Positions 1 to 55,556 of a DNA stretch of 55,556 bases are shown here, piece after piece. The stretch lies in IMG/VR virus record IMGVR_UViG_3300020043_002100, positions 1 to 55,556 of that record; one strand, 5' to 3'. The notes beneath the pieces were generated by a model, which had not been told where the DNA came from, did not search any database, and was given only the letters and a program-made list of their open reading frames with translations. This stretch comes from a virus. Lineage: Duplodnaviria; Caudoviricetes. Position 1 is the first letter of the stretch. The number at the start of each line of letters is the position of its first letter. The position numbers and the translations under genes were made by a program.

Positions 1-29
1 ATAAACCAAGCCAAGAAAGGGCTAACACT

Positions 30-359
30 ATGATCACCGAATCCAAGCTGATCCTTCCCAAGTGTGACAATGAAGGCTATTCGTTGCATAACGAAGCCGC
101 CATGATTGAGACCGCAATTCTGCAACAGTTTGGCGGATACAATATCGCTGAATCCAAGGGCGCATGGCGTGACGACAAGACGGGCAAAGTCTATCGTGAT
201 GAATGCCTGACCTATACCATTGCAGCAGAATGGTCGCTACTGGACAACTGCATCTGGATGCGTCAAATCGCTAGCTATGCCTGTGCAATCATGCAACAAG
301 AGTGCGTCTATATGTGCCTTGACGGTCAAGTTGAATTTGTGGAAAGCTACATCAAATAA
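30..359 (+). CDS. Early protein, DUF3574/PII-like fold, possible SAM lyase
   Basis: 109 aa; FGGYN...GAWRDD.TG.VY.DE...QQECVY resembles DUF3574/phage SAM-lyase pattern; GAAAGGG RBS upstream. Confidence 0.45.
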   Translation: MITESKLILPKCDNEGYSLHNEAAMIETAILQQFGGYNIAESKGAWRDDKTGKVYRDECLTYTIAAEWSLLDNCIWMRQIASYACAIMQQECVYMCLDGQVEFVESYIK

Positions 360-362
360 AGC

Positions 363-411
363 TTGACTTAGTGTAGGCTTTAGTTAAAGCTAGAGCCTAT
401 CCATAAGTCAA
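363..411 (+). other. Long intergenic stem-loop (possible RNase III processing site)
   Basis: TTGACTTA..TAGGCTTTAGTT / AGCTAGAGCCTA..TAAGTCAA inverted repeat; no U tract. Confidence 0.6.
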
Positions 412-429
412 TACTAAGGAACTAAGATC

Positions 430-651
430 ATGTATAGCTATCGCATAAAGCTTACTGTAACATACTTGCCTAATCAATCTGTGCAAGTGTTTTACTGGAA
501 CAGGGATGAACAGCTTTGGGCGGATGAAGAGGGCGGAAACTTGTATCCTACAGCAAGGGGCGGCAACATAGTGCTTGACAAGCTATTCCGTAAAGCTTCC
601 TATGATCCAGAAGAGAGAAAAGAGTTTACGCTCTACACGGCATACAACTAA
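430..651 (+). CDS. Hypothetical early protein
   Basis: 73 aa ORF with AAGGA RBS. Confidence 0.75.
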   Translation: MYSYRIKLTVTYLPNQSVQVFYWNRDEQLWADEEGGNLYPTARGGNIVLDKLFRKASYDPEERKEFTLYTAYN

Positions 652-663
652 GGAACTACGATC

Positions 664-1260
664 ATGTATCAGCGCGACTGCATAGCTATCAGTAACCACG
701 CACAAAGCCATGCCCAAGGTTTGCTTGATGTTATGGCATTCACGTTCTGCACCATCCAAACGCCTCTCAAGCGGTGCCATGCACAGATGCAAGATATCCG
801 TGTCAATGGTGCTGAGGCTTCCGCTTTGTGGGGTGCTAAGCGTAGTGGCTATGAATATGCTGTGGCTAATTTGCAACAGTTGCATGGTGATATGCTGATG
901 CACCTTGACAATGGTGACGACGTTAAAGCTATGCTTACCATGCTGCAGGTGCCTTGCTTGGGCTTAGTCAAGGCTGGCTTTGTGTGTCAAATGTTTGGCT
1001 TTGATGTTTCGTGCCTTGACACGCATAATCTTAAGGCGCTGGGCCTTGATGTTAAAGATGTTAAACTTGACGCTAAATTGTCTCTTGACAAGCGTATCAA
1101 CAAGGTGCAAAGCTACATCAAGCTGACCAGAGATAACGGCGGTGCTGAGTATTTTTGGGACTTCTGGTGCAATTATGTCGCATCAAAGGGCGGCCTCAAC
1201 AAAGGGCTTGACAGTGGCGACATTGTTAGTGCATACCATGTTAAGTGTGTTATTGAGTAA
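664..1260 (+). CDS. HhH-GPD-like DNA glycosylase/AP lyase
   Basis: LQVPCLGLVKAGFVCQMFG helix-hairpin-helix followed by CLDTHN, as in the EndoIII/Ogg VDTH motif. Confidence 0.6.
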   Translation: MYQRDCIAISNHAQSHAQGLLDVMAFTFCTIQTPLKRCHAQMQDIRVNGAEASALWGAKRSGYEYAVANLQQLHGDMLMHLDNGDDVKAMLTMLQVPCLGLVKAGFVCQMFGFDVSCLDTHNLKALGLDVKDVKLDAKLSLDKRINKVQSYIKLTRDNGGAEYFWDFWCNYVASKGGLNKGLDSGDIVSAYHVKCVIE

Positions 1261-1298
1261 CTAAACCTAAACTCCATGCCTATAGAAAGGGCTAAACT

Positions 1299-1526
1299 AT
1301 GTTCGCTATCGTTGCAACCAAACCGCTGAATGACAACACCAAGGGCTTCCGCTACAACTTCTTTGGTATCAAGGGGCTGGTGCGTGTCCGTAAGATCAAA
1401 AGCCGTGGCTTTCGTGTGGAGCAAGGCAACTGCATGGTCAAGCTGCACCTTGGCAAAGTCACGATCTACAAGGAATTGAAGCTGAACAAAAAGACGCCAC
1501 GCATCTTGCAACACTTCGCTGGCTAG
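1299..1526 (+). CDS. Hypothetical basic protein
   Basis: 75 aa; GAAAGGGCTAAACT leader, nearly the same as the leader of the gene at 30. Confidence 0.75.
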   Translation: MFAIVATKPLNDNTKGFRYNFFGIKGLVRVRKIKSRGFRVEQGNCMVKLHLGKVTIYKELKLNKKTPRILQHFAG

Positions 1527-1559
1527 CTTTAGCTAGTAGTGGGTAAGGTGTAACTATAG

Positions 1560-1611
1560 TGCCACTATCTCTCTATCTCATTACTTGTACGAGTAGAAAC
1601 AGATAGTGGCA
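1560..1611 (+). other. Intergenic stem-loop
   Basis: TGCCACTATCT (1560-1570) pairs perfectly with AGATAGTGGCA (1601-1611), with further internal pairing. Confidence 0.6.
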
Positions 1612-1642
1612 TCAGTAGCTGCATTGTAAGGGAGAAACACAA

Positions 1643-1828
1643 ATGCACGTATCCAAACGCGACCGCTCTTTTCAGCGCCCTGATAAGCGTAGCATGGGAA
1701 GCGTCAAGATCAGCAAGGCTTTTGCTTTCGCTATGAAAGATGCACTTGACACGGATAAAGCTACGGCTTACAAGCAACAAGACGGAAAGAAGTACGGCAA
1801 CAGCAAAGGACACTACGATCATGGCTAA
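1643..1828 (+). CDS. Hypothetical protein
   Basis: 61 aa ORF with GGGAG RBS. Confidence 0.6.
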   Translation: MHVSKRDRSFQRPDKRSMGSVKISKAFAFAMKDALDTDKATAYKQQDGKKYGNSKGHYDHG

Positions 1829-2099
1829 GAATCTGTTTGGCAAAAGTGTAAAGCTTGAAGCACCCTACGCTATCTATCGTGGCTACGGCCCCTTCGGTGA
1901 CACTGAGGTGCGGGTGCTTAAGACCTACCAAAGCGTTGACAAGGAACGCAGCAACCCCTATGCTCGGTGGATGGTTGCAGTGAAGTCTGACTTTACTTAC
2001 GGCAGCTACGACATGGGTGACAGCTACATCAAGGAAGCTATTATGGGCTTGACTTTGGTTGAAGCTACTGATGAATGGAAAGGGGCGTACAATGTTTAA
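1821..2099 (+). CDS. Hypothetical protein
   Basis: Start reassigned to ATG 1821 (MAKNLFGK) after AAAGGA RBS. Confidence 0.75.
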   Translation: MAKNLFGKSVKLEAPYAIYRGYGPFGDTEVRVLKTYQSVDKERSNPYARWMVAVKSDFTYGSYDMGDSYIKEAIMGLTLVEATDEWKGAYNV

Positions 2100-2298
2100 G
2101 ATCGGTGACAAAGTGGTGATGGCTACTAATACCAGTGGCACTATTCCTGTAGGCGCAAAGGGTGTTGTGCAAGACATGGATGAAGGGGGAGTATACACCA
2201 TTATAGTTGACTTTGGTGACACCCTTTCACGTCAGGGCCATCGTATAGGCAGGGGCTGGCGCATGGCAGAGAGAGAGCTTGAACATGATTACGCTTGA
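2092..2298 (+). CDS. Small SH3/KOW-like paralog (MFKIGDKV)
   Basis: N-terminal F-K-I-G-D-K-V motif; AAGGGG RBS. Confidence 0.7.
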   Translation: MFKIGDKVVMATNTSGTIPVGAKGVVQDMDEGGVYTIIVDFGDTLSRQGHRIGRGWRMAERELEHDYA

Positions 2299-2722
2299 AG
2301 CAGGAAAGCGTTACGTCCGCAACGATGGTGTTGTGACTGGTGTTATGGCTGAGTGGTACCGTAATGATTATGTAACGGACCCCAACACAGGCAATTTGTA
2401 CACTACTGGTACAGGATGCCGCTACAGTAAAGACCCTTCACATCCCACGTCAATCAGCCACGAATATAAGGAGAACAATGAAGTGACCGCACAAGATACC
2501 ACTTTTGTTAAGACTGTGACGCGAAAAGAGATTAGGTGGCAAAAGGACGTGAACCCGAAGCAGCTTGGTTACGCTCGTATCTCTGTTGTGCCTGATGGTG
2601 ACAATCAAGTTGAAATTGTCATTGGCGCAGCTTGGAACACTAAGCAAAGCAACACCTTTGACAAAGAAAGCTTGACAAACCTTATTGCTGAGCTTACTGC
2701 TATTCGTGACGCTTTGAAGTAA
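2285..2722 (+). CDS. Hypothetical protein (MITLEAGKRY)
   Basis: ORF overlapping previous stop; N-terminus like the 5467/5689 paralogs. Confidence 0.7.
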   Translation: MITLEAGKRYVRNDGVVTGVMAEWYRNDYVTDPNTGNLYTTGTGCRYSKDPSHPTSISHEYKENNEVTAQDTTFVKTVTRKEIRWQKDVNPKQLGYARISVVPDGDNQVEIVIGAAWNTKQSNTFDKESLTNLIAELTAIRDALK

Positions 2723-2751
2723 CAACCAACACACACAAGGAGAACACAACT

Positions 2752-2985
2752 ATGACTAAGTTTAACATTGGCGACAAGGTGAAGATCAGCGCACAAGGTG
2801 CAGCATATTGGGGTGAATGGTGCGCTGGGCCTGACGACATGTATAACCCTACCAATGATGTAGGTACTGTGTTTGAGCACTGTGATCCTCCGTATCTTGA
2901 CTTGACTACTCGTGTTTGCTGGTCTAATGGTGTGACCAATAGCTACCACGACGAAGACCTTGACTTGGTAGTGGAACAGGAGTAA
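2752..2985 (+). CDS. Small SH3/KOW-like paralog (MTKFNIGDKV)
   Basis: 77 aa; AAGGAG RBS; motif. Confidence 0.75.
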   Translation: MTKFNIGDKVKISAQGAAYWGEWCAGPDDMYNPTNDVGTVFEHCDPPYLDLTTRVCWSNGVTNSYHDEDLDLVVEQE

Positions 2986-2991
2986 CAACAC

Positions 2992-3222
2992 ATGGCACAG
3001 AAGTTTGCAGTAGGCGACAAGGTTCGCTTCTTGGTGTATCAAGACGCTCATGATCTTGAAGGCAACGACATTGAAGTTGAAGTTGGTGAGGAGGGCGTAA
3101 TCATTGGTGTTGACATGAGCAAACCCTATTCCTACAGTGTCGCAGTAGCAGGAAAACCAGTTGAACTTTGGGATGATGCAGCTTGGCACATGCTACCACA
3201 TGAACTTGAACTTGTAGCTTAA
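2992..3222 (+). CDS. Small SH3/KOW-like paralog (MAQKFAVGDKV)
   Basis: 76 aa; AGGAG RBS; motif. Confidence 0.75.
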   Translation: MAQKFAVGDKVRFLVYQDAHDLEGNDIEVEVGEEGVIIGVDMSKPYSYSVAVAGKPVELWDDAAWHMLPHELELVA

Positions 3223-3234
3223 GGAGTAACTACT

Positions 3235-3426
3235 ATGCGTCAACAACAGTATGAGCAGGCACTGAAAGAAGTACGTGCAGCTTTGAAAGAGGGGCAGCGT
3301 ATGGAAATGCCGTATTTCTATTCTGATATCGCTATTGCCCTAATTGACAAGGTGTTGAAGAAAGTTGAAGATGAACGTGGCGCATCAATTCGTCGTGATG
3401 TAGCTAACAACTACAGCGGTCAGTAA
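3235..3426 (+). CDS. Hypothetical protein
   Basis: 63 aa; AAGGAG RBS. Confidence 0.7.
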   Translation: MRQQQYEQALKEVRAALKEGQRMEMPYFYSDIAIALIDKVLKKVEDERGASIRRDVANNYSGQ

Positions 3427-3464
3427 CAAGCACTACGATCATAGCAGCATAAGGAGATATAGAC

Positions 3465-3746
3465 ATGACTAAAGAAATCAAAGTTGGTGACACCGTTATC
3501 TATAACGGATATGAAGCTTTCAACGGATATGATGGAGTTATCAACATTGGACAGATTGGTGTTGTCAAATACGTTGAAGCTTTCTGTGAACCGTGGACAC
3601 ATCTTGTTGACTTCGGTGTTGGTGGTGTGCCTAAAGGTACGACTATTCCTGTTGATGATGCTGTGCTGGCTACGCTGGATATCTCTGGCCTTGAACCTAT
3701 GGAACCCGAAGCTGAAATCAATCTGTATGAAGGAGAAGCACAATGA
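3465..3746 (+). CDS. Small SH3/KOW-like paralog (MTKEIKVGDTV)
   Basis: 93 aa, acidic; AAGGAG RBS. Confidence 0.75.
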   Translation: MTKEIKVGDTVIYNGYEAFNGYDGVINIGQIGVVKYVEAFCEPWTHLVDFGVGGVPKGTTIPVDDAVLATLDISGLEPMEPEAEINLYEGEAQ

Positions 3747-3964
3747 GCAATTACAAGTTTAACGTAGGTGATCGCGTCGAAAGCCACAACACTTGGGACA
3801 TGCGAGAGTTTGGCAAAGTGATGCAAGGTGTTGTGGTAGAAGTAATTGACAATGATCCACTGTATCTTGCTTTCGTAGAAACAGCTGCACCCTTTCGTGT
3901 TCTGCTTGACGGTGTAACTGATCTTGGGCTATACTCTGCTGATGAACTGAAACTGGTACAATAG
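3743..3964 (+). CDS. Small SH3/KOW-like paralog (MSNYKFNVGDRV)
   Basis: 73 aa; ATGA overlap; motif. Confidence 0.75.
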   Translation: MSNYKFNVGDRVESHNTWDMREFGKVMQGVVVEVIDNDPLYLAFVETAAPFRVLLDGVTDLGLYSADELKLVQ

Positions 3965-3976
3965 GAGAACAAATCT

Positions 3977-4189
3977 ATGTCGTATACGTTGAAAGAAAGC
4001 ATCCAAGCTGATTCCATTAAGCGGCTGCTTGCTGGCGCTGATCCTGTAGAGTTGCTGTTTGCATTCCGCTTTGCTTCAACTGAGGAAGGTACTAACTACT
4101 GGTATGAACAAGTTGAAATGGATGTGTTGACGGATGAAGTTGTGCAGAAGCTGAAAGATATGCTTGCACTTGTTGGTGAGAAGGAGTAA
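3977..4189 (+). CDS. Hypothetical protein
   Basis: 70 aa; AGGAG RBS; AF.F..T.EG..YW phage motif. Confidence 0.75.
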   Translation: MSYTLKESIQADSIKRLLAGADPVELLFAFRFASTEEGTNYWYEQVEMDVLTDEVVQKLKDMLALVGEKE

Positions 4190-4193
4190 CACT

Positions 4194-4442
4194 ATGTTCA
4201 ACGTAGGCGATAAGGTTGTGTATGTGGGTGACGACTACAAGTTTGACAAGCATGAAGTAGCAGAAGATAACAGGGCGCATGGTATTGTGGTGGAGGTTGA
4301 TAATGATCCTACACGTACTGCTTGGACTATGTATGCTGTAGCTTTCAATAACATTGAAGCACCTTACAATGAGCTATACTGCTACACTGAGGAGCTTATG
4401 CGTGAAGAAGCAGCCAAAGAAACGGAACCTAATACACCGTGA
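4194..4442 (+). CDS. Small SH3/KOW-like paralog (MFNVGDKV)
   Basis: Start reassigned to ATG 4194 after AAGGAG. Confidence 0.75.
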   Translation: MFNVGDKVVYVGDDYKFDKHEVAEDNRAHGIVVEVDNDPTRTAWTMYAVAFNNIEAPYNELYCYTEELMREEAAKETEPNTP

Positions 4443-4530
4443 TCTGATGCTGCGCCTAAGTATGCTATGCGTGTTGTAGCTTCAAAGGTTAAGCGTAAGT
4501 ATCGCAAACGCAAACACAAGGATTATGTAG

Positions 4531-4755
4531 ATGGAGGGTGAACTATTGCTTTGCTACAAAGATATGACGTTCTGCCAAAGTGACTGCAGCAACACACGTT
4601 GTCACAGAAACTTCTCGCCGGAACAAAGGGCTAACGCTATCAAGTGGTGGGGTGATGACACTTTCCCTGTTGCACTCACTCCCGCTTTTCGTGTAGACTG
4701 CCCTGACTATGAACTTCCTGTTAACATGAAGGAGATTAACGATGTTGAAGCTTAA
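4531..4755 (+). CDS. Cys-rich hypothetical protein
   Basis: CYKDMTFC..DC....CHR...DC.DY pattern, likely metal-binding. Confidence 0.7.
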   Translation: MEGELLLCYKDMTFCQSDCSNTRCHRNFSPEQRANAIKWWGDDTFPVALTPAFRVDCPDYELPVNMKEINDVEA

Positions 4756-4984
4756 AGTTGGTGATAAAGCTGTGGTGTACGACAACACAGGTGATCACGA
4801 ATTTGAAATGGGTACTGTGGTACGGATTGTTGAGCTATGCGAAAATGAAGGTATTCCTGACCACTACTTCGCTGTACCTGAAAATGAAGAATTTAAGGGC
4901 AGCTACATGGACAGTGATGGCTGGTGGGTGGATGACGATGAAGTGTTCGCTCTTACGCAGGAAGAAGTAGCAGACATTGAGTGA
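4742..4984 (+). CDS. Small SH3/KOW-like paralog (MLKLKVGDKA)
   Basis: 80 aa, acidic; AAGGAG RBS. Confidence 0.75.
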   Translation: MLKLKVGDKAVVYDNTGDHEFEMGTVVRIVELCENEGIPDHYFAVPENEEFKGSYMDSDGWWVDDDEVFALTQEEVADIE

Positions 4985-5053
4985 AGCACTAGCGCCCCTT
5001 ATGTCACTGACTCTTATGGGGCTATACATATATTCGCTTGGAGTTTTTAACTG

Positions 5054-5260
5054 ATGGTGGTACAACATAAATATGAGGAGCGAAGCTACGCTTTCTACAA
5101 CACAGAAGGTCTTGTATCTATTGCTAAGCGTAAAGCAGAAGTGGTAAACAGTATAGAAGAAGCTGAGTGGATGGAAGAAGACGTATCGTCCCTGTACGCT
5201 GAGCTTGAAACAATCAAACGAGACATTGCTGGTGGTGCTACGTACTACCCAATGTTTTAG
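5054..5260 (+). CDS. Hypothetical protein
   Basis: 68 aa ORF; GGAG upstream. Confidence 0.6.
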   Translation: MVVQHKYEERSYAFYNTEGLVSIAKRKAEVVNSIEEAEWMEEDVSSLYAELETIKRDIAGGATYYPMF

Positions 5261-5276
5261 CTAGGAGTAACAACAC

Positions 5277-5453
5277 ATGACTACGCAGACGCTTAAGCTT
5301 AACGTAGATCAAGACACTACGATCATGGTGCAGATTAGTCACAGTGAAATGGATACTGATACATTCATTGATGAAGCTGTTGACATTATCCGTACCTACG
5401 AATATGATCCTGATCACTACCACTCTGTTAAAACTGAAACCACACAATATTGA
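5277..5453 (+). CDS. Hypothetical protein (58 aa, not in ORF track)
   Basis: AGGAG RBS; MTTQTLKLNVDQDTTIM...TTQY*. Confidence 0.65.
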   Translation: MTTQTLKLNVDQDTTIMVQISHSEMDTDTFIDEAVDIIRTYEYDPDHYHSVKTETTQY

Positions 5454-5466
5454 AGGAGAACACTAA

Positions 5467-5682
5467 ATGAAACTAGAAGCTGGCAAAAAGTACAACACCA
5501 TTGGTGCAGGGGTTGGTACTGCTAAGCGACACCCTAAGTGGGATGATGTAACTGCGCTATATTTTGATGATGAAACTCCTGATGCGCCTATCTACTACTA
5601 TGATGCAGATGAAGGTCGCAGCAATATCTCAAACCTAAACATCAAGTATAACGTTACAGGCGAATACACTGAACAGGAGTAA
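5467..5682 (+). CDS. Hypothetical protein, tandem paralog A
   Basis: 71 aa; MKLEAGKKY...DEGRSNIS...EYTEQE. Confidence 0.75.
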   Translation: MKLEAGKKYNTIGAGVGTAKRHPKWDDVTALYFDDETPDAPIYYYDADEGRSNISNLNIKYNVTGEYTEQE

Positions 5683-5904
5683 CACTAAATGAAGATTGAA
5701 GTAGGGGAGACATACACAACTGTAGGTGGGTGGCTTGCCACTGTAAAACTACAAGACTCCTGTGGACACTTCTACGTACATCATAAAGTCCCAAATGGAG
5801 CATGTTTTATGTGGCACTACCCCGATGAAGAGGGACGTAGCAATTTAAGCCGCAAAGGTAATACCAGATTCGATTTGATTGAAGAATACACTGAACAGGA
5901 GTAA
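5662..5904 (+). repeat. 21-nt direct repeat GAATACACTGAACAGGAGTAA
   Basis: Identical copies at 5662-5682 and 5884-5904, each spanning a gene end and the next RBS. Confidence 0.85.
5689..5904 (+). CDS. Hypothetical protein, tandem paralog B
   Basis: 71 aa; MKIEVGETY...EEGRSNLS...EYTEQE. Confidence 0.75.
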   Translation: MKIEVGETYTTVGGWLATVKLQDSCGHFYVHHKVPNGACFMWHYPDEEGRSNLSRKGNTRFDLIEEYTEQE

Positions 5905-5910
5905 TACTAC

Positions 5911-7017
5911 ATGAAGCTACCACGAAACGTAACACGATACAAACTTAGTAGTGGTGGCTTCATGTATCGCTTTAACCCTACGCAAGACTTGGTTGACAAC
6001 AGGATTGTTGAACGTAAAAACTTAGGCTCAGATAAGCGTAAAGCACTGTCTGATGCAGCAAAGCTAAACCGCCTCATTGACGACTATAGAGCAGGCAAAA
6101 TAGCTGGTGCTATGCCTAGCCCCAACACCAAGCTGCAGCAGCTAGTGACAGCCTATTATGCTAGCAATAAGTTTAAGGCTTTGGCTAACCACACACAGAT
6201 CACTTATGAGTATGCTTTGCGTGACTTGTGTAATGCTACGTATGAAGGTAAACGCTTAGGTGACATGCGTATGCAAGACATTGGAGTTAAGCATTGCAAC
6301 CATGTGTATCAGCAGTGGGTGACTAAGGGTGTTACTACAGCTAACAGCAAGCGTCGAGTGTGCAGCGTTGTGTTTAACTTCGCAATGAAGCTTGAGGCTA
6401 TCCAGCGTAACCCGATGGCGCTTGTTGATGCTGTTACTTCAAAGACACGTAAGGTGATGTGGACTAAGCCGCAGATTAAAGACTTCTTGACTGTAGCTTA
6501 CAGTGACTTTAGGTATCGCAGCATCGGATTGATTGTGCATATGGCATATGAGTGGTGCCAGCGTGTAGGTGATATGCGTACACTGACTTGGGATAGCATT
6601 GACCTTGAAGCCCAGCGCGTTACCATTACGCAAAGCAAGAGAGGTGCCACTGTTCACTTGCCTATTACTGCAGGCTTAACTAAGATGCTGAAACAACAGA
6701 AGCAAGACTTCCAGCAGTACACGGACTACGTTGTACCACATCACAGATCATCCGATAATGCTTGGCGTTGCTACACACCGCAACAGATAGCTGCACTTGT
6801 GAATGAGGTGAAGGAGAAAGCAGGACTACCAGTGGAGCTTAAAGCTTGGGACTTGCGTAGAACTGGCATCACTGAATTAGTTGAAGCTGGTGTTGACATA
6901 CTCAGTGTGATGCAAGTTAGTGGGCATTCAAGTCCGCAGAGTGTTAAGCCTTACTTGGTCAATACTTTTGAAGGTGCAAAGAATGCACTGTCACACAGAG
7001 AAACAATGGAGTTGTAA
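5911..7017 (+). CDS. int: Tyrosine recombinase/integrase
   Basis: 368 aa; QRVGD (R), QSKRG (K), WDLRRT, SGHSS...KPY catalytic motifs. Confidence 0.92.
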   Translation: MKLPRNVTRYKLSSGGFMYRFNPTQDLVDNRIVERKNLGSDKRKALSDAAKLNRLIDDYRAGKIAGAMPSPNTKLQQLVTAYYASNKFKALANHTQITYEYALRDLCNATYEGKRLGDMRMQDIGVKHCNHVYQQWVTKGVTTANSKRRVCSVVFNFAMKLEAIQRNPMALVDAVTSKTRKVMWTKPQIKDFLTVAYSDFRYRSIGLIVHMAYEWCQRVGDMRTLTWDSIDLEAQRVTITQSKRGATVHLPITAGLTKMLKQQKQDFQQYTDYVVPHHRSSDNAWRCYTPQQIAALVNEVKEKAGLPVELKAWDLRRTGITELVEAGVDILSVMQVSGHSSPQSVKPYLVNTFEGAKNALSHRETMEL

Positions 7018-7018
7018 C

Positions 7019-7195
7019 ATGAATGAAGATGGTAGTGCTTTCTTTTTAGGCTGTATCGTTGGTGCCGCAGTCGCTGTGTTTTTTACGATACATATTCTTA
7101 ATGGAGACTGGCATGTTGATCTTATCAATCGTGGCTACGCTATCTATTGCCCTGATGATGGAGGCTTTGCATATAAAGGAGAGTGCGACAAATGA
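7019..7195 (+). CDS. Small membrane protein
   Basis: ATG 7019; hydrophobic helix AFFLGCIVGAAVAVFF. Confidence 0.6.
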   Translation: MNEDGSAFFLGCIVGAAVAVFFTIHILNGDWHVDLINRGYAIYCPDDGGFAYKGECDK

Positions 7196-7286
7196 GCAAC
7201 AGCAAGAATGAACCCATCACAAAGGAGTGGAAGTATGTTAAAAGGAATGTTGACAGAAACGCTCCATCCTCTAAGGAGTAGTAGCT

Positions 7287-7547
7287 ATGTACACTAGCGA
7301 CTGGATTGAGAATACAGGTGTTATGCCTATGTATCTAACAGAAGACGTTAAGCTTGAAGTTATGTATTCTGATGGTTACACTACTATTGGCTACGATTAT
7401 GATGATACAGCGTTGTGGAAGCTTGAAGGTAACACTACAGACATTGATGTGTATCGCTACATTTATGCTGGTACATCAATTGAAGAGCAAGAAGATAAAG
7501 CCGACAATGAGTACAACAAGCGTAAGGAGGATGGCTACTATGACTGA
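7287..7547 (+). CDS. Hypothetical protein
   Basis: 86 aa; WIENTG.MP...W...DI..YR phage motif; AAGGAG RBS. Confidence 0.7.
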   Translation: MYTSDWIENTGVMPMYLTEDVKLEVMYSDGYTTIGYDYDDTALWKLEGNTTDIDVYRYIYAGTSIEEQEDKADNEYNKRKEDGYYD

Positions 7548-7998
7548 TGAATATCTTATTGCTATGCTGCGTAACAATGTTGGTGTAAGTGAGGCAGCTT
7601 GTAGAGCAGCTAAAGCAGCAGCTAAAGCAGCAGCGGACAGGATTGAACAGCTTATTGTAGAGAGGGATGCTGCTACGGCTGCGGCGTATGAGGTGGCGGA
7701 GAAGGCTGTAGCGGAAGCCTGTGTGTTTTCCGACGATGATACAGATGGTGAGACTGCCGCAAAGGTTATTGCCCTAGGTCGCGCGGGAAAAGCAATCCGC
7801 GCCCTCGAACCGCAGCCCGACCCACGCGACGAGGTGATTGCTCGGCTGGTGGATGCGTTGGCTAAGCTGCGCGACCTGATGTGTGAGGCCATTGAAGATG
7901 ATGACGGAAATTCAGGATGCGGTCAGTGCGAAAATGATTGTACAGGCTGCATCGCTCACGCCGCCATCGCAGCGGCCAAGGCGGTGCAGAATGACTAA
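7540..7998 (+). CDS. Hypothetical Ala-rich protein
   Basis: Start reassigned to ATG 7540 after AAGGAGG; 3' part visibly GC-richer. Confidence 0.65.
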   Translation: MTDEYLIAMLRNNVGVSEAACRAAKAAAKAAADRIEQLIVERDAATAAAYEVAEKAVAEACVFSDDDTDGETAAKVIALGRAGKAIRALEPQPDPRDEVIARLVDALAKLRDLMCEAIEDDDGNSGCGQCENDCTGCIAHAAIAAAKAVQND

Positions 7999-8221
7999 CA
8001 TCACAGATTCCACAGTAGTATATGTATCAAGTAGTAACAATGCAGACTATGTAGAAGCAACACAACATGAAGACTCAGTAATGTTTATTCGTGCCAGTGT
8101 TGTTGCAGCCCTGCTATTTAAGGTTGCAACTGGTCCGTATCAAGGCCAAATCATGGAACAATGGATCACAGATGTTATGAATGATGCAGCAGATGCGTTG
8201 GTAAAGATCAACTCTAAATAG
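7991..8221 (+). CDS. Hypothetical protein
   Basis: ATG 7991 overlapping upstream stop. Confidence 0.6.
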   Translation: MTNITDSTVVYVSSSNNADYVEATQHEDSVMFIRASVVAALLFKVATGPYQGQIMEQWITDVMNDAADALVKINSK

Positions 8222-8274
8222 CCCAAAAGCTATAACTACACAATATCGTTACGAAGCTATATAGGAGCAAAGCA

Positions 8275-8553
8275 ATGAACACAGTACACATTAAACTTGT
8301 TGGTAGCTATGAAGCTGAGTGTGATGGCTACCACTTGAAAGCTCGTAACTATGTCAGCCCCATTCCCCCACTAGCACGTAAGCTGTTGCAGAATGGTTAC
8401 AACGGTAATGATGAAGTTATGGTAACTCGTGGTGACACTGTATGTTTTGCTGGGGATACGCTACAGTGGTGGGCAGAGAAACAGATTAGTGAACCTGAGA
8501 ATGATAAGCTAGCTGTACGTAAGTATAACTTTGGAGTGGTCACAGATGATTAA
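8275..8553 (+). CDS. Hypothetical protein
   Basis: 92 aa; AGGAG RBS. Confidence 0.7.
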   Translation: MNTVHIKLVGSYEAECDGYHLKARNYVSPIPPLARKLLQNGYNGNDEVMVTRGDTVCFAGDTLQWWAEKQISEPENDKLAVRKYNFGVVTDD

Positions 8554-9325
8554 CATAGCTGACATAGACATTGCAGAAGGTGCAACTAAACGCATGGACT
8601 GCCCTTCATGTAAGGGTAAGAACACCTTCACTGTGTCTAAGCTTAATGGTGTAGTTGTATATCATTGTTATAGGGCATCATGTGGTCTACGTGGAGCTTC
8701 AATGGTTGGCATGTCAGCTACAGAGATACAGGCTGTGTTACGTAGTAGGAAGGAAGCTGCCGCTAAAGAAGCTGAGCAGGAAGTACCATCTATGGAGATA
8801 CCAGTAAACTTTAGCTATGACTTGTCAGATAAGCGTGTGCAGGATTTCATTAAGCGATGGGACTTGGAAGGTACGCCTATGCTCTACGATGTTGCTGCGT
8901 GTAGAGTACACTTTGTAATTCATAGCGCAAAGGGTCGCATCATTGACACTGTAGGCAGAACGCTACGTGGTGATATACCAAAGTGGTTACGTACAAGTGG
9001 CAAAGCAGACTACTACAAAAGAGGTGATAGTAGTGTTGCTGTAGTAGTAGAAGATGCTATTAGTGCTTGTGCTGTAGCTAAGCATGTACCTAATGCTACT
9101 GGTTTCGCTCTACTTGGTACTAACTTGAATGATAAACACATTGAAGCATTACAGAAGTATGATAAGGTTGTTGTGGCTCTCGATCCAGATGCTGCACTTA
9201 AGTCGCTTGAGCTAGTGCAGAAATGCAAAAGCCGCAGCATTGAAGCTACGGCTGTGAAACTTTATGATGATATCAAGTACTTAGAAGAAGTAGACATTGT
9301 TAGGCTACGTGCTATTTGTAGTTAA
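8546..9325 (+). CDS. DNA primase (Zn finger + TOPRIM)
   Basis: CPSC...CYRASC zinc ribbon; VVVEDAISA and ALDPD TOPRIM motifs. Confidence 0.9.
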   Translation: MINIADIDIAEGATKRMDCPSCKGKNTFTVSKLNGVVVYHCYRASCGLRGASMVGMSATEIQAVLRSRKEAAAKEAEQEVPSMEIPVNFSYDLSDKRVQDFIKRWDLEGTPMLYDVAACRVHFVIHSAKGRIIDTVGRTLRGDIPKWLRTSGKADYYKRGDSSVAVVVEDAISACAVAKHVPNATGFALLGTNLNDKHIEALQKYDKVVVALDPDAALKSLELVQKCKSRSIEATAVKLYDDIKYLEEVDIVRLRAICS

Positions 9326-9444
9326 GCTTGCGGGTACGTTAGTGTAACTATAAGTTATAGCTTCAATGCTTCGCTTAAGCTCAGCATCCCTTTCCCCTCT
9401 CCTGATCCTCTCCCAGACCAAGAGTTTTTCTCTCCTCACGCGTA

Positions 9445-9472
9445 GTTTTACACAGTTTCACTTCCGAGTCAA
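9445..9472 (-). promoter_or_regulatory. Putative leftward sigma70 promoter
   Basis: TTGACT-16-TAAAAC(TAC) on minus strand, same pattern as the other three promoters. Confidence 0.45.
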
Positions 9473-9596
9473 GCAAAACATTGTATCCGACACAAAATAA
9501 GAACAATACTCTTCTTGACACCACTATTTAGGAACAGCGTCACACTCCATGTACTACACCACACCACCACTGTAGTACATCTGCAACACTACACAC

Positions 9597-9614
9597 TGTG
9601 ACATTTATATCACA
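9597..9614. promoter_or_regulatory. Palindromic operator-like site
   Basis: TGTGACATTTATATCACA; near-copy at 44196-44213. Confidence 0.5.
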
Positions 9615-9674
9615 CTAGCCACCAGCAGCAGCTTTATGCTATAACTGCACACACAGAAACGAAGGAGCAACCAC

Positions 9675-9959
9675 TTGACACAGCAACCTATCGACAACGC
9701 CACAGAGATTCGCAATCGCATTCTGCTATCCGTTGCAGCTTATGCGTATGAGTTTGAAGACACCAGCATCATCAGTGACGCAGAGTTTGACGAGCTAAGT
9801 AAACGCATCAATCCACAGCATAAGACGGGCAACACAATGCTTGACATTTTCTTTGCAGAAGAGTTTAGTGTTGACACTGGTATGTGGATACGCAAGCATC
9901 CTGAGATTCTTAAGTTGAAACACATCTACGACACTGTGTACAAAGGAGAACAACAATGA
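9675..9959 (+). CDS. Stand-alone NAD-dependent DNA ligase subdomain Ia-like protein
   Basis: AAYAYEFEDTSIISDAEFDEL matches LigA Ia YY..D...ISDAEYD; no adenylation domain; TTG start after GAAGGAG. Confidence 0.7.
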   Translation: MTQQPIDNATEIRNRILLSVAAYAYEFEDTSIISDAEFDELSKRINPQHKTGNTMLDIFFAEEFSVDTGMWIRKHPEILKLKHIYDTVYKGEQQ

Positions 9960-10210
9960 GTGCATCAACCGAAGGAACGCCTGCTTGGATGTTACGCTTG
10001 GAGCAAGCACAATTCCAGCTTAAACGTGAAAACTACATCACTTGGCTGTTGACTAAAGGTGAATACTATGGCATTCCAGACTACGTGATCAAGTCTCAGC
10101 TTGAAGCCAATGGTTTTGTAGCTGAACGTGACGTGGTACAAGAAGCAGAAGAGTTGCAACCACCGCAGGAAGAAGTTAAGCGTAAAGCTGGACGCCCACG
10201 TAAACAATAA
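9956..10210 (+). CDS. Hypothetical protein
   Basis: 84 aa; C-terminal KRKAGRPRK AT-hook-like tail. Confidence 0.7.
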   Translation: MSASTEGTPAWMLRLEQAQFQLKRENYITWLLTKGEYYGIPDYVIKSQLEANGFVAERDVVQEAEELQPPQEEVKRKAGRPRKQ

Positions 10211-10220
10211 GGAGTAACAC

Positions 10221-11027
10221 ATGCCAGATGAACAAATCAAAGCTACATATGAACATCATTGTGGATCAGATTTAACGTGTGCCAATGCTGCACGTGTTAG
10301 CTTCGGTAAGCGTAGTAGCATGGTTGAAGATGAACATGGTGTGTGGCGTCTCAAGGAAGGTGATAAGCGTCTAATTCAGTTTCTAGCTAGGGGATACACT
10401 GTTGACGACTATACAGAAGCTATGACTCAATTTATTACACTTGGAAATAGTGTGTATAATGGATGGGACTTTGCAAAAGATGAACTAGAGACTATGCTGT
10501 GGCAGTTTCGTGATAAAGGTGAACACAAGTCACCATTTAACCACTGCTTTGCTACCTTCGTAGTTGATGCACCACTCTATGTTGCCCGCCAACTTGTAAA
10601 GCATGAGTATATGCCTTGGAATGAAATGTCAGGTCGCTACATTGAGCTTGACAACATGTTTACGCCCAGCGCATTCCGTTCTAAGGTTCGTGACAAGAAG
10701 CAAGGCTCTGGTGCTAACATTAAAGATGAAGATCACTTTGCACTTAAGGCTTTGTTTACAGAACACAATCACGATTCGTACAAAGCGTACAAAGATGCTA
10801 TTGCTTGGGGTCTGTGTGAAGAGCAGGCACGAGGGTTGCTGCCACTAAACACTATGACTACTTGGTGGTGGAGTGGTACGCTTGGAGCATTCGCTAAGAT
10901 GTGTCGCTTGCGCTTGGCACCTGATGCACAGTATGAGTCTCGACTTGTAGCGCAGCAAATTAGCAACAAGATGCAGGAACTTTACCCTGTAGCATGGTCT
11001 AGTCTTGTGTTGAGGGAGTTTAACTGA
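10221..11027 (+). CDS. thyX: Flavin-dependent thymidylate synthase
   Basis: NAARVSF, HKSPF, ARQLVKH, NEMSGRY, EQARGLLP, AQYE motifs. Confidence 0.95.
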   Translation: MPDEQIKATYEHHCGSDLTCANAARVSFGKRSSMVEDEHGVWRLKEGDKRLIQFLARGYTVDDYTEAMTQFITLGNSVYNGWDFAKDELETMLWQFRDKGEHKSPFNHCFATFVVDAPLYVARQLVKHEYMPWNEMSGRYIELDNMFTPSAFRSKVRDKKQGSGANIKDEDHFALKALFTEHNHDSYKAYKDAIAWGLCEEQARGLLPLNTMTTWWWSGTLGAFAKMCRLRLAPDAQYESRLVAQQISNKMQELYPVAWSSLVLREFN

Positions 11028-11028
11028 T

Positions 11029-11265
11029 ATGAGTGACGCACAAGTTACAGATATGGTAGTGCTTAGTGTGGCACAATTGCAACACCTTAACGCTTTGTTT
11101 GCACAGAACCCAGAAGCAACTCATGTAAACATTTGTGAGAAGGAGGATAAAGACGGCAACTATTGTGCAACTACGGCCAAGATTGGCTTCACAGAAACAA
11201 ACAAGAAAGGCAAAAACACTGTGCGTTACCTTGAAGAAGTACGGCTATTTACTGATGTGGAATAA
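11029..11265 (+). CDS. Hypothetical protein
   Basis: 78 aa ORF. Confidence 0.65.
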   Translation: MSDAQVTDMVVLSVAQLQHLNALFAQNPEATHVNICEKEDKDGNYCATTAKIGFTETNKKGKNTVRYLEEVRLFTDVE

Positions 11266-11380
11266 CAAATGCTGACACTTATTGGACTAAGCGTTGTAGC
11301 TCTAGCTATTGGCGTAGGCGTAGACAAGATTATCAAAGTAGCATCGCAGAAAGTTGATGCACACAAAAAGGAGAACGAGA

Positions 11381-12241
11381 ATGAGTAATGGTGTTGTTGG
11401 GGCTGCAGTCGGTGCAGTAATCGCAGCTATCGTGGGTATCACTGTGTTGGGTGGTAGCTGGTACACTGTGGATGCAGGCTATCGTGGTGTTATCACTCGC
11501 AATGGTGCTTTGGTTGGCACTGCTGAGCCGGGTCTTGGCTTCAAGATGCCGCTGATTGATGGTGTACGAGATATTAGTGTTCAGTCACAGAGCCGTGATT
11601 ACGTTGAAGTCTCTTCTTACTCCAAGGATCAACAGACTGCACTTCTTGCTATGACTATTAACTACCGCATCCCTGCTGACAAAGTTGAAGAAGTGTATGT
11701 GGAGTATGGTAGTGAAGATGCCATGCTGTCGCGTTTGCTTGATCCCAAAGTATACTCTGTAGCTAAGACTGTGTTTGGTAAGTACAATGCAGTCGCTGCT
11801 ATTCAGGAACGCTCCCGCTTGGTGTCAGACATTCAAACAGCAATCACGGACAGCGTTAATGGGCCAATCATCGTTGAGTCTGTGCAGCTTACTAACATCG
11901 ACTTTGATATTGTGTACGAGAAAGCAATTCAAGATCGTATGACTGCAGAAGTAGAAGTGCAGCGGCTGCAACAGAATGCTGAACGTGAGAAGGTTCAAGC
12001 ACAGATTGTTGTGACTCAAGCACAAGCACAAGCTGATGCACAACTTGCTGCTGCTAAAGCTAAGGCTGAATCGTTGACGCTGCTTGGTAACGCAGAAGCT
12101 GATGCCATTCGTGCTAAGGGTGCAGCATTGCGTGATAACCCTGCACTTGTTGATCTGACTAAAGCTGAACGCTGGAATGGTGTGTTGCCTGTGACTATGT
12201 TGCCTAACACTGCAGTACCTTTCATTGAGGCTAATAAGTGA
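11381..12241 (+). CDS. SPFH/Band 7 (prohibitin-like) membrane protein
   Basis: N-terminal TM; YTVDAGYRGV, EPGLGFKMP, SKDQQ, Ala/Gln coiled coil, W(N)GVLP end. Confidence 0.9.
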   Translation: MSNGVVGAAVGAVIAAIVGITVLGGSWYTVDAGYRGVITRNGALVGTAEPGLGFKMPLIDGVRDISVQSQSRDYVEVSSYSKDQQTALLAMTINYRIPADKVEEVYVEYGSEDAMLSRLLDPKVYSVAKTVFGKYNAVAAIQERSRLVSDIQTAITDSVNGPIIVESVQLTNIDFDIVYEKAIQDRMTAEVEVQRLQQNAEREKVQAQIVVTQAQAQADAQLAAAKAKAESLTLLGNAEADAIRAKGAALRDNPALVDLTKAERWNGVLPVTMLPNTAVPFIEANK

Positions 12242-12398
12242 CAAATAAGTACCTGCATCTAGTTAATGCTGTACAAGCTATGGAGAGAGTGCTGCATCAC
12301 ACAGCCTCTCTACCAAGTGTAGACGATAGAGACATTTACTATGAAGCTATCAAGCTATATGATAAGCTTCGACACCTTAAACGAGAAGAGGAAGACAA

Positions 12399-14648
12399 GT
12401 GAGCAATGAACTGGCGCTGATCCGTACGCTACAACAAAAAGACTTCTACGATACACACAAAGGCATTCGTTGCCCCGACACACTGTTTAGCAAAGACATT
12501 CGTAAGATTAAGCAGACGCTAGACTACGCAATGAAGACGTTTGAACGTGACGTTACTGTAGCTGAACTTGAGGCGCTATTCTTTGCTCACAACAGTAGCC
12601 TCACCACTGCTACACGATTGGTATATCTTGATCTGTTTTCTAAGCTCAAGAAAGAGCATCCGATGCACGGACAGATCGCAGAAGAAGTTATGTCTAGACT
12701 GTTTCAACAGGTAGTTGGTGAACAGGTTGCATCTATTGGCTTCGATTATGTGAATGGCACAGAGACTAGCCTAGAGCCTCTGCGTCAACTCATTGACTTC
12801 TACGGTGACGACTTCCTGCCAGACATTAAGATTGATTGGGAAGACATGACTATTGATCACCTACTTAAGATGAATGGCCTTGAAGCACAGTGGAAGTTTA
12901 ATATTCCGTCTCTGCGTAGGCGTATTGAGGGTGTTAATGGTGGGCATCTAGTGATGTGCGGTGCTCGTCCTAATGTCGGAAAGTGTCTGCGTAAAGGTAC
13001 TAAAGTTATTATGGCAGATACTACTCTTAAAAAGGTAGAAGACCTCGTTGTAGGAGATATTTTGCATGGGGTAGGTTCATCCAAAGTAGCGGTTACGGCT
13101 CTTGGTAATGGCGTAGAAGAGCATTATAGAATTACTCTACGGGATGGAAGCTTCTTTGAGTGTAATGCTTCTCATATCCTTAGTCTTAAGCGCAGCAAAG
13201 AAGAAGGTAAACATAAGCACGGAGATATCCTAAATGTATCCGTATCCGAATATCTGCAGTGGCCACCTAGCAGAAAGACTCGCTACTCTGCATGGAGACA
13301 ACCTACTGCAGGTACAGAGCAGAAGCTTCCTATGCACCCTTATCTACTTGGTGCATGGTTAGGAGACGGTACCTCTTCAAAGGCGCAGTACACTATCGCA
13401 GAGAAGGAGCTAGCTACAGTAATAGACACTCTGGTACAAAACAACTATAGTAACTTACACCTAAAGGATGCAGAGTATGATAAGCTTGCATGGGATGTAG
13501 TAGGAAAGGGTACTAAATGTGACAGATTTAGCAATAGAAATGGCTTTGTTGAAGCGCTTCGTAGTATGAATGTTATAGATAATAAGCACATCCCAGAACA
13601 ATACTTCGCAGCTACCTTTGACCAGCGTGTTCAGCTTCTGTGTGGTCTACTAGACACAGATGGATACTATAAGAATGGTATCTATGAAATAACGCAGAAG
13701 AATGAAACACTAGCGACTGGTATAATTAGACTGGCGCATTCACTAGGCATGGCAGCTTCTATTAAAATCAGCAATAAAGCTTCTCAAAACGGTACTTGGG
13801 GTGTATACCAACGTATGCGTATTAGCCCCGGAAAAGTAGAAGTTCCGTGTGTACTGACACGTAAGCGTCATGTCCCAAACGCTAAAACTAGGGACTCCTC
13901 AATGCAGTGTTTTACTGTAAAGGCTGTTGGTAAGCAGGAATATTACGGATTTACGTTGGATGGAAACAACCTGTTTATGGTAGAAAATAACATTGTAACC
14001 CATAACACAAGCTTCCACGCTTCACTTATTGCTGCTGCTGGTGGCTTTGCACATCAAGGAGCTAAATGCTTTGTGTTGTGTAACGAAGAAGCTGCACACC
14101 GTGTTGGTGCTAGATATCTTACTGCTGCATCCAACATGACTATGGAAGAAATCAAAGAGAACCCTGCACTAGCAGCATCACGTTATGCCAAGATCAAAGA
14201 CAATGTGCGACTAAAAGATTGCACGGGTCGTGACTTGTCTTGGGTTGAATCTCTGGTTAAGACTGAACGTCCTGACATTCTTGTGCTAGATATGGGTGAC
14301 AAATTTGCAGCACGTAGCAGCGACAAGTCTGATGTGTACTTGAAAGATGCAGCTATCTATGCTAGAAACATTGGCAAGGAGTATGGCTGTGCTATCTTCT
14401 GGATGAGTCAGCTTAGTGCAGATGCGGAAGGCAAAGTCATGGTCAACATGTCTATGATGGAAGGATCAAAGACAGGTAAAGCTGCCGAGTCTGACTTGAT
14501 GCTACTGCTTAGCAAGAACCAAGTAGTTGAAGGCTCAGAAGATGAAGACACGCAGCGTCACATCAACATTGCAAAGAACAAGCTTAGCGGATGGCACGGC
14601 ATTGTACACTGTGAGCTAGACGGAGCACGAGCAATTTATCAAGCATAA
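12399..14648 (+). CDS. SF4/DnaB-like replicative helicase containing an intein
   Basis: Walker A GARPNVGK|T split by intein; ILVLD, MSQLS, IAKNK motifs; mature protein about 408 aa. Confidence 0.93.
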   Translation: MSNELALIRTLQQKDFYDTHKGIRCPDTLFSKDIRKIKQTLDYAMKTFERDVTVAELEALFFAHNSSLTTATRLVYLDLFSKLKKEHPMHGQIAEEVMSRLFQQVVGEQVASIGFDYVNGTETSLEPLRQLIDFYGDDFLPDIKIDWEDMTIDHLLKMNGLEAQWKFNIPSLRRRIEGVNGGHLVMCGARPNVGKCLRKGTKVIMADTTLKKVEDLVVGDILHGVGSSKVAVTALGNGVEEHYRITLRDGSFFECNASHILSLKRSKEEGKHKHGDILNVSVSEYLQWPPSRKTRYSAWRQPTAGTEQKLPMHPYLLGAWLGDGTSSKAQYTIAEKELATVIDTLVQNNYSNLHLKDAEYDKLAWDVVGKGTKCDRFSNRNGFVEALRSMNVIDNKHIPEQYFAATFDQRVQLLCGLLDTDGYYKNGIYEITQKNETLATGIIRLAHSLGMAASIKISNKASQNGTWGVYQRMRISPGKVEVPCVLTRKRHVPNAKTRDSSMQCFTVKAVGKQEYYGFTLDGNNLFMVENNIVTHNTSFHASLIAAAGGFAHQGAKCFVLCNEEAAHRVGARYLTAASNMTMEEIKENPALAASRYAKIKDNVRLKDCTGRDLSWVESLVKTERPDILVLDMGDKFAARSSDKSDVYLKDAAIYARNIGKEYGCAIFWMSQLSADAEGKVMVNMSMMEGSKTGKAAESDLMLLLSKNQVVEGSEDEDTQRHINIAKNKLSGWHGIVHCELDGARAIYQA
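12984..14006 (+). mobile_element. Intein (341 aa) with LAGLIDADG endonuclease in helicase P-loop
   Basis: Starts CLRKGTKV, ends IVTHN|T; LLGAWLGDG and LLCGLLDTDG blocks. Confidence 0.95.
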
Positions 14649-14660
14649 GGAGAACAACTA

Positions 14661-14858
14661 ATGGCTACTGTTAAAATTACCTACAAACCGGGGGAATATA
14701 CCTGTGGTGATGGCTGCTGCACTAGTTTGGGAGTAGACGCTACCGTTACTGTTGGAGCATTCACGTACAACATTGAAGCGGGGGATGAAGAAGGTGTGCT
14801 TCGTGACTTCATTGAGAAACACTACGGTGATGCTGTTGTGACTGATTATGAGTATTAA
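14661..14858 (+). CDS. Hypothetical protein
   Basis: 65 aa; YTCGDGCC motif; AAGGAG RBS. Confidence 0.7.
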   Translation: MATVKITYKPGEYTCGDGCCTSLGVDATVTVGAFTYNIEAGDEEGVLRDFIEKHYGDAVVTDYEY

Positions 14859-15042
14859 GAAGAGGATGAAGATTATGAAGCCACGCTATGAAGACCCTAA
14901 GTGGGCAGTAGTAGTTTATGCACCTGATTGGGAAGATGATCTTGCTGTAGAAACACCCAATGCAGAGTTTAACCATTACATTAGCGGTAAAGCTTTGTAT
15001 GAGTGGCTCAAAGATATCTACGAGGAAAAGCAGAAGGAGTAA
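14848..15042 (+). CDS. Hypothetical protein
   Basis: 64 aa ORF; exact start uncertain. Confidence 0.6.
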   Translation: MSIKKRMKIMKPRYEDPKWAVVVYAPDWEDDLAVETPNAEFNHYISGKALYEWLKDIYEEKQKE

Positions 15043-15044
15043 CA

Positions 15045-18000
15045 ATGACTGAGTATATTCTAGACGTTGAGAATAGTACCACTACACACCACGACAAGCT
15101 GCACCTTGATCCATTTGAAGCAGCTAACACTCTGACTATGGTTGGTATGCAACGTGTAGATGATGCTAGGAAGTTGATGCTTCCATTTGACCACGAAGAA
15201 GCACAAGACACCACAGGTGCTAACCACAAGCGTATTCAAGCTGCACTAGATAAGTGTACACTACTAATTGGTCACAACCTTAACCATGACTTGATGTGGC
15301 TGTGGGAAAGTGGCTTCAAGTATGATGGCCCTGTGTATGACACAATGCTTGGTGAATATCTGCTGCTACGTGGCTTAGACGAACCGCTGTCACTTGAAGC
15401 TTGTGCTATTAGACGTAAGCTACCTGTGCAGAAACAAGATACACTTAAGGCACACTTCAACTCAGGTGGCACCACTAGAAACATGCCACTAACAGAGCTT
15501 ACAGAGTACCTTAGCTTTGACCTTGGCACCACTAGGGAGCTATACCTAGCGCAGCTAAAAGACTACAACAGAGAAGACTCCAAATCACTTATACCAGTGC
15601 GTACTACAACTATGCAAACATGTGTTGTGTTGACACGAATGTATTGTAACGGTTTTGCAGTTGATCGTGAAGCATTGGCAGAAGTTAAGCTTGAGTTTGA
15701 GACAGAGCTAGCACAGATAGAAGAACGTCTGTATAAGCAAGTGCGGATACTTATGGGAGACACTCCTGTTAACCTCAACAGTCCAGAACAAATGTCTCAA
15801 GTTGTGTTTAGTTGTGCATTAAATAACAAGAAGGAGTGGGTGCCACTATTTGAGCACACTAAGACAGATGCTGAGTTTAAGGCTGCAGTTAAAGCTAACA
15901 CAAAGCCTCTGTTTAAGACTGTGGCATATCAGTGTCCTGTGTGTGAGGGCAGGAAGTATGTACACAAGATTAAAGCTAATGGGCAACCATATGCTAAACC
16001 CAATAAGTGCAAAGAGTGTGATGCCAATGGCTTCTTGCTTCGTAACACAAAAGAGTTGGCTGGGCTTCGCTTCTCAGCACCAAACAAAGATTGGGTTTCA
16101 GCTAACGGCTTCTCCACAGCTAAAGATAATCTGTCTACACTAATCGTTGTGGCTAAGCAAAACAAGATGGATGAAGCGGAACAGTTTCTGCTTGATCTGC
16201 AGCGCATGAGTGCTGTGTCTAGCTATCTCTCTAGCTTCGTAGGTGGCATTGAAGCTTACACCAAAGCTGATGGGCTACTACACGTAGGTCTTACACAACA
16301 CATTACTGCAACGGGTCGCTTTAGTGGCCGTAACCCTTAACAATATCAGGGGTTAATAAACTCTGTGAACTCAGGGGAAGCCTAGAACAGGTAATCCTGA
16401 GCCAAGCTTTAGCAGTATACTGCTTTAGAAGGTGCAACGACTATCCAGCAATGGAGTACACTCAAGTGAGTGGAAGCGCAGAGTATCGTGTGTAACATCA
16501 CGGTAATGATATAGTCTCCTCTACATAGGGATATGTAGCAGCTAAGTAGCGGGCTAGAGTTAACGACTCTAGTTGAAGATAAAAGAATATGCAGAACATG
16601 CCACGAGGAGGTACATTTCCAGTCAAGAAAGCGTTTAAGTCGCGCTGGGCTGGTGGTAAAGTTATGGAAGCTGACTTTGCACAGCTAGAGTTTCGTGTTG
16701 CTGCTTATTTGGCACAAGACGAATTGGCTATGGAAGAAGTGCGTACAGGCTTCGACGTTCACAGTTACACAGCAAAGGTTATCACAGATGCAGGAGAAGA
16801 CACTACACGACAAAACGCTAAAGCCCACTGTGTAACTATGGATGCAGAGGCACTAACTAATCGTGGTTGGAAAAAGTACCATGAGCTTAGTGTTGGTGAC
16901 TTGGTGTTGACGTATAACCAAGCTAAAGATGAAAACGAGTGGAAGCCTATTCTGGAGCTTGCACACTTCAATGATGAGGAGGTATGGACATATGGACACG
17001 CACACTGGAAAGTAACAACTACTCCTAATCATAGGTGGTACGGAAAGCGACGCACTGGTAGGGGCGCTAAGCGGTACTTTATAGATGAGGTGTTTACAGC
17101 AGATGCTATCACTACGGAGCATTCAATTACCTGTGCAGCACCTTGCTACTACGAAGGCACACTTCCACTTACAGCTAAAGAAGCTGCTATTCTTGGGTGG
17201 GTACTTTCTGATGGTACTCATAGATGGAGCAAACTTAGTGGCGCTACTTCACAAGGCAGTGACGGTCGTAGGCAAGGTTGCAGCGCATCTATTCTGCAGA
17301 AGAAGCAAAGGTATGTAGATGAACTTAATGTGCTACTTGAAGGTTACTACACAAAGATTAACCTAAGAGAAGACGGATGCTACGAGTGGATGCTTAAAGC
17401 AGAAGCTTTCCGTGATATCTGGAAGAAGGCACAACTTGACACAGAAGAGCCTGACTACGTGAATACGGTTATCAATATGTCTGTTGCAGCTAGAGAAGCT
17501 TTCCTTGACGCTTTCATTAAAGCAGAAGGACACAAGCGAGAACAGGGTCAGTGGCGCATATCGCAAAACCAAGGACCAGAAGCAGAAGCTATTCGTGTAG
17601 CTGCTACATTGTGTGGTTATGATACTCGTGTGTCTACTCGTATTAACTACACAGGAAAGCTGCATGATGTTTATACTTTGCGTACACGTAGACACAATGG
17701 CTGCATTAAGTTTGAAGTGTCAGAAAAGCGTGTAGCTGATGTGTGGTGTCCTCGTACAGAGAATGGTACGTGGGTTATGCGACAAGGCAAAGTCGTAACT
17801 ATTACCGGAAATACGTTCGCACCTCTGTATGGCGCTACGGGCCACGGTAGAACGGCTGCTCAAGCTGCTTACTACCACCACTTCATTGAGAAATACGTTG
17901 GCATTGCTGCGTGGCATAAGAAACTTGGTGATGAAGCTGTTAGGTTTGAAAAGATCACCATTCCAAGTGGTAGACAATATGCTTTCCCCAACACGGTACG

Positions 18001-18340
18001 GCGTAAGAATGGCAGCGTAACAAACTTCACTAGGATCAAGAATTATGGGGTACAAGGATTTGCTACTGGTGATATTGTACCTGCTGTACTTGTAGAAATG
18101 GCTCGAAGACTAAAAGAAGGAAACTACAAATCTTTGATTGTTAACACAGTACACGACTCTATTGTGTTTGACGTTCATCCCGATGAAGTAGAACTTATGA
18201 TTTCCTTCATTGATGATATCAACAATAGCCTAAACGACATCATCTACAAAGCTTATGGTGTGGTATTCAATGTGCCGCTTCTACTTGAAGCTAAGATAGG
18301 TGACAACTGGCTTAACCAGAAAGACGTTAAGAAAATGTGA
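15045..18340 (+). CDS. polA: DNA polymerase A (exons 15045-16337 and 16586-18340; contains an intein and a DnaJ-like Zn finger)
   Basis: Exo I LDVE, GHNL..D, YDTM; spliced TGRFSGRNP|NMQNMP; motif A DFAQLEFR; motif B RQNAKAH|TFAPLYG; motif C VHDS; mature protein about 687 aa. Confidence 0.93.
16338..16585 (+). ncRNA. Group I intron (248 nt, no ORF) in polA
   Basis: 5' site after CCU with P1 AACCCU/GGGGUU; P3 ACUCUGU/GCAGAGU; P4 CUCAGG/CCUGAG; P7 GACUA/UAGUC; terminal G at 16585; removal restores frame and PNxQNxP. Confidence 0.93.
16829..17812 (+). mobile_element. Intein (328 aa) in PolA motif B
   Basis: Starts CVTMDAEALT, ends TITGN|T; ILGWVLSDG and FLDAFIKAEG LAGLIDADG blocks; DVWCP block F. 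Confidence 0.93.
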
Positions 18341-18358
18341 CTAAGCTAAACAAAAAGC

Positions 18359-18387
18359 TTGACACAGACACCAATAATGAGTATAAC
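18359..18387 (+). promoter_or_regulatory. Sigma70-type promoter
   Basis: TTGACA-17-TATAAC upstream of the SSB-like gene. Confidence 0.8.
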
Positions 18388-18440
18388 TACTTCTCCGCAA
18401 AACGAAACATAGCGGAAAGTTAACAACAAAAGGAAAACAA

Positions 18441-19379
18441 ATGAGTAACGATATCGCACTTCTGAACGACACCTTCGACGCTGGCACTGACCTTGCAGCA
18501 ATGCTTGGTTTCGCTACTGGTGGTGGTGGTGAACAGCAAAGCACTCTTGCTGAGCTTAAGCAACTCTACAAAGCTGTCAAAGGTGAAATGGAGCACAAGG
18601 GTAAGAAAATGACGGTTGAAACTGTCGCTGGTGGTAACTACTCCCTCACCACTGCAGATGGTAAAACGGTATACTCTGACACTGTTACTGTTCGTATCTT
18701 CATGCAACGCTACCAGTATCAACGCTTCGAGAAGTACGCTGCACCGATTGAAGGTAAAGACGGTAAGATGTTCCGTTCAGTCATGGCTACCAGCCTCAAC
18801 AATGGTGACTTGAAGGACAACTACGGTGGCTTCAACTGTGGTCGTCCCGGTGGCTACATCAAGGATTATGACAGCTTGGCGGGGCCTCTGCGTGACATTG
18901 TTAAGAATACCAAGCGAGTGCTTCTGGTCTTCGGCTTTGTAACACTTGATAACCCTGTTGATGAAAATGGTAACGCTGTAGAGTTTGCTGGTCCTACGCC
19001 TTTCTTCATGCGTATCAAGAATAGCAAGAGCTACAAGAATGTTGAGGGTGTAGCTAAAGCTTTGGCTAAGCTGAACCGTCTTCCTATTCAGTATAATGTG
19101 CAGTTTAGCAGCGACAATGTTCCTCTGCCGAATGGTGAGCTTAATCACTTCATTACTGCTTCTCCGCTGTCGCCTGTAGATTTGACTACAGAAGATCAGC
19201 AAGCAGTGAAAGACTTCTTGTCATGGGTAGAGTATCAAAATGCTATGATCTTGAAGTTGTGGTCTGCTGCACATGAAGATGATATCACGGAAGAGCAGAA
19301 AGAGTTGCTGCAGTCTATGATTAATATCACCAATGATGCTGCGCCTTCGGTTAATGATGACGATGAAATCCCGTTTTAA
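18441..19379 (+). CDS. Probable single-stranded DNA-binding protein
   Basis: 312 aa directly after polA; acidic C-terminus DDDEIPF typical of SSB tails. Confidence 0.65.
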   Translation: MSNDIALLNDTFDAGTDLAAMLGFATGGGGEQQSTLAELKQLYKAVKGEMEHKGKKMTVETVAGGNYSLTTADGKTVYSDTVTVRIFMQRYQYQRFEKYAAPIEGKDGKMFRSVMATSLNNGDLKDNYGGFNCGRPGGYIKDYDSLAGPLRDIVKNTKRVLLVFGFVTLDNPVDENGNAVEFAGPTPFFMRIKNSKSYKNVEGVAKALAKLNRLPIQYNVQFSSDNVPLPNGELNHFITASPLSPVDLTTEDQQAVKDFLSWVEYQNAMILKLWSAAHEDDITEEQKELLQSMINITNDAAPSVNDDDEIPF

Positions 19380-19392
19380 GGAGTAGTAACAT

Positions 19393-20277
19393 ATGAACCA
19401 TCCAGCAGAAGTAGCACTTCATATGTTGCTTCAAGCTGTAGCTGCAGGGTCGGGGAGTGTCAGCGATGACATCCTCGACCAAGTAGCCGCAGACGTGAAA
19501 GCAGCCCTAAAGAAACAACTTAGTGGTCCTTCTCGTAAGGAAAACTTCTCACTGCGAATGTCTAATCTTGGTCGTCCTACGTGTCAGCTTTGGTTTGATA
19601 AGAATAAGCCAGAGCTTGCAACTCCGATGCAACCCTTCTTCCTCATGCAAATGCTGATCGGTGACGTTACAGAAGCTGTGTTCAAGGGTCTGCTTCGTGC
19701 TGCAGGTGTGGAGTTTGGTGACTCTGAAACTGTGTTCCTCAAAGTAGGTGATACGGAGATTCGTGGTAGCTACGACATAAAGCTTAATGGTGCCATTGAT
19801 GATGTTAAGTCAGCGTCACCTTGGAGCTTCAAGAACAAGTTTGACAACTATGAAACACTGGAAGAAGGCGACAGCTTCGGCTACGTTGCACAGCTTGTAG
19901 CTTATGCTACTGCAGCTAATGCAGAGGTAGGCGGCTGGTGGGTTGTGTCAAAGAGCAATGGTGAGTTTAAGTATCTCAAAGCTACTCCTAATGTAGAGAA
20001 GGTGCTTAAGCAGATTGAAGCTACTGTTAGCTACATCAACAACAATGAACCCTTTAAGCGTAGCTTTGAAGCAGAAGCTGAGACGTTCTATGGTAAGCTG
20101 ACGGGTAACTTGGTTGTGCCAGAAGCATGTCACTTCTGTAACTACAGATCGTCGTGCTGGACCAATGTACGCACGCTGCCTAAGCTTGTGACTAAAGCTT
20201 CAACTAAAGAGGGTGCCATGACTGACTATGTGTATGTTGCACCAGAACACGAAGAGAAGGCGTCTAGTTATGAGTAA
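19393..20277 (+). CDS. PD-(D/E)XK exonuclease, Cas4-like
   Basis: RMSNLG..C, GSYD...DDVKS, YVAQL..Y, CHFCNYRSSC Fe-S-type cysteines. Confidence 0.8.
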   Translation: MNHPAEVALHMLLQAVAAGSGSVSDDILDQVAADVKAALKKQLSGPSRKENFSLRMSNLGRPTCQLWFDKNKPELATPMQPFFLMQMLIGDVTEAVFKGLLRAAGVEFGDSETVFLKVGDTEIRGSYDIKLNGAIDDVKSASPWSFKNKFDNYETLEEGDSFGYVAQLVAYATAANAEVGGWWVVSKSNGEFKYLKATPNVEKVLKQIEATVSYINNNEPFKRSFEAEAETFYGKLTGNLVVPEACHFCNYRSSCWTNVRTLPKLVTKASTKEGAMTDYVYVAPEHEEKASSYE

Positions 20278-20533
20278 CGAAAAGGGGACGCGTATCAATG
20301 CCACCTACGAAAAAGTAATACGCGATACCTTTGCTGCTAAAGGATTTACTGTTGAAAGCGTACTGCGTTACAATAGTACTATAGCATGTGATATTTCTGA
20401 TGATACAACTGGAGTACCACTTCATGCAGCATGGAAGTACGTTAGTAATGAAGAAAGTGTAGCGTGTGTTGTAAAACTTGCAGAAGATGCAGCTAAAATG
20501 ATAGCTTCACGGGCGTGTTCTAATGAAGCCTAA
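20270..20533 (+). CDS. Hypothetical protein
   Basis: ATG 20270 overlapping upstream stop. Confidence 0.6.
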   Translation: MSNEKGTRINATYEKVIRDTFAAKGFTVESVLRYNSTIACDISDDTTGVPLHAAWKYVSNEESVACVVKLAEDAAKMIASRACSNEA

Positions 20534-20975
20534 TACACAGCGTAAACACGTTGTAGCTAAATATCGCAGTGGCCTTGAGAAAGAGGCTGCTGCTTTTTTG
20601 TCTAAGCTTGATGTACCCTTTCGCTATGAAGAGGTTACGATTGAGTGGGAAGATTTAAGCTACAGATCGTATAAGCCAGACTTCATTTTAGACAATGGTA
20701 TCATCATTGAAACTAAGGGAATGTTTGATGCTGACGATAGGCGTAAACACCTTGAGATAAAAAAGCAACACCCTGAGCTAGACATACGATTTGTATTCAG
20801 TAATGCAAAAGGAAAGCTTTACAAAGGTTCAAAGACGTGCTATAGCCAATGGTGTGAACAACATGGTTTACAGTGGGCGCACAGAGTGATACCTCTAGCG
20901 TGGCTAAGTGAAGCTGGTACACCAATCACAGAAACAAAGATCAAACTTAAAACACCACGGAAGGATACTCAATGA
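20523..20975 (+). CDS. T7 endonuclease I-like Holliday junction resolvase
   Basis: YRSGLE, YKPDFIL.NGIIIETKG, DIRFVF. Confidence 0.92.
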   Translation: MKPNTQRKHVVAKYRSGLEKEAAAFLSKLDVPFRYEEVTIEWEDLSYRSYKPDFILDNGIIIETKGMFDADDRRKHLEIKKQHPELDIRFVFSNAKGKLYKGSKTCYSQWCEQHGLQWAHRVIPLAWLSEAGTPITETKIKLKTPRKDTQ

Positions 20976-21115
20976 GTGAAGCTAACAACAACAAAACCAA
21001 AGGACTCAAGAAGCTGACCAAAGCGCACAGCATTCCACAGAAACTTGCTAAGGGTGGCAAAGAGTTTGTGCGTGATAGTAGCAAGACTCGTAAGTACAAA
21101 GTAGCAGGAGAATGA
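20972..21115 (+). CDS. Small basic hypothetical protein (47 aa)
   Basis: ATGA overlaps at both ends; AAGGA RBS. Confidence 0.55.
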   Translation: MSEANNNKTKGLKKLTKAHSIPQKLAKGGKEFVRDSSKTRKYKVAGE

Positions 21116-21459
21116 GCGTGGAGTATGAAGATGATGATGGTGATCCTATCTACTCGCTGATGCTTGTGCCTTACTACGAAGACAACGGCAATCTCAATGT
21201 CAAAGTGAGTATGGCTTTTCCTTTTGCAGAAGATGAAGATGATGCGCTTCATGTTCAGATGGTCAGTATGCTTACCCTTCTGGCTACAGCCTTCAAGCTG
21301 ACACAAGAAGATGAAAAGTTTACTGCAAAGCTCATCAAGAAGTCCAAAGGTATGCTGGAAGACTTTAAGCAAGACATGAAAAAGAACAAAGTGAAACCTA
21401 AGCAATACTTGGATGAAGAGAAGAAAGTTGTTAAGCCTAGCTTTAAGGGTAGTAAATGA
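21112..21459 (+). CDS. Hypothetical protein
   Basis: 115 aa; AGGAG RBS. Confidence 0.7.
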   Translation: MSVEYEDDDGDPIYSLMLVPYYEDNGNLNVKVSMAFPFAEDEDDALHVQMVSMLTLLATAFKLTQEDEKFTAKLIKKSKGMLEDFKQDMKKNKVKPKQYLDEEKKVVKPSFKGSK

Positions 21460-21857
21460 GTTACTTAGCATCTCCTCCACACGAGCAAAATTTATATGAT
21501 GAACTGTTTCTTCCTACTCCAATGAAAGCACCACAACATGTTAAAAAAGCAACAAAATCTGATGGCAGTGCTAGCAGCTATTACGACTTTCCTGCTGGTG
21601 CTACCACACTAAATGATGTAATGGAAGACCTTGCCGCTAATCGTTGGCATGGTGATGCACTACACCTCAAGGATATCTTCAAAGCTGCATGGCGCTGGGG
21701 TGAGAAAGAAGGCACAACCAAAGCCTACGATGCACGTAAGATCATCTACTACGGAGCACGGTTACTGATGCTGTACGCTGGTGTTGAAGCTTTGCGTACC
21801 ACACTACAATCTCTACTCGATGATAAACAATTCCAAAACAAAGGAGAAGCTAAATGA
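21456..21857 (+). CDS. DUF3310-like (T7 gp1.7-like) protein
   Basis: SDG..SYY...IFKAAWRWGEKEGT..YDARKIIYY. Confidence 0.6.
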   Translation: MSYLASPPHEQNLYDELFLPTPMKAPQHVKKATKSDGSASSYYDFPAGATTLNDVMEDLAANRWHGDALHLKDIFKAAWRWGEKEGTTKAYDARKIIYYGARLLMLYAGVEALRTTLQSLLDDKQFQNKGEAK

Positions 21858-22309
21858 TTAACGCTACCCAAGAAGTCTCTGAGTTCATCCGTGTCTTTGA
21901 TGCATCCACTGACATTGCTCTGTGGGAACGCCTCATTGAAGAAGAAGTGATGGAGCTTCATGTAGAGCTTACTGCAGACAACATCAATCGTGAGAATGTG
22001 CTGAAAGAAGCTGCTGACGTTATCTACGTTGTGACTCCTCTGATTGGCATTGTTGAAGCACTTGGTGATATTGGTCTTGTGTCAGAAGAGCGTATGCTAA
22101 AGCTGCAGAAGCTTGTTGAACGTGCAGATAATAAGCTTGAAGTTGCTATTGGTATGTTTGGTGAAGACACCATTGGCGAAGCTGTGAAGCTGGTACACGC
22201 AAGTAACATGTCTAAGCTTGGCGAAGATGGTAAACCTATTCGTCGTGATGATGGCAAAATCCTCAAAGGAAATAACTACAAAGCACCTGATCTAAGTGCA
22301 TTGGTGTAA
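21854..22309 (+). CDS. MazG-like/PRA-PH family nucleotide pyrophosphohydrolase
   Basis: LIEEEVME, KEAADVIYV, VHASNMSK, RRDDGKILKG.NY..PDL. Confidence 0.88.
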   Translation: MINATQEVSEFIRVFDASTDIALWERLIEEEVMELHVELTADNINRENVLKEAADVIYVVTPLIGIVEALGDIGLVSEERMLKLQKLVERADNKLEVAIGMFGEDTIGEAVKLVHASNMSKLGEDGKPIRRDDGKILKGNNYKAPDLSALV

Positions 22310-22310
22310 T

Positions 22311-22478
22311 ATGCGTTTCAGTATCGCTGTAGAGATTGAAGTGGATGATGGCAGCAATGTCCTCTCCACCTACACTAAGAACCACGAACAAGACGTAGCG
22401 GATGCTGTTGCTAATCTGCTGCATGACCTAGACGATGCAGAAATCTCTGACATTGTTGTAACGAAATTGAAGGACTAA
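22311..22478 (+). CDS. Hypothetical protein
   Basis: 55 aa acidic ORF from ATG 22311. Confidence 0.6.
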   Translation: MRFSIAVEIEVDDGSNVLSTYTKNHEQDVADAVANLLHDLDDAEISDIVVTKLKD

Positions 22479-22480
22479 AA

Positions 22481-25384
22481 ATGGCTAAACATAAAGTATC
22501 CGCACGAGCAGAGATTCTTACTCGTAGGACGTACAACAGGAACCTCAATGATGAAGGGACTATTTTTGAGACGTGGACACAAACAGTGGATCGTGTTATT
22601 GCTCACCAAGAGTGGCTGTGGAAACGTGCAGCTAAAGGTGAACTGATTAGTGATAACTATGCTGAGCTTCAAGAGTTGCGTAAGCTTATGCTAGATCGTA
22701 AAATCTCTACGTCTGGACGAACACTGTGGCTTGGTGGCACCTCTGTTGCACAGACCCGTGAAAGCTCTATGTTCAATTGTAGCTTCGGTGAGATTGAAAC
22801 GGTACACGATGTAGTTGATGCACTGTGGCTGCTTCTGCAGGGCTGTGGTGTAGGGTTTAAGCCTGTAGTTGGCACTCTCAATGGCTTCACTCGTGCTACT
22901 ACAATTGAGACTATTCGTTCCACTCGCACTAACCGTGGCTTTGAGCACAACACAAACTACTTCTACATTCGTGATGGCTTAAAGGTGTGGGAGCTTCGTA
23001 TTGGTGACAGTGCAGAAGCTTGGGCTAAGGCTGCAGGTAAGCTGCTGGCTATGAAGGAACCTGTTGACGTTATCGTGCTTAACTACCAAGAGATTCGGCC
23101 TGCTGGTGAACGCTTGAAGGGGTACGGATGGATTAGCTCTGGTGATGATCAAATTCATGTAGCATTCAAAGCTATCTGTGAAATCCTTAGTAAACGTGCG
23201 GGTAAGCTGCTACGTGAAATGGATATCCTTGATGTGATGAATTGGCTTGGCACTATCTTGTCGTCTCGTCGTTCTGCAGAGATTGCAGTGATGGACGTTG
23301 AAAGTGTTGAGATTGATGATTTCATTGTAGCTAAGAAGGACTATTGGCTGCACAACAACTACCATCGTACTCAAAGCAATAACTCCATTCTGTTCCATCA
23401 CAAACCTTCTAAGTGGGAGCTTCTGCATATCTTCCAAAAGATTCAGGAAGCGGGTGGCTCTGAGCCGGGGTTCATCAACGCAGAAGCTGCTGCTAAACGC
23501 GCACCTTGGTTTAAGGGTGTTAATCCTTGTGCGGAAATACTTTTGGGGAATAAAAGCTTTTGTGTATCAGGTGAAACAAAACTTATCACTAAAGACGGTA
23601 TCACTTCTATTGAAGACGCAGTAGGAAAAAGTATTGAGATTTGGAATGGTAAGCGGTGGGCTAGAGTGACGCCGTTCCAGACTGGCACAAATGACAAGTT
23701 GCTGCGTGTTTCTTTTGGAGACGGCTCTTTCCTTGATGTTACTCCTAATCACCGCTTCTTTGTTAAAGATCGTTTTGGTAAAGTATATGAGGAAGTACTA
23801 GCAAAAGACCTAGCAAAGCACAGCAAATATACGCTGCATACAGAACCCTTCACTATGGACTACACTAATGGTAAAGAGGTAGAGCATGCCTACACGAAAG
23901 GCTTTTATGTAGGTGACGGAAGTGGTTCTTACATTAGTGTGTACACAGAAGAAAAGGCGGCGCTTCCTTTGGCTGGTGTTATGGTAAAAGATGGCGAACA
24001 AAACGGAAAACCTAAGTGGTGTGTGCGTTCTCTTCCTTTTGATTGGCAAGAGACTACCAAACTAAAGTCTAATCTTGAAGAAGCATTTACTTGGGATAAG
24101 AAAAGTATCATTGAGTTTGTGTCTGGACTAGCAGACGCAGATGGTTCTAATACAAACAGTGGTGGCATTCGTATTTACCAAGCAAGTGAGTCTTTCTGTA
24201 GGGACTTGCAGCTTCTTCTTACTAAGGTAGGCATTCGTTCTAGTGTTAACTTTATGACTAGTTCGCCTTCTAACTTTGGTGTACGCAAGCCTGTATGGTA
24301 TGTGCAAATTAGTAATACCTCTGCTCTTACGTGTAAGCGTCTTTCTTGTGGATACGTAAGCGAAGGAAACAAAGGACAAAACCAAACTATTGTATCTGTG
24401 ACTCCTATTGAAGGAGAGCACAAATCATTCTGCTTTAGTGAGCCTGAGACTACTAAAGGCGTCTTTGGAAATACTCTTACTGGGCAGTGTAATCTTGTTG
24501 AAGTTGATCTAGGGAAGTTTAATGGTGACATTGCTGCCCTGTATCGTGCAATGGAAGTAGCAGCACGAGCTAACTATCGACAGACCTGTGTTAACCTTGA
24601 TGATGGTGTTCTACAGCGTTCTTGGCATGAGTTGAATGAATTTCTGCGTCTGTGTGGTGTGGGTATCACTGGTATTGTTCGCTGGGAACATGTCAACTAT
24701 GCTGTAGCTTATTCTGCTATTCGTAACTATGCTAAACTTGGTGCTGATAGCATGGCTGACGAGCTTGGGCTTCCTCGCGCTAAGCTTGTGACTACTGTTA
24801 AGCCTTCTGGTACTTTGGGTAAGATCATGGATACCACTGAGGGTGTACACAAACCGCTTGGTAAGTACATCTTTAACAACGTTAAGTTTGGCAAGCATGA
24901 TCCGCTTGTGCCGCTGCTTAAAGCTGCAAACTACCACATCTTTGAAGTTGAAGGTATCACGGATGCTGTTATGGTTCGTCTTCCTGTGTCGTATGAAGAT
25001 GTAGCTTTTGATGTAGTAGATGGAGTTGAGGTTAACCTTGAGTCAGCTATTGCACAACTGGATCGCTACAAGCTTCTGATGGACAACTATGTGGATCACA
25101 ACTGTTCTGTGACTATTAGCTATGACCAAAGTGAAGTGCCAGCTATTGTTGATTGGCTCTTGACTAATTGGGATACTTATGTTGGTGTTAGCTTCATCTA
25201 TCGTAATGACCCAACTAAGACTGCAGCAGACCTTGGCTACACCTATCTTCCGCAAGAAGTTGTGACTAAGGAAACATTCAAAGCGTACACCAAGACACTG
25301 CTTCCTCTTGATCTGGATAAAGCTAACACGCTTGAAGAGCTTGATCAGGAAAGCTGTGCTACTGGTGCCTGCCCCATTCGATAA
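22481..25384 (+). CDS. nrdJ: Class II (adenosylcobalamin) ribonucleotide reductase containing an intein
   Basis: RRTYNR, SGRTLW, FNCSF, GCGVGF, RRSAEI, NPCAEI, F|CNL, TVKPSGT, C-terminal CATGACPIR; mature protein about 658 aa. Confidence 0.93.
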   Translation: MAKHKVSARAEILTRRTYNRNLNDEGTIFETWTQTVDRVIAHQEWLWKRAAKGELISDNYAELQELRKLMLDRKISTSGRTLWLGGTSVAQTRESSMFNCSFGEIETVHDVVDALWLLLQGCGVGFKPVVGTLNGFTRATTIETIRSTRTNRGFEHNTNYFYIRDGLKVWELRIGDSAEAWAKAAGKLLAMKEPVDVIVLNYQEIRPAGERLKGYGWISSGDDQIHVAFKAICEILSKRAGKLLREMDILDVMNWLGTILSSRRSAEIAVMDVESVEIDDFIVAKKDYWLHNNYHRTQSNNSILFHHKPSKWELLHIFQKIQEAGGSEPGFINAEAAAKRAPWFKGVNPCAEILLGNKSFCVSGETKLITKDGITSIEDAVGKSIEIWNGKRWARVTPFQTGTNDKLLRVSFGDGSFLDVTPNHRFFVKDRFGKVYEEVLAKDLAKHSKYTLHTEPFTMDYTNGKEVEHAYTKGFYVGDGSGSYISVYTEEKAALPLAGVMVKDGEQNGKPKWCVRSLPFDWQETTKLKSNLEEAFTWDKKSIIEFVSGLADADGSNTNSGGIRIYQASESFCRDLQLLLTKVGIRSSVNFMTSSPSNFGVRKPVWYVQISNTSALTCKRLSCGYVSEGNKGQNQTIVSVTPIEGEHKSFCFSEPETTKGVFGNTLTGQCNLVEVDLGKFNGDIAALYRAMEVAARANYRQTCVNLDDGVLQRSWHELNEFLRLCGVGITGIVRWEHVNYAVAYSAIRNYAKLGADSMADELGLPRAKLVTTVKPSGTLGKIMDTTEGVHKPLGKYIFNNVKFGKHDPLVPLLKAANYHIFEVEGITDAVMVRLPVSYEDVAFDVVDGVEVNLESAIAQLDRYKLLMDNYVDHNCSVTISYDQSEVPAIVDWLLTNWDTYVGVSFIYRNDPTKTAADLGYTYLPQEVVTKETFKAYTKTLLPLDLDKANTLEELDQESCATGACPIR
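23561..24487 (+). mobile_element. Intein (309 aa) in RNR, C-terminal Gln
   Basis: Starts CVSGETKLIT, ends NTLTGQ|C; GFYVGDG and FVSGLADADG blocks. Confidence 0.92.
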
Positions 25385-25396
25385 GGAGTGTAAAGT

Positions 25397-25657
25397 ATGA
25401 CTAAAGGTGAATACAAAGTAGGAATAGACTTCAATCCTAGCCAAGATGATGTTGTGGGGCGCATTAAGCGTCTCGCAGCAGACTTCATCGACTTGGTTGA
25501 TGATAACAACAACATGGTGCAGCTACTTTCTTTTGAGACTAAAGAAGACAAGATTCGTGCTGTGGAAGTAGCCCGACTAACAGCTATTGCTCTTACTGAC
25601 ATTGAATCTGCGGCTATGTGGGCTGTTAAAGCTGCGACTAAAGGAGTACCTAAGTAA
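25397..25657 (+). CDS. Acb2/Tad1-like helical hairpin protein
   Basis: FNPS...IKR.AA...RLTAIALTDIESAAMWAVKA resembles Tad1/Acb2 signature. Confidence 0.6.
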   Translation: MTKGEYKVGIDFNPSQDDVVGRIKRLAADFIDLVDDNNNMVQLLSFETKEDKIRAVEVARLTAIALTDIESAAMWAVKAATKGVPK

Positions 25658-25658
25658 T

Positions 25659-25874
25659 ATGTACTACATCATCACTCGTGAAGACTGCAGCTTCTGTGAC
25701 AGAGCAAAAGAGTTGCTTAAGAAACGGGGAGACTCCTTTGAAGCACACCTGTACACGGATCATCCAATGATTAAGAAGCTGATGATTCGCGCTGGGCTTG
25801 ACACTGTACCACAGATTTGGTACAAAGGCACTTACATTGGTGGCTATGAAGACCTTGCACAGTATCTCAAATAG
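25659..25874 (+). CDS. Glutaredoxin
   Basis: CSFC, TVPQIW, YIGGY. Confidence 0.92.
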   Translation: MYYIITREDCSFCDRAKELLKKRGDSFEAHLYTDHPMIKKLMIRAGLDTVPQIWYKGTYIGGYEDLAQYLK

Positions 25875-25889
25875 TGGGATAAAGAGTAG

Positions 25890-25918
25890 TTGACAATGCT
25901 GTAGCTTTGTGCTATAAC
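25890..25918 (+). promoter_or_regulatory. Sigma70-type promoter upstream of tRNA
   Basis: TTGACA-17-TATAAC. Confidence 0.8.
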
Positions 25919-26010
25919 TACTGTACTTGTGGATAGAACACTATTGAACCCTCCGTGGCGTGTGACCGTTGCAACGTAATGGCAACCCTGTATACGGTAA
26001 GCAGGATTTA

Positions 26011-26092
26011 GCTGGTGTCGCATAGCGGCGATTGCACTGCTCTTGTAAGGCAGCATAACACACCGTGAGTTCGAGTCTCACCATCAGCACCA
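26011..26092 (+). tRNA. tRNA-Thr(UGU)
   Basis: Acceptor GCTGGTG/CATCAGC-A-CCA; anticodon stem CTGCT/GGCAG with loop CTTGTAA; T arm GTGAG-TTCGAGT-CTCAC. Confidence 0.88.
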
Positions 26093-26093
26093 C

Positions 26094-26186
26094 GTTGGTT
26101 TAGTGTAGTGGTAACACGGCAATCTCTTGTGTCAGCAAGCTTGACCAAAACTGCAGTCCTTGGTTCGATTCCAAGTTCCTTCGCCA
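26094..26186 (+). pseudogene. tRNA-Trp-like RNA with 19-nt anticodon-loop insertion and mismatched acceptor stem
   Basis: Perfect D arm (GTGT/ACAC) and T arm (CTTGG-TTCGATT-CCAAG), G73-CCA; removing 26127-26145 restores loop CTCCAAA. Confidence 0.65.
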
Positions 26187-26207
26187 AAGATATCACTAGG
26201 AGTTTAT

Positions 26208-26408
26208 ATGTCAAGTTGGGACGGATCAGTTGTAAATCCTACAGTTTATGTAGAAAACGGCTTGGAGAGTTGGGTGCTTGACTCTAACGGTAATCCTTAT
26301 GTTGTAACTAAACGCTACAAGATGGGCTTTGACTTGACTCCTAAAGCACAAAAAGCAGAGACTACACTACAGACACAAAGCATTAGACCATTTATGCTTG
26401 TGTTTTAA
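26208..26408 (+). CDS. Hypothetical protein
   Basis: ATG 26208 after AGGAG. Confidence 0.6.
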   Translation: MSSWDGSVVNPTVYVENGLESWVLDSNGNPYVVTKRYKMGFDLTPKAQKAETTLQTQSIRPFMLVF

Positions 26409-26447
26409 CTTAATAACAGAAACCCTCAATAAGAGTGATTACACTAA

Positions 26448-27137
26448 ATGGCACTAAAGCGAACTACAAAGTACAAGAATGCGGATAGTGAAGCTGCAGC
26501 TAAATACGTAAAACTTGTTGCTATGAATGAAAAGCAGCAAGATTACATTGATGCTCTAGCTAACCACGACCAGCTTATTGTGCTTGGACCCTCTGGTACT
26601 GGTAAATCATATATTGCAGCTACATATGCAGCTAACTTGTATCTACAGAAAAAGATTCACAAGATTATCATTACTCGGCCTAATGTAGCGGTGGGTAAAG
26701 AGTTAGGTCACTTGCCCGGAACACTGGAAGAAAAGTACTCTCCGTGGCTAGCTCCTATTCTTGATACACTAGAGAAGCATCTAGGCAAAGCGGTAGTAGA
26801 AACAGCACTAAAGAATGGCAACATTGAAATGGCACCTCTTGCGTTTATGCGAGGACGCTCCTTCGATAATGCGATGCTTCTACTTGACGAGTTTCAAAAT
26901 ACCTCTTTTGAAGAGTTTAAGATGTTCATTACTCGTGTTGGACAGGGCTGTAAAGTTGTTATGAATGGTGACATTAAACAATCTGATATTCGTGGTCACA
27001 GCGGTCTAGCTAAAGCTATTGAGTTGGCCAAGAAGTATGACATTGACGCTGCAGTGATTGAGTTTACTCTGGATGATGTTGTACGTTCTGATATCTGTAA
27101 GCAATGGCTGACAGCGTTCTACGGAGAAGCACTATGA
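26448..27137 (+). CDS. phoH: PhoH-like ATPase
   Basis: GPSGTGKS, IIITRP, LGHLPG, FMRGRSF, LDEFQN, GDIKQSD, DVVRS. Confidence 0.95.
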   Translation: MALKRTTKYKNADSEAAAKYVKLVAMNEKQQDYIDALANHDQLIVLGPSGTGKSYIAATYAANLYLQKKIHKIIITRPNVAVGKELGHLPGTLEEKYSPWLAPILDTLEKHLGKAVVETALKNGNIEMAPLAFMRGRSFDNAMLLLDEFQNTSFEEFKMFITRVGQGCKVVMNGDIKQSDIRGHSGLAKAIELAKKYDIDAAVIEFTLDDVVRSDICKQWLTAFYGEAL

Positions 27138-27183
27138 TTAACATGTTAATGTTCTATATCACCACTAAAGAAGGTAAACGTAA

Positions 27184-27393
27184 ATGACACCATATGAAGC
27201 TGGCTACCAAGGCTTTACTAAGACACACCGCAATCCGCACCGCTATGGTACTGCTGACCACAAAGCTTGGATTGCAGCTAAAACTGTAATTAGTAACCCC
27301 AACAAAGCTGATACACAAGCTTATCGTGAGTGGGAACGTGGCTTTAACGCTGCATACTTCTACAACAAAGATAAGGTCACTAAGCATGAGTGA
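27184..27393 (+). CDS. RMF/CrpP-fold-like small protein
   Basis: YEAGYQGF...NP....T..Y.EW.RGF pattern. Confidence 0.5.
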   Translation: MTPYEAGYQGFTKTHRNPHRYGTADHKAWIAAKTVISNPNKADTQAYREWERGFNAAYFYNKDKVTKHE

Positions 27394-27565
27394 TCAAGCT
27401 AAAGCTAAGCAATTCTTTGCTGGACTAGCTGAGTATCTGCAGCCACTGATTGAGTATCTTGATGATAACCTTTACGCATCACAAGAGCTTACTAATGCTG
27501 AAACTAGATTTTCAGAGTTTCAGTTTTGGCTAGGTGAAACGGTTAACGCACACGGAATTAAATAA
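27386..27565 (+). CDS. Hypothetical protein
   Basis: ATG 27386; last gene of the + arm. Confidence 0.6.
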   Translation: MSDQAKAKQFFAGLAEYLQPLIEYLDDNLYASQELTNAETRFSEFQFWLGETVNAHGIK

Positions 27566-27570
27566 AAGTG

Positions 27571-27604
27571 AACCCGGCTGTAGCTTGATTGCTACGCCGG
27601 GTTT
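27571..27604. terminator. Hairpin between the convergent arms (probable bidirectional terminator)
   Basis: AACCCGGC-T-GTAGC...GCTAC-GCCGGGTT stem between convergent stop codons. Confidence 0.75.
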
Positions 27605-27612
27605 CTGCATTA

Positions 27613-30600
27613 TTAAGGTGCTTCGAGATACTGATCTTTTACTTCAAGGTAAGTCTTAAGCATGTCAATTTCTGTGTCAGATAGATCATACAAACCACGA
27701 CCACCCAAGCTTTCGTTGAAGTACTTAAGAGCTGCATCCACCTTCTTCTTGTTAAACTTTGTAGTCAGATCAAACACATTAGCTACATGCTGATCTTCAA
27801 CTACAATGCTACCACGAAGAGCTTCAAGTGCATCCGCCTTGGCTGCAGCAAGTGCTTTAGTAACCATAGCCTGCTTCTTCTCAAGAGTGGCATCTTTGAA
27901 GGTCTTACTCTTATCAAGTAGCTCCATACGATACTCAAGGAAAGGTGCAACAACAGCATTTACAGCGTTATTAGCAGCAGGTACAGGTGACTTAATCTCT
28001 GTTTTGAACAAAGCTCTGCCTACTTGGTTAAACACTTTCTCTGTAGTAGTAAGCGGAGGCATAGTGCGACGACCAAGTATCTGTGTAGGCTGCAACTGAA
28101 TGTCACCTTGACGAGTAGCAACACGCTTAGCAGGAGCCAAGTCAACTGCTTCACCTGTAGCTGTTTCTGACAGCACTGCAAAGATTTGATCCACATAGCG
28201 AAGGCTGTTGTTCAAAGACTCCATGCCTTGCTTACGGTCAATAGCAGCATAATCATCGCCACGATACATAGCAGCAGCGTGATTAATAGGATCAATTGGA
28301 CGCATCATACCGCTTACATAGCCAACACCAAATGTGCTGTACATTTCACCTACAGCTTTCTTTAGTGAGATATCTGCATTCTCAGGATCGCTAATAGTGT
28401 CACGCAATGCTTGTACTGCGCCAATAAGCCCTTCTTCTTGGTTAGACAGTTGGCGTGTCATGTTACCGATACCAAAGTCGGTAGCCATTTCAACGACAAG
28501 CTCTTCTGGCATATCTTGGTCTGTCATCCAGTAGTACACCGACGCAGCAGCAGCACGAATAAAGTTTTCAGGATATTCGTATTGGCGATTTACGATGTTG
28601 CCTTGTTCATCAAAGTCTTGGTTATACTTGAGTCCTGCAGCAAGGTTATGTTCATAGTCACCCATAAGAGTGCCAATAATGGTCCAGCCAACGGCACCAC
28701 GAGAGATAAGCTCCGCCGTGTCACGATTGCTGCTATTAATGACGTTACCACCGCCGACAATCTTCTTTTTAGCTCCATTAGCCATGATGTTAATCACCCT
28801 AGCAGCACCACCAAACCCCGTGTAGTCTGACATAACACGAATGGTGTTGTTGAAGAAGCGACCGAAAGGAATAGCAGTACCAACAAAAGGAACAGTACTA
28901 GCTCTCTCAATCATAGATGCAGCGTACTGCAAAGGTCCAGCTTTAGCGTCAGCAGGAAGAGACATAAGCATACGCATAGTGTCCTCATAAGAGGTAGCCA
29001 TAACGTCTACATAATCTTGTGTACTCATTTTAGCAATGAGGTCAGGGCGATCATAAAACTCAAGAAGCCCAACATCAGCACCAAACTTAAGACGCAAATG
29101 CTTATCAAGATTAGGCACAAAAGCCATAGACTTAGTGTAGCCATCAAGAGCTTTGCCAAGCCACACAGTCTGTGCAGCATTAGCCATCTTATCACCATAT
29201 TTGAGAAACTTAGTGTCTTCTAGCTTGAAACCAAATTGCTTCTCAAAGTCTTCCGCAACACCAATACCATCAGCACCATCCAAGTTGTATCGCATCATCT
29301 TGTTCAGCAAATCAGGATGGGAAGCAATGATGCCATCATATACTTCTTTGGTAGCTTTTGGGTCAAGGTACGTAGTTTGACGGAACACAAGAGACTTACG
29401 AATAGCTTTAGCTTGCTCTTTCTGTGATGTAGAGAAGAAGCCAAGACCTGTGTGCATAGCAGCACGTACAACGTCAGAAGCATCATCTAGCATAATCATA
29501 GCCATGTGACCCTTAGCGTTAACCATTGTGGTAGCAGGGTGAGCAGTAACAGCACGAAGGAACAGGCTTTGAATGTAGCCCATCTTATTCCAAGCCCCAC
29601 TAGCTACAGAGGGAGTGGCAGCAGGAAGCTTAACGATAGCACCAGCAGTAGGCGACACATATGTGTTAGCAAGCTTGCGTACCTGAGAAGCAACATTCAA
29701 ACCACGCCCATAGGAGCTAAACTTTTCTGCTACAACATCCGCAAACTGTTTAGGAGAAAGACTCTTGTAGTCAGGTATGTTCTTGCCCAAGTTAGTAGTG
29801 AAGGAATCCTGCATCTTCTCAATGTAGTCTTGTGGAAGGTTACGAATTACATTGGTGATAAAGTCCATAACCCCATCATCACTATTTGTCTTAGCAGGAA
29901 TGTTGACACCAGCAGAAAGAATAGATTCAGCAAGTCCAGTGACACCCGCATCTTTGTTGCCGAGCATCACATAGTCCCAGAAATCTGTGTCTGTAGACAA
30001 ATCACCAAACTGATTAGTAGCCATGCTTTGCTTACCACGAGCAACCTTGTTCTGCCACTTTGAGGTAGCAGCAATAGGGTTGGACATGAGTGACTGCAAT
30101 GCAAAGTCAAGATTGACAGTGATGTTCTGTCCTGCTACTTGTGCCGCTGCTTGAGGAGTAGAAGGAAGTGCAGCTTTAGCTTTTGCAATTTTATCTACAA
30201 TATCAGTAGGCATTCCGCCAGTAGCTTTGGTACTAAGCTTAGCAGCACCAGACATAGCCCCCTGAATCATGCCGCCACCCAAAGCACCCAGCGCAGTCAA
30301 TCCACTTTGCATAGGGCTGTAGTCTTTTTGTGCGCCAGATGTAATCATACCGCTTTGATACGCATAATCTACGCCCAGCGCAGTAGCTGTATCAAGAGCA
30401 GTAGTAGCAATAAGTTTCTGCTTTGCCTCTTTGCCTAGTGTAGTTTTAATAGCAGCACGAGACATAGCTTTACGGAATGTAGTATTAAACGCAGCAGCAC
30501 CCTCTGCCCTAGCTACTGCTACAGAAGCCTTACGTGCAATAGCTTTAGACGTAGCATTTGTTGCTGCTCTGGTAGCAATAGCCTTGGCTGTTGCACCAGC

Positions 30601-31224
30601 ACCTTTAGTGCCAAAGCGAGTAACAATACCTGCGCCCCCAAGGATAACAGCGATGTTAGTAGGATCAACAATAGTAGACCAAGCGTAGTCGAACAAGCCA
30701 TCAGCAGTATCAGCCCACGATGCTTGTTTACCGAAGATGTTACCCATGCTGTCAAACAGTTTGTAAGCGTTGCCTGCTACTTCACGTTCAGCTTCACCCA
30801 TGCGACCAAGATCATATACTTCTTCAACGACAGTCATAGAGTTACCAGCATTCCAAGAACGCATACGGTTAACGTATTTGTCTGCAACTTCTTCATTACT
30901 AAGACCCTCAACAGCAACACCAGCATAAAGCTTTAGGTAGTCACGCATAGTTTTTTGATATGCGTCATTGCTGTACAAATCACGTACAGAAATAGGCTGT
31001 TGCTGTTCAATAGGCAGTGTAGCAACCTCTTGCTTAGGAACCTGTGTAATAGCTGCAGGAGCACCCAATAGGCGTTGATACTCTGTATTAGCTGTGTTAG
31101 AAGGTGCAGAAGGGGTTTGCTGAGTAGGGGCAGTAGGAGTAGTGTTAGTTACAACACCACTCTCCCTGTCTACACTTTCACCAAGCAGCAACCGTTGGTA
31201 AATGCTTTTCTTTGTATCAGCCAT
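27613..31224 (-). CDS. Large internal virion/ejection protein
   Basis: 1203 aa, Ala-rich, last gene of structural arm (position of T7 gp16). Confidence 0.7.
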   Translation of the reverse strand: MADTKKSIYQRLLLGESVDRESGVVTNTTPTAPTQQTPSAPSNTANTEYQRLLGAPAAITQVPKQEVATLPIEQQQPISVRDLYSNDAYQKTMRDYLKLYAGVAVEGLSNEEVADKYVNRMRSWNAGNSMTVVEEVYDLGRMGEAEREVAGNAYKLFDSMGNIFGKQASWADTADGLFDYAWSTIVDPTNIAVILGGAGIVTRFGTKGAGATAKAIATRAATNATSKAIARKASVAVARAEGAAAFNTTFRKAMSRAAIKTTLGKEAKQKLIATTALDTATALGVDYAYQSGMITSGAQKDYSPMQSGLTALGALGGGMIQGAMSGAAKLSTKATGGMPTDIVDKIAKAKAALPSTPQAAAQVAGQNITVNLDFALQSLMSNPIAATSKWQNKVARGKQSMATNQFGDLSTDTDFWDYVMLGNKDAGVTGLAESILSAGVNIPAKTNSDDGVMDFITNVIRNLPQDYIEKMQDSFTTNLGKNIPDYKSLSPKQFADVVAEKFSSYGRGLNVASQVRKLANTYVSPTAGAIVKLPAATPSVASGAWNKMGYIQSLFLRAVTAHPATTMVNAKGHMAMIMLDDASDVVRAAMHTGLGFFSTSQKEQAKAIRKSLVFRQTTYLDPKATKEVYDGIIASHPDLLNKMMRYNLDGADGIGVAEDFEKQFGFKLEDTKFLKYGDKMANAAQTVWLGKALDGYTKSMAFVPNLDKHLRLKFGADVGLLEFYDRPDLIAKMSTQDYVDVMATSYEDTMRMLMSLPADAKAGPLQYAASMIERASTVPFVGTAIPFGRFFNNTIRVMSDYTGFGGAARVINIMANGAKKKIVGGGNVINSSNRDTAELISRGAVGWTIIGTLMGDYEHNLAAGLKYNQDFDEQGNIVNRQYEYPENFIRAAAASVYYWMTDQDMPEELVVEMATDFGIGNMTRQLSNQEEGLIGAVQALRDTISDPENADISLKKAVGEMYSTFGVGYVSGMMRPIDPINHAAAMYRGDDYAAIDRKQGMESLNNSLRYVDQIFAVLSETATGEAVDLAPAKRVATRQGDIQLQPTQILGRRTMPPLTTTEKVFNQVGRALFKTEIKSPVPAANNAVNAVVAPFLEYRMELLDKSKTFKDATLEKKQAMVTKALAAAKADALEALRGSIVVEDQHVANVFDLTTKFNKKKVDAALKYFNESLGGRGLYDLSDTEIDMLKTYLEVKDQYLEAP

Positions 31225-31238
31225 TAGTTATTCCATTG

Positions 31239-32267
31239 TTATTGTGTTGTGAAGTTATTGTAGTCTTTGGCTAGTTCCGGCGGAAGGAAAGATTTGTCAT
31301 AGATAGTCACAAAGCTTTCAAGTAGAGCTTGATATGTAGGCTTAGTGCGCCACACGTCAATATCACGTTGAATCAACGCAAGTGCTTCATAAGGAGACTC
31401 AACTTGTTCTCCAAGGAACTCTGTAGTGCCTGCAATGTCTTGCGCCTTCTGTACAATAGCCGGATTACGTTGAAGCTCAGGGTTATTCAGAACATCGTAG
31501 CCTGTCAAACCCGGATTATCTAGCATATCGTATACAGCTTTGACACCGTAGTTTTCCATCAACAGACTGATGTTACCATTCTTATCTGCTTCATTGATAG
31601 CAGTGTCGATCTTGTTGATTTCTTCTGTAGCTTTTATTCTTACAGCTTCATCAGCGGTATCATCAAGAGAAATAGCATTCCACTTTTCACGCTCCTGCAA
31701 AGCAGAAGTACGCAAAGCACTGTTAGCTTGTTCCGCTACAAATCGAGCTTCTTCTGGCGTAGTTTGAGCACGAGGATTAGCAGTAGATGCAAACTGGAAA
31801 GACAAAGCGGCACTAGAAGGAGTTGCACCAGAAGCTTCTCCCGACTTCACTGCAGACGCAGCTTCATCACTGATGCCATCCATTCCAATAGTATCAAGAA
31901 GGCTACGTACTTGTTTAGGGCTAAGCTTGTTTGAAGTAACAGTACCAAGCATAGACTCAAGATGAAGCATTCCTGTGTCTGGGTCTTTGAGATATGGTGC
32001 AATTTCTTCTGGCTTAAATCCAGCAGTAATAAGTGTCGTTGCCAACACCTCTGCTTTCTTAGCTTTTTCTTCCCTTACCACACGAGTTTCAAGATCATAA
32101 CGTGCAGTTACCATGTCAAGATCATGCTGAGTCTGCCTAGCCCAATCTGCATCTTTCTGCTTACGCTCTTCTGCAATAAGCTCATCTTCACGTTTATTCT
32201 TACTACGCTCTCGCATAATATTTGTAGCTTCACCGAAGAAGCCTGCAGCAAAACCTGCACCAGCCAT
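31239..32267 (-). CDS. Probable internal virion protein
   Basis: 342 aa; MAGAGFAAGF N-terminus plus coiled coil. Confidence 0.6.
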   Translation of the reverse strand: MAGAGFAAGFFGEATNIMRERSKNKREDELIAEERKQKDADWARQTQHDLDMVTARYDLETRVVREEKAKKAEVLATTLITAGFKPEEIAPYLKDPDTGMLHLESMLGTVTSNKLSPKQVRSLLDTIGMDGISDEAASAVKSGEASGATPSSAALSFQFASTANPRAQTTPEEARFVAEQANSALRTSALQEREKWNAISLDDTADEAVRIKATEEINKIDTAINEADKNGNISLLMENYGVKAVYDMLDNPGLTGYDVLNNPELQRNPAIVQKAQDIAGTTEFLGEQVESPYEALALIQRDIDVWRTKPTYQALLESFVTIYDKSFLPPELAKDYNNFTTQ

Positions 32268-32824
32268 TACATTGTTCCTTTACGTGCCATGATACCAGTT
32301 TTAGCTACAGGTGCAGCTTCTACAGGAGCAACAGTAGTTGCATCTTGCATAGTAGCATCTGGCGTAGCTTCTGTCAAGCTGTCAGTCATTTCTGTAAGCA
32401 GCCCAGCGCCTTCGTCACCAGCTTTAAGCGACTCAAGACGTTTGCTGATCATGTAGCTTACTTTAGCTTTCTCTTTCTCAGCGTCTTTAGCTTTGTTGCC
32501 GAAGCCTTCTTCGTATTGCACTTTAGCTTTCTTAGCTGCAGTGATGATAAACTCGTGAAGCACAGGTGCAACGATAAGTCCAACATCAACAGAGTAAACG
32601 CCATTCATGGTAGCTACAGTGTTAAGTGTTTCTACCATAGCTTTTACAGGGAAGCCTGACTCAAGTGCAAACAGCATATCATCCATAACGTCAGGCTTAG
32701 TGAGACGTTTAGTTTGATACTTGATAGCTTCTTCGGGGTCTTCCATTTGAGGCGGTTGTTCCCACGGAGCGTTTCCCGGTTCTACTGTAAGTGATTGGCC
32801 GGGGATTGGTGCTGTAAAGTTCAT
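32267..32824 (-). CDS. Conserved hypothetical virion-region protein
   Basis: 185 aa; APIPGQSLT.EP...PWEQPP. Confidence 0.65.
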   Translation of the reverse strand: MNFTAPIPGQSLTVEPGNAPWEQPPQMEDPEEAIKYQTKRLTKPDVMDDMLFALESGFPVKAMVETLNTVATMNGVYSVDVGLIVAPVLHEFIITAAKKAKVQYEEGFGNKAKDAEKEKAKVSYMISKRLESLKAGDEGAGLLTEMTDSLTEATPDATMQDATTVAPVEAAPVAKTGIMARKGTM

Positions 32825-33615
32825 TATTTACCCTTTAGTGAATCTGGAATGTAGTCTTCTACGTAACGCATAGCTCTTAGCGATCTGCCTTGCAGGTTAG
32901 CTGTTTCACTTGCAGGACGCAGAAACTCATTAGAGAACAAGATAGCTGCGGCGTCTGAAGTCTTAGCTCCGCGAAGTGCGCCAATAACATCACCTTCGCT
33001 TGTATTTGCAAGCTCATGCTTCAAGAAACCGTAATTAGCTTCATAACTAGATGGATCAAGTTTATTAGCTGTAGCGTATGCCTCAAATGCTACCCTACGT
33101 GGGCCAGTCCACTGAGCAAAGCCATACCCACCCTTAGAGCCGGGAACAATAGGTTTAATCTCTTGCATAAACTTAAAGCCACCTGTTTCGTAATCCAAGT
33201 TGCCTACTACTCCTGCAGCTTGCTCTTTAGTGAGCTTAAAGTCACGCATCAAGTCCTTCATAAGCCGCTTACCTGCATCTTTAGTGGGAAAGCCTTCTTT
33301 ACGAGAACGAGGTGCAGATGAACCCGGAATCAAAGAAACTGTTTCTGGAAGATTCTCCATAATGTCAATGTCTTCTGGGTTCTTGGCCCCACGCAGTGCT
33401 GCAATCAAACGAGCAGCGGTAGCATTGTCTTCACTAGCAGATGCCATCTGAATACCCTGCTCTGCTGCAGCTTTAAGTCGAGACTTCTGTTCATCTGTAG
33501 AACGAGAGCCTAGCCCCCTGCGATATGTACCCGCAGTTTCAGGGCTAGGTCCAGCACCAGCTAGAATAGTGTCAGCTACAGTGGAAGCTGATTGGTAGTA
33601 GTTTTCATACGTCAT
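32824..33615 (-). CDS. Virion-associated peptidoglycan hydrolase (Phage_lysozyme2-like)
   Basis: QAAGVVGNLDYETGG, GYGFAQWTGPRR, FLRP; start reassigned to ATG 33615. Confidence 0.8.
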   Translation of the reverse strand: MTYENYYQSASTVADTILAGAGPSPETAGTYRRGLGSRSTDEQKSRLKAAAEQGIQMASASEDNATAARLIAALRGAKNPEDIDIMENLPETVSLIPGSSAPRSRKEGFPTKDAGKRLMKDLMRDFKLTKEQAAGVVGNLDYETGGFKFMQEIKPIVPGSKGGYGFAQWTGPRRVAFEAYATANKLDPSSYEANYGFLKHELANTSEGDVIGALRGAKTSDAAAILFSNEFLRPASETANLQGRSLRAMRYVEDYIPDSLKGK

Positions 33616-33634
33616 AGCTTTTGTTACTCCCTCA

Positions 33635-35608
33635 TTAGCCGAAAAGACCGCCACCACCAGAGCCACCAAAGATAATCTGAGCAGCAAAGGCACCCATAGC
33701 TGTATCCTTTTGAAGTTTAGACTCTTGGGCAGCAGTAAGCTTAGCCATTGCCACGTTAGCGGCACGTTCTGCAGCATTCTCTGATCCTTGGAAAGCGAAG
33801 GCCATGATATCACGTTCTCGCTGCCAAATGTTAGCTAGTGCTTGTGTGGAGATACTTGTTGCAGCCAATGCGTCTTGCATGTTAGCCTGTTGCTTGGCAG
33901 CAGTGTTAGTCGTAGCGATCTGTTGACGCCATTGAGCATTAGCTTGTGCGATCACGAGTGTGTTGGTAGCTTCAAATTGATCACGTTGATTTTGCACATC
34001 AGCATTAAACTTGTTGATTGTGTTAATCTGATCCGTGTCAAATTGCTTCATGGCATTGGTTTGTGTAGCATTGAATTGCTGTACCTGAGAAGACAAGCCA
34101 TCATAGAATTGCTTAACTTGATTCTCAGAAGAAGCATTGAATTGCTTGGAAGCATTCTCTGCTGCAGCATCAGTGAACAACGATTGTAGCATAGATTGAG
34201 ACTTAAACAAAGCAGTTTGTTGTGTATTGTTCAAGTTAGTCAAATCTGTTTGCAGGAACGCTTGTGCATTCTGTACAGCAGCTTGTTGACGATTGTTGAG
34301 GTTAGTCATATCAAGCTGAGCCATAGCTGCAACATCAGCCATAATCTTAGCGTTCTTAGCACTTAGGTTGGTAAGATCAACTGTTTGTGCAAGCTGAGCA
34401 TTCTCTAGTGCAATCTGTTGTTCAGCAGTGAAGTTGAGATTAGCTATGTCACTGATCTTAGCAGCATTAGCAACACGAGTTTGGAAAGCTTGATCAAAGT
34501 CTTGCTTCAAGAAGTCAGCACGGAATTGAGCACCAAGCATAGCTGCCTGTTGACGATTACTAAGATTCTGTGCTTCAAAGCTAGCACGAGTAGTAGCATC
34601 AGCTTGTGCAATAGGAAGTGCAGACTCCATAGCAGCTTGGATTACAGCTTGACCAGCAATAGAGCTAGCACCAAGACCACGTTGAACCAGCATAGCATTA
34701 GCTGCCCGCATAGCACCAGCAGCCCAAGCAGGAGTTGCACCATTGTCAAACTGTGTCATTAGGTCTTCAAGCTGACCTGCAACAGTTGCTTGCTTAGACG
34801 GTAGAGCTTCTGCAGCTACAATTTGAGTAGCTTCATTGACTTTAGCCATATCAACAGCAGAACCTGATACAGATTCCCCAGCTTGCAGAGCACGAGCAGC
34901 AGGAGCTTGAACTGTCTGAGCTTGAGCAATCTGTGCAGCATCCACATTAAGTTGTGCCAGATCAGTTGCATTCATTGTTGCAGCTTGTGTGGTAGCACCT
35001 GCAGACACAGTACCATGTGCAGCTTGAGTAGCATTAACTACATCTGCAGCTTTGGTAGCTGTAGTAGCAGTGTCAACAGTAGAGGCAGCTTGAGTAGCAG
35101 GAGCTTGTGCTGTAGCAATCTGTCCAATGTTTTGAGGGGTAACTACAGGAGTGGCACCTTGAAGCTGGCCCGCATTAGATGCAACAGTTTGATCAGGAGA
35201 TTCAGCTACAGTGGCAGCTTGAGTGGGCGTTACAATAGCAGTAGGATTAGTATAAGCATTAGTAAGCATATCTTGCGTACCAGCTTTAAGTGCATCCGCT
35301 TTAGCCTGTTCTTCTGGTGTCAACACAGGAGCAGTAGGAGTTGTAACAGGAGTCGTTTCTTGTGTAGTCACTGCACCACCGTTAGCCATAGCCATGCCTT
35401 GAGTAGCAGGAGGCATAGTTGTAGCTGCAGGTTTACCACCAATCATGCGCTGGGCTGTTTGAGCGTATTTGCCCATCTTAGCTGCAGCAGCAGGGTTAGC
35501 AGCAAGAAACTGATCCATTTGTTTAGCATCCGCTGGGCCTGTGTAGCCCAGCTTCTGCATAAGTGTCGCAGTCTGTGTAGGAGTGAAGCCGCTAAATTTA
35601 GTAGCCAT
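33635..35608 (-). CDS. Gln/Ala/Asn-rich internal virion protein
   Basis: 657 aa; repetitive QFNA/NLNN helical repeats. Confidence 0.65.
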   Translation of the reverse strand: MATKFSGFTPTQTATLMQKLGYTGPADAKQMDQFLAANPAAAAKMGKYAQTAQRMIGGKPAATTMPPATQGMAMANGGAVTTQETTPVTTPTAPVLTPEEQAKADALKAGTQDMLTNAYTNPTAIVTPTQAATVAESPDQTVASNAGQLQGATPVVTPQNIGQIATAQAPATQAASTVDTATTATKAADVVNATQAAHGTVSAGATTQAATMNATDLAQLNVDAAQIAQAQTVQAPAARALQAGESVSGSAVDMAKVNEATQIVAAEALPSKQATVAGQLEDLMTQFDNGATPAWAAGAMRAANAMLVQRGLGASSIAGQAVIQAAMESALPIAQADATTRASFEAQNLSNRQQAAMLGAQFRADFLKQDFDQAFQTRVANAAKISDIANLNFTAEQQIALENAQLAQTVDLTNLSAKNAKIMADVAAMAQLDMTNLNNRQQAAVQNAQAFLQTDLTNLNNTQQTALFKSQSMLQSLFTDAAAENASKQFNASSENQVKQFYDGLSSQVQQFNATQTNAMKQFDTDQINTINKFNADVQNQRDQFEATNTLVIAQANAQWRQQIATTNTAAKQQANMQDALAATSISTQALANIWQRERDIMAFAFQGSENAAERAANVAMAKLTAAQESKLQKDTAMGAFAAQIIFGGSGGGGLFG

Positions 35609-35622
35609 TGTTTGTTATTCCT

Positions 35623-35847
35623 TTATTTACGGAGTGCCGTTTCAATGTTGTCTAGCTTACCCGCAATATACTTTAGGGAGTCACGAGTCTCTGTGTATTC
35701 TTTTTCGTGAGTAGCTTTACTTGTTTCAAACTGACTCTGCAAAACAGCAATGGTAGTGTGATGATCTTGTTGCCTATTATACATCATAAATACGAAAGCT
35801 GCAATAGGGGCAACAACCCATTTTAGTGCAAGATCGAGAAGTTCCAT
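35623..35847 (-). CDS. Small membrane/coiled-coil protein
   Basis: 74 aa; N-terminal TM followed by coiled coil. Confidence 0.6.
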   Translation of the reverse strand: MELLDLALKWVVAPIAAFVFMMYNRQQDHHTTIAVLQSQFETSKATHEKEYTETRDSLKYIAGKLDNIETALRK

Positions 35848-35903
35848 ATTAGCTCACTCCATACACAAGAGACGCGGTGTTATCAGTAATGTACATAGTG
35901 ACC

Positions 35904-37844
35904 TCATGCGTAACATTTTACAGTAACAGTCCATCTTGATTCTGTGATGGTTTCAAGAGTATTTGCACCACCAACTAGTACCATGCCACTGTTTGCAGTT
36001 CTCATTGTAATGTTTGTAGCATCAAACTGAATTGCATGGCCATAAACACCTGACCCAGATGTAGAGACATTGCTTAAGCTAATATTATCACCTATTGCAT
36101 ACCCTACATCCGCAGTATTACATGTCATATACACACTTATAATGGAAGGCAAAGCTCCTAGTCCATGCGCCACTGTTGTAGCAGAATTAGCAGCAGGGCA
36201 GGTAAAGTTAATAGAAGTAGTTTGAAGGGCAACAACAGGGTTTCCAGCTACACCATCACCATTAGTAATGCTAATACCCGTTCCAGCTACTAGAGTGCGT
36301 CCAGTAAATGTGTCTGCTGCAGTCTGTGTAAGCAACCCGTTTGTGTTATACGCTGAAACCGCAGTAAGAGTAGCATCAAGAGGTTGTTTAGCATCAAGTG
36401 CAGTCTGCAAACCAGTGACATTAGCAATTGTGTGAGCGTGGCTATTATCTGCTACAGCTACAACGATATCAGCATTAGCAGAACCATCAAACGATACAGA
36501 ACCCGTAGCATCACCACTAAGTGACAGAGTACGTGCTGTAGCAAGCTTTGTAGCTGTACCAGCATTACCACTTACGTTGCCCGTAACATCACCAGTCAGG
36601 TTACCCGTGAAGCCGCCGCCAGCGTAGATACTTTGAGTACCAGCGGTCCAGCGATCATTGGTTTCATCCCACAGCCACGACACATTAGTAGAAGTACCAC
36701 GTTCAATCTCAATACCAGCATCCTGCGAAGGCGTACCAGTTTCGTCAGAGTTTAGAACGATAGTGTTGTCACCAATGTTAACTGTGTTGCTGTTGACAGT
36801 GGTAGTTGTACCGTTTACAGTCAAGTTACCGCCAACGATAAGATCAGTCGTAGTTTGTAGTGAACCCGGAAGCACAACTGCGCTGGGCAGGCTAAGCGTA
36901 GGAGTGGAACCTTCACCACCACTAGAAGTCACAGTGATTTGGTTAGTTGTACCCGCTACACCAGCAACATAGTCGCCAGTAGTATCTGTACCAAGTGCCA
37001 CAGAGTTAGCTTGAATAGCAGTAGTGATAGTAGCATTAGCAGAGCCATCGAAGCTCAAAGTACCAACAACGTCACCACTAAGAGCAATATCACGAGCAGT
37101 AGCAAGCTTAGTTGCAGTAGAAGCGTTACCAGTCAAAGCACCAGTTACGTTACCTGTTAGGTTGCCAGTGATGCCACCAGAAGCAGCGAGAGTAGTGAAG
37201 CTACCAGTTGAAGGAGTAGTAGCGCCAATAGAGGTGCCATTGATTGTTCCACCAGTAAAAGTTACAGAGCTAGAAGTGAGTGCTGCCGAAACTGAGGTAG
37301 CAGCAACAGTAGTGAAGGTAGCTGCAGCAGGAGTTGTGGCACCGATCACAGTAGCGTCAACTGCACCACCATTAATGTCAACAGTAGTGAAGGTAGAAGT
37401 ACCTGTGGAAGTGATGTTTCCACTCACATTACCTGTGACACCACCAGAAGCTGCAACAGTAGTAAAACTACCAGCAGCAGGAGTAGTTGCGCCCACAACA
37501 GTAGCATCAATAGTACCTCCGTTAATGTCAGCAGTGTCTGCTACAAGGGAGTCAATGTTAGCAGTACCGTCGATCCACAAATCCTTAAACTCAGAAGAAG
37601 TGCTCCCCAAGTCTACTGTGTTATCAGTTTTAGGAAGAATAGTTGTAGCACTAACAACAACATCTTGAGTCGGACCTACTTTTGTAATAGGTGCACCATT
37701 AGCAGCACTACCATCGTGGACGTGTCCTGTGCTAGCATTGAATGCTGCTTGAATAGCGTTAAATTCTGCATCAAGATCGTCTGCACTTGCAGCTTTACCG
37801 TTTGCAATGTTATCTGCTGTATCAGCGCGAGTGTAACCTGTCAT
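35904..37844 (-). CDS. Tail fibre protein
   Basis: Podovirus anchor MTGYTR...DAEFNAI..AF; Thr/Gly repeats (DINGG.IDAT.IGATTPAA-like x3; TATKLATAR...SFDGSAN x2). Confidence 0.85.
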   Translation of the reverse strand: MTGYTRADTADNIANGKAASADDLDAEFNAIQAAFNASTGHVHDGSAANGAPITKVGPTQDVVVSATTILPKTDNTVDLGSTSSEFKDLWIDGTANIDSLVADTADINGGTIDATVVGATTPAAGSFTTVAASGGVTGNVSGNITSTGTSTFTTVDINGGAVDATVIGATTPAAATFTTVAATSVSAALTSSSVTFTGGTINGTSIGATTPSTGSFTTLAASGGITGNLTGNVTGALTGNASTATKLATARDIALSGDVVGTLSFDGSANATITTAIQANSVALGTDTTGDYVAGVAGTTNQITVTSSGGEGSTPTLSLPSAVVLPGSLQTTTDLIVGGNLTVNGTTTTVNSNTVNIGDNTIVLNSDETGTPSQDAGIEIERGTSTNVSWLWDETNDRWTAGTQSIYAGGGFTGNLTGDVTGNVSGNAGTATKLATARTLSLSGDATGSVSFDGSANADIVVAVADNSHAHTIANVTGLQTALDAKQPLDATLTAVSAYNTNGLLTQTAADTFTGRTLVAGTGISITNGDGVAGNPVVALQTTSINFTCPAANSATTVAHGLGALPSIISVYMTCNTADVGYAIGDNISLSNVSTSGSGVYGHAIQFDATNITMRTANSGMVLVGGANTLETITESRWTVTVKCYA

Positions 37845-37853
37845 TGTTGTACC

Positions 37854-39392
37854 TTATTGTCTATCTAGTGGCATGAACTCAATGATGGCGGCATCAAGAG
37901 TATGTGAAGGATTTGTAGTTTTATCGTCAAAGCGAATGGCAAAAGTTTTACCTGATCCAATTAGGTGATTTGAGTAAACACGATCTAGTTCTCCACCATA
38001 GTTAAAGCTTCCCCATACTAGTCCCGGAGTTCCGTAGATAGGTACGCCTCCACCTGTACTAACAATACTAAACACAGGAGGTTGAATTACAGGGGTGTTG
38101 TTGATTCTGTTGAAGTCGTACTTGATGCCACACTGAATGTTGAAGTTTCCAGTTGGTGTCACATACAGAGTCATACGGTAAAGCGTCTTGCGTAGCTGAG
38201 GATCAGTGATGGGCATGTAAGGTGATTCATACACGGATTCGATATTAGCTCCATCAAAGCTGCTGCCGTTATCCATTGTGTAAATGTAGCCATCATCGTT
38301 ACCGAAGTACACAGATTCACCAGATTCGCTATATTTACTATCCACTGAATATACTTTGATTCCACGAAGAGTAGCCCACTCAATGCGAGACGAGCCTTGG
38401 TCACTAAACTTTGTAGCTAGCAAGCCACGATGGTTAGATGCAGCATCAGAGCTAATATATGCAAACAGTCGATATTGTGCTTTACCACGAATAACCATGC
38501 TGCTGTATGTTGTGCTAGAATCTGTCACTATTCGTGCATCTTTTTCAATGGGAGCAGACGCAATCTCAAGTGCAAAGTCGTCGTTGCGATCAGTGGCACT
38601 CAGAAGTCGAAGTCCATCAGGTGCAAGATACATAATGTCGCCACCAATTTCTTGGATAGTGTCGCCACTTACACAACCAATGTCTTCTGTGATTGGCTGC
38701 AAGTTGAAGTCTGCAATAGTATTGCCTACAAGCTGCAGTACTTTGTTACGCGCAAACACAACAAGAATGTCACGAAATACAGCAAGACCTGTAATTGTGT
38801 GGCCAATGTCTACTACACCAGCCCCAGCAGCAGCAGTGAAATCCGCTTCATTGTAAGGAGCACTAAACGATAGCATTGTACCTTTAGCGTAGAAGATGTG
38901 ATTCTTGAATGCTTTGATGTACTTTGCGCCATGCACTTCTGCAGGAGCACCAGTCAGAAAGCTTAGTGTGTTTGTTGTATCATTGTACACAGCAGGGTAG
39001 TTAACACCATCAACAAAAGCTACCTTGTGAATGTTACCAAAGTTAAACTCCTCGCTACTAATTCTGCCACCTAGATCAGCAGCAGCACCAAGAGAAGTCC
39101 AAGTTGTACCTGTTCCGATGTAGTACTCTGTGTCTGTTCCGTTGCTACGTGCTGTAATGATTTCACCAGCATTAAGTAGCTTAACACCAAGAATAGCCCC
39201 AGAGCCTGTTACAGCAGTGGAGCTAAACTTAGTGTAACCAAGGATTTTGCGATAGCCACCTTCACGAGCAGGTTCATAGTTCTGCAGAATTGTAGCAGAG
39301 CCTACTTTGTTGATACCTTGCTGCAGAGGACTGAGGTTACTAACCAAGCCACCACGAAACTCAATAGGAAAAGTCTGCCACGTTGTAGGCAT
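37854..39392 (-). CDS. Tail nozzle/tubular protein B-like
   Basis: 512 aa, beta-rich; position after adaptor. Confidence 0.7.
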   Translation of the reverse strand: MPTTWQTFPIEFRGGLVSNLSPLQQGINKVGSATILQNYEPAREGGYRKILGYTKFSSTAVTGSGAILGVKLLNAGEIITARSNGTDTEYYIGTGTTWTSLGAAADLGGRISSEEFNFGNIHKVAFVDGVNYPAVYNDTTNTLSFLTGAPAEVHGAKYIKAFKNHIFYAKGTMLSFSAPYNEADFTAAAGAGVVDIGHTITGLAVFRDILVVFARNKVLQLVGNTIADFNLQPITEDIGCVSGDTIQEIGGDIMYLAPDGLRLLSATDRNDDFALEIASAPIEKDARIVTDSSTTYSSMVIRGKAQYRLFAYISSDAASNHRGLLATKFSDQGSSRIEWATLRGIKVYSVDSKYSESGESVYFGNDDGYIYTMDNGSSFDGANIESVYESPYMPITDPQLRKTLYRMTLYVTPTGNFNIQCGIKYDFNRINNTPVIQPPVFSIVSTGGGVPIYGTPGLVWGSFNYGGELDRVYSNHLIGSGKTFAIRFDDKTTNPSHTLDAAIIEFMPLDRQ

Positions 39393-40117
39393 TAGCTCAC
39401 TCTCAAATAATTGCCATAGTTTCCACGGCGTTCAATCGCTGTTGTACGTACATAGTCAGTGCGGTTGATGTAGATTGTACGCATCTGCTCAATGCCTTTC
39501 TTAAACTTGTCAAGCGTAAGAGTTGCATCTTGTGTGTTACCACGGAATAGGTATGCGTAGTACATTGCTCCATCTGTAATTACAGAGCGAAATTGTTCAG
39601 GGATTGTAGGAACATCTGTAGCTGCATCAAGGTCCACAGGAAGCGAGTAGTACTCATATACAACTGTGTAGGCTTTATCTGGTGCAGGAACAAGCCCATA
39701 CTTAAGGTCAGGTGTACGAAACACACAACGAGGTAGCCCAATGTTTGAGCTTACAGAGTTATACTCCTGATCAATGTATTTGTCAAGATATTCTTCATAC
39801 GAAAGAATGGAAAGACGAGAAGTTTCGCTATTTAGTGCCGTACTAGCCTTGATACGAAAGGTGTCCATATCTACAGTTTTAGTTGTAGCAGGAAAGGCAT
39901 AGCGAGTAGTAGACGCTGTAAGTGTTTCTTCTAGTGTGTGGTGATTAAACGGCCACTCAAACTGTTCAAAGTTAATCTGACGAATAGCACTGTTAACAGC
40001 TTCTTTGGCTGTAGTGTAGAAACCCGTAGCTGTAGCAAAGTTAGCAGACGACAGTGGCACCTCATTTAGACGTGCATTAACATCATTAACTAGGCCAAGA
40101 AAATCGTAGCTGCTCAT
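39392..40117 (-). CDS. Head-tail adaptor/tubular protein A-like
   Basis: 241 aa; LVNDV..RLNE, WPF, P.PD..Y, D.PTIPEQF. Confidence 0.72.
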   Translation of the reverse strand: MSSYDFLGLVNDVNARLNEVPLSSANFATATGFYTTAKEAVNSAIRQINFEQFEWPFNHHTLEETLTASTTRYAFPATTKTVDMDTFRIKASTALNSETSRLSILSYEEYLDKYIDQEYNSVSSNIGLPRCVFRTPDLKYGLVPAPDKAYTVVYEYYSLPVDLDAATDVPTIPEQFRSVITDGAMYYAYLFRGNTQDATLTLDKFKKGIEQMRTIYINRTDYVRTTAIERRGNYGNYLRVS

Positions 40118-40140
40118 GTAAGCTGATCCTTAAAGTGAGA

Positions 40141-40172
40141 AGGGGGCCGCTATTGTGTAATAGCAACCCCCT
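40141..40172 (-). terminator. Putative intrinsic terminator
   Basis: AGGGGTTGCTATT-ACAC-AATAGCGGCCCCCT followed by TCTCACTTT on minus strand. Confidence 0.55.
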
Positions 40173-40188
40173 AAAATAGTAGTGTTAA

Positions 40189-40596
40189 TTAGGCCAGTTG
40201 ATCGCGGTCAACGGAAGCAGCTTGACCAACGGAACCGTTAACGTCAACGATAACAGCCCACACACGACCTGCAATAGTACCCGGAGAACCCGAAATAGTA
40301 GTCACAACGTCAATAGTGTCAGCAGCAGCAACAAAGCCCGGAGTCACACCAGCTTTAACAGTACCAGCAGCGGTGTTGTCAAAGTTCAAGTCATTAGCGA
40401 AGACTGTCGTACCGTCAGTAACGTCCAGCGTGTAAGTAGTAACGTCCGCCACAGCAGTGAAGTTTTCAAAGCCAGCAGCCAGAACAATAGTGCCAGCTGG
40501 AACCGAAACGCCAACAGTCGTACCCGAAGTAGCAGCCAGCGTGACGTACTTTTCAACGACCACTGCGCTATTGCGAAGGGATTGGGAGATAGACAT
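40189..40596 (-). CDS. Probable capsid decoration/minor structural protein
   Basis: 135 aa, beta-rich, directly after MCP with similar codon bias. Confidence 0.6.
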   Translation of the reverse strand: MSISQSLRNSAVVVEKYVTLAATSGTTVGVSVPAGTIVLAAGFENFTAVADVTTYTLDVTDGTTVFANDLNFDNTAAGTVKAGVTPGFVAAADTIDVVTTISGSPGTIAGRVWAVIVDVNGSVGQAASVDRDQLA

Positions 40597-40622
40597 TTAA
40601 TTTTCCTTTATGTCATTGAGAA

Positions 40623-40649
40623 AGTGAGGCCACTAAAAGTAGCCCCACT
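40623..40649 (-). terminator. Putative terminator after major capsid gene
   Basis: AGTGGGGCTAC-TTTTA-GTGGCCTCACT followed by TTCTC on minus strand. Confidence 0.55.
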
Positions 40650-40661
40650 AAAGTACGCTTA

Positions 40662-42934
40662 TCAGGCGAGGTTGTACTTACCAGTTACGATAGCTTCACC
40701 ACGGAGGATTTTGCGCCCGTAGAGGTGCATACCACGAACAATGTCAGCAAACGAGTCAGGATCACGATACTTTTCAGTTTTGTTGATCTGTTCTGCAGTT
40801 GCAACAGCCGAGTCGTGACCTGCAACGATAACACCGTAGTTGGTGTTCTGGTTAGCAACGCCAGTCGTACCCGGACCAGTACCAGCTTTCGGCAGGTTGT
40901 TCGAAATGTAAACACGGAAGCCGTGGAAGTTGTTCAGAACCAGACCATTACGAAGAGCACCCGAATCACCGTAGTCAGCATTCAGGAAACGCGAATCTTC
41001 ATCACGCAGCACTTCCATCATAACGGGGTCAATAACCAGCCAACGGCCAGCAGTATCCACGTTCTGTTGGTCCAGAAGACGAGCCATACGCGAAACCAGC
41101 ATAGCAGGCGACACATATTCGGTAGGCAGTGCAGTAGCGCCCGGAAGACGAGCAGCAACCGGAATGGAGTGATCACCCGCCGAAGCAGTAGTGATGTTGC
41201 CAAACGAACCCTTTTTCAGCTTCATCGAAGCCAGCAGTTCATCCGTACCAGCACCCGTAGTAGCCACAGTGCCGTTAGTGATATCGTTTACAGTGTCAGC
41301 ATTGACGTGCAGTGCCGATTGCTTGTAGCCCGACAGGTAGCCGAGAACTTCTTGGTCATACTGGTCAGCCAGACGATAAGCAGCGCGATTAGTAGCGAGG
41401 TCCATGAAGTTTACATGCGAGTGTGCTTCTTCAATGTCGTCAACTTTACCTTATCTTCAATGTAGTGCGTTACTTCTACATCCGTTCCTTTAAGAACTGC
41501 TGCAACTTTCATTGCAGAGGAGACTATATCATCACCCTATTGCTAGGGGTTGGGCGCTTCCGCTCACTTGAGCGTATGGACTTCATCTTCTGTTCTAGAA
41601 GGTGTGTCCTAGTCGTTGAACCTTCAAAAGCATTCCTGCTTAAGCTTGGCTGCTGATTATCCTCGACTTTACGTTAGGACTTCCCAGCAATTCACCCAAT
41701 TCTTTAGGTGGGATCACTCCCAAATGCGTCTAGAATTAGTTAAACGCGAAGTAGTTTGACTTATCAATGACCAGCGAGAAGTCTTCATCGTTCAGGTCTT
41801 GGGCTTGAATTTGCGTCCCACGTGCGTACGAGGACACCGAAATTTCCAGATGTTAACGCTTGGGAGTTTAACCCTTGCTTCTATAGGTTTGTTTCCCTAT
41901 AGGTCAGACTATATCTTCACCCATATCTAGGGTGTCCTGCGCTCGTGGAGTACAAATACCTACATGTTCAATCTTGTAGTGCATACAAGGAACAATGTAA
42001 GGAGAAACAACTGACACAAAGACTTTAGAGTCTGCTGTGTTGAAGCGTAGAGAATACTTGTCGCTGCGTTTGTCTACGTCAAATTTAGCATCAATGCCAT
42101 ACTTGCTCATAAACCAATTCTTAAGTATTTCAGCTTCTTCTTTTGAACAATATGTTGCTATACGAGTCATACACCCCGTTGGTTTTCCAGTAAGCCTACT
42201 CTTGCATACTGTGCCACTTCCGTCATCCATGTACCACAAAGCTAGACTATGATCAGTAAGATAACTGAGTAGCTTCTCTGTGTAAACTTTCTTTCCTTCT
42301 GGGTACAGCACTCTGTGCATTTGCCGGAAGTAAGCGTAATTTTTGTACATCTGATGATTTGTGTACGTTTTACCTGTCGTCTTATTGGTGCTCTGGTACG
42401 TATACACGCTAGGCTCTTTTCCACCTATTGTGCTGTGTAACAGCTTAGCTTTATGCTTGAGATAGTCAAGTTGCGCTGGGCCGTGTCCGATAACCATACG
42501 AGCAGTGGTTTTAGCTTGCGTCTTTTGAAGATAGATGCCGCCATCACCGATAGCAAGGCCATACAAGAGGCCTCTTTTAGTCTTGTCCAAGTTGTTTCCT
42601 TTCGTTAGCTACTAGAGCCACTACTTCTAAGTATTTATATTCTAGTCGTTGAACCTTCCACTTTCGTGGCTTGGCTGCTGATTCCCATCTCAGGGTTCCA
42701 GCAATTCACAGGAAGTTTATTCGTAGCTTACGCTGCGAAGGCCCAAAATTTAGGCTCTTTGATGATACGAACAGTGTCGCCTTGCGAAGAGATTTCACCA
42801 AAGTAATCACTGTTGGTGATAGCTTGTGCAACCGTCTTTTTGCGGAATGCAAGTTGAACTTTTTTCGAGTAAATTACCGAGCTAAAGTTACCATTAGCCA
42901 GATTGCCCCAACCGGGTGCAGCTTGAAATGCCAT
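40662..42934 (-). CDS. Major capsid protein, three exons (42934-42752, 41846-41743, 41448-40662), 357 aa
   Basis: Spliced junctions read GDTVRIIKEP|EISVSSYARG and SNYFAF|KVDDIEEAHS; exons total 1074 nt in frame; C-terminal DSFADIVRGMHLYGRKILR. Confidence 0.92.
41449..41742 (-). ncRNA. Group I intron 2 of capsid gene (294 nt, no ORF)
   Basis: P1 GCGUU|UA with UAGACGC (U-G at the splice site); P3 UUGGGU/GCCCAA; P7 GACUA/UAGUC; terminal G at 41449. Confidence 0.9.
41847..42751 (-). ncRNA. Group I intron 1 of capsid gene (905 nt) carrying a homing endonuclease ORF
   Basis: 5' site after CCU pairing with GGGC; P3 UCCUGU/GCAGGA; P4-P5 UUGCUG...CAGCAG; P7 GACUA/UAGUC; terminal G at 41847. Confidence 0.9.
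41904..42590 (-). CDS. Intron-encoded double-motif LAGLIDADG homing endonuclease
   Basis: LLYGLAIGDGGI and LALWYMDDGSG motifs (I-SceI-like family); TTG start after AAAGGA; stop overlaps P7'. Confidence 0.88.
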   Translation of the reverse strand: MDKTKRGLLYGLAIGDGGIYLQKTQAKTTARMVIGHGPAQLDYLKHKAKLLHSTIGGKEPSVYTYQSTNKTTGKTYTNHQMYKNYAYFRQMHRVLYPEGKKVYTEKLLSYLTDHSLALWYMDDGSGTVCKSRLTGKPTGCMTRIATYCSKEEAEILKNWFMSKYGIDAKFDVDKRSDKYSLRFNTADSKVFVSVVSPYIVPCMHYKIEHVGICTPRAQDTLDMGEDIV

Positions 42935-43175
42935 TGTAGTTTCTCCTATAGATGGCTATATTTGTCATGTTGCCACGGTGCTCTCATAGCACTCTTTGTA
43001 GCAATGAACGAATATCACATCAGTTAAGAGGCCATTACGTTATGGGTGTCGCCTAGAGGATCAGTCTATTTGAGGCCAACGGTATTGGGTAGTCTCACAT
43101 ACGTTATTCGTTGAAAAGTGGTAACTACTGAGGTTGGCTTTCGCGGCTCAATAGTTACTTGTTGTTGTGCGTGTA

Positions 43176-43203
43176 GTTATACTTATCTAAATCTTAATGT
43201 CAA
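43176..43203 (-). promoter_or_regulatory. Sigma70-type promoter upstream of capsid gene
   Basis: TTGACA-16-TATAAC(TAC) on minus strand. Confidence 0.7.
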
Positions 43204-43229
43204 GCATTATTTTAGCTTAAGTATAATTT

Positions 43230-44123
43230 TTATCGTGCTCCACCAGAAAGATCATACACAAAGTTACCTGTGCGGATAGCTTCCATGATTTCATCTGCTT
43301 TAGCTTCGTACTGTTTCATCGACATTTTGTTAACATCGCTTTCACGAATCTTAGGACCATTACCTTCAACATCAACATCGACACGACCACGCTTAGGCAT
43401 AATTGCAGTAGCAGCATCTTTAGCTTTCTGCTTCATGCCTTTGGAGTCGAGGCCATTCTTAAGTTTATACAAGTCAAGAACTTCAATAACAGCTTGTGCA
43501 TCATCTTCATTCTCGTAAATTGCAGCTTGTGTTCGTTTCGACTGTTTAGCTACCCACTCATGGAACTCGTCTGTTTCACGAATCTCTTCAAAGTCTGCAT
43601 GTTCTTTGCGAATAGCAGCTTCAACTTTCTTACGTTCAACTTCTGCAGTCATTTCATCAATGCGACTAAGCCGCTCTTCTGCACCAGCAAAACGCTCCGT
43701 AGCTTTCTTGTCAGCAATAGCTTCAACAATAGCAGCAACGTCAGGGTACTTCTGCATCCAAGCTAGAACATCTTCTTCACTCTTAGGCGGAACCAGAGAA
43801 GTGTTGCTGTTCTCACTTTGTGCCTCAAGCTGCTTGATCTTTTCAGTCAAGGTGTTAAGATGAACACGAAGATCACCATACCGCTTTTTGTAGGTCTTTT
43901 CTTCTGCAGTTAGAGTTTCCTCTTTTTCCTCTACAGGAGCTTCAACAACCTTTTGTGGTGAGATATCTTCTTCTTGCTTTTCTTCATCTTCACCACGCAT
44001 CTGTGCTTCAAGTTGACGCAGTTCTTCTTCGTCGCGTTCAATTCGTTTACTAAGAGAAGTTGCTGATCCTGTGTTAACGTAACCAGCAGTCTTAGTTTGT
44101 TCAATAGTGCCGATAGCGGCCAT
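43230..44123 (-). CDS. Capsid scaffolding protein
   Basis: Acidic coiled coil, KKRYGDLR, F.EWV; position upstream of MCP; start ATG 44123 after GGAG. Confidence 0.75.
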   Translation of the reverse strand: MAAIGTIEQTKTAGYVNTGSATSLSKRIERDEEELRQLEAQMRGEDEEKQEEDISPQKVVEAPVEEKEETLTAEEKTYKKRYGDLRVHLNTLTEKIKQLEAQSENSNTSLVPPKSEEDVLAWMQKYPDVAAIVEAIADKKATERFAGAEERLSRIDEMTAEVERKKVEAAIRKEHADFEEIRETDEFHEWVAKQSKRTQAAIYENEDDAQAVIEVLDLYKLKNGLDSKGMKQKAKDAATAIMPKRGRVDVDVEGNGPKIRESDVNKMSMKQYEAKADEIMEAIRTGNFVYDLSGGAR

Positions 44124-44195
44124 GTAAGTCTCCATTGTGGGGCTTCTAAGCACTTAGCGTCATTGCTTGTTGTGCTTAGAAGGTCGCCATGTTAG

Positions 44196-44213
44196 TGTGA
44201 CATAAGTATCACA
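44196..44213. promoter_or_regulatory. Second operator-like palindrome
   Basis: TGTGACATAAGTATCACA between the 1029-aa gene and scaffold. Confidence 0.5.
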
Positions 44214-44225
44214 GATAGTCAAGTA

Positions 44226-47200
44226 TTATTTCTTAGTTTTCTTTTGCATCAGGCCACCTTTTGCTCTACCACCGCCATAGCTAGTAGTAGTAGCAGGTTT
44301 AGCATTACCTGTTGTAGCAGTACCAGTAACAGTCATGCCACCAACTTTAGCTGTTCCAGTTACAGGCTTAGATGCTCCAACCTTTGCTGTTCCTGTTACT
44401 CCTGTTTTAGCAGTAGCAGTTCCTGTGGCTTTAATTGTTGGTGCTGCGCCGCCACCCGTTCCAGTACCACCGCCTCCTGTGCTACCTGTAGTACCTCCCG
44501 TTTTAACAGTAGTGCCACCGCCAGAGGTAGCTGCAGTACCGCTAGGAAGTGTAGGATTCTTTTTGTAGAAAGAGTCTGCTAGCATTGTACCACTTGCAAT
44601 AAGGTCTATAACTTTTGTGCTTGTTATGCCTTGTAGTGCCTCTGCTTCTGCGGCACGAAGTGTCTCTGCAGCTTTAGTCATGCCATACTTATCTGCTAGC
44701 TGAATCTTTGCACGAAGTTCTGCAATCTGATACCCAGTACCTGCTAGACTTCCAACAAGACCTCCAGCAATACCTCCGCCAAGAAGACCTCCAGCGATAC
44801 CACCAGCTTTCTTAGACTTGTTTAGCTGCTCAATGTCTTTCATCCCAGAAGCGATAAGTGTATCCTCAGAAGCAAAGTCTTCGAGCTTAATACGACCCAT
44901 ACCACCACCAATAATGCCGTTATCTCCATTAGTTGTAGCTACAGCAGTGTTATTGCTTCCTCCAATAAGATCGTCTTTTCGGTTCTGCCCTGATGCACTT
45001 TCTTGTGGTTGATACCCTGCAGGAATAGGCGTAAGAGGATTACCTTGTGCATCAAAAGAAATTACGACGGTTTGCCCTTGCTTATTTACATATACTTTGG
45101 TAGTTGTAGCTACAGGAGCTTGCGTTACAGGTGCAGTAGTAGCAGGGGCTGCTGCTTGATTACCAAAGACGCTAAAGCCGATAGGATAAGCTGCAGGGTT
45201 AAACGTAGAACGATTAGCTTCAATATCTGCAGGAGTTGGGTTTCCAGTTACAGCACCACCCTTAGCAAAACCAGCGTTCTGCATCTGTGCATCCATGCTG
45301 TCGTCTTCTGTTTGCAGTTCATCTACGCTAAAGGGAAGCTCCTCATCATCGTCTTCTGTGTCGTCTGTGGGTTCACCACCAACACGACCATCAGCCGCCA
45401 TTTCTTCAAGTCCAGCTTTAGCCTTAGCACGAAGCTTCTCAAAGAAGTGTACACCAAAGAACTTCACAACATCAGCAGGAACAACATATTCCCCATCACT
45501 AAGCTTAGCAGGAATGTCATCACGTACTTCTTCTGCAGTGGAACCAGTTGGAACTTCATTACCGCTTACAGGATCAACTGTAGCACCATCTGTGTTTAGA
45601 CCGCCTTCGGCCATAAGTGTATTCATTTGTTTGTCCATTTGTGTTACAGCGCCACCTTTGGCGTATCCATTATCTTCTGGTAGATCAAGTAGAGGAATAT
45701 CCTCTGTTACATTCTCTGCCATAGGTGCTTGTGCTCTACCAAAGCGTAGATTAGCAGTGTCTTTCTTTCCTAGAGTACTACCCAAGTACGTACTAAGGTC
45801 AATTGCCTCCGAGTATCCTTTTTCATCTTTATACAAAATGATTGGGTATTCTCCTGTAGAAGTTTTTATCTCAGGATATGTATCTTTGTATGAAGATGTA
45901 TAGGTATCAGGTGCTAAATCCATACTAATAAACTCAGCTTTAGTTGGCTTACCTGTTTGCATATCTACAACTTCAAACTTATGTCCTTTTTTCCACGTAA
46001 GCATTTCTCTTGTGGTATCATCTCTACCAAGAATTTCGTGAAGTTTAGCGTTGTCGTTCCACATATCACCTACAGGTACAACAATAGGAGCTTTGTTGTT
46101 TTGCTTTTGCAAATCCCCTTTGGTATTGACAATAGGATCATATCCTTCTGAGGCTTCTAGGGCAATCATATCTCGTTCAGAGCTTTGTGGAGTTACGGCT
46201 TTTCTATCTTCTTCTGGCATGTTTCTGCGATGCTGCACAAGACGAGCTTCAATTTCACCAGACTTACCTCTATAGAACCTAAACTCTATATTTTTATATT
46301 CGAGCCAGTTATTCTTGTAGTTTTCCTCTAGCTGTTTAACTTTAGTAGGAGAAGCTCCACTAGAAATTGCATCAGACATAGCCTGTTTTGCTGCTTCAAG
46401 TTTCTTTTTAAGCTCTATTACTGCAGGCTCCATTGCATAGCGTTTAGCGTTAGAGCCGCTGGCAAACCCTTCTGTGTATTGAACAGCGTGTTGTAGCTCA
46501 TGCAGAAGAACACTTTTCATTTGATGCTGCGGTAGATCAGCAGCTATAACTATTTCTCCAGTAGAAGGGTAGAAAATTCCATTTGATCCATCTTCAATTG
46601 GTCTAATTGTAACTCTCTTACTTTGAAGATCAGGATATTGCTCATACAGTTTACCATGTTGTATCATGTCTCCTACTGTAGTAGTAATATACACGTTTCC
46701 TTTAGATTTCATCTGAGCGTTAATCTCAGGTTTAATCTTATCCCAAGCTAGGACAGACTGTGAGTCGTCTATCTCAAAGCGCCACTGTTTATCGTGAGGA
46801 TTTTTATGCCATCCTGTAGCTGCAGCAGTTTCTTCGGCTGTCGCACCCAGCAAGTCGGCTTCCTCAGCAGCCTTAAATGTTTTACTTGGAGGATTCTTGG
46901 CTTTAAGTCCACCAAAAATCTGCAGAGCACCTTCTTCTGCAGGAGTAGTCCAAGCAGGAGTAGCTACAGAACCTACTACGTTAGCAACATCACCATATGT
47001 AGCTTCACCCCTAGCCATCTTGTCAAAAGGCTCATACATATTTTTAGCTGTATCACCAACAAACTCTGCAATCTTGCCAGTGTCAATGGTAGGGTTTTTC
47101 AGGTACTCATAGGCAGCCTTACCTGCTGATTTAACTACAGAGCCACGACTCTCCATCTTCATTTCAGGGATAGTGTATTGCTGTCCATCAAATGTTTCGT

Positions 47201-47315
47201 AGATATCGTTGCCAAGTTCATCCTTAGCTACAAGCCTATCGTCGTGTCTAGCCCCAAAGGGTAGATAAGTAGATGCTGCATTAAACCTATCAATACGTTC
47301 CAGATCATCCGCCAT
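44226..47315 (-). CDS. Polyvalent protein: LPD23-like + zincin metallopeptidase + conserved virion-associated domain
   Basis: TGW...DKQWRFEIDDS; LLHELQHAVQ..EGF (HExxH); DPVSGNEVP.GS..EEVRDDIPA.LS.GEYVVPADVV. Confidence 0.7.
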   Translation of the reverse strand: MADDLERIDRFNAASTYLPFGARHDDRLVAKDELGNDIYETFDGQQYTIPEMKMESRGSVVKSAGKAAYEYLKNPTIDTGKIAEFVGDTAKNMYEPFDKMARGEATYGDVANVVGSVATPAWTTPAEEGALQIFGGLKAKNPPSKTFKAAEEADLLGATAEETAAATGWHKNPHDKQWRFEIDDSQSVLAWDKIKPEINAQMKSKGNVYITTTVGDMIQHGKLYEQYPDLQSKRVTIRPIEDGSNGIFYPSTGEIVIAADLPQHQMKSVLLHELQHAVQYTEGFASGSNAKRYAMEPAVIELKKKLEAAKQAMSDAISSGASPTKVKQLEENYKNNWLEYKNIEFRFYRGKSGEIEARLVQHRRNMPEEDRKAVTPQSSERDMIALEASEGYDPIVNTKGDLQKQNNKAPIVVPVGDMWNDNAKLHEILGRDDTTREMLTWKKGHKFEVVDMQTGKPTKAEFISMDLAPDTYTSSYKDTYPEIKTSTGEYPIILYKDEKGYSEAIDLSTYLGSTLGKKDTANLRFGRAQAPMAENVTEDIPLLDLPEDNGYAKGGAVTQMDKQMNTLMAEGGLNTDGATVDPVSGNEVPTGSTAEEVRDDIPAKLSDGEYVVPADVVKFFGVHFFEKLRAKAKAGLEEMAADGRVGGEPTDDTEDDDEELPFSVDELQTEDDSMDAQMQNAGFAKGGAVTGNPTPADIEANRSTFNPAAYPIGFSVFGNQAAAPATTAPVTQAPVATTTKVYVNKQGQTVVISFDAQGNPLTPIPAGYQPQESASGQNRKDDLIGGSNNTAVATTNGDNGIIGGGMGRIKLEDFASEDTLIASGMKDIEQLNKSKKAGGIAGGLLGGGIAGGLVGSLAGTGYQIAELRAKIQLADKYGMTKAAETLRAAEAEALQGITSTKVIDLIASGTMLADSFYKKNPTLPSGTAATSGGGTTVKTGGTTGSTGGGGTGTGGGAAPTIKATGTATAKTGVTGTAKVGASKPVTGTAKVGGMTVTGTATTGNAKPATTTSYGGGRAKGGLMQKKTKK

Positions 47316-47505
47316 TATACTTATCTCTCATTTGCTTTAGCCGCTTAAGTGCAAAGATTTCACCTTGGCAGCGATACAGGTCAATAGGATCATTACTTTG
47401 TTCCAGCTTCTTATGCTGTAGCTGGATGCTTTCCTCAATTTCCTCAAGAAAAGCATTCCAGAACACAGGATCATTTACGAAGCGTTTGAGGGTGCCGCTA
47501 CTCAT
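47305..47505 (-). CDS. Small conserved protein after portal
   Basis: 66 aa; LYRCQG..AL..L..MRD. Confidence 0.7.
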   Translation of the reverse strand: MSSGTLKRFVNDPVFWNAFLEEIEESIQLQHKKLEQSNDPIDLYRCQGEIFALKRLKQMRDKYNGG

Positions 47506-49595
47506 TGAGCAGCACCTTCACCAGTATTTGCGCTAAAGCCAGCTTCACCCGGAGTTGGTACTTGACCAGTTCCAATGTTTCCACCACCAGCACCAGTAGG
47601 ATCACTTACAGCAGGAGCACCCTGTCCCTCTTGAGGCATAGCGCCAGCAGGAGCCGCAGGAGGTGCAAACTTCTTGAAGATTTCAGCTTGAATAGCTGCA
47701 TCACCAAGGCTGTTCGTAACTTTATCAGGATCAAGATCAAGCGACTTAGCAATCTCACGAAGGATATAGTCAGCTTTAACGAAGGGCATAAGCGCAGGAT
47801 TCTGTGCTGTTTGCAGGAACTGCATAAGACGCTGAGAACGAATCTCGTTAGCCATAAGCGATTCTGTACCTTCTGCTTTAATTTCCAAGTCTCCCTTAAT
47901 TTCAGGATCGTGGTCAAACTGCATGTTAAAGCTAAAGAAAGCCTTTCCTAGAGGTGCCAACAGATAGTCGTCAATGTTCTTTACAACAGTGCGGATGCTA
48001 CCATTAGCAGCAGACATAAGCATGGAAATACCAGAGGCTGTACGCCCCACGCCACTAACACCAGTCTGTCCATGTGCGAAAGAGGGGAAGCCTGTAGATT
48101 CATCTGCTAGTACCCGTGCCTTGTCAAAGAGTTGAAGATTTTCGTTTGCTACGTTTGGAAACTTTGTGCCGAAGATAGCTTGACCCGGAGCACCACCTTG
48201 ACGCCTAAACACTTTGCCCGGATACACTTTCAAGTCTTGTCCCGGAACTAGATTAGTTTCATCCACTTCGAACACCAAGTTGCCACTTAGAACAGCGTTA
48301 TCAACAGCCATACGCATGAAGCCGTTCATAAGCATCTGAGTGTCAGCCATGTTCTCTGCCAAGCCGATACCGAAGAAGCTATACGGATTGATTTCGTAGG
48401 GAGCAGCGAAGTAAGGCAGAAGCATAGGCTTAAACGGGTTCATAACGAGACGCAGAACCTGATTATTACACACCCAAATATTGACGTTAAGCTGGTCTTG
48501 CTTAGCCATGTCAGCAGGGATCACTAGACCATGCTTTTTGAGCAACTCAGTGTCTACAAAACCCCAATACTCGAAGACTTCGTAGCGTTCTGCTTTGTCG
48601 CGTACAGCATCGTCTTCCATGATGCTTTCCCAATACTTCTTAGTGTAGTTTTCACCAAGCTTGATAGCTGTATCAATGGAGTTGTTGCGGAAGAAGGGGC
48701 GCTGCTTGAGTTTACGCATCTGGGAGCGAGAAAGCTTGTGACGTTCGATAGTAAACTCACACTCTTCCATGTTAGCTGCGTCAGGATCAGGGTAGAAGTT
48801 CCAAATAGAAACGTGTGCAGTAGTAGGAACTGTTTTGATCAAAGGTTCGTAGTCACCTGTATCAGTCCAATTTGGATACTCTTTGTTGACTGCAAGTGGA
48901 CCTTTCAAGATACCGCTACCAAACACTACCTGTTCAAATGCAAACATACGCAACTGCTTGGAAGCACCAGACTCGTCAAGCTGATCCTTAATCTTCTTCT
49001 CCATCTTCTTAGCTGCAATCATAGCAGGAGAAAATGTCACAGAAGTAGGAGTAGTTCCCGGCCCTTCAATTAGACGATCAGATACAGGTGCAAGTTTCTT
49101 ACTAAGAGAGCCGAGACGATCCTGCAGTTGCTGAATAGTCTCTCCCTTCTTTAGCTTCATGTCTTCCTTGCTAAAGGCAGCTTTAAGCTCTTGAGCGCCC
49201 TGCTCTGCTTGCGGAGAAATGTCAAAGCTAACATCTTCAACCACGCCATCAGGCAGTACAGTAGGATTAACAGATAGAGGAAAGGAAGCTGATCCAAACA
49301 GTACGTCACAAATTTGTCCGTAAGCTGCCTGAACTTTGCTTTTAGTGACTTTAATGAAAACACGAGACTTTTCCGTTTCAGTGAATTGTACATCAGGGCC
49401 ATAGATACCACGATAGTTACGGTAAGCTTCAAGCCACCGCTGTTCATCGTTATATCGTGCAGTTTCACTTGCATTAAATTGATCCATGACGTAAGAGACG
49501 ATTGTGCCACTCTTAACGTCTACCAGATCATTCTTCTTTGTATCTTCGAGTGCAGCAGACTCGTCGCTATCAAAGCTATTTTGTGGGTCGTTCAT
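47502..49595 (-). CDS. Portal protein
   Basis: 697 aa between terminase and scaffold; W..AYRNYRG, FGSGILKGP, FYPDP, FFGIG, RTASGISML. Confidence 0.88.
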   Translation of the reverse strand: MNDPQNSFDSDESAALEDTKKNDLVDVKSGTIVSYVMDQFNASETARYNDEQRWLEAYRNYRGIYGPDVQFTETEKSRVFIKVTKSKVQAAYGQICDVLFGSASFPLSVNPTVLPDGVVEDVSFDISPQAEQGAQELKAAFSKEDMKLKKGETIQQLQDRLGSLSKKLAPVSDRLIEGPGTTPTSVTFSPAMIAAKKMEKKIKDQLDESGASKQLRMFAFEQVVFGSGILKGPLAVNKEYPNWTDTGDYEPLIKTVPTTAHVSIWNFYPDPDAANMEECEFTIERHKLSRSQMRKLKQRPFFRNNSIDTAIKLGENYTKKYWESIMEDDAVRDKAERYEVFEYWGFVDTELLKKHGLVIPADMAKQDQLNVNIWVCNNQVLRLVMNPFKPMLLPYFAAPYEINPYSFFGIGLAENMADTQMLMNGFMRMAVDNAVLSGNLVFEVDETNLVPGQDLKVYPGKVFRRQGGAPGQAIFGTKFPNVANENLQLFDKARVLADESTGFPSFAHGQTGVSGVGRTASGISMLMSAANGSIRTVVKNIDDYLLAPLGKAFFSFNMQFDHDPEIKGDLEIKAEGTESLMANEIRSQRLMQFLQTAQNPALMPFVKADYILREIAKSLDLDPDKVTNSLGDAAIQAEIFKKFAPPAAPAGAMPQEGQGAPAVSDPTGAGGGNIGTGQVPTPGEAGFSANTGEGAAQ

Positions 49596-49604
49596 ATGTT
49601 TTCC

Positions 49605-52205
49605 TTAGTATCCAAACGTGTTATCGCTAGCTTGAAAGCCGCTACTTGAAGTGGTAGGATCATAGTCCCACAAGCCACTGCGAGGTCTACTCATGCAGCC
49701 ATAGCGAAGAGCATCATAGCCGTGGTCGTTAGCATTAGTGTCAACATCTTCTGGGTTATTACGAGAAAGAGGCAAAGCAGGAAGTTCTGCAATAATATTA
49801 ACACAAGTGTTAAAAAACACAAGCCTTGGTTCACCTGTGTTTGGATTAACCTGCAAGCGACGGTGAATTTCGTTCTTACCCGCTACACGAGAGCCTTTGC
49901 TTCGATCAGAGGGACGCCAGCGGCAACCTTTCATAATCATCTGCTCAGCCAATGATGGTCCAGTGTCACCACGTTTATGCCACAACGAAGAGTCAAGCAC
50001 TCCATAGCGCATAGACTCATTTCGTTCAATATCGTTGATCATATCTGCCAAGTCTACTGCTGTAACTTTAGAAGTATAAAGCTCTCGGTAAACTATGAGT
50101 TGCTCATCTGGCGCAATAGCAAACCAAAGAACAGCAGTTTTACTGCCGTAGCCATAGTCAGCAGCCCTAAAGCGAACCCAATCACGAGGAATGTCGAAAG
50201 GCTCAATTACATGTATCTTTCTGTTAAACTCAGTAAAAGCTGCACCTTCACTAATATCCCAATCACCATAAAGCATCTGTTTGCGCTGGGCTTCTGGAAG
50301 CGACAGCAGCATAGCTTCATATTGACCATCTTTAGCTAGATAGGGGTTATCAAATAGTGTAGCTGGAATAAACCTACGCTTATAAAGTGTCTTACCTGCT
50401 TTTGTGTGTCCTGCAGGATATCGCAGCACCTCACCTGTCTCAAAATCTACAGCAGGAAATGGGGTATTATATGGTGCAGGAGACACAAAGCCCTTCTTTA
50501 CCCACGCCATTCCAGCGCCACCGGGGTTGGTTGTGTTGCCAGACACCCACACAAAGCCCTTTTGACGAATAATAAAGTTCTCTGTATCTTGTACACCAAT
50601 ACAATACACTTTGCCTTTGTAGTGCTCGTAAGCCGTGTCGTCTCTTCCGTTAGCGTTTTTATCTACTTTAGTAGTATCTGCACTCCAAGTAAAATACACT
50701 ACGTATTTATCATTGTGATTTGGATTAGTAGATGGATACATTTTTACTTGAGTCTTGTATCCTAGTTTAACTGCAATCTCCTGCAGATCATCTACTAGTT
50801 TAGGTGAGCTAGTATGAGCAGAGCAGTTGTTTTCAGATTGTCTGTGTCCATCTCCTAGGATGTACGCATCAAATGCAAGTTGTAGCTGTTCTTTGCTTGC
50901 CTTTGCTAGAAACTCCCGTGGGAAATGCTTCTGATGAGCTTTGCCAAGAGGCATCAAATGCTCTCTTAGTTCTTTGCTGTTAATCTGGAAGTCTCCATTT
51001 TTACAGTAGCATACATTGCAGCCAGACGCCTCCATTACACGACGAACAAAGGCGTGATTAAACTCTTTGTTTTGAGTAATGACGACTTTATAGTTGCCGT
51101 TTACGGGGGTAGTGTTTATGCACCCCTCTGCTACGTACAAGCCTATAAACTCCGCATAAGTGTCAGCAGAGAAGTTAAGAACAGTAGGAGTGTATCCTTG
51201 TGCTGTGTAGGAAGATGATGTACGCACAATATTTACTGACTTACCACTATGCTCATTATAGCGAATCATAGTATTTGCAGAACTGCCATACTTTTTGTAC
51301 ACAACTCTGTGATCTGGTGTCATGGACATATACAGTGTCTTTTTGCGGATGCGTACTAATTCTTCATCTACATCATACTCATAGTACCCTGTGACTTTCT
51401 TCTCAACTAGACTACCACTAGAGTCCAAAGAAAATACAATATCTCCTTTAGTTACTTTAGTTATATCTACCCACCCACTAGGAGTAAGGACTTCTCCTTC
51501 ATCTACACACGCGCGCATGTATAGCTTAAGATCAGGATCAGCAGTACGAAGACGAGAACCCATATAACTGAAGGCATAAGGAGTGGCCCATTGGGTTAGC
51601 TCATCAAAACCAATCCAATTAAATGCAAGACCCCTATATCTTTCAACGTCAATGTCTCTGTCTAGAAAGCTCATCCATAGAGTTGCACCACGCGGAGTTG
51701 TCCACTGCTGCTTTCTCTCACTCCAAACAATACCCGGAATAGCTTTAGGATACAAATCTTGAGACTTAGTGATAAGCTCTCGTAGTTCTTCCGTAGTGTG
51801 ACGCACAAGTAGACCTGAAAAGTTGGGGTTGTTCATATCACGTAGAGGGTCAGCAAGCATAGCGTAGCTCTTACCGCCACCACCAGCGCCTCCATAAAGA
51901 ACTTGTCTTTCAGAAGCACTCAGAAATTCCGTCTGAGGCCCTTCATTTGGCTTAAACACAACGTTCTGTGCATCATACAAATCAAATGCTGCCGCCACAG
52001 GAGTAGCAGGTACTGTTACGTTAAAGCGTAGTTTAGCTTCTTTTTCAGCAGCTTTCTTACGCTCTTCAACTTCCAGCTTCGTCGGTCTTCCTCTTTTTCG
52101 CCCCTGTACGCCTGTGCTCAAGGGTTTCGATTTGTTCGATGATCCTTTGAAGCTTTTTGGCGTAATAGCGTTTAAGGGTAGCGACTGTTTTACGTTTTCG
52201 CTCAA
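49605..52205 (-). CDS. terL: Terminase large subunit containing an intein
   Basis: YGGAGGGGKS Walker A, IGFDEL Walker B, RA|TTNPGG motif III, DYGY and DHGYDALRY nuclease motifs; TTG start uncertain. Confidence 0.92.
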   Translation of the reverse strand: MSENVKQSLPLNAITPKSFKGSSNKSKPLSTGVQGRKRGRPTKLEVEERKKAAEKEAKLRFNVTVPATPVAAAFDLYDAQNVVFKPNEGPQTEFLSASERQVLYGGAGGGGKSYAMLADPLRDMNNPNFSGLLVRHTTEELRELITKSQDLYPKAIPGIVWSERKQQWTTPRGATLWMSFLDRDIDVERYRGLAFNWIGFDELTQWATPYAFSYMGSRLRTADPDLKLYMRACVDEGEVLTPSGWVDITKVTKGDIVFSLDSSGSLVEKKVTGYYEYDVDEELVRIRKKTLYMSMTPDHRVVYKKYGSSANTMIRYNEHSGKSVNIVRTSSSYTAQGYTPTVLNFSADTYAEFIGLYVAEGCINTTPVNGNYKVVITQNKEFNHAFVRRVMEASGCNVCYCKNGDFQINSKELREHLMPLGKAHQKHFPREFLAKASKEQLQLAFDAYILGDGHRQSENNCSAHTSSPKLVDDLQEIAVKLGYKTQVKMYPSTNPNHNDKYVVYFTWSADTTKVDKNANGRDDTAYEHYKGKVYCIGVQDTENFIIRQKGFVWVSGNTTNPGGAGMAWVKKGFVSPAPYNTPFPAVDFETGEVLRYPAGHTKAGKTLYKRRFIPATLFDNPYLAKDGQYEAMLLSLPEAQRKQMLYGDWDISEGAAFTEFNRKIHVIEPFDIPRDWVRFRAADYGYGSKTAVLWFAIAPDEQLIVYRELYTSKVTAVDLADMINDIERNESMRYGVLDSSLWHKRGDTGPSLAEQMIMKGCRWRPSDRSKGSRVAGKNEIHRRLQVNPNTGEPRLVFFNTCVNIIAELPALPLSRNNPEDVDTNANDHGYDALRYGCMSRPRSGLWDYDPTTSSSGFQASDNTFGY
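50535..51509 (-). mobile_element. Intein (325 aa) in TerL coupling motif
   Basis: Starts CVDEGEVLTPSG, ends WVSGN|T; FIGLYVAEG and FDAYILGDG blocks; KVYC block F. Confidence 0.92.
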
Positions 52206-52518
52206 CTTCTATCCTTCGTTTTAGTCCAGTATGCGATATGCTTCTACCGCTTTGTGCTGACAACCAAGCAGCTACATCACGGTAACTATACCTCTTTACG
52301 TGAGACTTTGCAAGCTCTAAAAGCTCTAGCTCTTTACTAATCGGATTAAGCCACTCTGAATCTTCTGCATCAATCTCATAACCAAATGGTACCTGTTTCT
52401 GATACGTAAGATTAGGGATTCGTTCCCACTCGGAGCGATACTTAGCAGTAGGGTCTTCTGGCAACGGTAGCTGCCAAAAGCCCAAGTCTTCACGTTCTAG
52501 TCGCTCAGTCCTCTTCAT
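52066..52518 (-). CDS. HTH DNA-binding protein (recombinase-domain-like)
   Basis: VPFGYEID...YSYRDVAAWL...SISHTGL; start reassigned to ATG 52518. Confidence 0.6.
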   Translation of the reverse strand: MKRTERLEREDLGFWQLPLPEDPTAKYRSEWERIPNLTYQKQVPFGYEIDAEDSEWLNPISKELELLELAKSHVKRYSYRDVAAWLSAQSGRSISHTGLKRRIEVERKRKTVATLKRYYAKKLQRIIEQIETLEHRRTGAKKRKTDEAGS

Positions 52519-52879
52519 CGTCTGCAGCATTCTTAGGTGGCAGAATGAAGATAGCGGAGCTACCAAGATCAACTTTCTCAGTCTTAGCAAAGCCAGTGCG
52601 ATCAAGAATATCACGAGCAGCAATCATCTTATCACGAAGACCAAGAGTAGTAGGATCGTCCAAAGCTCCTGACATAGAAATAGCCGCTTTAGGTGCAATA
52701 CGCGCCAAGTAGCTACGTGTAGCATCCGCAATCTCGTCTTTGAGAGTATTAACAATGTAGGAGGTGCTTGTAGTGTCGCTGTAGCCTGCCATTTGTTTAG
52801 CTACAAGTACATCACCGTTGGCACCATCAAATAGCACCTCAAGGAAAAGCTGTTGTTGTTCTGTTAGATTACGTGCCAT
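52505..52879 (-). CDS. Probable terminase small subunit
   Basis: LTEQQQLFL...AKQMAGYS HTH; AARDILDRTG. Confidence 0.6.
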   Translation of the reverse strand: MARNLTEQQQLFLEVLFDGANGDVLVAKQMAGYSDTTSTSYIVNTLKDEIADATRSYLARIAPKAAISMSGALDDPTTLGLRDKMIAARDILDRTGFAKTEKVDLGSSAIFILPPKNAADDEED

Positions 52880-52882
52880 AGT

Positions 52883-53257
52883 TTATCCAATCGGCCTAAA
52901 TACTTCTTCTACTGTACACAAAACGTCCATATTAGGTGTACCCGCTGCTGTAACTGTTACTAGCATTTTGTCTCCGGGTTCCATTACAATGAAGCCGTTG
53001 CTAAGCTGCACATATTCACCAGACACCATGTTCTTGCCACCAATAATGGCAAAAGTGTCACTGTAGCGTGTTCTGTACCAGCTAATAGCTAGCGTAGTAT
53101 TACCGTCCGCATTAGCTGCAAATAGCAAGTGCATATAAGCATTACAGTTAGCGGGACATTCATACAAGGTATACTCTGTGCCAGACACGTTAGCTGAGAC
53201 GTTGTACGAAATGTAGCGTGTTGATTTAGCTGAGAGTGAACCTTGTAATCCTGCCAT
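52883..53257 (-). CDS. Hypothetical virion-region protein
   Basis: 124 aa; LY.CP...IVMEPGDK. Confidence 0.7.
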   Translation of the reverse strand: MAGLQGSLSAKSTRYISYNVSANVSGTEYTLYECPANCNAYMHLLFAANADGNTTLAISWYRTRYSDTFAIIGGKNMVSGEYVQLSNGFIVMEPGDKMLVTVTAAGTPNMDVLCTVEEVFRPIG

Positions 53258-53872
53258 TTAGCACTTACCTTTTTGTTTCTTTACCATGCCGCCTTTAGCG
53301 TAACGGCCTACTTTACCTGCTTGTGCAATAGTTGAAGCTGCAGGCTTTTTAGCTTCGGTGCTAGCCTTAAACGACTCATTACGAATAGCAGCGCCTGCCA
53401 GAGTACGTGGCAAACCTTTAGCTACACGCTCTTCTGGTGTCATAGAGTTATACTCTTCCCTAGTAACAGTGTTCAGTGCAAGCGTATTAGCAATAGTGAA
53501 AGGACCAGCTACACGAGGAGACGAAATAGGACGACGAGGCTGCTTAAATGTAGCCTTATCGATACCCTTCTTAGCTACAGCAGCAACATCAACTGTAGAC
53601 TTAGGCGGGGTGCGTCCACCAGTGCCGCCAATAGGAGCAGTGGTAACATCACCCTTGCGATAGCCTTTCATTGCATCCTGAGTAGGCTTAGGAGCAGCTT
53701 TGGCCGCTTTGGTAGGGGTAGCTGCCTTAGCTTTAACAGGAGCAGCTTTAGGTGCCTTTAGTGCAGCTTTCTCAGCAGCAGAAAAGAAGCGGCGGGTCTT
53801 GTTAGTCCCACCTTTAGGTTGATTCTTTGCAAGCACCCACTCAAAGTCTACGCCTTCTTTGTAGTCAGCCAT
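53258..53872 (-). CDS. Basic Lys/Ala/Pro-rich protein
   Basis: 204 aa; ends YAKGGMVKKQKGKC. Confidence 0.7.
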   Translation of the reverse strand: MADYKEGVDFEWVLAKNQPKGGTNKTRRFFSAAEKAALKAPKAAPVKAKAATPTKAAKAAPKPTQDAMKGYRKGDVTTAPIGGTGGRTPPKSTVDVAAVAKKGIDKATFKQPRRPISSPRVAGPFTIANTLALNTVTREEYNSMTPEERVAKGLPRTLAGAAIRNESFKASTEAKKPAASTIAQAGKVGRYAKGGMVKKQKGKC

Positions 53873-53874
53873 AG

Positions 53875-54096
53875 TTATTTACCCTTCTTAGCCATACCGC
53901 CACACGCCATACAGGTAGGCTTCTTAACAGCACCACCTTTAGCCATCTTCATGACTTTGCCACACTTAGGACACTCAGAACCTTTAGTGGAACCATATTC
54001 GCGTTTGCGTTCTTTCGGCCCTTCACCTTTTTCATGCTTCATCATTGCAGCTTTAGTTTTATACTTCTCACCAGTTTTGGATTCTTTGATAGCCAC
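53875..54096 (-). CDS. Small basic protein
   Basis: 73 aa; GTG start; MAKGG and MACGG motifs. Confidence 0.65.
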   Translation of the reverse strand: MAIKESKTGEKYKTKAAMMKHEKGEGPKERKREYGSTKGSECPKCGKVMKMAKGGAVKKPTCMACGGMAKKGK

Positions 54097-54098
54097 GA

Positions 54099-54380
54099 TT
54101 ACTTACCTTTTTTTTTCGGTACAATAGGCTTGGAAGAAGATGCAAATTTACCCTTTTTAGCATATGTCTTTGCAGACTTACTACCAGAACGCACAGTTGT
54201 GTACTCTGTACCAAGTTTTTCGTCTGTGGTGCCATACTTTTTACCTGCAGCAGAGATTTCTCGCCCTGTACCAAACTCAACACCTCCTTTTTGTGTGACT
54301 TTGCGCTTTGCTTTTGGGCTAACCAAAGCAGCACTTGAGCCGGAGCGTCCTGAATATTTAGTTACAAATTTATCAGCCAT
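54099..54380 (-). CDS. Small basic protein
   Basis: 93 aa, Lys/Ser-rich. Confidence 0.65.
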   Translation of the reverse strand: MADKFVTKYSGRSGSSAALVSPKAKRKVTQKGGVEFGTGREISAAGKKYGTTDEKLGTEYTTVRSGSKSAKTYAKKGKFASSSKPIVPKKKGK

Positions 54381-54382
54381 GA

Positions 54383-54562
54383 TTACTTTCCTTTTTGCTT
54401 CTTGACTTTACCCGCTTGGCTAAGCGCAATAGCGATAGCTTGCTTGGGATTCTTTACAGTGGGAGCTTTTCGTGGCCCCTTACCATCTGGGTCTTTACCT
54501 GCGTGTAGCTTACCTGCTTTGAACTCTTTCATCACAGCAGAAACTTTATTTGACTTCTTCAT
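54383..54562 (-). CDS. DUF6496-like small basic protein (59 aa, not in ORF track)
   Basis: MKKSNKVSAVMKEFKAGKLHAG...VKNPKQAIAIALSQAG; AAAAGGA RBS. Confidence 0.7.
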   Translation of the reverse strand: MKKSNKVSAVMKEFKAGKLHAGKDPDGKGPRKAPTVKNPKQAIAIALSQAGKVKKQKGK

Positions 54563-54573
54563 TGTAGTTCCTT

Positions 54574-54810
54574 TTATAGTGGTACATTAACACTACAGCC
54601 ACCTACTACAGTAGCCACAAAGTCAATAGGATCAGGTACAGCGTCTATAGCTTCCTTTGCTGCTCCCGCTACGATAGCAGAGACACAACCAAGCTCCCTG
54701 CTATCTGTAACTTCTGTTACTACTTGGCTTATAGCTAGTCCTGCACCAAAGTGTAACGCTTTGTCACAGCCTGTTACAGCAAGTAGAGCCATTAGTAGTA
54801 ATGTACGCAT
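54574..54810 (-). CDS. Lipoprotein, YfiM-like
   Basis: MRTLLLMALLAVTG|C lipobox; DKALHF and GAAKE..D motifs. Confidence 0.6.
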   Translation of the reverse strand: MRTLLLMALLAVTGCDKALHFGAGLAISQVVTEVTDSRELGCVSAIVAGAAKEAIDAVPDPIDFVATVVGGCSVNVPL

Positions 54811-54811
54811 G

Positions 54812-55123
54812 TTACACATTGTAAGCTACACGCTGCAGATTGTTTTCAGCTAAAGTTGCTGTCCAGTGGTCATATGGCATAACAGTGTCGTTGAAGCTAT
54901 GTACCATTACACTAAGCAAAGGAGCAGCTTCTGGTGGGGGGTTTTCCATTAGTAGCAGAAACCCCGGACCTACTTCGGCGCAGCAGCCCCAATGCGTTGC
55001 AGGCTCGCTACCAGAGGCGGACAGAGGCACAGAGAAGTTGCCTTCGCCCCACCCCTGCGCGACCCCGAATGCGTTACCAGCGTTGCGATATGCGGCTGGC
55101 AGGATCAAAACTGCACTGGTCAT
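54812..55123 (-). CDS. Hypothetical protein (tail-associated module)
   Basis: 103 aa; NFSVPLSASG.EPATHWGC. Confidence 0.65.
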   Translation of the reverse strand: MTSAVLILPAAYRNAGNAFGVAQGWGEGNFSVPLSASGSEPATHWGCCAEVGPGFLLLMENPPPEAAPLLSVMVHSFNDTVMPYDHWTATLAENNLQRVAYNV

Positions 55124-55556
55124 AGCGTCACCTCCGGCGTGTTGCGGGAAAGCAGGCTTTCGACCCGTGCGATGGTAGCGGCGTCAAGGTTCGGCCCAAA
55201 GCGGACAGCATGGCCGAAGTCATAGCCGTTGAATGGCAGCGTGGTGCCGCCACGGGCGTAGATATAGGCGGGGTAGGCTAAGTAGTTGCCTGTGCCTTGG
55301 TCGTTCGCAGATGTTGCAACCTGCAACCCATTAATGCGGAGTAGGCACCTATCGGTGGAGATATCCGCTTCTGCCGATACAATGCCAGTTACAGGCGCGC
55401 TGTAAGTCGTGGATGTTACATCAGCAGCAGACGACGACGTACCCTTCACAAACCACCTAAATTTGTTTGCACCACCCGCCGAAGGTGCAAACAAAGTAAA
55501 TGCTCCGTTATTAGCGTCTATTGTTGCGCTATGCTCAATGACCACAGCAGTCGCCG
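55120..55556 (-). CDS. C-terminal part of probable tail/receptor-binding protein (LamG-like), truncated by window edge
   Basis: Beta-rich LRING...IYARGG...FNG; frame appears to continue past the window end. Confidence 0.55.
   Translation of the reverse strand, partial: ATAVVIEHSATIDANNGAFTLFAPSAGGANKFRWFVKGTSSSAADVTSTTYSAPVTGIVSAEADISTDRCLLRINGLQVATSANDQGTGNYLAYPAYIYARGGTTLPFNGYDFGHAVRFGPNLDAATIARVESLLSRNTPEVTL

What the first reader, a model, noticed from the sequence alone, without database searches (positions are those of the whole stretch)
40662..42934. Major capsid gene split by two group I introns flanking a 104-nt micro-exon
Seen in sequence: the MCP appears as fragments in the ORF track. 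Two full group I cores (41847-42751 and 41449-41742) have U-G P1 splice sites and terminal Gs. Removing them gives an in-frame 357-aa MCP with junctions IKEP|EISV and YFAF|KVDD. Established: most characterised phage group I introns lie in DNA-metabolism genes (td, nrd, pol). Inference: the most abundant virion protein needs double splicing. Exon 2 is 104 nt, so skipping it would frameshift, and splicing efficiency could limit capsid output.
Basis: partly seen in the sequence, partly recalled or inferred. Interest (0 to 1): 0.85.

Follow-up and report, generated by a model that had tools for sequence, protein, structure and literature searches.

The report
Phage capsid gene with two introns
The coat-protein gene of this aquatic phage is cut into three pieces by two self-splicing-type RNA introns, a real but already known kind of arrangement that turns out to be common in this group of phages.

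Summary
On the minus strand, the major capsid (coat) gene of an HMO-2011-type podophage is split into three exons: 42934-42752, 41846-41743 (104 nt) and 41448-40662.

- **Intron 2** (41449-41742, 294 nt, no ORF) scores 89.7 bits on Rfam RF00028.
- **Intron 1** (41847-42751, 905 nt) scores 40.6 bits, below the gathering score of 50, with E 5.6e-7 for the whole window. It carries an intact LAGLIDADG homing-endonuclease ORF. Introns homologous to it at the same site in other contigs score 60-63 bits.
- Both introns have a U·G pair at the 5' splice site, a terminal G and a P10 pairing.
- Splicing in silico gives 357 aa. The product aligns across both junctions without a gap to the uninterrupted coat proteins of CRP-13, CRP-1, HMO-2011 and 68 metagenomic alleles.
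- Metagenome contigs carry both introns, intron 2 only, or neither, with exact boundaries.

Splicing itself was not shown, because no usable RNA data were found. The kind is known: a capsid-gene intron in mycobacteriophage LittleE, and three introns in one Twort gene. In this phage group the coat gene's first 100 codons hold at least four insertion sites, and one distant relative carries three introns. I call it a new member of a known kind, of moderate interest.

The parts
42752..42934 (-). Coat (major capsid) gene exon 1, 183 nt, 61 codons, ATG at 42934, ends ...IKEP with U42752 as the last base
   Evidence: ORF list. PHROG 267 major head protein, E 2.4e-4 for this piece alone. Colinear with uninterrupted homologues. 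All 5 listed differences in other runs fall at codon position 3.
41847..42751 (-). Group I intron 1, 905 nt. P1 has U42752·G. An in-frame stop lies 7 codons into the intron. Terminal G at 41847.
   Evidence: RF00028 40.6 bits, below the gathering score of 50; E 1.6e-8 local and 5.6e-7 for the whole window. P1 pairs 8 of 9 and P10 7 of 7. Exactly absent from contigs of runs X5 and X16 and from 70 uninterrupted IMG/VR alleles. 69% identical over 877 nt to the intron at the same site in L015, which scores 63.2 bits.
41904..42590 (-). LAGLIDADG homing-endonuclease ORF inside intron 1, 228 aa, TTG start preceded by AGGAA. Its last 8 codons and stop overlap the P8 3' strand, J8/7 and P7 3' strand.
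   Evidence: Pfam LAGLIDADG_2, E 1.1e-26, 94.2 bits, cut-off 25, profile positions 3-168 of 168. PHROG 11023, E 8.4e-20. Position relative to the core read from the Rfam alignment and the sequence.
41743..41846 (-). Coat gene exon 2, 104 nt (34 codons plus 2 nt), EISVSSYARGTQ...NYFA(F)
   Evidence: PHROG 267, E 4.2e-3, profile 83-115, directly after exon 1's 38-78. Colinear with homologues. 65% of differences to 68 intron-less alleles lie at codon position 3.
41449..41742 (-). Group I intron 2, 294 nt, no ORF. P1 has U41743·G. In-frame stop at the third codon. Two predicted hairpins lie 3' of the Rfam match, before the terminal G at 41449.
   Evidence: RF00028 89.7 bits, E 1.1e-21. P1 pairs 7 of 7 and P10 6 of 7; tail hairpins. 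Exactly absent from contigs of X8 and X16 and from intron-less alleles. Its 5' and 3' parts are 87% and 81% identical to the ORF-carrying intron at the same site in L021.
40662..41448 (-). Coat gene exon 3, 787 nt (1 nt plus 261 codons plus stop TGA at 40664-40662)
   Evidence: PHROG 267, E 5.1e-42. 80-88% identical to 598 IMG/VR relatives, of which 80 were fetched. Colinear.

Best explanation
The window is an HMO-2011-type podophage genome, nearest to roseophages CRP-13 and CRP-1. Its single coat-protein gene carries two mobile group I introns within its first 96 codons.

**Likely mechanism (inferred).**

1. The gene is transcribed as one pre-mRNA.
2. Ribosomes entering either intron stop within 2-7 codons.
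3. Each intron folds into the P3-P9 core.
4. An external guanosine attacks after the U of the U·G pair in P1.
5. P10 aligns the 3' exon.
6. The terminal G is released and the exons are joined, giving an mRNA for a 357-aa coat protein.

**Mobility.** Intron 1 encodes its own LAGLIDADG endonuclease, which would cut intron-less coat alleles of co-infecting relatives at the conserved IIKEP/E site and copy the intron in (homing). Intron 2 has no ORF. It is the ORF-less relative of an ORF-carrying intron found at the same site in another contig. It either persists passively or travels by co-conversion with intron 1, only 104 nt away.

**Shown versus inferred.** Shown here are the ribozyme-type cores, the splice-site rules, exact colinearity with intron-less alleles, presence/absence polymorphism, and purifying selection on all three exons. 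Actual splicing, endonuclease activity and any effect on capsid yield are inferred.
For: - **Covariance model.** Intron 2 scores 89.7 bits; intron 1 scores 40.6 bits.
- **Splice-site rules.** U·G pair at the 5' splice site, terminal G, and P10 pairing 7 of 7 and 6 of 7.
- **Colinearity.** The spliced protein has no gap at either junction and is 79.6% identical to CRP-13, 77.2% to CRP-1, 72.2% to a Manatee Spring phage and 70.3% to HMO-2011. Nucleotide-exact junctions were seen against 8 intron-less genes.
- **IMG/VR census.** Of 80 loci, 70 are uninterrupted, 4 are cut off by a contig end, and 6 are interrupted. Among the interrupted ones, L015 uses the intron 1 site and L021 the intron 2 site. 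All 6 have RF00028 matches at E <= 0.001.
- **Independent runs.** A 5886-nt contig in X4, from another study, has both introns with 126 differences. X5 lacks exactly intron 1 but keeps intron 2. X8 lacks both.
- **Selection.** The share of differences at codon position 3 against 68 intron-less alleles is 0.63, 0.65 and 0.67 for exons 1-3. Of the 38 exon differences listed, 34 are at position 3.
- **Endonuclease.** The ORF is intact: Pfam 94.2 bits over the full profile.
- **Precedent.** Efficient splicing of a capsid-gene intron has been shown (PMC3706429, passages).
Against: - No RNA evidence. No listed holder of the stretch is on record as RNA.
- The one contig from a run guessed to be RNA (X16) joins the exons exactly, but it cannot be told apart from an intron-less DNA allele. 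It has 12 other letters in 101 of exon 2.
- Intron 1 is below Rfam's gathering score (40.6 versus 50).
- P1 of intron 1 has one A·C mismatch, and P10 of intron 2 has one mismatch.
- The genome is a metagenome assembly with no cultured host, so the viability of this exact genotype is not shown.
Confidence: 0.87

Rival explanations
1. One or both inserts are splicing-dead remnants. The coat gene would then be a pseudogene in a defective or satellite-dependent genome.
For: Intron 1 scores below the Rfam gathering score. Splicing was not observed. Intron 2 has lost its ORF compared with L021, a step in the usual decay cycle of homing introns (general knowledge, recalled).
Against: Core helices and the conserved J8/7-P7 sequence are intact in both introns. 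P1 and P10 fit the exact junctions. All three exons show position-3-biased divergence in their own frames. The same two-intron gene occurs, with 126 differences over about 2 kb, in a run of a different study, so the genotype has persisted and diverged.
Confidence: 0.06
2. The introns do splice, but not on their own. Intron 1 would depend on its LAGLIDADG protein acting as a maturase, or on host factors or translation, so capsid output would be coupled to endonuclease expression.
For: The last 8 codons of the endonuclease ORF overlap P8', J8/7 and P7', so translation and folding of the core must interfere with each other. LAGLIDADG maturases are known from organelle introns (recalled, not checked here).
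Against: Nothing in the sequence requires a helper. ORF-less intron 2 and the polymerase-gene intron have the same kind of core with no protein of their own. Characterised phage group I introns are described as self-splicing (review PMC3984707, passages).
Confidence: 0.05
3. Assembly artefact: intron-like sequences from other phages were wrongly joined into the coat gene.
For: The window appears to be a metagenome assembly, and related intron cores occur in many phages.
Against: Three runs hold 0.91-0.92 of the sampled words, though these may be the source sample. An independent study's 5886-nt contig spans exon 3 to beyond exon 1 with both introns. Homologous introns sit at exactly the same two sites in unrelated IMG/VR contigs.
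Confidence: 0.02

Closest known systems
Group I intron in the major capsid gene of mycobacteriophage LittleE (Pope et al. 2013, PMC3706429; passages read)
   Same: An intron in the 5' part of a major capsid gene, with U at the exon end and G at the intron end. It carries a LAGLIDADG-like homing-endonuclease ORF, is absent from close relatives, and has to be spliced very efficiently for a highly expressed late protein.
   Different: LittleE has one intron, with its endonuclease ORF on the opposite strand, in a siphovirus of a high-GC Gram-positive host. Its splicing was proven by RT-PCR and N-terminal sequencing. Here there are two introns 104 nt apart, the ORF is on the same strand in P8, the phage is a podovirus from freshwater metagenomes, and splicing is not proven.
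Staphylococcus phage Twort orf142 with three group I introns (Landthaler & Shub 1999). Only the title was seen, in the reference lists; the paper is not held.
   Same: Several group I introns in one phage gene with short internal exons.
   Different: Different phage family and host gene. I could not read the paper, so exon sizes and gene function there are not compared.
Phage introns in other essential late genes: terL of Shewanella phage KASIA (PMC8541194), Pectobacterium phage CB7 (PMC7344957), Jug phages (PMC12880540) and roseophage DSS3_VP1 (PMC8323127)
   Same: Group I introns, mostly carrying homing endonucleases, inserted at conserved sites of packaging or structural genes. Splicing was confirmed by RT-PCR or metatranscriptome reads in KASIA, CB7 and the Jug phages.
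   Different: Terminase rather than coat protein. Mostly HNH rather than LAGLIDADG endonucleases.
Uninterrupted coat genes of HMO-2011, CRP-1, CRP-13 and relatives
   Same: Same protein, 70-80% identical, with the same neighbouring genes (a scaffold-like gene upstream, an adaptor or tail gene downstream).
   Different: The 4 coat genes fetched and aligned (CRP-13, the Manatee Spring phage, HMO-2011 and CRP-1) are uninterrupted. The other named relatives listed were not examined for introns.

Membership tests
Group I catalytic intron (Rfam RF00028), intron 2 | Conserved P1-P9 core recognised by the covariance model at or above the gathering score | tested here: met
   89.7 bits against a gathering score of 50, E 1.1e-21, model positions 1-253 of 253.
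Group I catalytic intron (Rfam RF00028), intron 1 | Conserved P1-P9 core recognised by the covariance model at or above the gathering score | tested here: inconclusive
   40.6 bits, below 50, with E 1.6e-8 local and 5.6e-7 for the whole window, full model span, and a 687-nt ORF in P8. Homologous introns at the same site score 63.2 (L015) and 60.9 and 60.6 (L085, L087).
Group I catalytic intron, both introns | U·G wobble pair at the 5' splice site within P1 | tested here: met
   U42752·G and U41743·G sit at the model's conserved U-G column. Pairing re-checked by script: 8 of 9 and 7 of 7.
Group I catalytic intron, both introns | Terminal guanosine, and P10 pairing of the guide sequence with the 3' exon | tested here: met
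   The introns end ...CAUCUG and ...AUAAGG. P10 pairs 7 of 7 for intron 1 and 6 of 7 for intron 2.
Group I catalytic intron, both introns | Precise absence from homologous alleles, with exons colinear and in frame after removal | tested here: met
   and 32 (skips of exactly 905 nt and of 294 nt net).
Group I catalytic intron, both introns | Guanosine-dependent self-splicing of the transcript | not testable with these tools
   No RNA holder listed. This needs an in vitro or in vivo assay.
LAGLIDADG homing endonuclease (Pfam PF03161 LAGLIDADG_2) | Full-length match above the curated cut-off, with two LAGLIDADG-type motifs | tested here: met
   94.2 bits against a cut-off of 25, profile 3-168 of 168. 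The motifs LLYGLAIGDGG and LALWYMDDGSG can be read in the translation. That these are the catalytic motifs is recalled, not tested.
LAGLIDADG homing endonuclease | Cleaves the intron-less target (exon 1 / exon 2 junction) and promotes homing | not testable with these tools
   Only indirect evidence: presence/absence polymorphism at the exact site. Relatives of the ORF lie inside coat genes in 29 of 50 IMG/VR loci.
HMO-2011-type / P22-like coat protein | Full-length colinear similarity to the HMO-2011 coat protein and to major-head-protein profiles | tested here: met
   246 of 350 aligned residues identical to the HMO-2011 coat protein. PHROG 267, E 5.1e-42 for exon 3, with exons 1 and 2 hitting successive profile positions. 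Pfam P22_CoatProtein (20.7 bits) and Phage_capsid_2 (23.3 bits) fall below their cut-offs for the exon 3 piece alone.
Intein (considered for the inserts) | Insert read in frame with the host protein, without stops | tested here: not met
   Read-through from exon 1 stops after 7 codons, and from exon 2 at the third codon.

The most novel reading that the evidence does not exclude
The first 100 or so codons of the HMO-2011-type coat gene may be a long-standing battleground of competing intron and homing-endonuclease lineages.

- There are at least four insertion sites within 170 nt, plus a ribozyme-like element at the stop codon.
- A gene can hold up to three endonuclease-carrying introns.
- Endonuclease relatives lie inside coat genes that are only 24-60% identical.

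On this reading the endonucleases act as weapons that cut the coat gene of co-infecting intron-less relatives, as shown for PhiPA3 gp210 against PhiKZ (PMC11620839, abstract). ORF-less introns such as intron 2 would survive because they destroy a target site or hitch-hike by co-conversion. This would make intron content a fitness determinant in one of the most abundant groups of aquatic phages.
Probability: 0.25. Interest if true: 0.6.

Novelty: new member of a known kind. Interest (0 to 1): 0.4.

Why it matters
- **Annotation.** Gene callers report this coat gene as fragments of 68, 33 and 247 aa. Studies that use the coat gene as a marker, and primers designed on it, will miss or mis-size intron-bearing HMO-2011-type phages.
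- **Biology.** A virion's most abundant protein depends here on two ribozyme reactions in one transcript. Skipping the 104-nt exon would give an immediate stop.
- **Ecology.** Four allele states coexist in metagenomes: both introns, intron 2 only, neither, and single introns at other sites. This gives a natural system for studying homing and intron turnover in uncultured, very abundant phages.
- **Limits.** None of this is new in principle. It is a clear, well-populated example.

Tried and rejected
**RNA evidence**
- The look-up of sequencing runs: no RNA holder listed.
- Read laying: run X16, whose RNA label is a guess, holds a 315-nt contig that joins exon 1 to exon 2 exactly and exon 2 to exon 3. 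I do not count this as splicing evidence. Intron-less DNA alleles exist (X8, IMG/VR), and the contig differs from the window at 12 of 101 exon 2 positions.

No earlier notes were seen.
- Structure prediction and the large protein searches were not run on the spliced protein. It is a joined sequence, not the window's own letter for letter, and family membership was already clear from named phage genomes.
- Pfam on exons 1 and 2 alone gave no family.
- RAGATH-7 at 41778-42006 (13.9 bits against 111.8, E 3.7) is chance.

**Literature**
- Six searches were made.
- Of the 7 papers holding both 'HMO-2011' and 'intron', I read passages of one (PMC10580990), which does not describe an intron in the coat gene. 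For the other six I saw only titles and abstract starts, and none of those mentions one.
- No listed paper holds both 'HMO-2011-type' and 'homing endonuclease'.
- These searches cover only the held open-access library, and supplements were closed. I therefore say 'not found in print by these searches', not 'unpublished'.
- Papers read in passages that did not bear on capsid introns: PMC10580990, PMC6669764, PMC9769974, PMC8557907, PMC3888941.
- Landthaler & Shub 1999 could not be read (time-out, not held). It is cited by title only.

**Alternatives rejected**
- Alternative splice sites for intron 2 (5' after U41744 with 3' after G41450) would give Cys instead of the conserved Phe. They also do not sit on the model's U·G column.
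- Exact exon boundaries of the three-intron gene in L089 could not be settled. One U/G-rule solution was found, and it is not checked against a close intron-less allele.
Full report
**What is in the sequence.** Between 40662 and 42934 the minus strand shows three open pieces: 68 aa (42934-42728), 33 aa (41837-41736) and 247 aa (41405-40662). A 228-aa ORF (42590-41904) lies between the first two. PHROG 267 'major head protein' matches all three pieces at successive profile positions: 38-78, 83-115, and 185-322 for the best stretch. The E-values are 2.4e-4, 4.2e-3 and 5.1e-42. The 228-aa ORF is a full-length LAGLIDADG_2 homing endonuclease (Pfam E 1.1e-26, 94.2 bits).

**The introns.**
- Rfam RF00028 matches 41500-41752(-) at 89.7 bits.
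- In a local scan it also matches 41885-42762(-) at 40.6 bits, E 1.6e-8. Over the whole window the E-value is 5.6e-7.
- The second match is below the family's gathering score of 50. The alignment has to loop out the 687-nt ORF in P8.
- A script confirmed P1 (8 of 9 and 7 of 7 pairs), a terminal G in each intron (41847 and 41449), and P10 pairing between the guide sequence and the first seven bases of the next exon (7 of 7 and 6 of 7).
- The Rfam match to intron 2 stops at 41500. The remaining 51 nt fold into two hairpins before the terminal G.
- Ribosomes reading out of exon 1 meet a stop after 7 codons. Out of exon 2 they meet one at the third codon.
- The last eight codons of the endonuclease ORF overlap the P8 3' strand, J8/7 and the P7 3' strand.

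**Colinearity.** blastn places the region next to HMO-2011-type podophages. In each of them the exons lie contiguously in a coat gene of about 1.07 kb (annotation).

Joining 42934-42752, 41846-41743 and 41448-40662 by coordinates gives 1074 nt and 357 aa. The product aligns to CRP-13 (284 of 357 identical), CRP-1 (275 of 356), a Manatee Spring phage (257 of 356) and HMO-2011 (246 of 350). There is no gap at either junction. At nucleotide level the two junctions match seven intron-less IMG/VR alleles and CRP-13 base for base in register.

Joining exon 1 directly to exon 3 gives 970 nt and CCU-UAA, an immediate stop.

**Population evidence.** A scan of IMG/VR found 598 relatives of the exon 3 protein, of which 80 were fetched. 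By tblastn with the spliced protein:
- 70 are uninterrupted.
- 4 are cut by the contig end (L020, L031, L033, L056).
- 6 are interrupted.

Exact sites of the interrupted loci, each obeying U before and G at the end:

| Site (nt) | Codon | Loci |
|---|---|---|
| 130/131 | 44 | L012, L013, L018 |
| 183/184 | 61/62 | L015, the same site as intron 1 |
| 287/288 | 96 | L021, the same site as intron 2 |
| 300/301 | 100/101 | L024 |

All six have RF00028 matches at E <= 0.001. Four of the six loci have a match at or above 50 bits, though in L018 that match is the element at the stop codon, not the interrupting intron.

The L015 intron is 69% identical to intron 1 over 877 nt. The L021 intron carries a 198-aa ORF and matches intron 2 at its 5' (87%) and 3' (81%) ends, so intron 2 is the ORF-less form of that lineage.

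**Other sequencing runs**:
- A 5886-nt contig of run X4, from another study, spans 40950-43000 with both introns and 126 differences.
- X5 has a contig that lacks exactly intron 1 but keeps the start of intron 2.
- X8 has a contig lacking both.
- Of the 40 best-supported differences listed, 38 lie in exons, and 34 of these are at codon position 3 in the predicted frames.

Against 68 uninterrupted alleles, the position-3 share of differences is 0.63, 0.65 and 0.67 for exons 1, 2 and 3. L051 and L081 were left out of this count because their matches start at residue 2 or 3. The short middle exon is therefore under the same coding constraint as the rest of the gene.

**How widespread the intron lineage is.**
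- A scan with the endonuclease protein returned 50 IMG/VR loci.
- 29 of them contain a coat-gene match. In 17 of those, coat sequence lies on both sides of the endonuclease: 5 around codon 62 and 12 at codon 43/44. The coat proteins are 24-85% identical to this one.
- The other 21 loci showed no coat match at E 1e-3.
- Of 12 loci scanned with Rfam, 10 have RF00028 matches, 7 of them at or above 50 bits. L107 and L110 have none.
- L089, and the overlapping arrangement in L090, is a distant relative (41% identity). Its coat gene holds three RF00028 matches and three LAGLIDADG ORFs, with internal exons of roughly 24 and 29 nt. Their exact boundaries are not settled.
- In the 80+50 loci fetched, no contig other than the window's own lineage (X4) showed introns at both of the window's two sites.

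**What is known already.**
- Pope et al. 2013 (PMC3706429, passages read) showed by RT-PCR and N-terminal sequencing that a probable group I intron in the major capsid gene of mycobacteriophage LittleE is spliced. That intron has a LAGLIDADG-like ORF. The paper cites a capsid-gene intron in lactococcal phage Tuc2009.
- Several introns in one phage gene, and exon skipping, are in the title of Landthaler & Shub 1999. I saw it only in reference lists. The paper is not held.
- Introns in terminase genes were confirmed by RT-PCR or metatranscriptomes in KASIA, CB7 and the Jug phages.
- The review PMC3984707 (passages) gives the usual reading of an in-frame stop just inside the intron.
- I found no paper describing introns in an HMO-2011-type coat gene. 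These cover the open-access library only, and supplements were closed.

**Verdict.** The interpretation, two group I introns that must both be removed to make the coat protein, is supported by structure, comparative and population evidence. Direct proof of splicing is still missing. The arrangement is a new member of a known kind.

The more interesting result is the context. The first 100 codons of this coat gene are an intron hotspot across an abundant group of aquatic phages. This genome also carries an intron in its DNA polymerase gene, an intein in its helicase, and an unidentified 326-residue insertion in its DNA polymerase.

Noticed in passing
window 16338-16585 (+): A third group I intron (RF00028 81.5 bits) splits the family A DNA polymerase gene. 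Joining 16337 to 16586 gives ...GRFSGRNP|NMQNMPRGG..., identical to the uninterrupted CRP-207 polymerase. Rfam's own P1 placement, starting at 16294, lies in the exon. The pairing AACCCU / GGGGUU around 16337 fits better (read). Its core and 3' tail resemble coat intron 2.
   Followed up: yes
window about 12984-13955 (+), inside ORF 12399-14648: The DnaB-like helicase carries a 324-residue insertion (residues 196-519) that is absent from the CRP-207 helicase. It has Hom_end_hint (E 6.5e-14), Hom_end and LAGLIDADG_3 domains. This is an intein with a homing endonuclease.
   Followed up: partly
window about 16829-17806 (+), inside ORF 16589-18340: The second polymerase exon has a 326-residue insertion (spliced residues 527-852) that is absent from CRP-207. 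Pfam gives no hit at E 1e-3. It may be a second intein. Together with the helicase intein this makes five inserted elements in one 55.6-kb genome.
   Followed up: partly
L089 280-3981 (also L090): A distant coat gene (41% identical) is interrupted by three group I introns (RF00028 40.3, 42.9 and 64.7 bits). There are three LAGLIDADG ORFs of 238-241 aa in this stretch, and internal exons of roughly 24 and 29 nt. Exact boundaries are not settled.
   Followed up: partly
L018 4457-4704 and L021 3257-3482: A group I ribozyme-like element (60.1 and 55.1 bits) begins right at the coat gene's stop codon and is followed by a small ORF rich in Cys pairs. The two copies are 86% identical to each other over 324 nt. 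What it interrupts, if anything, is unknown. The window has nothing there.
   Followed up: partly
L012/L013/L018 (coat nt 130/131) and L024 (coat nt 300/301): Two further intron insertion sites in the same coat gene, each with a LAGLIDADG ORF. The L024 site is only 13 nt downstream of the window's intron 2 site.
   Followed up: yes
window 26011-26089 and 26094-26183 (+): Two adjacent tRNA matches. The second scores only 30.4 bits and has a 23-nt insertion in the anticodon arm of the alignment. It could be an interrupted or aberrant tRNA.
   Followed up: no
window 40189-40596 (-): A 135-aa ORF directly downstream of the coat gene has no Pfam or PHROG hit, yet it is conserved at 79% in L015. It may be a head decoration or accessory protein.
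   Followed up: no

Follow-up and report, generated by a model that had tools for sequence, protein, structure and literature searches.

Homing endonuclease genes (HEGs) of group I introns are assigned in reviews to peripheral loops in general (PMC3984707), and P1, P6a and P8 are the ORF sites in a table of examples (PMC3073962). In the td intron of phage T4, according to PMC3073962, the gene for the GIY-YIG enzyme I-TevI lies in the P6 loop and overlaps P6a and P7 by 20 nt, ribosome transit harms splicing, and translation is restrained. "Core creep" is the named hypothesis for such an overlap between an ORF and the ribozyme core (Edgell, Chalamcharla and Belfort 2011, PMC3073962). We analyzed a 55,556-nt stretch of viral DNA (IMG/VR record IMGVR_UViG_3300020043_002100; hereafter, the window) and describe here an intron that shares with td a phage group I ribozyme, a P7.1/P7.2-type periphery and an ORF with its 3' end in the ribozyme core, whereas the enzyme is of the LAGLIDADG type, the ORF lies after P7 and the overlap amounts to 66 nt, involving the closing helix described below, P3', P8, J8/7 and P7'. 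A LAGLIDADG ORF that runs through its own P7, P3 and P8 is also described for the LSU rDNA introns of Synechococcus sp. C9 and S. lividus (PMC1995217, PMC3073962), and the L1917 ORF is reported to start in P6 and stop in P9 (PMC1995217). However, the Synechococcus introns, as characterized in those texts, reside in bacterial rRNA, are IC1-like or have a short P5, and encode single-motif enzymes from ORFs that start in P6 or P8, whereas the one in the window interrupts a phage protein-coding gene and encodes a double-motif enzyme of the I-SceI type from an ORF that starts after P7. The DNA polymerase intron of cyanophage Pf-WMP3 is a phage IA2 intron with an ORF, for I-PfoP3I, that contributes to P7.1 and P7.2, which is a shared trait, but I-PfoP3I is an HNH enzyme and its ORF starts in P6a and extends across P6, P7, P7.1 and P7.2, being described as neither inserted in the arm nor reaching P3'/P8 (PMC3428280). 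Capsid-gene group I introns with LAGLIDADG genes, as in the window, are described for mycobacteriophage LittleE (PMC3706429) and crAss-like phages (PMC7886860), although in LittleE the gene is of the I-CreI-like kind and runs on the opposite strand (PMC3706429). A paper that mentions both HMO-2011 and an intron (PMC10580990) concerns a polymerase gene.

The same placement as in the window was found beside the DNA polymerase gene of Salmonella phage PVP-SE1, where gene 17 (GU070616, locus L055) is a LAGLIDADG_2 ORF flanked by a P7 motif (CAGAGACUA), which precedes its ATG by 42 nt, and by P3' (AAAAGAG, complementary to CUCUUUU before J3/4), with P8 and J8/7 following. It differs in the host gene, which is a polymerase gene, in the ORF stop, which lies about 50 nt before P3' and hence leaves the core without overlap, and in a CAAGU-loop hairpin, which comes after the ORF and not before it as in the window. 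The PVP-SE1 record annotates separate genes and no intron. The original prediction regarded the combination of a LAGLIDADG gene with this site as unusual, which holds against the classic lists, such as Table 1 of PMC1995217 with no LAGLIDADG entry among its phage introns, but not against nature, since the window, 29 of 50 relatives and PVP-SE1 share the placement. A literature search made largely without subscription journals or supplements, so that an earlier description is possible, returned no paper in which an ORF occupies P7.1/P7.2 or lies in the interval from P7 to P3'. The parts are of known kinds, in a placement that is rarely described but common in IMG/VR and found in many related phages.

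The host gene is the major capsid gene (MCP) of an HMO-2011/CRP-type podovirus, and it is organized as follows.

42752..42934, minus strand: MCP exon 1 (61 codons, 183 nt, ending ...KEP; ORF list and gapless CRP-13 alignment)
41847..42751, minus strand: group I intron 1 (905 nt; Rfam, covariation and a 905-nt loss in contigs)
41743..41846, minus strand: MCP exon 2 (104 nt; CRP-13 coat alignment)
41449..41742, minus strand: group I intron 2 (294 nt; Rfam, frame and CRP-13 alignment)
40662..41448, minus strand: MCP exon 3 (787 nt; CRP-13 coat alignment)
Minus strand: predicted exon 1/exon 2 junction after splicing of intron 1, ...AAAGAGCCU|GAAAUUUCG

The first base of intron 1 is 42751, after ...AAA GAG CCU, and the last is G 41847, before GAA AUU UCG, exactly as originally placed. 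Joining of the exons (183, 104 and 787 nt), with introns 1 and 2 removed, resulted in a frame of 1074 nt, the product of which was aligned without gaps over 357 residues with that of the uninterrupted 1074-nt coat gene of Roseobacter phage CRP-13. At the intron 1 site, metagenome contigs of X6 (depth 66.7), X8 and X17 were shorter by a net 905 nt exactly, and at the intron 2 site contigs of X8 and X17 were shorter by a net 294 nt exactly, while both introns were present in one 5886-nt contig of X4. The intron-less junction contigs represent relatives at 85–98% identity, that is, genomes other than that of the window, and the exon 1–exon 2 contig of X17, which was labelled RNA by guess only, was left out as splicing evidence. 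Based on the gapless CRP-13 alignment and the intron-less contigs with the same junctions, the excision of intron 1 restores the host frame, and intron-less alleles at KEP|EIS were seen in contigs of X6 and X8. Near-identical DNA was not found among phage records, and a distant DNA search led to short intron-core pieces in seven records.

The Rfam model Intron_gpI (RF00028) matched intron 1 with an E value of 1.6e-08 and a score of 40.6 bits (also 39.3), which is below the 50-bit gathering threshold; the score is depressed by the ORF insert of 690 nt and by the misplacement of P3'. The elements of the ribozyme, in the order of the transcript, are listed below; those named in the original prediction (P7, the ORF, P3', P8, J8/7 and P7') were all confirmed on the minus strand as read from the sequence.

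42741..42755, minus strand: P1 (exon GCCU 42755-42752 with guide GGGC 42744-42741; four pairs, 100% paired)
42728..42730, minus strand: in-frame UAA in the P2 loop, where exon 1 ribosomes would be halted 8 codons into the intron (ORF 42934..42728 ends here)
42707..42713, minus strand: P3 5' strand UCCUGUG (7/7 pairs with 41941-41935)
42653..42703, minus strand: P4-P5-P6-P6a domain (Rfam alignment; helices 4-6 98-100% paired)
42643..42647, minus strand: P7 5' strand GACUA (partner 41911-41907)
41935..41941, minus strand: putative P3' CGCAGGA (seven pairs, 100% paired, two compensatory; the energy fold agrees)
41918..41934, minus strand: P8 hairpin CACCC-UAGAUAU-GGGUG (strands 41934-41930 and 41922-41918; 100% paired)
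41912..41917, minus strand: J8/7 AAGAUA (sequence and Rfam alignment)
41907..41911, minus strand: P7' UAGUC (sequence and Rfam alignment; ORF stop UGA 41906-41904 directly after)
41881..41902, minus strand: P9 hairpin (88.9% paired; also present in the energy fold)

Across six introns at the same site, 85.7% of 440 cells were paired in the proposed structure and 17 pairs were changed on both sides, with none of 500 shuffles as good and slid controls at 34–46%; P7 was set one column off in this count, and its value of 40% is void. P7 and P8 are invariant in the six introns and make no statistical contribution; the P3-P8 and P4-P6 pairings are backed by covariation, and P3 is so family-wide. P1 showed one compensatory change, from G-C to A-U, and the U.G at the 5' splice site was present in all six, with the terminal G at 41847. 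The IA2 type is recognized, as described for Pf-WMP3 (PMC3428280), by two hairpins, P7.1 and P7.2, that are joined by G-U-A and placed after P7 and before P3'. Intron 1 has one long-range helix with an inner hairpin after GUA and a CACGAG segment before P3', a layout common to a class of ORF-less phage introns. We regard intron 1 as a probable mobile group I intron, tentatively of an IA2-like type as known from phages.

The arm between P7 and P3' contains the ORF and is composed of the following features.

42631..42642, minus strand: 5' strand X of the proposed closing helix, equivalent to P7.1 (directly after P7; 12 pairs, 94.4% paired)
42607..42619, minus strand: small hairpin GGCU-CUAGU-AGCU (GUA before, GAAAGG after; 95.8% paired, one compensatory)
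42597..42602, minus strand: Shine-Dalgarno-like AAAGGA (kept in the six same-site introns; the TTG start comes 6 nt later)
41904..42590, minus strand: LAGLIDADG_2 (I-SceI-type) homing endonuclease ORF (228 aa; TTG 42590 to TGA 41906-41904)
41907..41972, minus strand: C-terminal tail, residues 207-228, encoded by ribozyme elements
41948..41959, minus strand: 3' strand X' of the proposed closing helix (pairs with 42642-42631)
41942..41947, minus strand: segment CACGAG that joins X' to P3' (relatives and one ORF-less intron class have CA(C/A)GAG)

From the covariation of the downstream P3' and of the closing helix, the ORF appears to be looped out of a 12-bp helix between P7 and P3', in agreement with its original assignment to the P7.1/P7.2 region. 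The closing helix is proposed purely on covariation, in that six of its pairs were changed on both sides among the six introns and it covaries in more distant loci too; a two-strand energy fold of the intron halves recovered P3, P4-P6, P8 and P9 but not this helix. Hairpins resembling GGCU-CUAGU-AGCU were seen by eye in relatives, and the start codons of the six same-site introns (ATG, GTG or TTG) fall in one shared column.

The ORF product was confirmed, as had been proposed, to belong to the LAGLIDADG family by its match to Pfam LAGLIDADG_2 (PF03161; E = 1.1e-26, 94.2 bits against a cut-off of 25, residues 8–191). The AF2 model, with a mean pLDDT of 92.4, has the monomeric double alpha-beta-beta-alpha-beta-beta-alpha fold of I-WcaI (PDB 6x1j; Foldseek E = 1.5e-14, TM 0.74) and I-SceI (PDB 1r7m; TM 0.72), and the sequence matches to the two enzymes (E = 6.7e-11 to 1.2e-08, 21–24% identity) end at a shared ...PYIxPxMxYK, that to I-WcaI (6.7e-11) at residue 207. 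Two motifs are present, LLYGLAIGDGG at residues 8–18 and LALWYMDDG at residues 116–124, and their D16 and D123, which we take to be the catalytic residues by analogy with I-SceI, are invariant in 23 aligned sequences. Among the six same-site copies, third codon positions of the ORF body were invariant in 10 of 207 codons, dN was 0.17–0.39 and dS was saturated in 14 of 15 pairs, a pattern by which the body is judged to be under protein selection. One sigma-70-like site was found between 41400 and 43250, inside the ORF, compared with 3.2 expected, and no usable promoter for the ORF emerged, although the phage's own promoters may differ; neither a hairpin over the ribosome binding site nor an internal late promoter was found at the intron 1 ORF.

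The conserved protein does not extend to the stop codon. The last codons (PRAQDTLDMGEDIV and the stop) cover P3', P8, J8/7 and P7', just as had been read from the sequence at the outset, and this tail lies past the last invariant residues, Y205 and K206, with the fold and homology stopping at about residues 206–212 and the pLDDT decreasing to 62 and then 47. Third positions in the tail were invariant in 13 of 21 codons in the six same-site copies, and dS was 0.07–0.56 among the five closest copies, whereas it was saturated in the body, so that the last 22 or so codons appear, on these substitution patterns, to evolve as RNA and not as protein. The length also varies: some relatives extend for about 90 residues, and, measured from the start of J8/7, the end of the stop codon lies between 64 nt downstream and about 30 nt upstream. 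In two of the three frames, UAG or UGA occurs within the invariant AUAUAGUCUGA. The body thus lies in a peripheral loop inside the closing helix, with only the extension beyond the conserved protein in the core, the extension differs in length among independent lineages, its end being set by the next stop in frame, and the overlapping codons are under RNA constraint, all of which fits core creep as published (PMC3073962).

Two alternative readings concern the location of P3' and the nature of the tail. In the reading that follows Rfam, P3' is placed before the ORF, within AACGAAAGGAAA, which also holds the Shine-Dalgarno sequence, and the P8 loop, a classic location, then houses the ORF; the original prediction had named such an upstream P3' as the finding that would count against it, and one does exist on paper. 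This upstream P3' is cmscan's own alignment of intron 1, 85.7% of its cells are standard pairs in the six same-site introns, and it could exist as an alternative fold, but it shows no covariation, being equalled by 340 of 500 shuffles, and the P8 stem that it requires around the ORF consists mostly of non-standard pairs in the Rfam alignment. The downstream P3', on the other hand, was at least 6/7 paired in the window and 29 of 50 related loci (the union of two anchored searches, with the window and 25 loci from one and four more from the other), at 620–672 nt from the ORF start; it matches 14 different P3 strands among the relatives, and the hairpin immediately after it is a clean P8, homologous to P8 of intron 2. 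The mean P3/P3' pairing for all 20 unique combinations scored in the first search was 6.35/7, mis-picked ones (L023/L029 and L027/L028) included, compared with 4.8/7 for the cross-locus control; loci mis-picked in the second search were L006, L018, L022, L030 and L034. An unanchored search for the best 7-mer was uninformative, as G-U pairs alone yield 5–6/7 by chance. The downstream element is therefore upheld as the probable true P3', and the upstream reading is extremely improbable. No ORF-less twin of intron 1 at KEP|EIS was present among 116 pattern-matched loci listed (exact P7 and J8/7 motifs), of which only L062 is in a homologous capsid gene, at another site. The tail itself could be a working part of the enzyme, such as a DNA-contacting extension, instead of passive read-through, considering that the overlapping codons of I-TevI are described as belonging to its DNA-binding domain (PMC3073962), that four close relatives (L005–L008) share the ...GEDIV end of the window and that six more distant ones have a CxxC...CxxC segment in an extended tail. 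A Pfam search of the Cys-rich tails in L022, L026 and L031 matched no family. The working-tail reading is, however, quite doubtful, because the tail dN/dS of 0.14–2.07 (12 of 15 pairs computable) with low dS points to constraint on RNA, in L009 the corresponding RNA is translated in another frame, L036 and L039 stop 3 residues after YK, the pLDDT is below 50 at residues 219–226, and I-SceI and I-WcaI end where the homology to the ORF ends, without an RNA-encoded tail.

The other two alternatives concern what the protein does. The product might be mainly or also a maturase that aids the folding of its own intron, the position by the core reflecting RNA binding: LAGLIDADG maturases exist, as in the Thermotoga neapolitana case mentioned in PMC3984707, bI3 and I-AniI are among the fold matches, and folding help might be required with an insert of 690 nt next to the G-binding site. 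That seems unlikely in view of the invariance of both catalytic aspartates in the 23 sequences and of intron presence or absence at exact junctions differing among related genomes, as active homing predicts. HEG decay is common, and a decaying, non-working passenger, with the intron persisting by splicing alone, would be consistent with the TTG start codon and with intron 2 and the polymerase intron of the same genome having no ORF. Against this, the frame is intact at 228 aa with the catalytic residues kept, the six intact same-site copies have a dN of 0.17–0.39 with saturated dS in the body, as described above, and the structure model is confident throughout the fold, making decay rather improbable.

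The reading that we favor, and consider very probable, is that capsid intron 1 carries a HEG lodged in the post-P7 (P7.1/P7.2) hairpin, with a passive core-creep tail and homing at KEP|EIS. The 12-bp helix (42642-42631 with 41959-41948) would rejoin P7 and P3', so that the ribozyme could still fold despite the ORF, and the frame would continue for about 22 codons past the protein fold, through X', CACGAG, P3', P8, J8/7 and P7', to the first in-frame stop (UGA), the tail having arisen secondarily through core creep and being kept constant by RNA structure rather than by protein function. The enzyme would cut intron-less capsid alleles near KEP|EIS, and repair would then copy the intron in. A ribosome translating the last 66 nt would have to unwind half of the catalytic core, and therefore HEG translation and splicing of one transcript may be expected to compete, as originally suggested, which is reasonable by the I-TevI precedent; the weak TTG start could be expected to hold translation low. 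A more far-reaching reading, which we regard as an unlikely one when taken as a whole, is that the LAGLIDADG ORF in the post-P7 arm goes beyond a chance insertion and represents an old and widespread intron–endonuclease partnership in aquatic phage capsid genes with a translational switch. Ribosome passage through P3'-P8-P7' would commit a transcript to endonuclease or to spliced capsid mRNA, never both; the frame would have advanced step by step across the entire 3' half of the ribozyme, with a Cys4 module recruited in the P8 loop in some lineages; and the Shine-Dalgarno/start region (42599-42591) would pair with the VVS codons (42011-42003), stopping translation after full transcription of the intron. 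By eye, the last pairing is kept with compensatory changes in the window and in L005, L006, L008 and L009 but not in L007; its columns were 75.9% paired with one compensatory pair in the six introns, and its RNAduplex energy was no better than that of shuffles (z = 0.03 for the window; 20 of 40 as good). The putative sequestration of the ribosome binding site by the 3' part of the ORF is thus unsupported, though not disproved.

These results add the post-P7 arm (P7.1/P7.2) to the known homes of HEGs in group I ribozymes, and they provide a natural series for testing core creep, from ORFs that stop before P3' (L036, L039 and PVP-SE1), through a stop at J8/7-P7' (the window), to ORFs that run through P9 and others that bear an additional Cys-rich stretch within the P8 loop. 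Incomplete splicing would be costly here, as the interrupted gene is the only one for the major capsid protein, and how translation of the endonuclease is balanced against splicing is therefore a meaningful subject for experiments. In annotation, it is relevant that the capsid and polymerase genes are split in this phage group and that the Rfam model under-scores and mis-aligns ORF-bearing introns of the intron 1 type. The Rfam scores of intron 2 (41752-41500) and the polymerase intron of the same genome were 89.7 and 81.5 bits, respectively. Introns 2 and 3 of the window have a P7.1-AUA/GUA-P7.2 arrangement, and in intron 2, P7.1-AUA-P7.2 sits between P7 and P3'.

The major capsid gene of the window, a complete virus record of 55,556 bp, encodes a coat protein nearest to those of the Roseobacter phages CRP-13, CRP-1 and CRP-9 (79-80% identity over exon 3) and 69% identical to that of Puniceispirillum phage HMO-2011. 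Two group I introns interrupt the gene, the second lying 104 nt downstream of the first, which carries an endonuclease ORF.

42934..42752, minus strand: major capsid gene exon 1 (183 nt)
42751..41847, minus strand: intron 1 (905 nt; limits from the CRP-13 alignment)
TTG 42590 to TGA 41904, minus strand: endonuclease ORF (228 aa)
41972-41907, minus strand: ORF tail (residues 207-228), consisting of the closing-helix 3' strand, CACGAG, P3', P8, J8/7 and P7'
41846..41743, minus strand: exon 2 (104 nt)
41742..41449, minus strand: intron 2 (294 nt, phase 2, without ORF; limits from the reading frame and the CRP-13 alignment)
41448..40662, minus strand: exon 3 (787 nt)

The product of the joined exons (183+104+787 = 1074 nt) aligned without gaps to that of the uninterrupted 1074-nt CRP-13 coat gene, and the limits of both introns were therefore fixed, those originally predicted for intron 1 being exact. 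In the Rfam search, the match to intron 1 fell short of the threshold (40.6 bits, E=1.6e-08), and intron 2 scored 89.7 bits in a match spanning just 41752-41500, its 3' splice site at 41449, as located by the frame and the CRP-13 alignment, lying about 50 nt past the end of that match.

The ORF starts 52 nt past P7 (GACUA, 42647-42643), and the original prediction had placed it between P7 and P3', in the P7.1/P7.2 region. The Rfam alignment does contain an alternative P3' upstream of the ORF, in which the P3 5' strand (42713-42707) is paired with AACGAAAGGAAA, directly before the ORF, and the ORF is placed in P8, with many non-standard pairs. This alternative was rejected on the basis of the paralogous intron 2, the introns at the same site, the wider family and an energy fold. 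Intron 2 reads AGCGCCCAAC-CCCUAGCAAUAGGG-UGAUGAUAUAGUC, in the order P3'-P8-J8/7-P7', and intron 1 has the same order past the ORF body, reading AGCGCAGGAC-ACCCUAGAUAUGGGUG-AAGAUAUAGUC. In an alignment of six same-site introns from IMG/VR, the post-ORF P3' was paired in every cell, with two compensatory pairs, and neither any of 500 shuffles nor any slid control scored as high as the whole structure, whereas the upstream alternative was equalled by 340 of the 500 shuffles. Within the wider family, which comprises the window and 50 loci fetched with the ORF protein, a post-ORF 7-mer pairing at 6 or more of 7 positions with the locus's own P3 strand was found in the window and 25 loci, and in 4 more; it lies directly after CA(C/A)GAG, 620-672 nt from the ORF start, and compensates 14 different P3 strands. 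A two-strand energy fold of the intron halves likewise predicted the post-ORF P3. The alignment of P3' upstream of the ORF is explained by the window P3 5' strand UUCCU (42713-42709) being also complementary to the endonuclease Shine-Dalgarno AGGAA (42601-42596), a pairing without covariation that could in principle form as a transient alternative fold.

With P3' thus after the ORF, the 12-nt segment immediately 3' of P7 (42642-42631) forms a helix with the 12 nt that adjoin CACGAG-P3' on its 5' side (41959-41948). This closing helix, called P7.1 by position, was 94.4% paired in the six same-site introns, with changes on both sides in 6 of 12 pairs, and was also present, with quite different sequences, in more distant loci. 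Because the helix brackets the ORF, the ORF is looped out of a stem at the P7.1/P7.2 position, as had been predicted, an arrangement known for other ORFs in P6, P8 or P9. ORF-less phage introns were fetched by identical P7 and J8/7 motifs, yielding at least 116 loci (L058 upward) with at least 114 unique P7-to-J8/7 segments. Among the matches listed, there were two layouts between P7 and P3': P7.1-GUA-P7.2 (CAAGUG loop)-GAAG-P3', which is shared by window introns 2 and 3 and passed a strict test in at least 39 segments, and one hairpin with CA(C/A)GAG-P3' after it, which did so in at least 20 and whose tag was counted by hand in about 50, some few of these being false. The remaining 55 segments among these matches passed neither strict test. 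Intron 1 follows the second of these layouts, and its ORF occupies the distal portion of the hairpin.

The ORF protein matched Pfam LAGLIDADG_2 (E=1.1e-26, residues 8-191), in agreement with the predicted class, and its nearest solved relatives were I-WcaI (E=6.7e-11) and I-SceI. The match to these proteins stops at residue 207-209, at a common PYIxPxMxYK motif a few residues short of their ends. The AF2 model (23 sequences) had a mean pLDDT of 92.4, with 62 at residues 211-220 and 47 at 221-228, and superposed on I-WcaI and I-SceI with a TM of 0.72-0.74. D16 and D123, one per LAGLIDADG motif, are invariant, and beyond Y205 and K206 no position is. In the six copies from this site, the dN of the body was 0.17-0.39, with dS uncomputable by saturation in 14 of 15 pairs; the body is under selection at the protein level, and, judged from their sequences, the six ORFs look like working genes.

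The tail, in contrast to the body, is under selection as RNA, not as protein. Its residues are encoded by elements of the ribozyme core, as predicted, with the stop UGA directly 3' of P7', and codons invariant at the third position amounted to 13 of 21 in the tail versus 10 of 207 in the body. The tail dN/dS was 0.14-2.07 in the 12 of 15 computable pairs, dS being low among the five closest copies. In one same-site copy (L009:3100-3184), the RNA elements of the tail are kept but translated in a frame other than that of the remaining five copies, which is direct evidence that its amino-acid sequence is not the conserved thing. Tail length also varies: in L036 and L039, it is 3 residues with the stop ahead of P3', and in other relatives the stop is in J8/7-P7' or past P9. 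In six loci (L018, L022, L024, L026, L031 and L034), the frame runs past P3' through a P8 enlarged by roughly 100-250 nt, which encodes CxxC...CxxC, and ends in or after J8/7; no Pfam family was found for this segment in the three tested (L022, L026 and L031). Many stops cluster at the invariant AUAUAGUCUGA, since UAG or UGA is met there in two of three frames. The RNA constraint, reframing and variable length of the tail are predictions of 'core creep', as set out by Edgell, Chalamcharla and Belfort 2011 (PMC3073962).

In 39 of the window and 50 loci, a P7-type motif was present no more than 130 nt upstream of the ORF, together with a J8/7-P7' motif near the stop. The most distant relatives (L044, L046, L049 and L051-L053) have frames open about 860-2500 nt upstream and no intron motifs, and from their sequences resemble copies carried by inteins more than ORFs of introns. 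Homologous capsid genes host 29 or more of the 50 loci, at two sites 18 codons apart: after residue 43 (NSD|YFGE; L011-L034) and after residue 61 (KEP|EIS; L005-L010). An ORF-less intron at a third capsid site, near residue 55-57, was seen in L062, the sole such one among the matches listed. In Salmonella phage PVP-SE1 (GU070616, 13474-14340), LAGLIDADG gene 17 adjoins the DNA polymerase gene, and both gene 17 and the end of the polymerase CDS lie within a group I intron that Rfam recognises (54.4 bits); the record itself lists a promoter and distinct genes but no intron. Like the window ORF, gene 17 lies between P7 and a complementary P3', but it does not overlap the core.

Public metagenome contigs of at least 85% likeness to window 40650-42950, which represent relatives other than the window genome, provided a separate check on the junctions. 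At the intron 1 site, joints with a net removal of 905 nt were found in runs X17 (41846|42752, exact), X6 (41840|42752, 6 letters replaced, depth 66.7) and X8 and X17 (41822|42753, 25 letters replaced), and at the intron 2 site, a joint at 41447|41746 (4 letters replaced, net 294 nt removed) in X8 and X17. Both introns are spanned by a 5886-nt contig from X4 that differs in 126 letters, and in X6 the form lacking intron 1 occurs alongside the form with it (997-nt contig, depth 4.1). As these are DNA runs, X17 being of unspecified kind, they demonstrate that the introns are optional among relatives at exact junctions, a matter distinct from splicing.

Beyond the demonstrated anatomy, optionality and selection on body and tail, the mechanism is drawn from knowledge of homing introns. 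The enzyme would cut intron-less alleles near KEP|EIS, with repair copying the intron in, and UAA in the P2 loop (42730-42728) may stop ribosomes arriving from exon 1. A ribosome completing the ORF would have to disrupt P3, P8 and P7 along with the closing helix, so that translation and splicing of one transcript would compete, as demonstrated for I-TevI (Gibb and Edgell 2010, as cited in PMC3073962). The TTG start appears to fit the weak-initiation strategy listed there; a specific RBS-masking helix was tested and not supported.

ORF-core overlap, including a LAGLIDADG ORF reading through P7, P3 and P8 (PMC1995217), and LAGLIDADG-bearing phage capsid introns (PMC3706429, PMC7886860) have already been described. 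In the literature searched, which had incomplete journal coverage and excluded supplements, neither an endonuclease ORF in the post-P7 arm nor a LAGLIDADG intron family in HMO-2011-type capsid genes was found. The main value of the finding is that it supplies a set of natural variants on which core creep can be tested.

Elsewhere in the window, an ORF-less group I intron, intron 3 (16294-16538, plus strand, Rfam 81.5 bits), splits a family A DNA polymerase gene (15003-18340).

15003-16340, plus strand: polymerase ORF matching Pfam DNA_pol_A
16589-18340, plus strand: polymerase ORF matching Pfam DNA_pol_A

The latter has two DNA_pol_A stretches around a long unmatched insert, starting HC and ending GN|T, which may be an intein; Pfam Hint gave no match in it at E<0.01. 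Two adjacent tRNA genes were also observed at 26011-26183 on the plus strand (Rfam 52.2 and 30.4 bits).
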